Shown one piece after another: positions 1-64,000 of a DNA stretch of 64,000 nt. Each line of letters opens with the position of its first letter. Within the stretch, counting starts at the first letter, position 1. Under the pieces are notes generated by a model that was given only the letters and a program-made list of their open reading frames with translations, did not search any database and had not been told where the DNA came from. Both the position numbers and the translations under genes were made by a program. The DNA is from an uncultured Candidatus Rokubacteria bacterium (GTDB taxonomy: Bacteria; Methylomirabilota; Methylomirabilia; Rokubacteriales; CSP1-6): contig CAVVEU010000024.1 of assembly GCA_963747235.1 (NCBI GenBank), positions 94,349 to 158,348 on the forward strand, given 5' to 3'.

Positions 1-836
1 CCTGGCGCCGCAGCTCCTGATCACGCTCGTCTTCTTCTTCTGGCCGGCCGCGCAGGCGGTCTACTATTCGTTCCTGCTGCAGGACGCCTTCGGCCTGCGG
101 CAGAACTTCGTCTGGTTCGATAACTACCGCGTCCTCCTCGCCGACCCGCTCTACCGGGGGGCGGCGGCGCGCACGCTCGTCTTCACGCTCGCGGTCACCG
201 TGCTGTCCATGGCGCCCGCGCTGCTGCTCGCGGTCATGGCCGACAAGCGCATCCGCGGGGCCGCCGCCTACAAGACCCTGCTCATCTGGCCCTACGCGGT
301 GGCGCCGGCGGTGGCGGCGGTGCTCTGGCTCTTCATCTTCCACCCGTCCATCGGGGTGCTCGGCCAGGCGGTGCGCCGGTGGGGCGTGCTCTGGGACTAC
401 AAGCTCAACGGCGTCCAGGCGATGTTCCTGGTGGTGCTCGCCGCGAGCTGGAAGCAGGTGAGCTACAACTTCCTCTTCTTCCTGGCCGGCCTGCAGTCCA
501 TCCAGAAGCCGGTGATCGAGGCCGCCGCCATCGACGGGGCCGGCCCCACCCGACGCTTCTGGAGCATCATCTTCCCGCTGCTGTCTCCGACCACGTTCTT
601 CCTCCTGGTCGTCAACATCGTGTACGTGTTCTTCGACACCTTCGGCGTCATCCACGCGCTGACCGCGCGGCGGGCCCGGCAAGGCCACCGAGACCCTCAT
701 CTACAAGGTCTACGTGGACGGGGTGGTCAACCTGGACCTGGGCGGCTCCTCGGCCCAGTCGGTCATCCTGATGATCTTCGTCATCGCGGTGACCGCGGTG
801 CAGTTCCGCTACGTGGAGCGGCGGGTCCACTACTGA
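1..836 (+). CDS. ugpA: Carbohydrate (sn-glycerol-3-phosphate) ABC permease UgpA-like; 5'-truncated by window edge; one +1 frameshift near 668
   Basis: Frame 2 reads [23 protein letters not shown]...[29 protein letters not shown] (EAA motif). After one extra base near 668 the other frame continues [18 protein letters not shown]...[11 protein letters not shown] (TGA 834-836). Confidence 0.85.
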
Positions 837-1687
837 TGGTCGAGCGCAAGTCGCGCGCCGCCTGGCTGCCCCACGCGATCCTCCTGGCCGGGGTGATGAT
901 CTTCGCCTTCCCGATCTACACCGCGCTGATCGGCTCCACCCACGACGCGGCGACCATCGGGCGCGGGGACCTGCCGCTCTACCCGGGCCCGCACGGGGTG
1001 GAGAACTACTCGCAGGCGTGGTCGCAGGGGAGCGGGGTGCGGGTGAAGGGCTCCCCGGTGGCGCGGATGATGGCCAACAGCTTCCTGATCGCGGTGGTCA
1101 TCGCGGTGGGCAAGATCGCGGTGTCGCTGATCTCGGCCTACGCGGTGGTGTTCTTCGCGTTCCCGCTCCGCATGTTCTTCTTCTGGATGATCTTCATCAC
1201 CTTGATGCTGCCGGTGGAGGTGCGGATCATCCCCACGTTCAAGGTGGTGTCCGATCTCCACCTCATCGACACCTTCGGCGGGCTCACCCTGCCCCTGATC
1301 GCCTCCGCCACCGCGACCCTGCTGTTCCGGCAGTTCTTCATGACCATCCCGGACGAGCTGGTGGAGGCGGCCAAGATCGACGGGGCCGGCCCCCTGCGCT
1401 TCTTCCGCCACATCCTGCTGCCGCTGTCGCGGACCAACATCGCGGCCCTGTTCGTGATCCTCTTCCTCTACGGCTGGAACCAGTACCTCTGGCCGCTCCT
1501 CATCACGACCAGCAGCAGCATGAACACCATCGTCATCGGCATCACCAAGATGATCGGCACCGGCGACGCGCAGACCGACTGGAACCTGATCATGGCCACC
1601 GCGATGCTCGCCATGCTGCCGCCGGTGACCGTCATCCTGCTCATGCAGCGGTGGTTCGTGAAGGGCCTGGTGGAGACCGAGAAGTGA
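836..1687 (+). CDS. ugpE: ABC permease UgpE-like
   Basis: ATG overlaps the upstream TGA. Reads [17 protein letters not shown]...[25 protein letters not shown]...[14 protein letters not shown], with the EAA motif and a UgpE-like C-terminus. Confidence 0.9.
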
Positions 1688-2517
1688 AGGGGCCGCTCCT
1701 GCTGGCCCTGGGCCTGGTCGCGGTCACCGCGGTGGTGGGCTCCGTCACCGCGGCCGCGCAGGGCATGATCGCCCCGCTCTTCGCCGCGCACCGGGGCGGC
1801 GCGCTGCTCTGGGCGGAGAACAGCCTGCTCGCGTTTCGCAACGCGCTGGCCCTGGGCGCCGACTTCCTCGAGCTCGACGTGCACCTGACGCGCGACGGCG
1901 AGGTGGTGGTGATCCACGACGCCACGCTCGAGCGCACCACCACCGGCACCGGCCCGGTGCGCGCGCGCACGCTCGCGGAGCTGCGGGCGGTGCGGCTCAA
2001 GGACCGCGACGGGGCGGTGCTCGAGGAGAGCGTGCCGACGCTGGACCAGGTGGTGGCGCTCGCGGTGCTGGGCAGGCGGCAGATGCTGCTCGAGATCAAG
2101 ACCGACGAGCGGCGCCAGCGCTACCCGGGGATCGAGGAGAAGGTGTTCGCGGTGCTCGATCGCCACGGCTTCACCCCCTTCACGGTGGTGATGGCCTTCG
2201 AGAGCCGCGACGTGGCGCCGCGTGCGCCAGGTTCGCCCCGACGCCCGGGTGGCGGCGCTCTACTCGGCGCGCATGCTGCCTCCGCCCGCTACCCGTCGGG
2301 GCAGCTCGAGACGCTGCGCCAGGCCGGCGTGAGCTTCGTCGGGCTCGACCAGGCGCTCGTCACCGCCGAGGTGGCGAAGCAGGCGCGGCTGGCCGGCCTC
2401 ACCCTCGGGGTGTGGACGGTGAACGAGCGCGCGGCCATCGCGCGCTTCATCGACCAGGGCGTCGGCGTGGTCATCACCGATCGCCCGGATCTGGCCCAGG
2501 AGCTGCTCGGCCGGTGA
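1684..2517 (+). CDS. glpQ: Glycerophosphodiester phosphodiesterase (GDPD) with N-terminal signal-like segment; probable compensating indels at ~2205-2305
   Basis: Motifs [44 protein letters not shown]. An alternative frame [23 protein letters not shown] fits the fold better at 2210-2280. Confidence 0.85.
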
Positions 2518-4056
2518 GCGCGCGGCGCTTCGTCCTGGCGCTGGACCAGGGGACGACCGGGTCCACCGCGCTCGTGATCGATCCGGACGGCGGCGTGCGG
2601 GCGCGCGGGTACGCGGAGCTGCCCCAGCATTACCCGCAGCCGGGCTGGGTGGAGCACGATCCGGGGCAGATCTGGGCCACCACCGTGCAGGCCCTCGGCC
2701 AGGCGATGGCCTCGGCCGGGATCACGCGGGCGGAGATCGCGGCGGTGGGCATCACCAACCAGCGGGAGACGACCATCCTCTGGGAGCGCGCGTCCGGGCG
2801 CCCGGTGGGCAACGCCATCGTGTGGCAGTGCCGGCGCACCGCCGCGCTCTGCGACCGGCTGAAGGCCGACGGGGCCGAGCCCGAGATCCGGCGGAAGACC
2901 GGGCTCGTGGTGGACGCGTACTTCTCGGGCACGAAGATTCGCTGGATGCTCGACCATGATCCGGCGCTGCGCCCGCGCGCGGAGCGCGGCGAGCTGTGCT
3001 TCGGGACGGTGGACTCGTGGCTGCTCTGGCAGCTCACCGGCGGCGCGGTGCACGCGACCGATCCGTCGAATGCCTCGCGCACGCTCTGCTTCGACATCCA
3101 TCGCCGCGCGTGGGACGAAGGGCTCTGCCGGATTCTCGGCGTGCCGATGGCGCTGCTGCCGGACGGTGAAGCCGTCAGCGGGCGTGTTCGGAGAAACCGC
3201 AGCTTGGCGAGGCGCAGCCGTAGGCGAGCCGAGCGGATACAGAGAGTCGTCGGGGCTGCCGGGCGGCATTCCGGTGGCGGGGATCGCGGGGGACCAGCAG
3301 GCCGCGCTGTTCGGCCAGGCCTGCGTCGAGCCCGGCATGGCCAAGAACACCTACGGCACCGGCTGCTTCGCGCTCCTGAACACGGGCGAGCGCGCCGTCG
3401 CCTCCACTGAGGGCCTGCTCACCACGGTGGCGTGGACGGTGGAGGGGAGCACCGCCTACGCGCTCGAGGGCGCGGTGTTCATCGCGGGCGCGGCCGTCCA
3501 GTGGCTGCGCGACGGCCTCGGCATCATCCGACAGGCCGCGGAGACGCAGGCGCTGGCCGAGTCCGTCCCGGACACGGGCGGCGTCTATCTCGTGCCCGCC
3601 TTCGTGGGGCTGGGCGCGCCCTACTGGGATCCCTATGCGCGGGGCACGCTGGTCGGCATCACGCGCGGCACCGGCCGCGCCCACCTGGCCCGCGCGGCGC
3701 TCGAGGCCATCGCCTACCAGAGCCGCGACGTGCTCGACACCATGAAGCGCGAGTCGGGCGTGCCGCTCACGTCGCTTCGAGTCGATGGCGGCGCATCGGC
3801 GAACGATTTTCTCTGCCAGTTCCAGGCCGACATGCTGGGAGTGGAGGTGCTGCGCCCGTCGGTGACGGAGACCACCGGGCTCGGCGCCGCCTACCTGGCC
3901 GGCGTGGGCGTGGGGCTCTGGAAGAGCCGGGAGCTGGCCACGCGCTGGAAGCTCGAACGGAAGTTCACCCCGACGATGTCCGACGGCGCGCGCGAGGCGG
4001 CCTACGGCGGCTGGCGCCGCGCGGTCGAGCGGTCGCTGCGGTGGGCGCAGCCGTAA
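2514..4056 (+). CDS. glpK: Glycerol kinase; +1 frameshift near 3161; carries an in-frame palindromic element at 3201-3240
   Basis: [49 protein letters not shown] in frame 3; [34 protein letters not shown] in frame 1. Confidence 0.92.
3201..3240 (+). repeat. Dispersed palindromic element, copy 1 (inside glpK)
   Basis: AGCTTGGCGAGGCGCAGCCGTAGGCGAGCCGAGCGGATAC. 37/39 identical to 63536-63574. Confidence 0.85.
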
Positions 4057-4106
4057 ATGTCTCGCCAACCCCCCGTCACCATCGAACCCGCGCAGAGGAG
4101 AGACCC

Positions 4107-5432
4107 ATGAGTAACGGACGCGCTCCCTACCTGTACATCGTCCTCGCCTTCGCCGGCCTGCTCGGAGCCGCCGCTCCGTCCTTCGCCCAGCCGCAGCCGG
4201 TGAAGATCACCCTCTGGCACGCCATGGGCGGGGCGCGGTACGACGCCATCACGAAAGACATCGCGGCGGGCTTCAACAAGGCCAACCCCAGCTACGCGGT
4301 GGAGCCGCTCTTCACCGGCAGCTACGCCGAGACAGTGACCAAGGCCATCGCGGCGATCCGGGCCGGCAATCCGCCCCACATCGTCCAGGTCTTCGAGGTC
4401 GGAACGCAGACCATGCTGGATTCCGGGGCGATCATCCCCGTGACCGAGATGGTGAAGCCGGGCGAGATCGATTTCGACGACTACATCGCGCCGATCCTGA
4501 ACTACTACAAGGTGGGCGGCAAGCTCTACTCGATGCCCTTCAACTCGTCCACCGCCATCATTTACTACAACAAGGAGGTCTTCCAGAAGGCGGGGCTCGA
4601 CCCGAGCAAGCCGCCCGCGACCTTCAAGGACGTGGAGGAGATGGGCCGGAAGATCGTGGCCTCCGGGGCCGCGCGGGCCGCCATCACCTTCGGCTGGCCC
4701 TCGTGGATGCTCGAGCAGTCCCACGCTCTCGCGAACCGGCTGTACGCCGATCACGACAACGGCCGGAACGGCCGGGCGACCCGAGTGCTGTTCAACGAAG
4801 GCTTCGGTGTCGAGGTGCTGACCCGCTGGAAGCGCTGGGTCGACGAGAAGCTGCTGGCCTACGGAGGCCGCGAGTACGCTCCCAACAGGGCCTTCCTCTC
4901 CGGCGAGGTCGCGATGCTGATGCAGTCCACCTCCCAGGTGACCACGATCGAGAAGGCGGCGAAGTTCCCGGTGGGCACGGGTTTCCTCCCGCGCATCGAG
5001 GGCCAACCGGCGGGCAAGTCCGTCATCGGCGGCGCCTCGTTCTGGGTGCTCAAGGGCAAGGGCCGGACGCCCCAGGAGATCGACGCGATCGTCAAGTTCT
5101 TCAAGTTTGTCGCCGAGCCGCAGGAGACCGCGAAGTGGCACGAGGAGACGGGATACTTTCCCGCGACCAGGACCGCCGTAGCCCTGCTGACCAGGCAGGG
5201 CTGGTTCATCCAGCATCCCAACCACGAGACCGCCTTCAAGCAAATCCAGGAGGGCCCGGACTCGCCCGCGACGCGGGGCGTGCTGCTCGGCAACTTCGTC
5301 CAGATTCGCAATATCACCGACACCGCGATCGAGAAGGCGCTGTCCGGCAAGCTCTCGCCGAAGGCGGCGCTGGACGAAGCCGCAGGGGAGGCCAACAAGT
5401 TACTGGACGAGTACAACCGGATCAACAAGTAG
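4107..5432 (+). CDS. ugpB: ABC substrate-binding protein, UgpB-like
   Basis: RBS GAGGAG. Signal peptide followed by TLWHAMGG, YAETV..AIAAIRAGNPPHIVQVFEVGTQTM, SMPFNSSTAIIYYNK and WHEETGYFP, which resemble E. coli UgpB. Confidence 0.85.
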   Translation: MSNGRAPYLYIVLAFAGLLGAAAPSFAQPQPVKITLWHAMGGARYDAITKDIAAGFNKANPSYAVEPLFTGSYAETVTKAIAAIRAGNPPHIVQVFEVGTQTMLDSGAIIPVTEMVKPGEIDFDDYIAPILNYYKVGGKLYSMPFNSSTAIIYYNKEVFQKAGLDPSKPPATFKDVEEMGRKIVASGAARAAITFGWPSWMLEQSHALANRLYADHDNGRNGRATRVLFNEGFGVEVLTRWKRWVDEKLLAYGGREYAPNRAFLSGEVAMLMQSTSQVTTIEKAAKFPVGTGFLPRIEGQPAGKSVIGGASFWVLKGKGRTPQEIDAIVKFFKFVAEPQETAKWHEETGYFPATRTAVALLTRQGWFIQHPNHETAFKQIQEGPDSPATRGVLLGNFVQIRNITDTAIEKALSGKLSPKAALDEAAGEANKLLDEYNRINK

Positions 5433-5451
5433 CGGCGCCGGCCCGGCCACG

Positions 5452-6333
5452 ATGGAGGGGAGGTTCCCCAATCGCGTCCTGCCGTACCTCCTCCTCCTCC
5501 CCTCCGTCGCGGTGGTGCTGGTCTTCCTGGTCGTTCCCTCGATCCAGGCGCTCCGCCTGAGCCTCTTCGAGGTGTCACCCTTCACCGGACGCGGGACCTT
5601 CGTCGGCCTCGGCAACTTCCGCGAGCTGCTGGGCTCCGACGTGTACCGGCACAGCCTGAGTGTGACCCTCGTGTTCGCGATGGCGGTGGTCACCGGGGGG
5701 ATGTCGGTGGCGCTGGGGCTGGCGGTGCTGGCGAGCCAGCCGCTCCGAGGCCTCGGGATGTACCGGGTGGCCATCCTGTGGCCCTATGCGCTCTCGCCCG
5801 CAGTGGCCGGCACGATCTGGGCGCTGCTGTTCGACCCCTCGACGGGACCGGTGACGGTGCTGATTCGCGAGCTGACCGGCGCAAGCCCGAACTGGATGAT
5901 GGACGGCGGGTACGCCCTGGCGGTCACGGTGGTGGCCGCCGCGTGGAAGATGCTGGGGTTCAACGTCGTGTTCTTCCTCGCCGGGCTCCAGGCGGTGCCG
6001 GCCGAGTTCCGGGAGGCCGCCCAGGTGGACGGGGCGGGCGCCCTCCGAGTGTTCTGGCGGATCACGTTCCCGATCCTTTCCCCGGTGACGTTCTTCCTCC
6101 TGGTGATGAACTCCCTCTACGCCTTCTTCGAGGTCTTCGGACTCATCGACGTGATGACCCAGGGCGGCCCCGGCGGAGCGACCGATCTGCTCATCTACCG
6201 TCTGTACCAGGACGCCTTCGTCTCCGCCCGCTGGGGCATTGGCTCGGCCCAGTCCATCCTGCTGTTCGTGATGGTGGGCGCGCTGACCGTGCTGCAGTTC
6301 CGCTTCGCGGGGCGCCGGGTCTTCTATGGTTAG
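5452..6333 (+). CDS. ugpA: Second carbohydrate ABC permease (UgpA family)
   Basis: Hydrophobic helices; LWPYALSPAVAG, FFLAGLQAVP, EAAQVDGAG, FEVFGLID..TQGGPGGATDLLIY. Confidence 0.75.
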   Translation: MEGRFPNRVLPYLLLLPSVAVVLVFLVVPSIQALRLSLFEVSPFTGRGTFVGLGNFRELLGSDVYRHSLSVTLVFAMAVVTGGMSVALGLAVLASQPLRGLGMYRVAILWPYALSPAVAGTIWALLFDPSTGPVTVLIRELTGASPNWMMDGGYALAVTVVAAAWKMLGFNVVFFLAGLQAVPAEFREAAQVDGAGALRVFWRITFPILSPVTFFLLVMNSLYAFFEVFGLIDVMTQGGPGGATDLLIYRLYQDAFVSARWGIGSAQSILLFVMVGALTVLQFRFAGRRVFYG

Positions 6334-7156
6334 ACGCCGCATCGCCTACGCGGTAACGGTGCACGCGCTCCTCGCCGTCGGGACGGCGGTCGCGGTGCTG
6401 CCCATCCTCTACGCGTTCCAGATCAGCACGCTCGGGTTCCAGGACGTCTTCGTCTTTCCGCCGCGGATTATGCCGGGCGACGCGTTCCTGGACAATCTGA
6501 CCCGCGCCTGGGAGAAGGTGGGGCTGGGTCGCTTGCTCACCAACTCGCTCGCGATCTCGCTGGCCGTCGCGCTCGGCAAGCTCGTGCTCTCGGTGATGGC
6601 CGCGTTCGCCTTCACATATTTCGGGCGATTCCCCGGCAAGGGGATCTTCTTCGTCCTCATCCTGATCACCCACATGCTCCCCCTCCCGGTGCGCATCGTG
6701 CCCAGCTATCAGCTCATGCAGAGCTTCGACTGGATCAACTCGTACCAGGCCCTCACGGTGCCCTTCTTCGCCAGCGCCACCGGCACGCTGCTCTTCCGCC
6801 AGTTCTTCCTCACCATGCCGCCCGGGCTCTCCGAGGCCGCGCGGATCGACGGGGCCGGGCCGCTGCGGTTCCTGTTCCGCATCCTGCTGCCCCTGTCCGC
6901 GAACAACCTGGCCGCCCTGTTCATGGTGGAGTTCCTCTACATGTGGAACGAATACCTGTGGCCGCTGATCATCACGAACTCGGACGACATGCGGGTCATC
7001 CAGGTGGGGATCAAGATGCTGGTGGCCACCGACGCGCAGGCCGAGTGGAACGTCATCATGGCCGGCGTCGTGGTCGCCATGGTCCCCCCACTGGTCGTCC
7101 TCGTCCTCCTGCAGCGGAGCTTCGTCCGCAGCATCGCGCTCGGCCAGGAAAAGTAG
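6326..7156 (+). CDS. ugpE: Second carbohydrate ABC permease (UgpE family)
   Basis: [42 protein letters not shown]. Confidence 0.75.
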   Translation: MVRRRIAYAVTVHALLAVGTAVAVLPILYAFQISTLGFQDVFVFPPRIMPGDAFLDNLTRAWEKVGLGRLLTNSLAISLAVALGKLVLSVMAAFAFTYFGRFPGKGIFFVLILITHMLPLPVRIVPSYQLMQSFDWINSYQALTVPFFASATGTLLFRQFFLTMPPGLSEAARIDGAGPLRFLFRILLPLSANNLAALFMVEFLYMWNEYLWPLIITNSDDMRVIQVGIKMLVATDAQAEWNVIMAGVVVAMVPPLVVLVLLQRSFVRSIALGQEK

Positions 7157-7236
7157 CATTCCTCCGCTCTAGCTTGTGCTTTACCGACAGGGTTCGTTCG
7201 CTGGTTTCCTCAGAGTAATTGAGGGGTTGCGAGTTC

Positions 7237-7265
7237 TTGTCAGGCCTGGGGGCCTGTGATAGTGT
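7237..7265 (+). promoter_or_regulatory. Sigma70-type promoter of the atp F0 operon
   Basis: -35 TTGTCA (7237-7242), 17-bp spacer, extended -10 TG-a-TAGTGT (7260-7265); ATG follows at 7276. Confidence 0.6.
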
Positions 7266-7277
7266 TCCTGTTCACAT
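7260..7277. promoter_or_regulatory. Candidate Rex operator overlapping the -10 box and start codon
   Basis: TAGTGTTCCTGTTCACAT matches 10 of 14 defined positions of TTGTGAAnnnnTTCACAA, with the GTG-N8-CAC core intact. rex lies in the same gene run. Confidence 0.45.
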
Positions 7278-7512
7278 GGCTCCGGAGGAGAGGGGGCCGT
7301 CGCGGAGTCAGACCGCACAGCTCGTCAATCTGGGCACGCTGCTGTTCGCGTGCGTGGCCGTCGGGCTCGCGGCGGGCTACTTCGCGGATCGCTGGATCGG
7401 GACGAGCCCGTGGCTCTTGCTGATCGGCCTCGCATTGGGCATCGTGGCGGCCGGCGTGAACTTTTACAGGACCATCAAGACACTGAACGAGTCGAACCGC
7501 GATGACCGCTGA
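7276..7512 (+). CDS. atpZ: ATP synthase accessory protein, AtpZ/'gene 1' family
   Basis: Two TM helices, GYFADRWIGTSPWLLLIGLALGIVAAGVNFYR; first gene of the atp cluster. Confidence 0.8.
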   Translation: MAPEERGPSRSQTAQLVNLGTLLFACVAVGLAAGYFADRWIGTSPWLLLIGLALGIVAAGVNFYRTIKTLNESNRDDR

Positions 7513-7870
7513 TCTCGCCGCCCGCGTCACCTGGACGGGAGCCGCCACCGTGGCCGCCATGACGGCGGGCGCCTGGTGGCTGGCGGGCGTGCCCGCGGCG
7601 GCCGGCGTGAGCGGCGGCGGCGGCATCGCCATCGTGAACTTCCGGTGGCTGGCCCGCGACGTGGGCCGCGCCACCGCGCTGATCGCGGAGGGCTCCACCG
7701 GGATCGGCCGCATCAGCCGGGTGGGGCTGCGCCAGCTCTTCACCTTCGGCGCGCTCGGGGTGCTGGTGGCGCAGGGCTGGGCGCATCCGGTGGCGGTGGT
7801 GGTCGGCCTCGCGGCCCTGCCGCCGGTGCTGCTGGCCCAGGGCCTGCTCGACGCGCGGAGAAACGCCTGA
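7502..7870 (+). CDS. atpI: ATP synthase protein I
   Basis: 122-aa four-helix membrane protein directly upstream of atpB; GGGIAIVNFRWL. Confidence 0.7.
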   Translation: MTADLAARVTWTGAATVAAMTAGAWWLAGVPAAAGVSGGGGIAIVNFRWLARDVGRATALIAEGSTGIGRISRVGLRQLFTFGALGVLVAQGWAHPVAVVVGLAALPPVLLAQGLLDARRNA

Positions 7871-7871
7871 C

Positions 7872-8627
7872 ATGGAGCTGATCGAGCACCCCCCGATCCT
7901 GCACATCGCGGCCATCCCGGACCACATCCTCTATACGTGGATCGCGATGGCCATCCTGGTCGTGGTGTCCTTCGTGGCCTCGCGGCGGGTGCAGCTCGTG
8001 CCGACCGGCAGCCAGAACTTCATGGAGATCGTCCTCGAGCAGTTCGTGAAGGAGCTGGACGAGACGATCGGGCACGACGGGCGGCGCTACCTGCCGCTGA
8101 TCGCCACCCTCGGGCTCTTCATCCTGGTCTCGAACCTCATGGGGCTCGTGCCGGGGCTGGTCGCCCCCACCGCGAACCTCAACACCACCGCGGCGTGCGC
8201 CCTGATCGTGTTCGTGACCTATCACGTGATCGGCGTCCGCAAGCAGGGGTTCATCCCGTACCTGAAGCACTTCGCGGGGCCGGTGCCCGCCGTGCTGAAG
8301 CCCCTGATGTTCGTGATCGAGATCATCAGCCATTGCGCCCGGCCGCTGTCGCTCTCGCTCCGCCTCTTCGGCAACATGATGGCCGGCCACATCCTCCTCG
8401 CCATCTTCTTCTTCATGATGGGCTTCGACGGGATGCTGGGCTGGGCCCTCCGCGGCTCGGTGGCGGGACTGGTGATCGGAGCGCCCGCCGCGCTGATCAT
8501 GGTCGTGTTCGTCGTGGGCTTCCTGTTTCCCCTGAAGATCCTGGTCGCCTTCATCCAGACCTTCATCTTCTGCAAGCTGGCCATGCTGTACATCGCGGCG
8601 GCGGTCGAGGAAGCCGAGCATCACTAG
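7872..8627 (+). CDS. atpB: F0 subunit a
   Basis: FILVSNLMGLVP, PTANLNTT, EIISHCARPLSLSLRLFGNMMAGH, AFIQTFIF. Confidence 0.95.
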   Translation: MELIEHPPILHIAAIPDHILYTWIAMAILVVVSFVASRRVQLVPTGSQNFMEIVLEQFVKELDETIGHDGRRYLPLIATLGLFILVSNLMGLVPGLVAPTANLNTTAACALIVFVTYHVIGVRKQGFIPYLKHFAGPVPAVLKPLMFVIEIISHCARPLSLSLRLFGNMMAGHILLAIFFFMMGFDGMLGWALRGSVAGLVIGAPAALIMVVFVVGFLFPLKILVAFIQTFIFCKLAMLYIAAAVEEAEHH

Positions 8628-8658
8628 GTCGCAGTCACCCTCAACAAGGAGGAGCGCC

Positions 8659-8976
8659 GTGCAACGCATTATCACCATGAGCATGATGGCGATTCTGGCA
8701 GTCCCGGGGATGGCCTGGGCCGCCGATGCCGCGGGTGGGGCCGACATGGCCAAGGCCTTCGCGGTACTGGCCGCGGGCCTGGGCTTCGGCCTGGCCGCGG
8801 GTCTCTGCGGTCTCGGTCAGGGCCGTGCGGCCGGGCAGGCGGTGGACGCGATGGCGCGGCAGCCCGGCGCGATCGCCCGGATCCAGACCGCGATGCTGCT
8901 CGGTCTGGCCTTCATCGAGTCGCTCGTGCTGTTCGTGTTCGTCATCGCGGTCATCCTGCTGTTCGTCAAGTCGTAA
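8659..8976 (+). CDS. atpE: F0 subunit c with ~25-aa N-terminal extension
   Basis: RBS AAGGAGG; GLGQGRAAGQAVDAMARQP loop; GLAFIESL carboxylate helix. Confidence 0.95.
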   Translation: MQRIITMSMMAILAVPGMAWAADAAGGADMAKAFAVLAAGLGFGLAAGLCGLGQGRAAGQAVDAMARQPGAIARIQTAMLLGLAFIESLVLFVFVIAVILLFVKS

Positions 8977-8998
8977 GGTAGCGGCGCACTCGAAGATA

Positions 8999-9025
8999 CC
9001 GTCCCGGGGCCACGCCCCGGGACGG
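8999..9025 (+). terminator. Perfect 11-bp hairpin after atpE (no U-tract; terminator or mRNA stabiliser)
   Basis: CCGTCCCGGGG-ccacg-CCCCGGGACGG. Confidence 0.45.
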
Positions 9026-9083
9026 CACGCGGGCATTCCCGCGAGGCGGCCCCGACGGGCGCGGTGAGCGCCCGGGAACAAAC

Positions 9084-9734
9084 ATGGCGCGACGGTCACC
9101 GTTCAAGATTCCCCGGATCCCGGAGATGACGGTGCGCCGCCTGTCCGTCTACACGCGGAGTCTCCAGCAGCTGGAGGAGGATGGCGTCAAGACCATCTCC
9201 TCCCAGGAGCTGGCGGAGCGCTTCAGCCTCAACTCGGCCCAGGTCCGCAAGGACCTCGCGTACTTCGGCGAGTTCGGGGTGCGCGGCATCGGCTACTACG
9301 TCTCCGGCCTCAAGGCCGAGCTGCAGCGCATCCTGGGGCTCGACCGGGAGTGGCAGGTGGCGCTCGTGGGCTTCGGCAACCTCGGCTCCGCCCTCTTCCA
9401 CTACAAGGGGTTCGCCCGCCAGGGCTTCCGGATCTCGACGATCTTCGACGAGGATCCGGCCAAGTGGGGCAAGGCGGTGGACGGCGTCGTCATCCAGTCC
9501 ATGGAGGACCTGCCGCGCGAGGCCAAGGCGCGCAATCTCCAGATCGCGATCGTGGCGGTGCCCGGGGAGTCCGCCCAGGTGGTCACCGAGAAGCTGGTGG
9601 CGGCCGGGATCAAGACCATCCTCAACTTCGCGCCGGGACGGATCAAGGCGGGCAAGGACGTCCGCCTGAAGAACGTGGACCTGGCCATCGAGCTGGAGAC
9701 GCTCTCCTTCTATCTCGCCCAGGGCTCCCGGTAG
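9084..9734 (+). CDS. rex: Redox-sensing transcriptional repressor Rex
   Basis: RRLSVY, SAQVRKDLAYFGEFGVRGIGY (winged helix), VGFGNLGSAL Rossmann motif, ILNFAP. Confidence 0.95.
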   Translation: MARRSPFKIPRIPEMTVRRLSVYTRSLQQLEEDGVKTISSQELAERFSLNSAQVRKDLAYFGEFGVRGIGYYVSGLKAELQRILGLDREWQVALVGFGNLGSALFHYKGFARQGFRISTIFDEDPAKWGKAVDGVVIQSMEDLPREAKARNLQIAIVAVPGESAQVVTEKLVAAGIKTILNFAPGRIKAGKDVRLKNVDLAIELETLSFYLAQGSR

Positions 9735-9735
9735 T

Positions 9736-9764
9736 TTGACGCGGGTCGCCGCCGGTGGTACCTC
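9736..9764 (+). promoter_or_regulatory. Possible mfd promoter
   Basis: TTGACG, 17 bp, TG-g-TACCTC (imperfect -10). Confidence 0.3.
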
Positions 9765-9783
9765 TGATGTGCTGTCGTCCGTG

Positions 9784-12700
9784 ATGATCGTGCCTGCCGG
9801 GTCCGTCCTGTCCCGCTGGGCCGCGCTCGAAGAGCTGCTCGCGGCCCTCCCAAAGGGAGCACTCTGCCTCCGCGCCGACGGCCTCTGGGGCTCCTCGCGC
9901 GCCCTGGTGGTGGCCGCGCTCCGGGAGCGCACCGGACGGCCGATCCTCCTGCTCACGCCGGGACCGTCCCCGCGTCACCGGATGGCGCAGGACGCCGCCT
10001 TCTTCGTGGCCTCGATCTCGGGCGGCCCCGCCGCGGGCGGCGACGACGGCGAGCACGCCCGCGTGCTCGAGTTCCCCTCGGGCACCGGCACCTCCTGGCG
10101 CGGCACTCGCCACCGGGAGCCGGACGCCGAGCGCGCGCTGTGCTGCCGGCGTCTGCTCGACGGCGACGCGGTGGTGATCGTGGCCACGCCGTCCGGGCTC
10201 TCGGAGCCGGTGCCGCCGCCCTCCGCCTTCCGGCGCCGCACGTTCACCTTGACGGTGGGGGAGAGCAGCGATCGCGAGATCCTCCTCGAGCTGCTCCAGG
10301 CGGCCGGCTACGAGCGCGTCGAGACCGTGATGGAGGTCGGGCAGTGGAGCGTGCGCGGCGGCATCGTGGACGTCTTCTCGCCCACCCACGCGCGGCCGGT
10401 GCGCGCCGAGTTCTCCGGTGACGAGGTGGAGTCCCTGCGCGTCTTCGATCCCACCACTCAGCGCTCGATCGCGCCGCTCCGCGAGCTGACCGTGCTGCCG
10501 CTGGGCTCGAAGGACGCGGCGCCGGTCACGCTGGTGGACTATCTGCCGCCTGCCACGCTGGTGGTGCTGGAGGATCCCGCGATGCTCGAGGCGCCGCCCG
10601 ACGACGCGCCCTCGGCGGCGCCGCTCGCCTCCGTGCTCGAGCGCTTCCAGCGCCTCGAGCTGCCGCTGCTCCAGCGCAGCGAGGGCGCGATGTCGATGGG
10701 CACGCGCGGGGTGGGCGGCTACCGCGGCCAGTTCAAGACGCTGGCCGGCGAGATCCGCACCTGGCGCGGCGAGGGCTTCACGGTGCGCCTGGTGGTGGAC
10801 GACGATCGGCAGAGCGCGCGGCTGCGCCAGATGCTGGCCGAGCACGATCTCGAGCCGTGGCCCGAGGGCACGCTCTGGAGCCAGGAAGGGCTCGCGGTGA
10901 TCGTGGGCGAGTGCGCGGCGGGCTTCCAGATCCCGGCGGTCGGCCTCATCGTGCTCTGCGAGGAGGAGATCTTCGGGGCCCAGCGCCGCCGCCTCCGGCG
11001 CCCGCTCTTCCAGCGCGGCGCGGCGATCGCCTCGTTCAACGACCTGGCCGCCAACGACCTGGTGGTGCACGAGCAGCACGGCATCGGCCGCTACCACGGC
11101 CTCCGCACCCTGTCCTCCGAGGGGCACGACGCCGACTTCCTGCTGCTGGAGTACGCCGACGGCGGCCGGCTCTACCTGCCCGTCGAGCGGCTCGACCTGA
11201 TCTCCAAGTACATGGGCGCGCCCGAGGGCTCGGCGCGGCTCGACCGGCTCGGGGGCGGCGCGTGGCAGCGCCTGAAGGAATCGGTGCGGGCCGCGCTGCG
11301 CGACATGGCCGAAGCCCTGCTCAAGCTCTACGCCACGCGCTCGGTCGCCGAGCGGCCGAACTTCTCGGACGACACGCCCTGGCAGGGCGAGTTCGAGGCC
11401 GCCTTCCGCTTCGAGGAGACGCCGGACCAGCTCCGCGCGATCGAGGAAGTGAAGACGGACATGGTGGGCGGCCGGCCGATGGACCGCCTGGTGGCGGGTG
11501 ACGTCGGCTACGGCAAGACGGAGGTCGCGCTCCGCGCGGCGTTCAAGGCGGTGGCCGACGGCCGGCAGGTGGCGGTGCTCGTGCCCACCACGGTGCTGGC
11601 CCAGCAGCACTTCAACACGTTCGTGGAGCGCTTCGGTCCGTTCCCGGCGCGCGTCGAGCTGCTCTCGCGCTTCCGCAGCCCGAAGGAGCAGAAGCAGGTG
11701 GTGGCGGGGCTCGCCGCGGGCGCGGTGGACGTGGTGGTGGGCACGCACCGGCTCCTGTCCAAGGACGTGGCGTTCAAGAATCTCGGGCTCCTGGTGGTGG
11801 ACGAGGAGCATCGCTTCGGCGTCTCCCACAAGGAGCGGCTCAAGCAGCTCCGCACCTCGGTGGACGTGCTGACGCTCACCGCCACCCCGATCCCGCGCAC
11901 GCTGCACATGGCGCTGTCCGGGGTGCGCGACCTCTCGGTCATCGAGACGCCGCCGCTGGACCGGCTGCCGGTGGAGACGGTGGTGACCGCGTTCAGCCGC
12001 GGGGTCATCAAGGAGGCGATCGAGCGGGAGCTGAACCGGGGCGGGCAGGTCTTCTTCGTCCACAACCGCATCCAGTCGCTCGCCTCCATGACGACCTTCA
12101 TCAAGAGCCTGGTCCCGGAGGCCCGGGTGGTGATGGGACACGGCCAGATGGCGGAGCGGGAGCTGGAGAGCGTGATGGTCAAGTTCGTGGACGGCCAGGC
12201 CGACGTCCTGGTCTCGACCGCCATCGTGGAATCGGGCCTGGACATCCCGGCCTCGAACACGATAATCATCAACCGGGCCGACCGGTTCGGCCTGGCCCAG
12301 CTCTACCAGCTCCGGGGGCGGGTGGGGCGGGAGCGGCAGCAGGCCTACGCCTACCTCCTGGTGCCCGCCGACGGGCGGGTGGACGAGACGGCCCAGCGGC
12401 GGCTGCGGGTGATCGAGGAGTCCACCGAGCTCGGGGCGGGGCTCCGACTGGCCATGCGGGATCTGGAGATCCGGGGTACCGGCAACCTGCTGGGGGCGGC
12501 CCAGCACGGGCACATCGCGGCGGTCGGATTCGATCTTTATAGCAAGCTCCTCGCGGAGGCCGTGAGAGACTTGAAGGGCGAAACGGCGGCCGAGCGCGTC
12601 GACCCGGTGATCTCGGCGGACGTCGAAGCGCTCCTGCCCGAAGCGTACGTCCCCGAGGTGAATCAGCGGCTGGCGCTCTACAAGCGGCTGGCCGAGATCG

Positions 12701-13032
12701 AGAAGCCCGAGGACGTGGCCGACGCCCGCGCGGAGCTGACCGATCGCTATGGCCCGCCGCCGCCCGCGGTGGAGGGGCTGCTGGACGTGGTGGGGCTCCG
12801 GGTGGCCGCCCGCGGGCTCGGGATCGAGCGGGTGGAGGCGGGCGGCGGGCGCGCGGTGCTGACCTTCGCGCCGTCGACGCCGGTGACGCCTTCGCAGATG
12901 CTCAAGACGATCGCGGCCAGCCGCGGCGCTCTCAAGTTGAGAAAGGAGTACACGGTGGAAGCGCGGATCCCTGCCGAGCCCTGGCCTGCGGTGCGCGACG
13001 CCCTCGCGAAGCTCCTGGAGTCCCTCCGATGA
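9784..13032 (+). CDS. mfd: Transcription-repair coupling factor
   Basis: SVRGGIVDVF, LVVHEQHGIGRY (RID), FEETPDQ, GDVGYGKTEVA, DEEHRFGV, QLRGRVGR, RDLEIRGTGNLLG. The start is uncertain (9736/9781/9784). Confidence 0.95.
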   Translation: MIVPAGSVLSRWAALEELLAALPKGALCLRADGLWGSSRALVVAALRERTGRPILLLTPGPSPRHRMAQDAAFFVASISGGPAAGGDDGEHARVLEFPSGTGTSWRGTRHREPDAERALCCRRLLDGDAVVIVATPSGLSEPVPPPSAFRRRTFTLTVGESSDREILLELLQAAGYERVETVMEVGQWSVRGGIVDVFSPTHARPVRAEFSGDEVESLRVFDPTTQRSIAPLRELTVLPLGSKDAAPVTLVDYLPPATLVVLEDPAMLEAPPDDAPSAAPLASVLERFQRLELPLLQRSEGAMSMGTRGVGGYRGQFKTLAGEIRTWRGEGFTVRLVVDDDRQSARLRQMLAEHDLEPWPEGTLWSQEGLAVIVGECAAGFQIPAVGLIVLCEEEIFGAQRRRLRRPLFQRGAAIASFNDLAANDLVVHEQHGIGRYHGLRTLSSEGHDADFLLLEYADGGRLYLPVERLDLISKYMGAPEGSARLDRLGGGAWQRLKESVRAALRDMAEALLKLYATRSVAERPNFSDDTPWQGEFEAAFRFEETPDQLRAIEEVKTDMVGGRPMDRLVAGDVGYGKTEVALRAAFKAVADGRQVAVLVPTTVLAQQHFNTFVERFGPFPARVELLSRFRSPKEQKQVVAGLAAGAVDVVVGTHRLLSKDVAFKNLGLLVVDEEHRFGVSHKERLKQLRTSVDVLTLTATPIPRTLHMALSGVRDLSVIETPPLDRLPVETVVTAFSRGVIKEAIERELNRGGQVFFVHNRIQSLASMTTFIKSLVPEARVVMGHGQMAERELESVMVKFVDGQADVLVSTAIVESGLDIPASNTIIINRADRFGLAQLYQLRGRVGRERQQAYAYLLVPADGRVDETAQRRLRVIEESTELGAGLRLAMRDLEIRGTGNLLGAAQHGHIAAVGFDLYSKLLAEAVRDLKGETAAERVDPVISADVEALLPEAYVPEVNQRLALYKRLAEIEKPEDVADARAELTDRYGPPPPAVEGLLDVVGLRVAARGLGIERVEAGGGRAVLTFAPSTPVTPSQMLKTIAASRGALKLRKEYTVEARIPAEPWPAVRDALAKLLESLR

Positions 13033-14111
13033 GCCCGCGCGGCATCGCCGCGGTCACCTTGCTGGTCTTTCCCTTGATGATCTCGGGCTGCTCGATCCCG
13101 ACCTGGGTGCCGCTGCTCGGCAAGAGCAAGCCGGCGGCGCCGGCCGAGACCCCGGTCGCGCAGCCGCCCACTTCCGCGCCGATCCTGACCTCGCGGGATC
13201 AGCTCCACGCCTCCGAGGACGTGGTGGATCGCGTGATCTGCGTGGTGAACAACGACGCGATCACCCAGTACGAGCTGGACGAGGCCGAGCTCTACTACCT
13301 GGCCGAGACGCGGCAGCGGCCCTCCGACGGCGAGGCGCGCAAGGTGCTGCGCACCCAGCTCCTGCAGAACCTGATCGAGAACCGGATCCAGCTCCAGCAG
13401 GCCGAGCGGGAGAAGGTGGTGATCGAGGACCTGGAGCTCGCCGAGGCGCTCGGCGACATCATGAAGAAGCTCAAGGCCAGGGACGAGGCCGAATTCGAGA
13501 GCATGATCAAGACGCAGGGCCTCACCCTGGAGGGCGTCAAGAAGCGGCTGCGCGAGCAGCTCATGGTCCAGCGGGTGGTCCGCCGCAAGGTCGCCCTGCG
13601 CATCTCGGTCACCGAGCAGGAGATCGACCGGTACCTCACCGAGAACCGCGAGAAGCTCGAGACCGGCCTCACCTTCGGGGCCCGGCACATTCTGGTGGTG
13701 CCGGATCCGGCCAAGGGCGAGGAGGGCTGGACCGCGGCGCGGCTCCGGGCGGACGAGATCTACGGACATCTGCTCGAGGGGCAGGACTTCATCGAGCTGG
13801 CCAAGAAGTACTCGGACGATCCGTCCGGCAAGGACGGCGGCTCGCTCGGCAATCTCAAGAAGGGCGAGCTCGCGCAGGACATCGAGGACGCGATCCTGCG
13901 TCTCGCCCCGGGCGAGGCCTCGACGCCGTTCCGCTCGAAGATCGGCTATCACCTCTTCCGTCTCGACTCGCGCGACGCCCTCACCGGGGACGCGCTCGTG
14001 CAGGCCCGCGGCCAGATCCGCGAGATCCTCTACCGCCAGAAGTACGACACGCGGCTCAAGGACTGGCTCGTGGAGATCAAGCAGCGCGCGATCATCGATA
14101 TCCGTATGTAA
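13029..14111 (+). CDS. SurA-like chaperone / parvulin PPIase, probably a lipoprotein
   Basis: Signal peptide with ISGC lipobox; VDRVICVVNNDAIT SurA N-domain; ARHIL, FIELAKKYSDDPS, GGSLG, GYHL rotamase motifs. Confidence 0.8.
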   Translation: MSPRGIAAVTLLVFPLMISGCSIPTWVPLLGKSKPAAPAETPVAQPPTSAPILTSRDQLHASEDVVDRVICVVNNDAITQYELDEAELYYLAETRQRPSDGEARKVLRTQLLQNLIENRIQLQQAEREKVVIEDLELAEALGDIMKKLKARDEAEFESMIKTQGLTLEGVKKRLREQLMVQRVVRRKVALRISVTEQEIDRYLTENREKLETGLTFGARHILVVPDPAKGEEGWTAARLRADEIYGHLLEGQDFIELAKKYSDDPSGKDGGSLGNLKKGELAQDIEDAILRLAPGEASTPFRSKIGYHLFRLDSRDALTGDALVQARGQIREILYRQKYDTRLKDWLVEIKQRAIIDIRM

Positions 14112-14118
14112 ATCGGGG

Positions 14119-14148
14119 TTGACAGGGCCGGAAACCGTGTGGGACAGT
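14119..14148 (+). promoter_or_regulatory. Possible rho promoter
   Basis: Perfect TTGACA at 14119-14124; weak extended -10 TG-g-GACAGT. Confidence 0.35.
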
Positions 14149-14353
14149 GGTTCGCGAAGCACGGTAGCCAACCTCCTAGAGAGTAGACCCGCACACACGC
14201 AACCCGCCGGAGACGACTATCTCTTCTTCAGAACGTACCCCGAAGCGTCCCTCGCCGAAGCCGCCGTCTGCCGCCCCCGCCGAGCAGCCCGTCACTGCCG
14301 AGCAGCCCATCACGGTTGAGACCAGCGGGGTGGTCGGTGCAGGAGGAAAACGG

Positions 14354-15607
14354 ATGAACCTGTCCGAGCTCAAGGACAAGACCATCACCGATCTCAACAA
14401 CGTCGCCAAGGAGCTCGGCGTCCAGGGCACCAGCGGTCTTCGCAAGCAGGACCTGATCTTCAAGATCCTGCAGGGGCAGGCCGAGCGCGACGGGCTCATC
14501 TTCGCGGAGGGCGTGCTGGAAGTGCTGCCCGACGGCTTCGGCTTCCTCCGCGCGCCGGACTACAACTACCTGCCGGGTCCCGACGACATCTACGTCTCGC
14601 CCTCGCAGATCCGCCGCTTCGACCTGCGCACCGGCGACACCATCTCCGGGCAGGTGCGGCCGCCCAAGGACAGCGAGCGCTACTTCGCGCTGCTCAAGGT
14701 CGAGGCGATCAACTTCGAGACGCCGGAGCAGGCGCGCGACAAGACGCTCTTCGACAACCTGACCCCGCTCTATCCGATGGAGCGGCTCCGGCTCGAGCAC
14801 GACTCGGACAACCTGACCACCCGGGCGATGGATCTCCTGTGTCCGATCGGCAAGGGCCAGCGCGGCCTGATCGTGGCCGCGCCGCGCACCGGCAAGACGG
14901 TGCTGCTGCAGAACCTCGCCAACGCCATCGCCAAGAACCACCCCGAGGTGTACCTGATCGTCCTGCTCATCGACGAGCGGCCGGAAGAGGTCACCGACAT
15001 GCAGCGCTCGGTGAAGGGCGAGGTCATCTCCTCCACCTTCGACGAGCCGCCGCAGCGGCACGTGCAGGTGGCGGACATGGTGATCGAGAAGGCCAAGCGC
15101 CTCGTCGAGCACAAGCGCGACGTCGTGATCCTGCTCGATTCGATCACCCGCTTCGCCCGCGCCCACAACGCGGTCATCCCGTCGTCCGGCAAGGTGCTCT
15201 CGGGCGGTCTCGACGCCAACGCGCTCCAGCGGCCCCGCCGGTTCTTCGCGGCGGCCCGGAACGTGGAGGAGGGCGGCTCGCTCACCATCATGGCCACCGC
15301 CCTCATCGACACCGGCTCCCGGATGGACGACGTGATCTTCGAGGAGTTCAAGGGCACCGGCAACATGGAGGTGCACCTGGACCGGCGGTTGATGGACAAG
15401 CGGATCTTCCCGACCATCAACATCGAGCAGACCGGCACCCGGAAGGAAGAGCTCCTGCTGGAGAAGGACGAGCTGCAGAAGGTCTGGCTGCTCCGCAAGG
15501 CCCTGTCCCAGCTCAACCCGGTCGAGGCCATGGAGCTGCTGCTCGACAAGCTCAAAATGGTCAAGAGTAACAAGGACTTCCTGAACCAGATGAACCAGCT
15601 TGGCTAG
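14354..15607 (+). CDS. rho: Transcription termination factor Rho
   Basis: [83 protein letters not shown]. Confidence 0.97.
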
Positions 15608-15616
15608 GCCGGATTT

Positions 15617-15645
15617 TTGCCTTTTCGCGCTCTCCCTGCTATTCT
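15617..15645 (+). promoter_or_regulatory. Sigma70-type promoter of rpmE-prfA
   Basis: TTGCCT, 17 bp, TG-c-TATTCT. Confidence 0.6.
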
Positions 15646-15670
15646 CTGAGATCCATCTAGGAGGTGCGCC

Positions 15671-15886
15671 GTGAAGGCTGGCATTCATCCGGACTACGTT
15701 GATACGACGATCACCTGCAACTGCGGGGAAGTCATCCACACCCGCTCCACCGTCCCGACCATCAAGGTCGAGGTGTGCTCCAAGTGCCACCCCTTCTTCA
15801 CGGGGAAGCAGCGGTTCCTGGACACCGCCGGGCGGGTCGAGCGCTTCCAGCAGAAGTACAAGAGGAAGACGGTTACCGAGGGGTAG
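15671..15886 (+). CDS. rpmE: 50S ribosomal protein L31 (Zn-binding type)
   Basis: [25 protein letters not shown]. Confidence 0.95.
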
Positions 15887-15998
15887 GGCCCGGCTCGGCG
15901 CCGCGCTCGGCGAAGAGCCACAGATCCACCATCCGTTACTCGGTCGTCTCCAGCCGCGGCGGCGCCCTCTTCCGGGTTTCACTCCCTGAGGCGTCACC

Positions 15999-17069
15999 AT
16001 GTTCGACAAGCTCCGGCAGATCGAAGAGCGTTACGGCGAGCTGAACCGCTTGCTGTCCGATCCCCAGGTGATCGGGCAGCCATCGGTCTATGCGAAGACC
16101 GCCAAGGCCGCGGCCGACCTGGCCGACACGGTGCAGAAGTTCGACGACTACAAGAGCGTGCTCGCCCGCATCTCGGAGGCCCGCCACATCCTGGCCGAGG
16201 ACTCCGACCGCGAGATGCGCGAGCTGGCCCAGGCCGAGATCGACGAGCTGACCGCGCGGCAGGCCAAGCTCGAGGAGGAGCTGCGGGGCCTCCTCATCCC
16301 GCGCGACCCCAACGACGACAAGAACGTCTTCCTGGAGATCCGGGCCGGCGCGGGCGGTGACGAGGCCGGCCTCTTCGCGGCCGAGCTGTTCCGCATGTAC
16401 ACCAAGTACGCGGAGCGGCAGCGCTGGAAGTGGGAGGTCATCGACAGCCATCCCACCGGGGTGGGCGGCCTCAAGGAAGTGGTCGCGCTGGTGCAGGGCC
16501 GCGGGGCGTGGAGCCGGCTCAAGTACGAGCGGGGCGTGCACCGCGTGCAGCGCGTGCCGGCCACCGAGTCGAGCGGGCGCATCCACACCTCGACCGTGAC
16601 GGTGGCGGTGCTGCCGGAGGCGGAGGACGTGGACGTGAAGGTGGACGAGAAGGACATCCAGGTGGACGTCTACCGCTCCTCGGGGCCGGGCGGGCAGGGC
16701 GTCAACACGACCGACTCCGCGGTGCGGCTCACCCACCTGCCCACCGGGCTGGTCGTCACCTGCCAGGACGAGCGCTCGCAGATCAAGAACCGCGCGAAGG
16801 CCCTGCGGGTGCTGAAGGCGCGCCTGCTGGAGCGGGCGCAGGAGGAGCAGGCCGCCGCCATCGCGGCCGACCGGCGCAGCCAGGTCGGCACCGGGGAGCG
16901 CAGCGAGCGCATCCGCACCTACAACTTCCCCCAGGGCCGCGTCAGCGATCACCGCATCAACGTCACGCTGCACCGGCTGCCCGCCGTGCTGGAGGGCGAT
17001 CTCGACGAGCTGATCGACGGGCTGCGCGATCGCGAGCAGAGCCAGAAGCTCGCGGAGAGCGTGACGTGA
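15999..17069 (+). CDS. prfA: Peptide chain release factor 1
   Basis: [13 protein letters not shown] (PxT), [10 protein letters not shown] (GGQ), [11 protein letters not shown]. Confidence 0.97.
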
Positions 17070-17995
17070 TCGGGGTCGCCGCGGATTCGACCGTTCCCGC
17101 GCTGCTCGGGCGCGCGGCCGCCGCGCTCGAGGAGGCCGGGATCGAGACCGCGCGCCCGGAGGCCGAGTGGCTCCTGGCCGGGCTCCTCGCACGTCGAGCG
17201 CTTCGCCCTCTATCTCGAGCCGACGCGCCGGCTGACCGAGGCGGAGGCCGCCCACTACCGGGAGCTGATCGAACGCCGCGCGCGCCGCGAGCCGCTGCAG
17301 TACCTGCTCGGCTGGGAGGACTTCCACGGCCTGCGCCTGGCCGTCACCCCCGACGTGCTGGTGCCGCGCCCGGAGACCGAAGGCCTCGTGGAGTGGGCGC
17401 TGGAAGTCCTCGCGGGCCGCCTGGATCCGGTGATCGCCGACCTCGGCACCGGCAGCGGCGCCATCGCCTGCGCGCTGGCGGCGGCGCTGCCCCGCGCCGA
17501 GGTGCTGGCCGTCGAGCTGGCCGGGGGCGCCCTCGCCGTCGCGTCCCGGAACGTCCGCGAGCTCGGGCTCTCCGAGCGGGTGCGGCTGCTCGCGGGGGAT
17601 CTCTTCGCGCCGCTCGGCGCGCTCTCCGCGAGCCTCGACATGGTGGTGGCGAACCCGCCGTACCTGCGGAGCGCGGTGATCGCGTCGCTGCCGCCCGAGG
17701 TCTCACGGCACGAGCCGCGCGCGGCGCTGGACGGCGGCCCGGACGGCCTCGGCGTGCTCCGCCGCATCGTGGCGGGCGCGCCCCCGGTGCTGAAGCCGGG
17801 CGGGTGGCTCCTGATGGAGATCGGCGAGGAGCAGGCGGGCCCGCTCGCCTCGCTCATGGCCGCGGAGGGATTCTCCGGCATCCGGGCCCGGCGGGATCTG
17901 AACGGTGTGGAGCGCTACATCGGCGGGCGCTGGGAGGACACGGAGACGACGCTCGCGGTCTGCGCCTCCGGCGCGGCCCGACGGGAGGGCTGCTG

Positions 17996-17996
<1 letters not shown>
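17066..17996 (+). CDS. prmC: Release factor glutamine methyltransferase; +1 frameshift near 17190
   Basis: [42 protein letters not shown]. The N-terminus is in another frame up to ~17190. Confidence 0.88.
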
Positions 17997-19248
<1,252 letters not shown>

Positions 19249-19252
<4 letters not shown>

Positions 19253-19883
19253 CGACCTCGCTGACGCTCGCGCTGCCCAAGGGCCGGCTGCTGGACCCCG
19301 CGCTGGCCCTGCTCGCGGGCATGGGCATCCGGGGCTTCGAGCCCGATTCGCGCCGGCTCCTGCTGACCGACGAGGCGGCGGGGCTGCGCTTCATCCTGCT
19401 CAAGCCGGCCGACATCCCGACCTACGTGGAATACGGCGCCGCCGACCTCGGCATCGTGGGCAAGGACATCCTGCTCGAGCAGCAGCCGGACGTGTACGAG
19501 CCGGTGGACCTGGGCTTCGGCTTCTGCCGCCTGGTCGTCGCCGAGGCCCGCGAGCTGTGGGAGCGCGACGATCCGGCCAAGTGGTCCTGGGTGCGGGTGG
19601 CCACCAAGTATCCGCGCCTGACCGAGGAGTACTTCTCGGAGCGCGGGATCCAGGTGGAGATGGTGAAGCTCGACGGCTCCATCGAGCTGGCGCCGCTGGT
19701 CGGCCTGGCCGAGCGCATCGTGGACCTGGTGCAGTCCGGCGAGACGCTGCGGGCGAACGGGCTCGTGGAGGTGGCCGAGATCCTGACCTCCACCGCGCGG
19801 CTCATCGTCAACCGGGCCTCGCTCAAGACCCAGCACGCGCGGGTCAACCAGCTGATCACCGCCATGCGCGAGAAAGTCGCGCG

Positions 19884-19887
<4 letters not shown>
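19249..19887 (+). CDS. hisG: ATP phosphoribosyltransferase, short form
   Basis: [49 protein letters not shown]. At 212 aa it has no C-terminal regulatory domain. Confidence 0.95.
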
Positions 19888-21191
<1,304 letters not shown>

Positions 21192-21195
<4 letters not shown>

Positions 21196-21803
21196 CGGGG
21201 AAGACGGAGCCGGCGGTGCCACGGCAGAGCCGGATCGAGCGCAACACGAAGGAGACGCAGATCGTCCTCACGCTCAACCTGGACGGCACCGGCGCCGCCA
21301 AGGTGGACACCGGCATCCCCTTCTTCAACCACATGCTCGAGGCGTGGTCGAAGCACGCGCTGATGGACCTGGCGGTGGACGCCAAGGGCGATCTCGACGT
21401 GGATCTCCACCACACGGTGGAGGACGTGGGGATCTGCCTGGGCAAGGCGCTCCGCGAGGCGGTCGGCGACAAGAAGGGCATCGTGCGCTACGGGGCCTCG
21501 TTCCTGCCCATGGACGAGGCGCTGCTGCACGCCGCGGTGGACATCTCGGGGCGGCCCTATCTCGTCTTCAACGTGCCGCTCCAGCGCACCCGGATCGCCA
21601 ACTTCGATCTCGACCTGCTCAAGGACTTCTTCCGCGCGGTGGCGGTGAACGCGGAGATCACGCTCCACCTCAACATGCACTACGGCGAGAACCTCCACCA
21701 CATCGCGGAGGCCACCTTCAAGGCGGCCGGCCGCGCCCTCGCCGAGGCCACCCGCCTCAATCCGCGAATCACGGGCATCCTGTCCACCAAGGGCAGCCTG
21801 TAG
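21192..21803 (+). CDS. hisB: Imidazoleglycerol-phosphate dehydratase
   Basis: [57 protein letters not shown]. Confidence 0.96.
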
Positions 21804-21812
21804 AGGCAGCGT

Positions 21813-22497
21813 GTGATCGCCATCGTCGACTACGGCCGCGGCAATCTCGGCAGCGTGGAGAAGGCCTTCGCGCGGATCGGCATGCCCGCCGTCGTCACCC
21901 AGGACCCGAAGGTGGTGGACGACGCGGAAGCGGTGGTGCTGCCCGGCGACGGCGCCTTTCACGACGCGATGGGTAGCCTCCAGGCGCTGGGGCTGATCGC
22001 GCCGCTCCGGGCGTGCTTCGAGAGCGCGCGGCCGTTCTTCGGGATCTGCCTCGGCTACCAGCTCCTCTTCTCGGAGAGCGAGGAGTTCGGCCAGGGCAAG
22101 GGCCTCGACGTCATCCCGGGCGCGGTGCGGCGCTTCCCGGCCGGGTCTCAAGGTGCCGCACATGGGCTGGAACCAGGTCGCGCACCGGGGCGACCTGCCG
22201 CTCTTCGACGGGATCCCGAGCGGGGCGCACTTCTACTTCGTGCACTCCTACTATCCGGAGACCGCCGACACTTCGCTCCGGGTCGCGACCTGCACCTACG
22301 GGCTCACGTTCCCGGCGGCCGTCTCGCGCGGCGCCCTCCACGCCACCCAGTTCCACCCCGAGAAGAGCCAGCGCTGGGGCATCCGCATGCTCGAGAACTT
22401 CGCGGCCATCGTGCGCGATCGCGCTGAGAGGATCGAGATGGCCGAGGTGCAGCCGAAGGCGAGCCGAGGAGACCATGAACCGCCGAGCGGATGGTAG
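21813..22497 (+). CDS. hisH: IGP synthase glutaminase subunit; +1 frameshift near 22145; C-terminal extension derived from the palindromic element
   Basis: IAIVDYGRGNLGSV, LPGDGAF, GICLGYQLL, then VPHMGWN, FYFVHSY, QFHPEKS in the next frame. Confidence 0.92.
22441..22492 (+). repeat. Dispersed palindromic element, copy 2 (3' end of hisH) plus a second 3'-arm fragment
   Basis: GCCGAGGTGCAGCCGAAGGCGAGCCGAG (22441-22468; 26/28 to copy 5), then GCCGAGCGGAT at 22482-22492. Confidence 0.75.
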
Positions 22498-22505
22498 GTA
22501 GCTCA

Positions 22506-23225
22506 ATGTTCGAGATCGTGCCGGCGGTCGATCTGAAGGCGGGGCGGTGCGTGCGGCTGCTGCAGGGCCGGGCCGACGCCGAGACCGTCTTCTCCGACGA
22601 TCCGGTGGCGATGGCCCGCCGCTGGGAGGACTCGCGCGCGCGGCGCCTGCACGTGGTGGATCTGGACGGGGCCTTCGCGGGCCGGCCGTCCCAGACCGAG
22701 CTCGTCCGCGCCATGATCGCGGCGGTGCGGATCCCGGTGCAGGTGGGCGGCGGGCTGCGCGAGATCGCGCACGTCGAGGCGGTGCTGGAGGCGGGCGCGC
22801 GCTGGGCCATCGTGGGCACGCGCGCCGCGCTCGATCCCGCGTTCCTGGGCCAGGTGTGCGAGCGGTTCGGCGAGCAGGTGATCGTGGGCATCGACGCCTC
22901 CGACGGGCGCGTCGCGGTGGACGGCTGGACGCGCGTGCTGGACCTCGACGCCATCGCCCTGGCGCGCGACGCGGCGGCGGCGGGGGCGGCCGGCATCATC
23001 TATACCGACATCGCGCGCGACGGCACCCAGAACGGCCCCAATCTCTGGAGCACCGAGGCGGTGGCCAAGGCGGCGGGCATCGACGTCTTCGCCTCCGGCG
23101 GGGTCGGCTCGCTCGACGACATCCGGCAGCTCGCGACGGTCCCGGAGCTGGCCGGCGTCATCGTGGGGCGCGCGCTCTACAGCGGCGCGGTGGACCTGGG
23201 CGCCGCGCTGGCCGCGGTCCGGTAG
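22506..23225 (+). CDS. hisA: ProFAR isomerase
   Basis: [54 protein letters not shown]. Confidence 0.96.
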
Positions 23226-23230
23226 GCGCC

Positions 23231-24030
<800 letters not shown>

Positions 24031-24034
<4 letters not shown>

Positions 24035-24685
24035 GCCCGACCGACGATCTCAAGTGGGACGCGCAGGGGCTGATCCCGGCGGTGGTCCAGGACACCGAGA
24101 CCGGCCAGCTCCTCATGGTCGCCTGGATGAGCCCCGCGTCGCTCGAGGCGACGCGGCGCACGGGCCTCACCCATTTCTGGTCGCGCTCGCGCAACGCGCT
24201 CTGGCGCAAGGGCGAGACGTCGGGGCACACCCAGCACGTGGACGGCCTCTTTGCTGATTGCGACCGGGACACGCTGCTGGTCCAGGTGCACCAGGACGGC
24301 GTGGCGTGCCACACCGGGGCGCGGAGCTGCTTCTTCACGCGCCTCGACGGCGGGGAGGCCGGGCCCGCGTCGGGCGGCGGCGGGCCCCGCGATGCTGGAA
24401 GTCCTCGAGCGGGTGCTCGAGTCGCGGAAGGTGGCGCCGCCCCCCGGCTCCTACGTGGCGACGCTGTTCGAGAAGGGGCAGCCCCAGATCTGCCGGAAGA
24501 TCGGCGAGGAGGCCGCGGAGGTGATGACCGCGGCCCTGGGCGGCGAAGGGGACGAGCGCGTGGTCTCCGAGGTCGCGGACCTGTGGTTTCACACCATGGT
24601 CCTGCTGACCGCCCGCGGCATCCCCCTCCGCCGCGTCTTCCAGGAGCTCGCCCGCCGACACAAGCCGGACAAGAAGGACACGTGA
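24031..24685 (+). CDS. hisIE: Bifunctional PR-AMP cyclohydrolase / PR-ATP pyrophosphatase; +1 frameshift near 24387
   Basis: [36 protein letters not shown], then [24 protein letters not shown]. Confidence 0.9.
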
Positions 24686-25194
24686 CCGGCCACGCCCTCG
24701 CGCGCGCCCTGCTCGCCCTCGTCCTGCTCGCGGGCTGCGCGACGGCGACGGGGCGCATCGAGAACGGGATGTTCTACTCGGCGAAGGGCTATCGCGTGAC
24801 GCTGCCGACCACCGGCTGGCGGGTGGATGCCGGCCAGCGGGCCGACCTCGCCCTGCGCGCGGAGGCGCGGGCGGGCGGCATGGTCGTGGACGCGACCTGC
24901 AGCGGTCGCGAGTCCACGCGCCCGCTCGACGTGCTCGCGCGGCATCTGACCTTCGGCCTCACCCGGCGCGACGTGCTGGAGAACGGCACGTCCACCGTGG
25001 GCGGGCGCGAGGCGGCCCACTCGGTGGTCCGCGGCCTGGCGGACGGGCGGACGGTCACGGTGGAGGCCCTGGTGATGCGCGCGGAGCCGTGCGTGCACGA
25101 TTTCCTCTACGTGGCCCCGAGCGATGCCTTCGACGGCGGGCGGCCCGCGTTCCGGGCCCTGGTCGAGAGCTTCGCGCTGGAGCCGCGCCGGTGA
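24682..25194 (+). CDS. Uncharacterised lipoprotein (possibly Mog1/PsbP-like fold)
   Basis: GTG overlaps the hisIE stop. Lipobox LLAGC; [13 protein letters not shown] and HDFLYVAP...FRALVESF. Two additional Cys. Confidence 0.7.
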
Positions 25195-25970
25195 TCGCGA
25201 CGAAGGATCTGCGGTATCACCTGCGGGAGACCGCCCTGTGGTACGGCGGCCTCGGGCTGCTCTCGGTGCGGGTGGCCCGCAACCTGACCCTGCCGCCGTC
25301 CTATTTCTGGCTGGTCGCCCGCGAGATCGACATCATCGGGGTGCGGTCGCTCGTGGTCGCGCTCACCGCCGCGCTCTTCACCGGGATGGTGCTGGCGCTC
25401 CAGACCGCGGTGAACATGGCCCGCTTCGGGGCCGAGAACTACGTGGGCCCGGTGGTGGCGCTCTCCATCCTGCGCGAGCTGGGGCCGGTGCTGACCGCCA
25501 TCCTGGTGGGGGGCAAGGTGGCCTCGGGCATCACCGCGGAGCTCGGGTCCATGAAGGTCACCGAGCAGATCGACGCCCTCCGCGCGCTCGGCGTGAACTA
25601 CATCAAGAAGCTGATCGTCCCCCGGTTCATGGCCGCGGTGCTGGTCTTCCCGCTCGTCACCATCCTCGCGGACGGAATGGGCCTGCTCGGGGGTATGCTG
25701 ATCGCCGTGTTCGACCGCAACGTCGACCCGTATCTGTACTGGAACACCATCGCCTACTGGGTGGTGCTGAAGGACTTCCTGTCCGGGCTCGGCAAGAGCT
25801 TCGTCTTCGGCGGGCTCGTCACCTTGATCGGCTGCTACAACGGCCTGGCCACCGAGGGGGGCACCGAGGGGCTCGGCCGCTCGACCACCGCGACGGTGGT
25901 GCAGGTGGCCATGGGCGTGATCATCTCGGACTTCTTCATCACGCGGCTCTTCCTCTTCATGTACTGGTGA
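25191..25970 (+). CDS. mlaE: MlaE-family ABC permease
   Basis: [62 protein letters not shown]. Confidence 0.93.
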
Positions 25971-25980
25971 GCCCCAGCAC

Positions 25981-26757
25981 ATGAGACCGTCGCCCGCGCA
26001 GCCGCTCCCGCCCACTCAGCCGCTTCTTGAAGTCCGGAAGGTCTGGAAGGCGTTCGGGGAGAAACAGGTCCTGCGCGGCGTGAGCTTCGCCCTGCCCAAG
26101 GGGACGATCCTCGCGGTGATGGGCGGCAGCGGCCAGGGCAAGACCGTGCTCCTGCGCATCGCCTCCGGCCTCGCGCGGCCCGACTCGGGCGAGGTCCACG
26201 TGTTCGGCACGCGCACCGACCGGATGAGCGAGGAGGCCATGCTCCCGCTGAGGCGGCGCACCGGCTTCGTGTTCCAGGGCGCGGCCCTCTTCGACTCGCT
26301 CACCGTGTTCGAGAACGTGGCCTTCCCGCTGCGCGAGCACACGCGCCTGTCCCTCGGGGAGATCACGGATCGCGTGCACCACTTCCTCGATCTGGTCGGG
26401 CTGCCCGACACCGACGAGCTGCTGCCCGCCGAGCTGAGCGGCGGCATGCGCAAGCGCGTGGGCATCGCGCGGGCCCTGATCGTGGAGCCGGAGATCGTGT
26501 TCTTCGACGAGCCCACCGCCGGGCTCGACCCCACCAACGCGAAGCTGGTCGCCGAGCTCATCGCCCAGCTCCGCACCGGCGTGTGCGACACCGCGATCGT
26601 GGTGACCCACGACGTGGAGTTCGCCGAGCTGGTGGCCGACCAGATGGCGATCCTGATGCAGGGACAGTTCGCGGACCAGGGCACGCCCTCCGAGATCCAC
26701 CGCTCCGCCAACCCCGACGTGCGCCGGTTCCTCGCCGGCGAGCTCCGGGAGATCTAG
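25981..26757 (+). CDS. mlaF: MlaF-family ABC ATPase
   Basis: GGSGQGKT Walker A, FQGAALFDSLTVFENVAFPLRE, ELSGGMRKRVGIARAL, FDEPTAGLDP, VTHD. Confidence 0.93.
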   Translation: MRPSPAQPLPPTQPLLEVRKVWKAFGEKQVLRGVSFALPKGTILAVMGGSGQGKTVLLRIASGLARPDSGEVHVFGTRTDRMSEEAMLPLRRRTGFVFQGAALFDSLTVFENVAFPLREHTRLSLGEITDRVHHFLDLVGLPDTDELLPAELSGGMRKRVGIARALIVEPEIVFFDEPTAGLDPTNAKLVAELIAQLRTGVCDTAIVVTHDVEFAELVADQMAILMQGQFADQGTPSEIHRSANPDVRRFLAGELREI

Positions 26758-26759
26758 CC

Positions 26760-27929
26760 ATGGCCGACGGGCGCCTCGGGCTGCAGATCCGCATCGGGGC
26801 CTTCATCCTGTCCGGCCTGCTCGTGTTCTTCGCGATCATCTACCTGCTCGGGGCCCAGGGCCGCTACTTCGAGCGCAAGTACGACCTGGTCGCCGAGTTC
26901 GGCGAGGTGGGCGGGCTCATCGAGGGCGCCACCGTGCGCCTGGCCGGCGTGCAGATCGGCCGCGTCACCGCGGTCGAGCTGCCCGAGAAGCCGGGCGGCA
27001 AGGTGCGGGTGACGATCACGATCGCGCGGCGCTTCTCGGAGCGGGTGCGGCGCGATTCGGAAGCCAAGATCTCCACCCAGGGCCTCCTGGGCGACAAGAT
27101 CGTGGAGATCACCATCGGCACCACCGCGGCCCCCGCGCTCAAGCCCGGCGAGGTCCTGGCGACCCAGGACTCGGTGGAGATGCAGCAGATGTTCAAGGCC
27201 GGTGCGGAGACGCTCCAGACCGTGAAGGAGCTCGCCACCAGCCTCAAGACCACCGCGGAGCGGGTGGACCGCATCGCCCGGGAAGTCGAGACGGGCAAGG
27301 GGCTGGTCCACGCGCTGGTCTACGACGAGCCGGAGGCCTTGACCAAGCTCAACGCGATCCTGACCCGCACCCAGTCGCTCCTCGCCCGGGCCGAGCAGGG
27401 CGACCACGCGGTGGGCGTGCTGCTCTCGCCGGACAGCGGCAAGTCGGTCCGCGCGCTGCTCGCCGCGATGGACACGATCGGCCGGACCGCCGAGAAGCTC
27501 GAGTCGCGCGACAACCTGCTGTCCGCGCTGCTCCACGATCCGCAGTACAAGACGATCGCCGACGATCTCCGGGCCGTGGCCCACAATTTCCGCGACGTCT
27601 CGGAGCGGGTGGCCCAGGGCCAGGGGCTGCTGGGCCAGCTGACCCGTGACGGCGGCACCGACGGCGCGCTGGGCTCGCTCGGCGACGCCACCGCCGACTT
27701 CCGCGCCGCGATGGCCAACCTGCGCGCGGTCACCGACCGGCTCAAGCAGGGCGAGGGCACGGTCGGCGCGCTCCTGGAAGACCCGACCGTGTACGAGAAC
27801 CTCGTGCAGTTCCTCGAGGGCTCGCGGCGGAGCTTCCTCCTGCGGACGCTGATCCGCTCGACCATTGATGCTGGCCGCGCCGGCGACTCCGGCGCGGCCG
27901 GCAACGCGGGCGGGAGCGGAGGCCGCTGA
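26760..27929 (+). CDS. mlaD: MCE/MlaD-domain protein with long helical repeat extension
   Basis: N-terminal TM, GGLIEGATVRLAGVQIGRV, ISTQGLLGDKIVEI, then ~250 aa of amphipathic helices. Confidence 0.88.
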   Translation: MADGRLGLQIRIGAFILSGLLVFFAIIYLLGAQGRYFERKYDLVAEFGEVGGLIEGATVRLAGVQIGRVTAVELPEKPGGKVRVTITIARRFSERVRRDSEAKISTQGLLGDKIVEITIGTTAAPALKPGEVLATQDSVEMQQMFKAGAETLQTVKELATSLKTTAERVDRIAREVETGKGLVHALVYDEPEALTKLNAILTRTQSLLARAEQGDHAVGVLLSPDSGKSVRALLAAMDTIGRTAEKLESRDNLLSALLHDPQYKTIADDLRAVAHNFRDVSERVAQGQGLLGQLTRDGGTDGALGSLGDATADFRAAMANLRAVTDRLKQGEGTVGALLEDPTVYENLVQFLEGSRRSFLLRTLIRSTIDAGRAGDSGAAGNAGGSGGR

Positions 27930-29296
27930 TGGCGCGCGAGCGGACGACGTATCGCTGCCAGGAGTGCGGGCTCGCCGCGGCCAAGCCCGGCACCTGCCCC
28001 GACTGCGCGCGGGTGGGGACCTATGTGCAGCTCGTGGAGGAGCGGGTCGCGCCCGCGCGCGGTCTCGCGCGGCCCGGCGTGACCTCGAGCCGGCCCCAGC
28101 CGATCCGCGAGATCTCCGTGGGCGACGGCGGGCACCGGGTCTCGAGCGGCATGGCCGAGCTCGACCGCGTCCTGGGGGGCGGGGTGGTGAACGGGTCGCT
28201 GGTCCTGATCGGCGGGGACCCGGGCATCGGCAAGTCCACCCTCCTGCTCCAGGTCAGCCGGATGCTGGCCGAGCGGGCGGGGCCGGTGCTGTACGTCTCG
28301 GGCGAGGAGTCGGCCGGCCAGGTCAAGCTGCGGGCCGATCGCCTCGGCCCCTCCCCGGCGGGCCTCTACTTCGTGGCCGAGACCGATCTGGTGACGGTCG
28401 AGGCGCACGTGACCGCCATCCAGCCCAGGATCCTGATCGTGGATTCGATCCAGACCGTGTACCTGCCCGGGCTCGAATCGGCCCCCGGCAGCGTGAGCCA
28501 GGTCCGTGAGTGCGGGGCGCGGCTCATGGCCCTGGCCAAGGGGCGGGGGATCGCCACCTTCCTGGTCGGCCACGTGACCAAGGAGGGGGCCATCGCCGGG
28601 CCCCGGGTGCTCGAGCACCTGGTGGACACGGTGCTCTACTTCGAGGGCGAGCAGCACCACTCGTACCGGGTGCTCCGGGGGGTCAAGAACCGGTTCGGGT
28701 CCACCAATGAGATCGGGGTCTTCGAGATGGGGGAGCGGGGCCTGACCGAGGTCCGCAACCCGTCCGGGTTCTTCCTGGCCGAGCGCCCCAAGGACGCGGC
28801 CGGGTCGGTGGTGGTGGCCAGCCTGGAGGGGACCCGCCCCCTCCTGGTCGAGATCCAGGCCCTGGTGACCCCGGCCGGCTTTGGCACCCCGCGTCGTACT
28901 GTTCTTGGCGCCGACTACAATCGCGTATGCTTGCTGCTGGCGGTGCTGGAGAAGCGCGTGGGGTTTCCCCTGCAATCGCAGGACGCCTTCGTCAACGTCG
29001 CCGGTGGCGCGCGGGTGTCCGAGCCCGCCGCCGACCTGGGACTGGTGCTCGCGGCGGCCTCGAGCTATCTCGACCGCCCGCTGCGGGGTGACCTGGTGGT
29101 GGTCGGCGAGGTCGGGCTGGCCGGAGAGGTGCGAGCGGTGACCGGGCTCGAGACACGACTCAAGGAAGCGGCCGCGCTGGGCTTCACCGGGGCCGTGGTG
29201 CCCCAGAGCAGCCTGACGGACCGGGGAAGCTATCCCCTGGACGTGCAGGGCGTGGGGTCGGTGGACGAGGCCGTGAAGGTCCTGCTGGGGCCGTGA
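27929..29296 (+). CDS. radA: DNA repair protein RadA/Sms
   Basis: CQEC..CPDC zinc finger, GGDPGIGKSTLL, KNRFGSTNE, ASLEGTRPLLVEIQAL. Confidence 0.96.
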   Translation: MARERTTYRCQECGLAAAKPGTCPDCARVGTYVQLVEERVAPARGLARPGVTSSRPQPIREISVGDGGHRVSSGMAELDRVLGGGVVNGSLVLIGGDPGIGKSTLLLQVSRMLAERAGPVLYVSGEESAGQVKLRADRLGPSPAGLYFVAETDLVTVEAHVTAIQPRILIVDSIQTVYLPGLESAPGSVSQVRECGARLMALAKGRGIATFLVGHVTKEGAIAGPRVLEHLVDTVLYFEGEQHHSYRVLRGVKNRFGSTNEIGVFEMGERGLTEVRNPSGFFLAERPKDAAGSVVVASLEGTRPLLVEIQALVTPAGFGTPRRTVLGADYNRVCLLLAVLEKRVGFPLQSQDAFVNVAGGARVSEPAADLGLVLAAASSYLDRPLRGDLVVVGEVGLAGEVRAVTGLETRLKEAAALGFTGAVVPQSSLTDRGSYPLDVQGVGSVDEAVKVLLGP

Positions 29297-29303
29297 GGGA
29301 GCG

Positions 29304-30317
29304 ATGCAGATAGGTCTGCTCATCGTCCGGACGCTGGTCCTGATGGCGGCCACCGCCGCCGGCTTCGCGCTGGCGCACGCCCTCAACCTGCACCCTCCGT
29401 ACAACCTCTTCCTTGGCGGCGCCGGCCTGCTGGCCGGCGTGCTCGTCGTCCTGCTCGAGTGGCAGGCCCGGCGCATCCCGGTGGACCGGCTCTTCTGGGG
29501 CGCCACCGGCGCCATGCTGGGGGTCGTGCTCGGCCTGGGCCTGGGCACCGCGGTCGAGGCGGTGGTGCCCGGCGCGGGCGCGCTCGGGCGCGGGCTCTTC
29601 GCGCTGCTGCTGGGCTACCTGGGCGCGATGGTGACGCTGGCCAAGCGCGACGACCTGGAAGACATGTCGGTCAAGCTCTTCCCCAAGACCGCGGTGAGCC
29701 GCCAGGATGGCGACAAGATCCTGGACACCTCGGTGATCATCGACGGGCGCATCGTGGACGTCTGCCAGACCGGGTTCCTGGCCGGTACCCTCCTGGTGCC
29801 CCAGTTCGTGCTGCGAGAATTGCAGCAGATCGCGGACTCGGCCGACGCGCTCCGGCGCAATCGCGGCAAGCGGGGCTTCGACGTGCTCCAGCGGCTGCAG
29901 CGCGTGCCGCGCGTGAGCGTGCGCATCGACGAGGTGGACTTCCCGCAGGTGCGCGAGGTGGATCGCAAGCTGATCGAGCTGGCGCGGGCCACCGGCGGCA
30001 AGATCGTCACCAACGACTACAACCTGAACCGGGTGGCGGAGCTGTCGGGCGTCGCGGTGCTCAACATCAACGAGCTCGCCAACGCGCTCAAGCCGGTGGT
30101 GCTGCCCGGCGAGCCGCTGCACGTGCACATCGTCAAGGAAGGCAAGGAAGCGAACCAGGGCGTGGCCTACCTCGACGACGGCACCATGGTGGTGGTGGAG
30201 CACGGCAAGCGCCTGATCGGCCAGACGGTGGACGTGACCGTGACCACGATCTACCAGACCGCGGCCGGCCGCATGATCTTCGCCCGCCAGCGGGACGAGG
30301 AGAGCGCGCCGCGGTGA
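29304..30317 (+). CDS. Membrane PIN/TRAM-domain protein (YacL family)
   Basis: TM helices, ILDTSVIIDGRI, NRGKRGFDVL, TNDYNLN, KEGKEANQGVAYLDDGTMVVVE; sits between radA and ispD. Confidence 0.9.
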   Translation: MQIGLLIVRTLVLMAATAAGFALAHALNLHPPYNLFLGGAGLLAGVLVVLLEWQARRIPVDRLFWGATGAMLGVVLGLGLGTAVEAVVPGAGALGRGLFALLLGYLGAMVTLAKRDDLEDMSVKLFPKTAVSRQDGDKILDTSVIIDGRIVDVCQTGFLAGTLLVPQFVLRELQQIADSADALRRNRGKRGFDVLQRLQRVPRVSVRIDEVDFPQVREVDRKLIELARATGGKIVTNDYNLNRVAELSGVAVLNINELANALKPVVLPGEPLHVHIVKEGKEANQGVAYLDDGTMVVVEHGKRLIGQTVDVTVTTIYQTAAGRMIFARQRDEESAPR

Positions 30318-31004
30318 CCTACGCCATCGTGCCGGCGGGAGGCCTGGGCACGCGCATGGGCTCCCGCCGGCCCAAGCAATATCTCCGTCTGGGCCGCGTG
30401 CCGATCCTCGTCGCGACGTTGAGAGTATTGACCCGGGCGCGCGGGATCGCGGGCATCGTGGTGGCGGTGCCGGAGGCGCACGTGGCGGAGACGCGCCGGC
30501 TCCTCGCGCGGCTGCGGGTGCCCCGGATCCTCGACGTGGTGGCGGGCGGCGCCGACCGGCAGGAGTCGGTGTGGCGGGCGCTCCAGCGGATCCCGGAGGC
30601 ACGCGGAGCGCGTCCTGGTGCACGACGCGGTCCGCCCCTTCATCGACGCGGCGCTCGTGGCGCGGGTGCTGGCCGCCGCGGCGACGGGCGGCGCGGCCAC
30701 CTGCGGGATCCCGGTGCGGGAGACCGTGAAGCGCGTGAGCGACGGCGGCGCGATCGAGGCCACCATCCCGCGCCAGGGGCTCTGGCTCACCCAGACCCCG
30801 CAGGCCTTTACACGCGCGTTACTCTGGGAGGCCCACGACAAGGCGCGACGGGACGGCTTCGCGGGGACGGACGACGCGGTGCTGGTGGAGCGGCTGGGTG
30901 TGACGGTCGCCATGGTGGCTGGGCTCGGGCAGAATCTCAAGATCACGACGCCGGAGGATCTCCAGACGGCCCGCGCCTGGGCCGCGCCCCGCCGCCGGGG
31001 ATGA
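30314..31004 (+). CDS. ispD: MEP cytidylyltransferase; +1 frameshift near 30600
   Basis: PAGGLGTRMG...PKQY, GGADRQESV, then VHDAVRPF, TQTPQAF, TDDA, NLKITTPEDL. Confidence 0.9.
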
Positions 31005-31482
31005 CGGAGTTCCGGTCCGGGCTGGGCTTCGACCTGCATCCGCTGGTCGAGGGGCGGCCGCTGGTGCTGGGCGGCGTGACGGTGCCCGCCGCGCGCGGGC
31101 TGGGCGGGCACTCCGACGCCGACGTGCTCACGCACGCGGTCTGCGAGGCGCTGCTCGGCTCGCTCGCCCTCGGGGATCTCGGACGGCTGTTCCCGGACAC
31201 CGATCCGCGCTACAAAGGAGCCTCGAGTCTGGGTCTGCTGCGGTCGGTGATGGAGCTGATTGCCACCAAGGGAGCTCGCGTGGTCAACGTCGATGTCACG
31301 GTGATCTGCCAGGCGCCGCGCCTGGCCCCGTTCCTGCCCGAGATGGCGAAGCAGCTCGCCGCGACCATGGGCCTGGGACCCGACCGGGTGAGCGTGAAGG
31401 CCAAGAGCCCGGAGCACCTGGGGCTGCTGGGGCGGGAGGAAGGCATCGCCTCGATGGCGGTGGTCAGCGTGGAGACCGCCTG

Positions 31483-31483
<1 letters not shown>
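31001..31483 (+). CDS. ispF: MEcPP synthase
   Basis: GLGFDLHPL, GHSDADVLTHA, GDLGRLFPD, SVKAKSPE..G..GREEGIA. Confidence 0.95.
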
Positions 31484-32906
<1,423 letters not shown>

Positions 32907-32910
<4 letters not shown>

Positions 32911-33740
32911 CGCGCGAGCCGCGCGAGCCGCGTGAGATGCCCGAGCCGCCCCCGCGGCAGGGTCTTCCGGAAGACGGCGCGCCGCTCTTCGGGCGCAACC
33001 CGGTGCTCGAGCTGCTCCGGACCGGGAGCCGCCGGGTCGAGGAGATCGCGATCCTGTCGGAGGGCCGCGGGCCCGCGCTGCACGAGCTGCTGGGGCTGGC
33101 CAAGCGCCAGGGCGTCAAGATCTCGTACCGCACCCGCGATCAGCTCACCGCCATGGCGGGGGACATCCACCACCAGGGGGTGGTGGCCCGGGTCGCGGGC
33201 GCGAGCTACGCGGCGCTCGGCGATCTGCTCGAGATCCCGGCCGAGCGGGGGGAGCCGGCCTTCTTCCTTGCCCTGGACCAGGTGCAGGACCCGCGGAACC
33301 TGGGGGCGGTGCTCCGGACCGCCGAGGCCACCGGCGCCCACGGGGTCATCGTGCCCAAGCACCACGCCGCGGGCCTGACGGGCGCCGCCGCGAAATCGGC
33401 CATGGGCGCCGCGGAGCTGATCCCGGTAGCGCGGGAGACGAACCTGGTCCACGCGCTAGAAATACTCAAGAAAGAAGGCGTGTGGACGGTCGGAGCGGTG
33501 CCGGCCGGCGGCAAGCTGCCGTGGGAGCTGGACATGACCGGCCCCGTGTGCCTGGTGCTGGGCGGGGAGGGGGAGGGGCTCCGGCCCCTCGTGGCCAAGA
33601 GCTGCGACTTCCTGGTGAGTCTGCCGATGCGAGGCCGGCTCGAATCGCTGAACGTTTCGGCCGCGGCAGCGGTCCTGTGCTACGAGGTCCTCCGCCAGCG
33701 GGGCGGGAACAAAGGACTTGACAGAAAACCCTTGACTTGA
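32907..33740 (+). CDS. rlmB: 23S rRNA (G2251-2'-O)-methyltransferase, SPOUT family
   Basis: LFGRNPV, HQGVVA, LDQVQDPRNLGAVLRTA, LGGEGEGLR, SLNVSAAAAVLCYE. Confidence 0.92.
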
Positions 33741-33760
33741 TGGGGGCCCAAACCTAAAGT
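33732..33760 (+). promoter_or_regulatory. Sigma70-type promoter of the tRNA-tuf operon
   Basis: TTGACT, 17 bp, TAAAGT; the tRNA starts 15 nt downstream. Confidence 0.65.
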
Positions 33761-33774
33761 GAGGGTTTGCGACT

Positions 33775-33850
33775 GCTGGCGTAGCTCAGGTGGTAGAGCA
33801 ACTGCCTTGTAAGCAGTGGGTCGGGGGTTCGAATCCTCCCGCCAGCGCCA
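33775..33850 (+). tRNA. tRNA-Thr(TGT)
   Basis: 76-nt cloverleaf; anticodon stem ACTGC/GCAGT around CT-TGT-AA; TTCGAATC T-loop; encoded CCA. Confidence 0.96.
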
Positions 33851-33884
33851 GCATTATCAAGGGGTTACAATCAGGCGTGCACGC

Positions 33885-33970
33885 GGGGAGATACCCAAGT
33901 GGCCAAAGGGGGCAGACTGTAAATCTGCTGGCGAACGCCTTCGGAGGTTCAAATCCTCCTCTCCCCACCA
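33885..33970 (+). tRNA. tRNA-Tyr(GTA)
   Basis: 86 nt with long variable arm; GCAGA-CT-GTA-AA-TCTGC; encoded CCA. Confidence 0.96.
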
Positions 33971-33971
33971 C

Positions 33972-34009
33972 CACTTGTGAAACTGGCACTTGTGAAACTG
34001 GCACTTGCG
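33972..34009 (+). repeat. 15-bp tandem direct repeat in the tRNA spacer (2.5 units)
   Basis: CACTTGTGAAACTGG x2, then CACTTGCG. Confidence 0.85.
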
Positions 34010-34045
34010 TAGTTGGAATTGCTATCGAGCGCGGCAGGACCACGG

Positions 34046-34120
34046 GCGGGAATAGCTCAGCGGTAGAGCGCCAGCCTTCCAAGCTGGGGGTCGCGGGTTC
34101 GAATCCCGTTTCCCGCTCCA
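34046..34120 (+). tRNA. tRNA-Gly(TCC)
   Basis: GCGGGAA/TTCCCGC acceptor stem; CCAGC-CT-TCC-AA-GCTGG; CCA. Confidence 0.96.
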
Positions 34121-34164
34121 CCCGTGTCCCTGGCATCGCGCAGTGGATGAGGCTCGACATTCAG

Positions 34165-34240
34165 GCCCATGTAGCTCAGTTGGCAGAGCGCGTCCTTGGT
34201 AAGGACGAGGTCTCCGGTTCAAGCCCGGACATGGGCTCCA
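34165..34240 (+). tRNA. tRNA-Thr(GGT)
   Basis: GCCCATG/CATGGGC acceptor stem; CGTCC-TT-GGT-AA-GGACG; CCA. Confidence 0.96.
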
Positions 34241-34278
34241 TCAACAGCGACCGGTAGGGTTACGAGGAGGTCCCCCGG

Positions 34279-35475
34279 ATGGCCAAGCAGAAGTTTGACC
34301 GGACGAAGCCGCACGTGAACATCGGGACGATTGGGCACATCGATCACGGGAAGACGACGTTGACGAGTGCGATCACGAAGGTGCTGCACACGAAGTTCAA
34401 CGCGGTGGCGGTGCGGGACTTTGGGACGATCGACAATGCGCCGGAGGAGCGGGAGCGGGGGATCACGATCGCGGTGTCGCACGTGGAGTACGAGACGGCG
34501 AACCGGCACTACGCGCACATCGATTGCCCGGGGCACGCGGACTACATCAAGAACATGATCACGGGGGCGGCGCAGATGGACGGGGCGATTCTGGTGGTCG
34601 CCGCGAACGATGGGCCGATGCCGCAGACGCGGGAGCACGTGCTGCTGGCGCGGCAGGTGAACGTGCCGCACCTGGTGGTGTTCATGAACAAGGTCGACAT
34701 GGTGGACGACCCGGAGATTCTGGACCTGGTGGAGCTGGAGGTACGGGAGCTGCTGAAGAAGTATCAGTTCCCGGGGGACGACATTCCGGTGATTCGGGGG
34801 TCGGCGCTGCAGGCGATGGAGAAGCCGGAGGACGCGAAGGCGGCGGAGAGCATTTGGAAGCTGATGGAGGCGGTGGACAGCTACATTCCGACGCCGCCGC
34901 GGCCGGTGGACAAGCCGTTCCTGATGCCGATCGAGGACATTTTCACGATCACGGGGCGGGGGACGGTGGTGACGGGGCGGGTGGAGCGGGGGATCGTGAA
35001 GGTGGGGGAAGAGATCGAGATCGTGGGGATGCAGGCGGAGACGAAGAAGTCGGTGGTGACGGGGGTGGAGATGTTCCGGAAGCTGTTGGATGAGGGGCGG
35101 GCCGGCGACAACATCGGCGCGCTGCTCCGGGGGATCGATAAGGACGAAGTGGAACGGGGGCAAGTGCTGGCGAAGCCGGGGTCGATCAAGCCGCACAAGA
35201 AGTTCAAGGCGGAGGTGTACGTGCTGGGCAAGGACGAGGGGGGGCGGCACACGCCGTTCTTCAACGGGTACCGGCCGCAGTTCTACTTCCGGACGACGGA
35301 CGTGACGGGGGTGTGCACGCTGCCGCAGGGGGTGGAGATGGTGATGCCGGGGGACAACGTGACGATGGCGATCGAGTTGATCCAGCCGATCGGGATGGAG
35401 AAGGAGCTGCGGTTCGCGATCCGGGAGGGTGGGCGGACGGTGGGCGCGGGCGTGGTCGCGGAGATCGTGGACTAG
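34279..35475 (+). CDS. tuf: Elongation factor Tu, copy 1
   Basis: [49 protein letters not shown]. Confidence 0.98.
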
Positions 35476-35478
35476 GCC

Positions 35479-35628
35479 ATGCGCGACATCATCTCCCTCG
35501 CGTGCACGAACTGCCAGCGGCGCAACTATTCGACGACCAAGAACCGGCGGACGCATCCCGACCGGATGGAAATCAAGAAGTTTTGCAAGTGGTGCCGGAA
35601 ACACTTCGTGCACAAGGAATCGAAGTAG
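35479..35628 (+). CDS. rpmG: 50S ribosomal protein L33 (Zn type)
   Basis: MRDIISLACTNCQRRNYSTTKNRR...KKFCKWCRKH; too short for the ORF track. Confidence 0.93.
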   Translation: MRDIISLACTNCQRRNYSTTKNRRTHPDRMEIKKFCKWCRKHFVHKESK

Positions 35629-35640
35629 CGGACGGTTCGG

Positions 35641-35717
35641 AGGCGTGTAGCTCTAACGGCTAGAGCACCGGACTCCAAATCCGGGGGATGGGGGTTCGAA
35701 TCCCTCCACGCCTGCCA
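35641..35717 (+). tRNA. tRNA-Trp(CCA)
   Basis: AGGCGTG/CACGCCT acceptor stem; CCGGA-CT-CCA-AA-TCCGG; canonical position before secE. Confidence 0.96.
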
Positions 35718-35736
35718 GACTGCGAGATCGTGAGCG

Positions 35737-35928
35737 ATGGATTTCTTGAATCGGGTGAAGGAGTTTTTCCAGGAAGTGGCGGCGGAATTCCGGCGAGTGA
35801 ATTGGCCCAGCCGTAACGACGTGGCGGCGTCCACGATGGTGGTGCTGGTCGTGGTGTTCGTCCTCGCGATGTATCTGGGCGCGGTCGACGTGGGCCTGTC
35901 GCGCCTGGTGGAGGTCATTCTGAAATGA
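35737..35928 (+). CDS. secE: Preprotein translocase SecE (single TM)
   Basis: [10 protein letters not shown] + TM helix. Confidence 0.93.
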
Positions 35929-36473
35929 GCGAGACGGGTACCACCGCGAAGCAGTGGTTCGTCGTCCACACCTACTCGGGGTTCGAGAACAAGGTGGCGT
36001 CCGGCATCGAGTCTCGCGCCAAGATCTTCGGGCTGCAGGACATGATCGGGCGCGTGATCGTGCCGACCGAGAAGGTGCGGGAGATCCGCAAGAGCAAGAA
36101 GATCGAGACCGAGCAGAAGTTCTTCCCGGGCTACCTCCTGGTGGAGATGGAGCTCACGGACGACACGTGGCATCTCGTCCGCTCCACTCCCAAGGTCACC
36201 GGGTTCGTGGGTTCGGGCAGCAAGCCGGTGGCGCTGCCCGCGGAAGAGGTCGAGGGCATCCTGCGGCAGATGGAGGAGGGCGCCGAGAAGCCCAAGCTGA
36301 AGTCCACCTTCCAGAAGGGGGACAAGGTGCGGGTGATCGAGGGGCCGTTCGTCAACTTCCAGGGCGCGATCGACGACTTGAATCCGGAGCGCGGCAAGCT
36401 CAAGGTCATGGTGGCCATCTTCGGGCGGCTGACGCCCGTCGAGCTCGAGTACTACCAGGTGGAGAGGCTCTAG
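35925..36473 (+). CDS. nusG: Transcription factor NusG
   Basis: [37 protein letters not shown]. Confidence 0.97.
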
Positions 36474-36475
36474 GC

Positions 36476-36898
36476 ATGGCGAAGAAAGTCCAGGCGATGG
36501 TGAAGCTGCAGATCACGGCCGGGAAGGCCAATCCGTCGCCGCCGGTGGGCCCCGCCCTCGGCCAGCACGGCGTCAACATCATGGAGTTCTGCAAGGGCTT
36601 CAACGCCCAGACGAGCTCCCAGGAAGGCCTCATCCTGCCGGTGGTGGTCACGATCTATCAGGACCGCTCGTTCACCTTCGTGGTCAAGACGCCGCCGGCG
36701 CCGGTGCTGCTCAAGCGCGCGGCCGGCATCGCGAAGGCCTCCGCGGTCCCGCACAAGGACAAGATCGGCAAGGTGACGCGCGCCCAGGTGCGCGAGATCG
36801 CCCAGACCAAGCTGGTGGACCTGAACACGGACTCCATCGAGGCCGCGATGCGCACCATCGAAGGCACCGCCCGCAGCATGGGCATCGAGGTCGTGTAG
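36476..36898 (+). CDS. rplK: 50S ribosomal protein L11
   Basis: [28 protein letters not shown]. Confidence 0.97.
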
Positions 36899-36937
36899 GG
36901 CGAGGTGAAGCCGAACGGGGCCGAGCCGAGCGAATAC
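36899..36937 (+). repeat. Dispersed palindromic element, copy 4 (variant; rplK-rplA spacer)
   Basis: GGCGAGGTGAAGCCGAACGGGGCCGAGCCGAGCGAATAC, starting directly after the rplK stop codon. Confidence 0.72.
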
Positions 36938-37028
36938 CAGGGGAGAAGCTGGACTCCCGCAGATGAACAGCTTAACGAAGTAAACGGTGTGCGGATCCGA
37001 TAGACAGGACGGAGAACGGGAGCCCAAG

Positions 37029-37742
37029 ATGCCAGTGACGACGAAGAAGCTGAAGGCGGCCGAGACGATCTACGACCGCGAGAAGGACTACTCGGTCGAG
37101 GAGGCGTTCGGCATCCTCAAGAAGCTGCCCAACGCCAAGTTCGACGAGTCGGTGGACATGTCCCTGCGGCTCGGGGTCGATCCCAAGCACGCCGACCAGA
37201 TGGTGCGGGGCGCCATCGTGCTGCCCCACGGCATCGGCAAGGCGGTGCGGGTGGCCGTCTTCGCCAAGGGCGAGAAGGAAAAGGAAGCCCGCGACGCGGG
37301 GGCCGACGTGGTCGGCGCCGAGGACCTGGTCGAGAAGATCCAGGGCGGCTTCATGGACTTCGACTCGACGATCGCCACTCCCGATCTCATGGGCCAGGTC
37401 GGCCGGCTCGGCAAGGTGCTGGGGCCGCGCGGCCTCATGCCCAACCCGAAGCTGGGCACCGTCACCTTCGACGTGGCGAAGGCGGTGCGCGAGGTGAAGG
37501 CGGGCAAGGTCGAGTTCCGCGTGGACAAGGCGGGTAACGTGCACGTGCCGGTGGGCAAGAAGTCGTTCGCGGAGCCGCACCTGCTCGCGAACGCCCTGGC
37601 GCTCCTCGAGGCCATCGTGCGGGCCAAGCCCGCCGCGGCCAAGGGACAGTACCTGCGCTCGGTGACGCTGTCGTCCACCATGGGGCCGGGGATCCACCTC
37701 GACCCGCAGCGCGTGGCGAACCTGTTCAAGAAGGCGCTATAG
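37029..37742 (+). CDS. rplA: 50S ribosomal protein L1
   Basis: [43 protein letters not shown]. Confidence 0.97.
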
Positions 37743-37753
37743 GGAGCCGCGAA

Positions 37754-38272
37754 GTGCCCACTCAAGAGAAGGCGCAAAGCGTCGCGGCCCTGCGGGAGCG
37801 GCTGGGGACCGCCAAGACGGCGGTGCTCACCGAGTACCGCGGCCTCACCGTCCGCCAGCTCGCCGACCTGCGCAAGCAGCTCAAGGCGGCGTCGGCCGAG
37901 TACAAGGTGGTGAAGAACCGGCTGGCGCGGCTGGCCGTGAAGGATCTGGACCTCGGGGCGCTGGGCAGCCACTTCACGGGCCCCACCGGGCTCGTGTTCA
38001 CCACGAAGGATCCGGTGCCGGTGGCGAAGGCGCTCCAGAACTTCGTGCGGGCGAACCCGCTGCTCACCATCAAGGTGGGCTTCGTCGAGGGCAAGCTGGT
38101 CCAGCCCGCGGAGTTGAAGGCGCTGGCCGACCTGCCGTCGAAGGAAGCGCTGCGGAGCCAGCTGGTGGGGGCTCTGCAGGGGCCGGCTTCGCAATTGGTG
38201 TCGCTGCTGACCGCTCCCCAGCGGGAGCTGGTCCGGGTTTTCGAGGCGCGGAGCCAGAGCGCCGCTCAGTAG
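37754..38272 (+). CDS. rplJ: 50S ribosomal protein L10
   Basis: [27 protein letters not shown]. Confidence 0.95.
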
Positions 38273-38324
38273 GCCGACCGGGTCGTAGTCAACCACGACG
38301 TAGCATTCACAGGAGGCAGGCGAG

Positions 38325-38705
38325 ATGGCGGCGAATATCGACGAGATCGCGGAGAAGCTGGACACGCTGACGCTACTGGAGGCGGCCCAGCTTTCGAAGC
38401 TGCTGCAGGAGAAGTGGGGCGTGTCGGCGGCGGCGGCGGTGGCGGTGGCCGCTCCGGCGGCGGGCGGCGGGGCGGCGGCGGCGGCCGAGGAGAAGACCGA
38501 GTTCGACTTGATCCTCAACGCGGCCGGCGAGAAGAAGATCCAGGTCATCAAGGTCGTGCGCGAGCTGACCGGTCTCGGGCTGAAGGAGGCCAAGGACCTG
38601 GTGGACGGGGCGCCCAAGGCGGTGAAGGAGAAGGTGAGCAAGGCCGAAGCGGGTGACATGAAGAAGAAGCTCGAGGAGGTCGGCGCGACGGTGGAAGTCA
38701 AATAA
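38325..38705 (+). CDS. rplL: 50S ribosomal protein L7/L12
   Basis: [30 protein letters not shown]. Confidence 0.97.
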
Positions 38706-38856
38706 CCTCCGCGGCGGAGTGACTCAGACCGGGGAATCGGTGTCGGTTCCCCGTTGACACCAACGTGTCGCCGCTGGGCGCGGCTCCGGACTCCCCGGAG
38801 TGCGTGACGGCGGCGGGTCGAACCCAGCCCCGCGGTAAACGGGGCGCGGAGGGTGT

Positions 38857-42864
<4,008 letters not shown>

Positions 42865-42877
42865 GGAGATTCATAGA

Positions 42878-47080
<4,203 letters not shown>

Positions 47081-47083
47081 AGA

Positions 47084-47097
47084 CCGTTCCGGAACGG
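47084..47097. repeat. Perfect 14-bp palindrome after rpoC
   Basis: CCGTTCCGGAACGG, directly upstream of the rpsL -35 box. Confidence 0.6.
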
Positions 47098-47101
47098 ACA
47101 A

Positions 47102-47132
47102 TTGACAAACGTGCACCTGTCAGATATAAAGT
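47102..47132 (+). promoter_or_regulatory. Sigma70-type promoter of the str operon
   Basis: TTGACA, 17 bp, TATAAA(GT). Confidence 0.65.
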
Positions 47133-47178
47133 TAGGGTTTTGGCCCTATTGAGGCCATGAGAAAGCCGACGACTAACT

Positions 47179-47562
47179 ATGCCAACGATTAGCCAGCTGG
47201 TGCGGCAGGGCCGCGAGGCGGTGCGCAAGAAGTCCAAGACGCCCGCCATGGAGTCCTGTCCCCAGAAGCGCGGGGTGTGCATTCGCGTGTACACCACGAC
47301 GCCGAAGAAGCCGAACTCGGCCCTCCGGAAGGTCGCGCGCGTGCGCCTGACCAACGGCCTCGAGGTGACGTCCTACATCCCCGGGGTCGGCCACAATCTG
47401 CAGGAGCACTCGATCGTGCTCATCCGTGGGGGTCGTGTGAAGGACCTCCCGGGTATCCGGTACCACATCATCCGGGGGTCGCTGGACACCGCGGGGGTGG
47501 CCGGACGCCGTCAGAGCCGCTCCAAGTACGGCGCCAAGCAGCCGAAGGCCGCCGGAGCCTAG
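47179..47562 (+). CDS. rpsL: 30S ribosomal protein S12
   Basis: [28 protein letters not shown]. Confidence 0.98.
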
Positions 47563-47563
47563 G

Positions 47564-48031
47564 ATGCGGCGGGCGGGGGCGGCACGGCGTGAGATTCTTC
47601 CGGACCCGAAGCACGGGAGCCGGCTGGTGGCGAAGTTCGTGAACATGATGATGTACGGGGGCAAGAAGAGCACGGCGGAGCGGATCATGTACGACGCCCT
47701 CCAGGCGATGGAGGAGCGCGCCCGCCAGGACTCGCTGAAGCTCTTCAAGAGCGCGGTGGACAACTGCAAGCCGGCCGTCGAGGTGAAGTCGCGGCGGGTC
47801 GGCGGCTCCACCTACCAGGTCCCGGTCGAGGTCCGGCCGGACCGGCGCACCGCGCTCAGCATGCGCTGGCTCATCGGCGCCGCGCGGCGCCGGGCGGAGC
47901 GCAGCATGGCCGACAAGCTGGCCGCCGAGCTGCTGGACGCCGCCAACAACCGCGGCACCGCCGTGAAGAAGCGAGAAGATACTCACAAGATGGCGGAGGC
48001 CAACAAGGCGTTCGCGCATTACCGCTGGTAG
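47564..48031 (+). CDS. rpsG: 30S ribosomal protein S7
   Basis: [26 protein letters not shown]. Confidence 0.98.
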
Positions 48032-48044
48032 CGACGAGATGCAC

Positions 48045-48079
48045 AGAGGGGGGCGGTGACCTCGCCCCCCTCTTCTCTT
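48045..48079 (+). terminator. 11-bp hairpin with pyrimidine tail between rpsG and fusA (partial terminator/attenuator)
   Basis: AGAGGGGGGCG-gtgacct-CGCCCCCCTCT-tctctt. Confidence 0.55.
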
Positions 48080-48117
48080 GAGTCCCGCCGCCGGCCCTAC
48101 TAGGGAGAAGACAAGCA

Positions 48118-50235
48118 GTGGAAGCGCAGTACCCTCTGGAAAAGACCCGGAACATCGGCATCATGGCGCACATCGATGCCGGGAAGACCACGACCACCGA
48201 GCGGGTCCTCTATTACACCGGCCGATCCTACAAGATCGGCGAGGTGCACGAGGGGACTGCCACGATGGACTGGATGGTCCAGGAGCAGGAGCGCGGCATC
48301 ACCATCACGTCCGCGGCCACCACCTGTTTCTGGAAGGACTGTCGGATCAACATCATCGACACGCCGGGCCACGTGGACTTCACGATGGAGGTGGAGCGGT
48401 CTCTTCGGGTACTCGATGGGGCGCTCGCCATCCTGGACGCGGTGTCCGGCGTCGAGCCCCAGACCGAGACGGTCTGGCGGCAGGCCGATAAGTACAAGGT
48501 GCCGCGCATCGTGTACGTCAACAAGATGGACCGCATCGGGGCCGACTACTACCGGTGCCTCGCCATGCTGAAGGACCGGCTGGGCGCGCACGCGGTTCCG
48601 ATCCAGGTGCCCATCGGCCGCGAGGACGGCTTCCTCGGCCTGGTGGACCTGATCGACCAGATCGCCTACGTGTGGGAAGACACCGAGAACCTGGGCGGGA
48701 CGTTCAACACGGTGGAAGTCCCGGCCGACATGCGCGACCTGGTGAAGGAATACCGGGAGAAGATGATCGAGGGGCTCGCCGAGGTGGACGACCACCTCAT
48801 GGAGAAGTACCTCGGGGGCGAGACCGAGAAGATCACCCCGGCCGAGATCAAGGCCGCGGTCCGGGCCGGCACCATCACCATGAAGCTCTTCCCGGTGATC
48901 TGCGGCGCCTCGTTCAAGAACAAGGGCGTCCAGGCCATGCTGGACTCGGTGGTGGACTACCTGCCCTCGCCCATGGACATCCCGCCGGTGACCGGCGTGA
49001 ATCCCGACAACGGCCAGCCCGAGAGTCGGGACGCGGACCCCAAGGCCCCGTTCTCCGCGCTGGCCTTCAAGATCATGAACGACCAGCACGTGGGCCAGCT
49101 CACCTTCGTGCGCGTGTACTCCGGCACCCTCAACCAGGGCACCGGCGTCTACAACTCCACGCGCGAGAAGAAGGAGCGGATCGGCCGCCTGCTGCGCATG
49201 CACGCCAACAAGCGCGAGGACATCGACTCGATCTCGGCGGGCGATATCGCGGCGGTGGTGGGACTCAAGGACACGCGCACCGGCGACACCCTGTGCGATC
49301 CGGGCAAGCCGGTGGTGCTGGAGGCGATGGACTTCCCGACGCCGGTCATCGCGGTGGCGATCGAGCCCAAGACCAAGGTGGACGAGGAGAAGCTCGGGCA
49401 GTCGCTGGCCCGTCTCGCGATGGAAGACCCGACCTTCAAGGTCAACGTGGATCCGGAGACCAACCAGACCCTCATCCACGGCATGGGCGAGCTGCACCTC
49501 GAGATCATCGTCGACCGCCTCCTGCGCGAGTTCAAGGTCGAGGCCAATGTCGGCAAGCCCCAGGTCGCGTACCGGGAGACGATCAGACAGAAGGCGGAGG
49601 CGCAAGGACGCTTCGTGCGCCAGACCGGCGGCCGCGGCCAGTACGGCGACGTGTGGCTCGAGGTGGAGCCGGGCGAGCCGGGCTCGGGCGTGGTGTTCGA
49701 GAACGAGCTGAAGGGTCCCGCCATTCCCCGTGAGTACGTGCCGGCGGTGGAGAAGGGCGTCAAGGAGGCGGCGGAGACCGGCGTGCTGGCCGGGTACCCG
49801 GTGGTGGACATCCGGGTGGCCCTGACCGACGGCAGCTATCACGAGGTGGACTCGAACGAGATGGCCTTCAAGATCGCCGCCTCCATGGGGTTCAAGGAGG
49901 GCTGCCGCAAGGCCAAGCCCGTCCTGCTGGAGCCGGTGATGGACGTCGAAGTGGTCACGCCCTCGGAATTCCAGGGGGCGGTCGTGGGCGACCTCAACAG
50001 CCGCCGCGGCAAGATCCTCTCGATGGAGGCGCGCGCCAACGCCCAGGTGATCCGCGCCAACGTGCCGCTCGGCCAGATGTTCGGGTATGCGACCGACGTG
50101 CGCTCGATGACCCAGGGACGGGCCACCTATACGATGCAGTTTGCCCGCTACGAGGAAGTGCCCCGCAACCTTGCCGAAGAGATCATGGCGAAGAGCCGCG
50201 GCGAGGGGGGTTCCGCCCGCGGCGGTTCCCGCTAG
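48118..50235 (+). CDS. fusA: Elongation factor G
   Basis: [41 protein letters not shown]. Confidence 0.98.
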
Positions 50236-50256
50236 CCCGCTACAGGAGAGAGAATC

Positions 50257-51453
50257 ATGGCCAAGCAGAAGTTTGACCGGACGAAGCCGCACGTGAACAT
50301 CGGGACGATTGGGCACATCGATCACGGGAAGACGACGTTGACGAGTGCGATCACGAAGGTGCTGCACACGAAGTTCAACGCGGTGGCGGTGCGGGACTTT
50401 GGGACGATCGACAATGCGCCGGAGGAGCGGGAGCGGGGGATCACGATCGCGGTGTCGCACGTGGAGTACGAGACGGCGAACCGGCACTACGCGCACATCG
50501 ATTGCCCGGGGCACGCGGACTACATCAAGAACATGATCACGGGGGCGGCGCAGATGGACGGGGCGATTCTGGTGGTCGCCGCGAACGATGGGCCGATGCC
50601 GCAGACGCGGGAGCACGTGCTGCTGGCGCGGCAGGTGAACGTGCCGCACCTGGTGGTGTTCATGAACAAGGTCGACATGGTGGACGACCCGGAGATTCTG
50701 GACCTGGTGGAGCTGGAGGTACGGGAGCTGCTGAAGAAGTATCAGTTCCCGGGGGACGACATTCCGGTGATTCGGGGGTCGGCGCTGCAGGCGATGGAGA
50801 AGCCGGAGGACGCGAAGGCGGCGGAGAGCATTTGGAAGCTGATGGAGGCGGTGGACAGCTACATTCCGACGCCGCCGCGGCCGGTGGACAAGCCGTTCCT
50901 GATGCCGATCGAGGACATTTTCACGATCACGGGGCGGGGGACGGTGGTGACGGGGCGGGTGGAGCGGGGGATCGTGAAGGTGGGGGAAGAGATCGAGATC
51001 GTGGGGATGCAGGCGGAGACGAAGAAGTCGGTGGTGACGGGGGTGGAGATGTTCCGGAAGCTGTTGGATGAGGGGCGGGCCGGCGACAACATCGGGGCGC
51101 TGCTCCGGGGGATCGATAAGGACGAAGTGGAACGGGGGCAAGTGCTGGCGAAGCCGGGGTCGATCAAGCCGCACAAGAAGTTCAAGGCGGAGGTGTACGT
51201 GCTGGGCAAGGACGAGGGGGGGCGGCACACGCCGTTCTTCAACGGGTACCGGCCGCAGTTCTACTTCCGGACGACGGACGTGACGGGGGTGTGCACGCTG
51301 CCGCAGGGGGTGGAGATGGTGATGCCGGGGGACAACGTGACGATGGCGATCGAGTTGATCCAGCCGATCGGGATGGAGAAGGAGCTACGGTTCGCGATCC
51401 GGGAGGGTGGGCGGACGGTGGGCGCGGGCGTGGTCGCGGAGATCGTGGACTAA
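50257..51453 (+). CDS. tuf: Elongation factor Tu, copy 2 (protein identical to copy 1)
   Basis: Same translation as 34279-35475. Confidence 0.98.
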
Positions 51454-51459
51454 CACGCC

Positions 51460-51780
51460 ATGGCTACCGTAAGCGCCGACCAGAAGATCCGGATCCGCCT
51501 GAAGGCCTACGACCACAGTCTCCTGGACCGCTCGATGAAGGAGATCGTGGAGACGGTGCGCCGCACCGGTGCGCGCGTGACCGGGCCGGTGCTCCTGCCC
51601 ACCATCATCAACCGGTGGACGGTGCTGCGCTCGCCGCACGTGGACAAGACCTCGCGGGAGCAGTTCGAGATGCGGACGCACAAGCGACTGATCGACATCC
51701 TGGATCCGACGCCCCAGACGGTGGACGCGCTGATGAAGCTCGATCTCCCGAGTGGTGTGGACGTCGAGATCAAGCTCTAG
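51460..51780 (+). CDS. rpsJ: 30S ribosomal protein S10
   Basis: [23 protein letters not shown]. Confidence 0.97.
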
Positions 51781-51782
51781 CC

Positions 51783-52463
51783 ATGGCGATGAAAGAGGGG
51801 CTGATCGGCCGCAAGAAGGGCATGACCCAGGTGTTCGGGGAGGACGGCAACCTCATCCCCGTGACCGTGGTCGAGGCGGGCCCCTGCACGGTGGTGGGCC
51901 TGCGCACCAAGCCGACCCACGGGTACGACGCGCTCCAGCTCGGCTTCGAGCTCCGCAAGAAGAACGTCACCAAGGCGATGGCCGGCCTCTACAAGAAGGC
52001 GGGCATGCCGGGGGCGATGCGGGTCCTCCAGGAGATCCGGCTGCAGAAGACCGAGGCGGTGAGCGCCTACCAGGTCGGCCAGACCCTCACCGTGGGCCTG
52101 TTCAGCCCGGGCGAGTTCGTGGACGTGGTGGGGGTGACCAAGGGCAAGGGCTTCGCGGGCGGCGTCAAGCGCTACGGCTGGTCCGGCGGCGACGCGTCCC
52201 ACGGCTCGATGTTCCATCGGCGGCCGGGCTCGATCGGCGCATCGTCGGATCCGTCGCGGGTGTGGCCGGGCCATCACCTGCCGGGCCGGATGGGCGGCGA
52301 TCGCCGCACCGTGCTCAACCTGGTGGTGGCGCGCGTGCTTCCCGAGCAGAACCTGATCCTGCTCCGCGGCGCGGTGCCGGGAGCGATCGGCGGGCTCGTG
52401 GTGATCCGCAAGAGCGTGAAGCAGACCAAGGCGCAGCAGCAGAAGGCGCGAGAGGCCAAGTAG
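51783..52463 (+). CDS. rplC: 50S ribosomal protein L3
   Basis: GRKKGMTQVF, GVTKGKGFAGGVKR, HRRPGSIG. Confidence 0.96.
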   Translation: MAMKEGLIGRKKGMTQVFGEDGNLIPVTVVEAGPCTVVGLRTKPTHGYDALQLGFELRKKNVTKAMAGLYKKAGMPGAMRVLQEIRLQKTEAVSAYQVGQTLTVGLFSPGEFVDVVGVTKGKGFAGGVKRYGWSGGDASHGSMFHRRPGSIGASSDPSRVWPGHHLPGRMGGDRRTVLNLVVARVLPEQNLILLRGAVPGAIGGLVVIRKSVKQTKAQQQKAREAK

Positions 52464-52465
52464 CC

Positions 52466-53092
52466 ATGCCCAGCGTTCCGGTCAGCGGCGGCACCGGCAA
52501 GGCCCAGACGCTCGAGCTGTCCGCCGACGTGTTCGGCGGCACCCCGCGCATCCCCCTGCTGCACCAGGCGGTGGTCAAGGAGCTGGCCGCGCGGCGCGCG
52601 GGCACGCACTCGACGCGCGGGCGCAGCGACGTCTCGGGCGGCGGGCGCAAGCCGTGGAAGCAGAAGGGCACCGGGCGGGCGCGCCAGGGATCGATCCGGG
52701 CCACCCAGTGGAAGGGTGGCGGCAAGCCGTTCGGGCCGCGGCCGCGCAAGTACGACAAGCGCCTGCCCACCGAGATGCGCCGGGCCGCGCTGCGCGAGGC
52801 GGTGACCGCCAAGCTGGAAGCCGGCGAGCTCGCGGTGGTGGAGGCGCTCGCGGTGACCGACGCGAAGACGAAGACGCTGGCGACCCGGCTGAAGGGGCTC
52901 GGCATCGCCGGGCAGCCCACCCTGCTGGTGGTCTCCGAGACGCCGGACGCGCTGAAGCGCGCCGCGCGCAACGTGGCGTGGCTCTCGCTGGAGACGCCCG
53001 GGCACGTGTCGGTCTACCAGCTCATCCGGAGCGAACGGGTGGTGTTCGAGAAGGCGGCGCTGCTCGCGCTGCAGGAGACGCTCAAGTCATGA
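52466..53092 (+). CDS. rplD: 50S ribosomal protein L4
   Basis: [29 protein letters not shown]. Confidence 0.96.
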
Positions 53093-53379
53093 GGGATCCG
53101 CGCTCGGTGCTCGTCCGCCCCCTGATGACGGAGAAGAGCATGCAGCAGAAGGAAGCCACGAACACGGTGACCTTCGAGGTGGCGGTGGACGCCAACAAGG
53201 TGGAGATCCGCCACGCGGTGGAGAAGGTCTTCAACGTGAAGGTCGCGGACGTGCGCACCCAGGCCCGCGAGGGCAAGTGGAAGCGCATGGGCAAGTTCGA
53301 GGGCCGGCGGCGGAGCTGGAAGAAGGCCATGGTCACGCTGGCCCCCGGTCACAAGATCGAGCTCGTGGAGGGCGCCTAG
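53089..53379 (+). CDS. rplW: 50S ribosomal protein L23
   Basis: [26 protein letters not shown]. Confidence 0.95.
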
Positions 53380-53383
53380 CACC

Positions 53384-54208
53384 ATGGGAATCCGCACCGT
53401 CAAGCCCACGTCGCCGGCCCGGCGCTACATGACCTTCGTCACCAACGAAGACATCACGAAGAAGACGCCGGAGAAGAGCCTGCTGAGCCCCAAGCGCCGC
53501 ACCAACGGGCGCAACGTCCACGGCCGCATCACGGTGCGGCATCGGGGCGGCGGGGCCAAGCGCATGCTCCGCGACGTGGACTTCCGCCGCGAGAAGTTCG
53601 GTATCCCGGCCAAGGTGGCGGGGATCGAGTACGATCCGGGCCGCTCCGCGCGCATCGCCCTGCTCCACTACCGGGACGGCGAGAAGCGCTACATCATCGC
53701 GCCGCTCGGGCTCAAGCCCGGTGACATCCTGATGTCGGGGCCGCAGGCCGACATCCTGCCCGGCAACGCGCTGCCGATCCGGAACATCCCGCTGGGCACG
53801 CTCGTGCACAACGTGGAGCTGCAGCCGGGCAAGGGCGGCCAGCTCTGCCGCAGCGCGGGCACGCTCGCCCAGGTCCTGGCCAAGGAAGGCGACCACGCCA
53901 ACATCAAGCTGCCCTCCGGCGAGGTCCGGCAGGTGAAGCTCGACTGCATGGCCACCATCGGCCAGGTGGGCAACCTCGATCACGAGAACGTGTCCATCGG
54001 CAAGGCCGGGCGCGTGCGGTGGAAGGGATTCCGCCCGACCGTGCGCGGCACCGTGATGAACCCGGTGGACCATCCGATGGGCGGCGGCGAGGGCAAGGGC
54101 AAGGGCAACCATCCCATGACGCCCTGGGGCAAGCCGACCAAGGGCTACAAGACGCGGCGCGGCGCGCGACCGTCGGATCGCTACATCGTGACCCGGCGGA
54201 CGAAATAG
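53384..54208 (+). CDS. rplB: 50S ribosomal protein L2
   Basis: [35 protein letters not shown]. Confidence 0.98.
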
Positions 54209-54223
54209 GGGGCGGGACAGACC

Positions 54224-54517
54224 ATGGGACGGTCGACGAAGAAGGGCCCGTACATCGAGGAGCGCCTCGAGAAGCGCGTCGAGGAGCTGAACCGCACGCG
54301 CCAGAAGAAGGTGCTCAAGACCTGGTCGCGGCGGTCCACCATCATCCCCGAGTTCGTGGGGCACACGCTCGCGGTGCACAACGGCAAGAAGTTCATCCCG
54401 GTGTACATCACCGAGAACATGGTGGGGCACCGCCTCGGCGAGTTCGCTCTGACGCGTACCTTCAAGGCGCACGGGCAGGCCGAGAAGGCCTCCGCCTCTC
54501 CGACCGGGAAGTCCTGA
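54224..54517 (+). CDS. rpsS: 30S ribosomal protein S19
   Basis: [21 protein letters not shown]. Confidence 0.97.
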
Positions 54518-54519
54518 GC

Positions 54520-54894
54520 ATGCGCACCAAGGCGACCGCGCGGTACATCCGGGTGCCCGCCTCCAAGGCCCGCCTCGTCCTGGATCACATCCGGGGCAAG
54601 TCGGTGGGGGAGGCGCTGGCGACGCTCCAGTACACCCCGAAGGCGGCCGGCCGCCTGATCGAGAAGGTGCTGCGCTCCGCCATCGCCAACGCGGAGCACA
54701 ACCACCAGGTGCGGAATCTCGACGACCTCCGGGTCGTCAAGGCGGTGGCCGACGGCGGGCCGTCCATGAAGCGGGTGTCCCCGCGGGCGATGGGGCGCGC
54801 CTACTTCATCAAGCATCGCACGAGCCATCTCACCATCGAGCTGAGCGACGAGACGGTCGCCGGGCGCGCGGCGGCGCGGGGAGACAAGAGGTAG
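54520..54894 (+). CDS. rplV: 50S ribosomal protein L22
   Basis: [38 protein letters not shown]. Confidence 0.95.
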
Positions 54895-54896
54895 TC

Positions 54897-55547
54897 ATGG
54901 GCCAGAAGACACATCCGATCGGGTTCCGGCTGGGGGCCACGCGCACGTGGAGCTCGCGCTGGTTCGCCACCAAGGGTTACGCGGCGCTGCTGCACGAGGA
55001 CCACAAGATCCGCCGCTACATCAAGTCGGCGCTGTACCACGCGGGGATCTCGCGGATCGACATCGAGCGGTCGGCCAACCGGGCGCGCATCACCATCTTC
55101 ACGGCCCGGCCCGGCATCATCATCGGCCGCAAGGGGGCCGAGGTGGAGAAGCTCAAGAACGAGATCCAGATGCGGACCGCGAAGGAGGTCTACCTCAACA
55201 TCGAAGAGGTGGTGCATCCGGAGCTGGACGCGCAGCTGGTGGCTGAGAACGTGGCCCTGCAGCTCCAGAAGCGGGTGGCCTTCCGGCGCGCGATGAAGAA
55301 GGCGGTCACCTCCGCGCTGCGGCTCGGCGCCGACGGGATCCGGATCGCCTGCTCCGGGCGCCTGGGCGGCTCGGAGATCGCGCGGCGCGAGTGGTACCGC
55401 GACGGCCGGGTACCGCTGCACACCATCCGCGCCGACATCGACTACGGGCTCGCGGAGGCGCACACCACGTTCGGGGCGATCGGGGTAAAGGTCTGGATCT
55501 TCAAGGGTGAGGTGCTCCCCACCCAGAAAGTCGCCGCCGAGGGCTAA
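54897..55547 (+). CDS. rpsC: 30S ribosomal protein S3
   Basis: [37 protein letters not shown]. Confidence 0.98.
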
Positions 55548-55553
55548 GACGCC

Positions 55554-55970
55554 ATGTTGATGCCCAAGCGCGTCAAGTATCGCAAGGCCCAGCGCGGCCG
55601 CATGAAGGGCAAGGCGCAGCGTGGCTCTACCCTGGCCTTCGGCGAGTTCGGGCTCAAGGCGCTCGAGCCGGGCTGGGTCACCAACCGTCAGATCGAGGCG
55701 GCGCGGGTGTCGCTGGCCCGCAGCGTGAAGCGCGGCGGGAAGATCTTCATCCGCATCTTCCCGGACAAGCCGGTGACCAAGAAGCCCGCGGAGACGCGGA
55801 TGGGCAAGGGCAAGGGCAACCCGGAGTTCTGGGTGGCGGTGGTCAAGCCCGGCCGCATCATGTACGAGATGGAGGGCGTGGACGAGGCGACGGCCAAGGA
55901 GGGCTTCCGCCTGGCCGCCCAGAAGATCGGTATCAAGACCAAGTTCGTGACCCGCGTGCGAGCGCTGTGA
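55554..55970 (+). CDS. rplP: 50S ribosomal protein L16
   Basis: [31 protein letters not shown]. Confidence 0.98.
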
Positions 55971-55985
55971 GGCACTGAGGCGACC

Positions 55986-56192
55986 ATGAAGGCGGCCAAG
56001 TGGCGTGAGATGTCCGACGACGAGCTGCAGCAGAAGGCCCAGGAGCTCGGTGAGGAGCTCTTCAACCTGAGGTTCCAGCTCTCCATGGGCGTGGCCAAGA
56101 ATCCGGCGCGGGTGGCGATCGCCCGGCGGGATCTGGCCCGGGCCCAGACCATTCTCCGGGAGCGGGCGCTGCGCATCCCGCGGCCGGCGTAG
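55986..56192 (+). CDS. rpmC: 50S ribosomal protein L29
   Basis: [17 protein letters not shown]. Confidence 0.94.
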
Positions 56193-56214
56193 CCGGGTTG
56201 GGGAGGAGCGAATC

Positions 56215-56463
56215 GTGGGCGTGAAGAAGACGCGTGAAGGCGTGGTGGTCAGCGACAAGATGACGAAGACGCGGGTGGTGCGCATCGAGCGCGTGTTCCG
56301 TCACCCGCGCTACCAGCGTGTGATCACCCGGTCGAAGCGCCTGAAGGCGCACGACGAGCAGAACGCGAGCAAGGTGGGGGACCGGGTGCTGATCGAGGAG
56401 ACGCGGCCGCTGTCGAGGGAAAAGCGGTGGCGGATCCTGCAGGTGCTGGCGAGCGCGTCATGA
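56215..56463 (+). CDS. rpsQ: 30S ribosomal protein S17
   Basis: [26 protein letters not shown]. Confidence 0.96.
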
Positions 56464-56828
56464 TCCAGCCTCGCTCGATGCTCGACGTGGCGGACAACTC
56501 GGGAGCCAAGAAGGTCCAGTGCATCCGGGTCATGGGCGGCGCCAACAAGCGCTACGCCTCTCTCGGCGACGTGGTGGTGGTGGCGGTGAAGGAGGCGGTG
56601 CCGGACGGGACCGTGAAGAAGGGCGAGGTGGCGCGCGCGGTGGTGGTGCGTACCGTCAAGGAGGTGGGGCGCCGCGACGGCTCCTACATCCGCTTCGACC
56701 GGAACGCGGTGGTGCTGCTCAAGGCGGACGACAACCCGGTGGGCACGCGCATCTTCGGGCCGGTGGCGCGGGAGCTGCGGGACAAGCAGTTCACCAAGAT
56801 CATCTCCCTCGCTCCCGAGGTCATCTAG
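56460..56828 (+). CDS. rplN: 50S ribosomal protein L14
   Basis: [38 protein letters not shown]. Confidence 0.97.
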
Positions 56829-56838
56829 AGGACGCTCA

Positions 56839-57165
56839 ATGGCGATCGCGCACGTGCGGAAGGGCGATACGGTGATCGTGGTGGCGGGCAAGGAGCGCGG
56901 CAAGAAGGGCAAGGTGCTGCGCGTGATTCCCGAGAAGGGCCGGGTGGTGGTGGAGCGCATCAACATGATCAAGAAGCACCAGCGGCCCACCCAGAAGATC
57001 CGGCAGGGCGGGATCATCGAGCGCGAGGGAGCGATCCACCTCTCCAACGTGATGCTGGTGGATCCCGGCAGCGACAAGCCGACGCGCGTCGGGATGAAGG
57101 CGCTGTCCGACGGCAAGAAGGTCCGGGTGGCCAGACGGTCGGGCGAGATGCTCGACAAGGCGTGA
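56839..57165 (+). CDS. rplX: 50S ribosomal protein L24
   Basis: [29 protein letters not shown]. Confidence 0.96.
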
Positions 57166-57169
57166 GGGC

Positions 57170-57883
57170 GTGATGGCAGAGCCGAAGAAGGCGGACAAGG
57201 CACCGGGAGGGAAGGGCGGCGGAGCCGCGGCGGGGCGCGGAGGACAGGCCCCCGCGCGGCCCAAGGGCGGCAAGGGCGCGCCCGCGACGGGCGCTCCGGG
57301 ACAGCCGGCCAAGCGGGCCAGCGTCAGCGGAACGGTGCCGCCCCGGATGCGCGAGCGCTTCCGGACCGCGGTGGTCCCGGCCATGATGAAGGAGCGCGGC
57401 TACGGCAATCCGTTCCAGGTGCCGCGGCTCGCGAAGGTCGTGATCAACATGGGGGTGGGCGAGGGCAAGGAGAACGCGAAGGTGCTGGACTTCGCCACCG
57501 CGGACCTGCAGGCGATCTCGGGCCAGAAGCCGATCATCACCCGGGCCAAGAAGTCGATCGCCAACTTCAAGCTGCGCGAGAACGTGCCGATCGGCTGCAA
57601 GGTCACCCTGCGCGGGCCGCGCATGTACGAGTTCCTGGACCGGCTCGTCAACGTGGCGCTGCCGCGGGTGCGGGACTTCAAGGGCGTGCCCCCCAAGGGC
57701 TTCGACGGCCGCGGCAACTACAACATGGGACTCAAGGAGCAGATCATCTTCCCCGAGATCGTGTACGACAAGGTGGACAAGGTCCGCGGCATGGACATCA
57801 CGATGGTTACGACCGCGCGCACCGACGAGGAGGCGAAGGCCCTCTTGACGCACCTGGGTGTGCCGTTCCGGACGGAGGCCTGA
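57170..57883 (+). CDS. rplE: 50S ribosomal protein L5 with ~55-aa low-complexity N-terminal extension
   Basis: [38 protein letters not shown]. Confidence 0.95.
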
Positions 57884-57885
57884 TC

Positions 57886-58071
57886 ATGGCCAAGACCTCG
57901 CTCATCATCAAGCAGCAGCGCCCGCCCAAGTTCAAGTCGCGCGCCTACACGCGCTGCAAGATCTGCGGCCGGCCCCGCGGCTTCCTGCGGAAGTTCCAGA
58001 CGTGCCGGATCTGCTTTCGCGAGCTCGCGCTCAAGGGCGAGGTGCCCGGCGTGATCAAGGCGAGCTGGTAG
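57886..58071 (+). CDS. rpsN: 30S ribosomal protein S14 (short Zn-binding type Z)
   Basis: [21 protein letters not shown]. Confidence 0.96.
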
Positions 58072-58075
58072 CGCC

Positions 58076-58468
58076 ATGTACAGCGATCCGATCGCCGACT
58101 TCCTCACGCGCATCCGCAACGCGAGCCGCGCCGAGCACGAGAAGGTGGACATCCCGTCGTCGAAGCTCAAGCTGCGCATGGCCGAGATCCTCAAGGACGA
58201 GGGGTTCATCAAGAACTTCCGGATCATCGAGGACAACAAGCAGGGCACGCTGCGCGTCTACCTCAAGTACGTGGGCAGCGAGAAGATCATCTCCGGGATC
58301 GTGCGGGTGTCGCGTCCCGGACGGCGTATCTACGTGACCAAGGACAAGATCCCCACCATTCTGGGCGGCATGGGGGTGGCGATTCTCTCCACCTCCGCCG
58401 GAGTGATGACGGACCGCCAGGTGCGCAAGCAGCACCTGGGCGGCGAAGTGCTGGCCTACGTCTGGTAG
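58076..58468 (+). CDS. rpsH: 30S ribosomal protein S8
   Basis: [38 protein letters not shown]. Confidence 0.97.
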
Positions 58469-58482
58469 GAGTGACCCGAGCC

Positions 58483-59025
58483 ATGTCGCGAATCGGTAAG
58501 AAGCCCATTCCGGTCCCCCCGGGAGTCAAGGTCGCGCTGGAAGGCGCCACCGTGAAGGCGGAGGGGCCCAAGGGCAAGCTGAGCCAGTCGATCCCGTCCG
58601 GGGTCTCGGTGTCGATGGACTCCAACGTCCTCACCGTCGCCCGGGACTCCGACCATCGCAACGTCCGCGCGCTGCACGGGCTGACGCGGTCGCTGATCGC
58701 CAACATGGTCACCGGGGTCAAGGACGGCTTCGAGCGGAAGCTCGAGATCGTCGGGATCGGCTACCGCTGCCAGCTCCAGGGCAAGGCCCTGCAGCTCGCC
58801 CTCGGCTACTCGCATCCCGTCATCTTCCCGCTCCCCGAGGGCATCCAGGCCGAGGTGGAGCGGCAGGTCTCGATCACCCTGCGGGGCGCCGACAAGGCCC
58901 TGCTCGGCCAGACCGCGGCCAAGCTGCGGGCCCTGCGGAAGCCGGACCCCTACAAGGGCAAGGGCATCAAGTACGCGGACGAGCACATCCGGAGAAAAGT
59001 GGGCAAGAAGGCGGGGGCCAAGTAA
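58483..59025 (+). CDS. rplF: 50S ribosomal protein L6
   Basis: [25 protein letters not shown]. Confidence 0.97.
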
Positions 59026-59390
59026 TGCTGACCGGACAGAAGGTCCAGGGGCGGAAGGTGCGGCACCTCCGCATCCGCGCGCGGGTGATCGGCACCGCGG
59101 AGCGGCCGCGGCTGGCCGTGTTCCGGAGCCTGAATCACATCTACGCCCAGGTCGTGGACGATACCACCGGGCGGACGCTGGCCGCGGTGGACAGCCGGGC
59201 CCCCGACTTCCGCCAGAAGGCGAAGGCGGGCGGCAACGTGGCCGCGGCCAAGATCGTGGGAGAGCTGCTGGCCCAGCGCGCGAAGGCGCACGGCATCACG
59301 CAGGTCGTGTTCGATCGCGGCGGCTATCAGTACCACGGGCGTGTGAAGGCCCTGGCCGAGGCGGCGCGCGCCGCCGGCCTTGCGTTCTAG
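59025..59390 (+). CDS. rplR: 50S ribosomal protein L18
   Basis: [28 protein letters not shown]. Confidence 0.97.
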
Positions 59391-59404
59391 GAGAGGAGCA
59401 CCGA

Positions 59405-59935
59405 GTGGCGGAAGCGCGGATTGATCCGAATTCACTGGACCTGACCGACCGGGTGGTTGCCATCAACCGAGTGGCCAAGGTGGTCAAGGGCGGCCGGCGG
59501 TTCTCGTTCACGGCCCTGGTGGTGGTGGGCGACGGGCAGGGACACGTGGGGGTCGGGCTGGGCAAGGCCCGCGAGGTTCCCGAGGCGATCCGCAAGTCGG
59601 TCGAGCACGCCAAGAAGGACCTGCTGCTGGTGCCCCTCAAGGACACGACGATTCCCTGCGAGATCACCGGCCACTTCGGCGCCGCGCGCGTGTATCTCAA
59701 GCCGGCCGCGCAGGGAACCGGGGTCATCGCGGGCGGGGCGGTGCGCCCGGTGCTGGAAGCGGCGGGGGTGCAGGACATCCTCACCAAGACGCTCGGCACC
59801 AACAACCCGCACAACGTGCTGAAGGCCACGATGGACGCGTTCCGGCGGCTGAAGCGGCTGCAGTCCACGTACGCGGCGCGGCGGCGGTCCATGGAAGGCG
59901 ACGCGCAGGAGGCGACCGGTGGCAAAGAAGCTTAA
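59405..59935 (+). CDS. rpsE: 30S ribosomal protein S5
   Basis: [23 protein letters not shown]. Confidence 0.97.
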
Positions 59936-60101
59936 GGTGACGCTGGTGAGGAGCATCATCGGGCTCTCCCCGAAGCAGGAGGGCACCGTGCACGCGCTCG
60001 GCCTGCGCCACATCCGCCAGGTCGTGGAGCACGACGACACGCCCACCATCCGCGGCATGATCAGCCACGTGGTGTTCGCCATTGAGGTAGAAGAGTCATG
60101 A
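59919..60101 (+). CDS. rpmD: 50S ribosomal protein L30
   Basis: [20 protein letters not shown]. Confidence 0.95.
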
Positions 60102-60574
60102 GACTCGAGGATCTGAGGCCGGCGCCGGGATCCACCAAGAAGCGCAAGCGGATCGGCCGCGGCCCGGGCTCCGGTCACGGCAAGACGTCGGGCAAGGGGC
60201 ACAAGGGACTCAACGCGCGGTCCGGCGGCGGCGCGCGGCCGGGCTTCGAGGGTGGCCAGATGCCGCTCTACCGGCGGCTGCCCAAGCGCGGCTTCCTGCC
60301 CTACGGCGGCAAGACCGAGTTCGCCATCGTCAACGTCGGCGAGCTGTCCACCCGGTTCGCGGCGGGGAGCGTGGTGGATCCGGAGACGCTGGTGATGAAC
60401 GGGCTGATCCGCAAGTCGGGCCGCGGCGCGGTCAAGATCCTGGGCGACGGCGACGTCGCGCACGCCCTCACGGTGCGCGTCCACAAGGTCAGCGGGGCGG
60501 CCAAGCAGAAGCTCGAGGCGGCGGGTGGCCGCGTCGAGGCGCTGCCCGGCAAGGGCACGGGGACCCGCAAGTGA
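60098..60574 (+). CDS. rplO: 50S ribosomal protein L15
   Basis: [32 protein letters not shown]. Confidence 0.97.
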
Positions 60575-61878
60575 TCGAAGGGCTGCAGAGCTTCCAGAAC
60601 ATCTTCAAGGTTCCGGAGCTCAAGCGCCGCGTCATCATGACGCTGGTGCTGCTCGCGGCCTACCGGCTGGGCGCCCACGTGCCCACCCCGGGCATCGACG
60701 CGGCGGCCCTCGCCGAGTTCTTCAACCAGGTGCAGGGCACCCTGCTCGGCATGGTGGACCTCTTCTCGGGGGGCAACCTCCGGCGCCTCACCGTGTTCGC
60801 GCTCGGGATCATGCCGTACATCTCGGCGTCGATCATCCTCCAGCTCCTCACGGTGGTCATTCCCGCGCTGGAGCGGCTCGCCAAGGAAGGCGAGGCGGGC
60901 AAGAAGAAGATCACCCAGTACACCCGCTACGGCACCATCGGCCTCTCGCTCGTGCAGTCGTTCGGCATCGCGGTGGGCCTCGAGAGCATGCGGAGCCAGA
61001 CCGGCGCCATCCTGGTCCCGGATCCGGGCTGGGGCTTCCGGCTCATGACCATGCTGACCCTGACCACCGGGACCGCGCTGATCATGTGGCTCGGCGAGCA
61101 GATCTCCGAGAAGGGGATCGGCAACGGGATCTCCCTGATCATCTTCGCGGGCATCGTGGTGCGCCTGCCCTCCGCGATCGTGTCGTCCTACACCCTCATC
61201 TCCACCGGCGAGCTCAAGCTCTTCGTGTTCCTGGGCCTGATCATCATGATGGTGGCGGTGACCGCGGCGGTGGTGGTGATGCAGGAGGGCCAGCGCAAGA
61301 TCCCGGTGCAATATGCCAAGCGCGTGGTGGGCCGGCGGATGTACGGCGGCCAGTCCACCCACATCCCGCTGCGCATCAATACCGCGGGCGTCATCCCGGT
61401 CATCTTCGCCTCGTCGCTGATCCTGTTCCCGGCGACCCTGACGCGCTTCATCCACCACCCGTGGATGCAGTACATCTCGGAGGCGCTGTCGCCCGGGCAC
61501 TTCACCTACACCGTGCTCTACTGCGCCCTGATCATCTTCTTCGCGTACTTCTACACCGCGATCGTCTTCAACCCGGTGGATCTCGCCGACAACATGAAGA
61601 AGTACGGCGGGTTCATCCCGGGGGTGCGGCCCGGCAAGAAGACGGCGGAGTACATCGACAAGACGTTGACCCGGATCACGCTGCCCGGGGCGATGTTCCT
61701 GGCCCTGATCTCGGTGTTGCCCGACTTCCTGATCCAGTGGTTCAACACCCCGTTCTACTTCGGCGGGACCAGCCTGCTGATCGTGGTCGGCGTCGCGCTC
61801 GATACCGTGCGCCAGATGGAATCCCATCTGCTGATGCGCAACTACGAAGGCTTCCTTCGCAAGAAGGCGAAGGCATGA
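60571..61878 (+). CDS. secY: Preprotein translocase SecY
   Basis: [55 protein letters not shown]. Confidence 0.98.
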
Positions 61879-62534
61879 GCCGCGTGATCTTCCTCGGCGC
61901 CCCGGGCGCGGGCAAGGGCACCCAGGCCCGGCGGCTCGCTGCGGGCTCGGGCGTTCCCCAGGTCGCCACCGGCGACATGCTCCGCGAGGCGGTGACCGCG
62001 GGCACGCCGCTCGGGCGCGAGGCCAAACGCTTCATGGACCAGGGCGCGCTCGTGCCGGACGAGGTCGTGATCGGCCTGGTGGACGAGCGCCTGTCGCGGC
62101 CCGACGCGGGCCCGGGCTACGTGCTGGACGGCTTCCCGCGCACCGTGGCCCAGGCCGAGGCTCTCGACGCGCTGCTGCGCCGGCTCGGCCAGGATCTCGA
62201 CCGCGTGGTCTTCTTCGACGTCTCGCGGGACGAGCTGCTGCGCCGCCTGACCGGGCGCCGGGTCTGCCGGCGGTGCGGCACCGCCTTCCACCTGGTCTCG
62301 GCCCCGCCCAAGGTGGCCGGCCAGTGCGACCAGTGCGGCGGCGAGCTCTACCAGCGGGGTGACGACGCGGAGGCCACGGTGGGGCGCCGGCTCGACGTGT
62401 ACCAGACCCAGACCGCGCCCCTGCTCGACTATTACCGCACGCGCGGCCTGCTGGTGCGCGTGGCCGGCGAGGGCCCGGTGGACCGGGTGGCCGAGGCGAT
62501 CCAGAAGGCGGTCAAGGAGCCGGTGGCTTCGTGA
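61875..62534 (+). CDS. adk: Adenylate kinase (Zn-LID type)
   Basis: GAPGAGKGTQ, TGDMLR, LDGFPRT, CRRC..CDQC. Confidence 0.97.
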   Translation: MSRVIFLGAPGAGKGTQARRLAAGSGVPQVATGDMLREAVTAGTPLGREAKRFMDQGALVPDEVVIGLVDERLSRPDAGPGYVLDGFPRTVAQAEALDALLRRLGQDLDRVVFFDVSRDELLRRLTGRRVCRRCGTAFHLVSAPPKVAGQCDQCGGELYQRGDDAEATVGRRLDVYQTQTAPLLDYYRTRGLLVRVAGEGPVDRVAEAIQKAVKEPVAS

Positions 62535-63292
62535 TCCTCCTCAAGTCGGCGCGCGAGCTCGGCCACATGCGGGCGGCCGGGCGGATCCTCGCCGAGGTCA
62601 AGGACCGCCTGCGCGCGATGGTCAAGCCCGGGATCTCCACCAAGGAGATCGACGCGGACGTGGAGGCCTTCATCGTCTCCCGCGGCGCCGCCTCGGCCTT
62701 CAAGGGGTACCGGGGATTCCCGGCCACCGTCTGCGTCTCGATCAACGAGGAAGTGGTGCACGGGATCCCCTCGCCCAAGCGAAAGCTGCGCGAGGGGGAC
62801 ATCGTGGGGCTGGACCTCGGGTGTATCGTCGAGGGGTACTACGCGGACTGCGCGATCACGCTGCCGGTGGGTCCGGTGCCCCCGCGGGTGCAGGAGCTCC
62901 TGGACGTCACCCGGGAGAGCCTGGACAAGGCGATCGTGCAGTGCCGCGCCGGCAACCGTTTGGGCGATGTCTCCCACGCGGTGCAGACCCATTGCGAGAG
63001 CCACGGCTTCGGGGTCGTGCGCGCCTTCGTCGGCCACGGGATCGGGCGGAATCTCCACGAGGAGCCGCAGATCCCGAACTTCGGGGACGCGGGACGGGGC
63101 CCGGTGATCAAGACGGGCATGGTGCTGGCCATCGAGCCCATGATCACGATGGGCTCCTGGGAGGTGCGCGTGCTGGAGGATCGCTGGACGGCGGTGACCG
63201 CCGACGGGAGCTGGGCCGCGCACTTCGAGGACACCATCGCCATCACGGACGCGGGCCCTGAGGTGCTGACGCGACTCGATCGCGCGGCCTAG
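62531..63292 (+). CDS. map: Methionine aminopeptidase type I
   Basis: SINEEVVHGIP, GHGIGR..HEEP, AIEPM, AHFEDT. Confidence 0.96.
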   Translation: MILLKSARELGHMRAAGRILAEVKDRLRAMVKPGISTKEIDADVEAFIVSRGAASAFKGYRGFPATVCVSINEEVVHGIPSPKRKLREGDIVGLDLGCIVEGYYADCAITLPVGPVPPRVQELLDVTRESLDKAIVQCRAGNRLGDVSHAVQTHCESHGFGVVRAFVGHGIGRNLHEEPQIPNFGDAGRGPVIKTGMVLAIEPMITMGSWEVRVLEDRWTAVTADGSWAAHFEDTIAITDAGPEVLTRLDRAA

Positions 63293-63307
63293 GGGGAACG
63301 CGAGTCC

Positions 63308-63526
63308 ATGACCAAGGAAGATGCGATCGAGGTGGAGGGCACGGTGGTGGAGCCGTTGCCCAACGCGATGTTCCGGGTGGAGCTGGAGAACGGTCATCGG
63401 GTGCTGGCCCACGTGTCGGGCAAGATGCGCATGAACTTCATCCGCATCCTGCCGGGTGACAAGGTGAAGGTGGAGCTGTCACCGTACGACCTCACCCGGG
63501 GCCGCATTACGTACCGGTTTAAGTAG
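63308..63526 (+). CDS. infA: Translation initiation factor IF-1
   Basis: [34 protein letters not shown]. Confidence 0.98.
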
Positions 63527-63535
63527 CCGCGTTCG

Positions 63536-63575
63536 AGCTCGGCGAGGCGCAGCCGAAGGCGAGCCGAGCGGATAT
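63536..63575 (+). repeat. Dispersed palindromic element, copy 5 (infA-rpmJ spacer; best consensus copy)
   Basis: AGCTCGGC-GAGGCGCAGCCGAAGGCGA-GCCGAGC-GGATAT; perfect 7-bp outer inverted repeat GCTCGGC/GCCGAGC. Confidence 0.85.
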
Positions 63576-63591
63576 ATAAAGGGGTAGGGGA

Positions 63592-63705
63592 ATGAAAGTC
63601 AGACCGTCGATCAAAGTTCGGTGCGAGCACTGCAAGGTCGTCCGCCGCGAGGGCCGCGTGCGGATCATCTGCACGAACCCGCGTCACAAGCAGCGCCAGG
63701 GATAG
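63592..63705 (+). CDS. rpmJ: 50S ribosomal protein L36
   Basis: [37 protein letters not shown]. Confidence 0.96.
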
Positions 63706-63713
63706 GAGCGCAC

Positions 63714-64000
63714 ATGGCACGTATCGCCGGAGTCGACCTGCCGCGGGACAAGCGGGGCCAGATCGCGGTCCAGTACATCTACGGGATCGGCATCCCGTCC
63801 GCCAAGAAGATCTTCGCCGACGCGCGCGTGGATCCCGACAAGCGCGTCAAGAGCTGGTCGGACGACGAGACGGGCCGGGTGCGCGACATCATCGAGCGCG
63901 AGTACAAGGTGGAGGGTGACCTCCGCCGGGAAGTCTCCATGAGCGTGAAGCGCCTGATGGACATCGGGAGCTATCGCGGCATCCGGCATCGCAAGGGCCT
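63714..64000 (+). CDS. rpsM: 30S ribosomal protein S13, 3'-truncated by window edge
   Basis: [39 protein letters not shown]. Confidence 0.96.

Follow-up and report, generated by a model that had tools for sequence, protein, structure and literature searches.

Five copies of a short hairpin repeat lie in the window, by which we mean the whole 64-kb stretch of DNA analyzed here, and they belong to a previously undescribed family of short interspersed repeats. The family is similar to REP, MIRU, and RPE elements, and within the phylum Methylomirabilota it is restricted to a single family-level clade of Rokubacteria. On the evidence below, we think it probable that this undescribed family of hairpin repeats is non-autonomous, is selected in the sense orientation, does not depend on a RAYT transposase, and is carried as a passenger where copies lie inside genes.

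The window core, GCGAGGCGCAGCCGAAGGCGAGCCGAGCG, occurs four to five times and is absent from shuffles. A pattern search places four copies at 3209 (1 mismatch), 22444 (2), 23628 (2), and 63544 (0), with no matches in 100 shuffled windows. The fifth copy, at 36899, is degenerate and is recovered as an nhmmer match (C24:131240-131285, E = 2.6e-6). The five copies of a single orientation described in the earlier note are all real; each is on the + strand and runs in the direction of the genes (Table 1), and the 37/39 identity given there for the first and fifth copies corresponds to the 2 differences that we count over 39 positions. The hisH copy is read in frame a (..AEVQPKASRGD..) as a C-terminal tail that stops 8 nt ahead of the hisA start, and a fragment of its 3' arm, GCCGAGCGGAT, is duplicated at 22484-22494. 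The infA-rpmJ copy sits 10 nt past the infA stop, upstream of the ribosome-binding region of rpmJ, and the same spacer also holds a copy in G014 and G015.

Table 1. Element copies and an associated feature in the window (positions are those of the window)
Feature	Position	Strand	Details
glpK copy	3201..3254	+	hairpin core 3207-3235 (GCGAGGCGCAGCCGTAGGCGAGCCGAGCG)
Extra base in glpK	3158..3163	+	CCGGAC vs CC-GAC or CC-CAC in all relatives
hisH 3'-end copy	22441..22497	+	core 22442-22470, 2 mismatches
hisF copy	23624..23682	+	core 23626-23654
rplK-rplA spacer copy, degenerate	36899..36940	+	begins at rplK (L11) stop codon
infA-rpmJ spacer copy, consensus-perfect	63536..63578	+	core 63542-63570

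Across the genome, the pattern returns 44 copies at ≤4 mismatches and nhmmer returns 52 matches with E < 0.01. The reversed pattern returns 0. The element is present in 20/20 genomes of the same genus and in several further genera of one Rokubacteria family; across the phylum, 81 of 251 genomes contained it, and counts were high only in certain genera of family f1. All genomes compared are MAGs, and because several tandem arrays stop at contig ends, the copy numbers are lower bounds. Rfam returned only tRNAs for the window at the gathering threshold and nothing meaningful for the consensus copy at E ≤ 10. A search of the literature for Rokubacteria repeats and for the core 17-mer gave nothing relevant, blastn of the element against a plasmid collection found none, and neither did the exact degenerate pattern in viral contigs. 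These comparisons agree with the earlier note, which had recognized no described family.

Covariation supports one imperfect hairpin of 28 nt. On the strand co-directional with transcription, the conserved unit reads 5'-GC GA GGC G C (A) GCC [GNA] GGC G A GCC GA GC-3', which, when folded, has a GNA triloop at its tip and a stem interrupted by one bulged A, by a tandem G.A/A.G pair, and by a lone G.A pair. In this fold 94.7% of cells are paired, as compared to ≤35% in slid-fold controls, and there are 28 double-change cells vs 5.6 ± 1.9 in shuffles (0/500), with much of the covariation following subfamilies so that the independent events are fewer than these cell counts imply. Compensatory G:C<->C:G, C:G<->U:A, and G:C<->U.G changes are seen at three hairpin pairs, and the G.A pairs are 94-99% conserved. 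G.T outnumbers A.C among the hairpin pairs by 36 to 6 (p = 3e-6), which points to strand specificity. A triloop of the GNA type had been claimed at the outset and is found in 82 of 95 distinct copies; the 7-bp outer stem claimed with it is present only in copies 1 and 5 and is no trait of the family. The fold built from that outer stem and GGC-GCA-GCC leaves 67.8% of cells paired, no better than shuffles, and was rejected. We note that it is the MFE structure for two window copies whose flanks happen to be complementary. Thermodynamic stability was likewise set aside as evidence for structure, being uninformative at 70% G+C (consensus z = -0.7 to -1.3), and the energy of the hairpin itself is unexceptional for its G+C content (core z = -1.3).

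An all-against-all comparison of 45 copies shows homology fading about 2-14 nt beyond the 29-nt core on each side, which gives a unit of about 35-55 nt. Most copies are intergenic, directly past stop codons or ahead of starts: they lie 0-35 nt from upstream stop codons, and in 14 of 45 an ATG falls ≤12 nt from the 3' end of the element. The 5' flank is AGTG/GTGC/GTTC/GTGG-like, with GTAG appearing only at copies where it also supplies the stop codon of the upstream gene. Individual examples show the ORF of a unit overlapping a neighboring stop or start codon. At C40:410035 the KAS tail ends ..GATACATGA, with ATGA common to the next start (KAS-KAS); at C8:655485 a 14-codon ORF (MIGEAQPKASRADT, then stop) overlaps the next ATG; and in G181 the ispF tail overlaps cysS. 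Between co-directional genes, the orientation is sense in 27 cases and antisense in 3 (p = 8e-6). Replication-strand bias was considered as the cause and rejected, as the GC-skew split of 27:15 is weaker than the gene-direction split of 27:3. The predominance of sense copies suggests that selection acts on the hairpin in the mRNA-like strand. We infer selection at the RNA level from orientation together with the G.U asymmetry, but a mechanism that works on ssDNA of one strand would also produce both.

Some of these features would also be expected if the element were a cis-regulatory RNA hairpin of the host, bound by an RNA-binding protein or nuclease and selected at operon junctions, where it tunes mRNA stability, processing, or translational coupling, with spread being secondary. 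The sense orientation at 27 of the 30 informative loci, the tolerance of G.U on the sense strand only, and the closeness of the copies to stops and starts all speak for this account, as does the conservation of the G.A pairs and the bulged A above that of the Watson-Crick pairs, which is expected of a protein-recognition surface. The core is moreover conserved across genera while the flanks differ, and G000 and G014 have, at one orthologous spacer, a 62-nt element with 100% identity despite diverged flanks. Occupancy of the junctions, however, is not conserved: nuoC-nuoD, ribE-ribBA, and other junctions are filled here and empty in close relatives. The orientation can be reversed at the same spacer, old copies decay (glpK in G006 and G015, and a partial deletion in G013 and G014), and a quarter of the copies are within ORFs, where a regulatory hairpin would make little sense. 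We regard a primarily regulatory element as unlikely.

Where several copies occur together, they are direct tandem repeats with a period of 36-54 nt; arrays comprise 1-6 units, and the number of units varies between species. The yraN-isochorismatase spacer, for example, has 1 copy in G000 and G151, at least 3 in G153, and 6 in G157, and other loci differ between G000 and G014, with 1 copy vs 2-3. These data show that copies have been gained, lost, tandemly amplified, and occasionally inverted at gene junctions over the time-scale of species divergence. A comparison of flanks with G014 and G015 covered 17 of 45 loci. No target-site duplication or sharp border was seen between filled and empty orthologous sites, and mobility is thus read from presence/absence patterns only. 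Such polymorphism between species, in a repeat that is short, dispersed, and noncoding by itself, could also be left by a MITE or an IS footprint with terminal inverted repeats, moved by a conventional DDE transposase. We consider this very improbable given that homology in the 45 copies reaches no further than about 14 nt from the core on either side and no longer parent element was found, that the filled and empty sites show no target-site duplication, that no pairs of elements flank a transposase gene, and that MITEs are far larger than a unit of about 40 nt.

The earlier note had looked to a RAYT or an IS200/IS605-type enzyme for mobilization, and the data do not bear this out. If the element were a classical REP/REPIN, it would be mobilized in trans by the RAYT of the genus, a Y1 HUH transposase. 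A RAYT-like single-copy gene (PF01797, about 50 bits, HUH + Y motifs) is indeed found at a syntenic locus in 9/15 sampled congeners, and the element has an AGTG/GTNG-like 5' head, which may be conserved, adjoining its imperfect palindrome. Conserved mismatches and a bulge, such as its hairpin has, are typical of HUH-recognized ssDNA hairpins (IS608, REP). However, the repeat that flanks the RAYT of the congeners is a different one, GGGGTCAGGTCTTGAATTACGACATTT, arranged in inverted REPIN-like doublets and not in direct tandem arrays as the element is, and at 0 of 12 RAYT loci was the element found within 3 kb. In the element's own genome, RAYT is an internally deleted remnant and the PF01797 (Y1_Tnp) profile finds no match, yet about 50 copies are kept. 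Likewise, PF01797 is found in none of the 8 genomes of the sister genus g32, which are up to 100% complete and carry 20-59 copies each, and the same is true of several others. A Y1/RAYT transposase is thereby shown to be unnecessary for high copy number. RAYT as a requirement for the element is largely refuted, and we see only a very slight chance that the family is a RAYT-mobilized REP. That a RAYT/REPIN system coexists in one genome with a hairpin family independent of RAYT provides a counterexample to the equation of REP with RAYT.

About 25% of the loci overlap ORFs. Compared with orthologues whose site is empty, glpK has an extra 45 nt in frame, made up of the core and its 3' tail; the insertion is read in frame c and replaces the loop equivalent to residues 230-236 of E. 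coli GlpK. The segment between FGET and IPVAG is 23 aa long as had been stated, and residue 236 is where E. coli GlpK aligns again. The insert is common to 5-6 species, while about 10 others have the empty site; in G014, G015, and G005 the insert-bearing glpK ORF is intact. In HisF, which was compared with the PDB using the window sequence, the insertion starts 2 residues past the position of the catalytic Asp (AIDA). The same site has an in-frame 34-aa insert in G004 and G008, with an intact ORF in G004, and is empty in 8 other congeners. Alignment of orthologues has in this way supplied empty sites for both genes among the congeners, and the intact ORFs in relatives support the proposal of a non-autonomous repeat family that tolerates translation.

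The reading frames of both genes are broken in the present assembly. The glpK frame is shifted 40 nt upstream of the element by an extra base at about 3160-3162 (CCGGACGGTG, where relatives have CC-GACGGTG), and hisF is 1 nt short and has a TAA codon in frame at 23656-23658; all of these are private to this genome. They are probably indels of the long-read assembly and not caused by the element, although they could in principle mark real pseudogenes. The idea that the glpK copy is translated is supported by the intact ORFs of the relatives, but since the frame is broken here, a claim that the peptide is made from this assembly cannot stand. Frame errors adjoining the element are probably a caution about this long-read MAG and not biology.

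We propose that the in-gene insertions are passengers and not adaptations. Copies would persist within genes only if they add a number of nucleotides divisible by three, lie in a surface loop or an inter-domain linker, and are read in the frame that encodes (A)VAGRGAAEGEPSGY, which would be a small, flexible peptide. Candidate tolerated sites include two loops, one in the 230s of GlpK and one after beta-5 of HisF, as well as the DprA, CoxM-like, and ComD-ComE linkers. A contrasting explanation is that selection acts on the peptide, GRGAAEGEPSGY being a mobile coding module that adds a functional loop to proteins. All 7 of the 7 internal coding insertions are indeed in that one frame (..GRGAAEGEPSGY..), and in G181 ispF is lengthened by an array of 6 x 15 codons in frame. 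The frame bias of the internal insertions is, however, accounted for by counter-selection of the Arg-rich frame b, and terminal extensions use a different frame (GEAQPKASRAD). The majority of copies are intergenic, the peptide drifts freely in orthologues (WRGAAGGEPSGY, GRGAAVSEPGRY, degenerate in G006), and conservation tracks base-pairing, not codons. Selection for the peptide accordingly strikes us as extremely improbable.

For the hairpin-repeat family as we envisage it, a putative trans-acting factor would recognize the hairpin, and the copies would be co-transcribed with the neighboring genes, with the consequence that only the sense orientation survives. By analogy with REP or MIRU, a sense copy would be an intercistronic or 3'-UTR RNA hairpin that may serve as a barrier to 3' exonucleases and/or as a spacer for translational coupling. 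A bolder version, to which we assign a low probability, is that the family propagates by a RAYT-independent process, either transcription-coupled or RNA-templated, or through a hairpin-specific enzyme, that inserts the sense GNA/G.A hairpin preferentially at stop/start junctions and remodels proteins as a side effect. If true, such propagation would add loops near active sites (HisF D130, the GlpK 230s loop), extend termini, and possibly bridge adjacent cistrons (the ComD-ComE linker), and its mechanism would be one not yet described for bacterial short repeats.

These findings add a well-defined family of small repeats, with a covariation-backed fold and clear phyletic limits, to an uncultured and poorly studied soil phylum. 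They indicate that the "palindrome in protein" insertions famous from obligate intracellular Rickettsia persist in large free-living genomes too, in HisF only two residues from the catalytic aspartate. There are practical uses as well: several arrays end contigs, so the repeat breaks short-read assemblies; the element can be masked or modeled in annotation; and the tandem loci can serve directly as VNTR markers in Rokubacteria populations.

Several known systems invite comparison. REP/BIME and REPIN-RAYT are hosted by E. coli, Pseudomonas, and Stenotrophomonas; REPs are by definition extragenic, and as intercistronic mRNA hairpins they can protect upstream messages. Like REP/BIME, the present element is an imperfectly palindromic sequence, about 30-40 nt long, in which a bulge and mismatches are conserved; its copy number likewise falls in the range of tens to hundreds, and its copies too lie shortly downstream of stop codons and in intercistronic spacers. 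Unlike REP/REPIN, it has no link to RAYT, forms direct tandem arrays and not inverted doublets, is strongly sense-biased, and is often inside ORFs. The pneumococcal BOX, RUP, and SPRITE repeats and the Correia elements of Neisseria are about 100-150+ bp and modular or TIR-bounded, some with candidate transposases and TSDs. They too are small non-autonomous repeats that are co-transcribed with their neighbors, fold as RNA, and are occasionally fused to ORF ends, but no such size, modules or TIRs, transposase, or TSD is seen here.

Rickettsia palindromic elements, reportedly described by Ogata and colleagues in 2000, are said to lie in-frame in protein-coding genes at surface loops, in a manner compatible with function. 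They measure 105-146 bp, are limited to obligate intracellular Rickettsia, form no tandem arrays, and have a large coding fraction. The element resembles them in its in-frame palindromic insertions into ORFs at function-compatible sites; it differs in its unit of about 40 nt, its mainly intergenic placement, and its hosts, free-living soil bacteria with large (5-6 Mb) genomes. The designation "RPE-like" given at first is apt for behavior and not for size (about 40 nt, not 100-150 nt) or for the variable-number tandem arrays at gene junctions, which bring the element nearer to MIRU.

MIRU (Supply et al. 1997) are units of 40-100 bp at about 40-50 loci per genome that sit in operon spacers, co-oriented and co-transcribed with the flanking genes, with strain-variable tandem number, ATGA-type stop/start overlap, 4-bp direct repeats at insertions, and no known transposase (PMC3184786, PMC12548453). 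Compared by description, the element differs from MIRU in phylum and probably in sequence, and its host, a member of Methylomirabilota/Rokubacteria, makes common descent with the mycobacterial repeats unlikely. It differs further in that the 4-bp direct repeats are not seen, that its conserved part is a covariation-supported hairpin, and that a quarter of its copies lie within ORFs or are joined to them, in some cases in internal loops of housekeeping enzymes. In common with MIRU, it consists of units of about 35-55 nt in operon spacers, 27/30 of them sense between co-directional genes, it has a similar number of loci per genome, the number of tandem units varies at orthologous loci, and no transposase is known to be associated with it. 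In individual examples, the ORF of a unit overlaps the stop or start codon of a neighbor.

The element is a genuine short interspersed repeat, restricted to one clade. A 26-nt core pattern matched at four positions in the window, whereas 100 dinucleotide shuffles gave zero matches, and a profile search added a weaker copy, which confirms the five plus-strand copies described in the earlier note (see table). The source genome assembly (G000; 5.57 Mb, 70.7% G+C, 42 contigs) contains 44 copies at ≤4 mismatches and 52 nhmmer hits at E<0.01; the window spans C24:94349-158348 of this assembly. Judged by the relatives of its GlpK, the organism is an uncultured member of Rokubacteria / Ca. Methylomirabilota. 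With ≤3 mismatches allowed, the 29-mer GCGAGGCGCAGCCGAAGGCGAGCCGAGCG has 9–64 copies per genome in each of 20 same-genus genomes, and its reversed-sequence control gives 0 matches. Across the phylum, 81 of 251 genomes carry the element; high counts occur only in some genera of one family (g1, g4, g21, g32, g56, plus single genomes of others), and it was not found in the other families and classes among these 251 genomes. Sub-families vary in their flanks and at a few paired positions. There is no Rfam match and no match among plasmids or viral contigs, and a literature search found the core in no paper. Direct tandem arrays are common, with periods of 36–54 nt. Several arrays stop exactly at contig ends (loci L156, L158, and L159 in the relatives G152 and G153); short-read assemblies thus break at the repeat, and its copies are undercounted.

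When 45 copies were compared all against all, homology ended a median of 2–6 nt past the 29-nt core (90th percentile 12–14 nt), which makes the element a unit of ∼35–55 nt and not part of a larger one. Two folds were compared on 95 distinct 37-mers from G000 and 20 other genomes. The fold proposed in the earlier note, a 7-bp outer stem with GGC-GCA-GCC, pairs 67.8% of cells, not above shuffles, and is the minimum-energy structure only in the two window copies that have fortuitously complementary flanks. A single hairpin, ((..(((.(.(((...)))).)))..)), instead pairs 94.7% of cells, with both sides changed in 28 cells versus 5.6 ± 1.9 in shuffles (0/500); pairing falls to ≤35% when it is slid along the alignment. 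The compensatory changes are G:C<->C:G (15 sequences), C:G<->U:A/G:C, and G:C<->U.G. A tandem G.A/A.G pair and a single G.A pair are 94–99% conserved, 85/95 copies have A as the bulged base, and 82/95 have a GNA loop, which supports the GNA triloop of the original proposal. Pairs of the G.T type outnumber A.C by 36:6 (p = 3e-6), which means that selection for the hairpin acts on the given strand alone. The hairpin is thus supported by covariation and strand-specific; its predicted energy by itself is unremarkable at a genome composition of 70.7% G+C.

The element also has a sense bias relative to transcription. When the genes flanking 45 loci were called from codon-position G+C, 30 loci lay between co-directional genes, 27 of them sense and 3 antisense (p = 8e-6), with 7 between convergent and 8 between divergent genes. 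Orientation relative to the GC-skew (replication) strand is only 27:15, and transcription direction is the better correlate. The element usually lies 0–35 nt from the upstream stop codon, which sometimes falls within its 5′ flank, and an ATG lies within 12 nt of its 3′ end in 14/45 copies.

The element is independent of RAYT, the Y1 HUH transposase (PF01797) that moves classical REP repeats and that the earlier note suggested looking for beside the element. PF01797 was not found in G000, which retains an internally deleted remnant still flanked by REPIN-like repeats; one copy is present at the syntenic locus in 9/15 sampled congeners. The RAYT of the genus (∼295 aa, C-terminal HTH; orthologues at loci L137, L138, and L140) has another, AT-richer repeat, GGGGTCAGGTCTTGAATTACGACATTT, on its flanks. 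Unrelated to the element, this second family has ∼60 copies in G000, mostly as inverted doublets 46–83 nt apart right after stop codons, and none inside the window; together with RAYT it is the classical REPIN picture. The hairpin element lies within 3 kb at 0/12 RAYT loci, and no Y1 transposase was found in 8/8 genomes of genus g32 (up to 100% complete, 20–59 element copies) or in G156, G157, G239, G167, G181, and G020. RAYT as driver of the element was rejected on these grounds: the other repeat at RAYT, the 0/12 loci, and the element-rich genomes without a Y1 transposase.

Locations of the element and associated features (C numbers, G000 contigs)
Feature	Location	Remarks
Element	window 3209, 22444, 23628, 63544	core pattern, each 0–2 mismatches
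Element	window 36899	weaker copy, profile search
Element	C40:410035	makes stop/start overlap ..GATACATGA/ATGATC.., between two ketoacyl synthases
Element	C8:655485	carries 14-codon ORF overlapping next ATG
Element	C14:181704, C14:190336	tRNA genes 20–40 nt upstream; outside window
In-frame element, G000		DprA linker
In-frame element, G000		CoxM-like FAD subunit
In-frame element, G000		VOC-family protein
In-frame element, G000	C40:354109	linker between ComD-like and ComE-like halves of sulfopyruvate/phosphonopyruvate decarboxylase ORF; outside window
Element as tail, G000		HemL, HisH, a ketoacyl synthase
Antisense element, G000		AsmA-like protein
RAYT remnant	C27:37990-38290	∼700 bp missing, syntenic locus; outside window
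Repeat GGGGTCAGGTCTTGAATTACGACATTT	C27:37897(+), 38221(-), 38286(-)	
Repeat GGGGTCAGGTCTTGAATTACGACATTT	C24:82829/82912	11 kb before window start
Second hisF-like sequence	C24:460837-461211	same contig, 69% DNA identity to his-operon hisF, presumably a paralogue; outside window
Third hairpin repeat	C25:21148, C25:45503, C5:119832; G014 loci L177, L180	

Open reading frames often tolerate the element, with a restriction on frame. The proposed insertion into glpK is corroborated by empty sites in ∼10 congeners and a sister family. It measures 45 nt in G000, G014, and G015 and 42 nt in G005, and is decayed in G006 and partly deleted in G013; a full-length ORF runs through it in G014, G015, and G005. 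The insertion replaces the loop that aligns immediately ahead of residue 236 of E. coli GlpK, which we take to be the FBP/tetramer loop 230–236. Likewise, hisF carries the element in G000, G008, and G004, two residues past the AIDA motif (HisF residues 129–133) with its presumably catalytic D130, and 8 congeners have the empty site; in G004 the ORF is intact with a 34-aa insert. An activase-type ATPase of G002 contains two units in frame. All 7/7 internal insertions use one reading frame, (A)VAGRGAAEGEPSGY, terminal fusions read GEAQPKASRAD, and the Arg-rich third frame does not occur among the coding copies. The inserted peptides drift among orthologues, as would be expected of tolerated passengers.

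In G000 itself, glpK has 1 extra base ∼40 nt upstream of the element (window ∼3160), hisF lacks 1 base within its copy (∼23656), which also creates a TAA, and ugpA is shifted at window ∼690–720; other single-base frame changes lie at C4:139.3 kb and C24:84.4 kb. All are private to G000, an assembly of few contigs yet only 88% estimated completeness, and two further few-contig MAGs (G008, G013) have similar breaks. These frame breaks are probably uncorrected long-read indel errors.

Between species, the element behaves as a tandem variable-number repeat. Its presence varies at orthologous spacers (nuoC-nuoD, ribE-ribBA, others), the yraN-isochorismatase spacer holds 1, 1, at least 3, and 6 units across species, and further orthologous loci have 1 versus 2–3. 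Copies are reversed in G015 relative to G000/G014 (glmS-uvrD spacer) and in G001 relative to G000 (C13:258 kb), and partial deletions are present. Filled and empty orthologous sites showed no target-site duplication or sharp border. Where a copy is a variant, as with the U:A covariant at C24:552 kb, its orthologues inherit the change, so copies are not being homogenised rapidly. A third hairpin repeat, CCCTCTCCCC-N4-GGGGAGAGGG-(C/T)AGGGTGAGGGG, sometimes lies directly 5′ of the element or, in a sister species, occupies the spacer in its place, which suggests mosaic (BIME-like) hot-spot spacers.

We infer that the hairpin may be the recognition unit for a propagating factor and that, at the RNA level, the element could act as a REP/MIRU-like intercistronic hairpin, its coding insertions probably being neutral passengers that have passed a filter of length, site, and frame. 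Among known small-repeat families, MIRU is closest in behaviour (PMC3184786, PMC12548453), and the element has a REP kind of hairpin and the tolerance of coding positions found in RPE. It does not fully fit the definition of MIRU, REP, or RPE; we class it as a new family within an already known kind, the small non-autonomous bacterial interspersed repeats.
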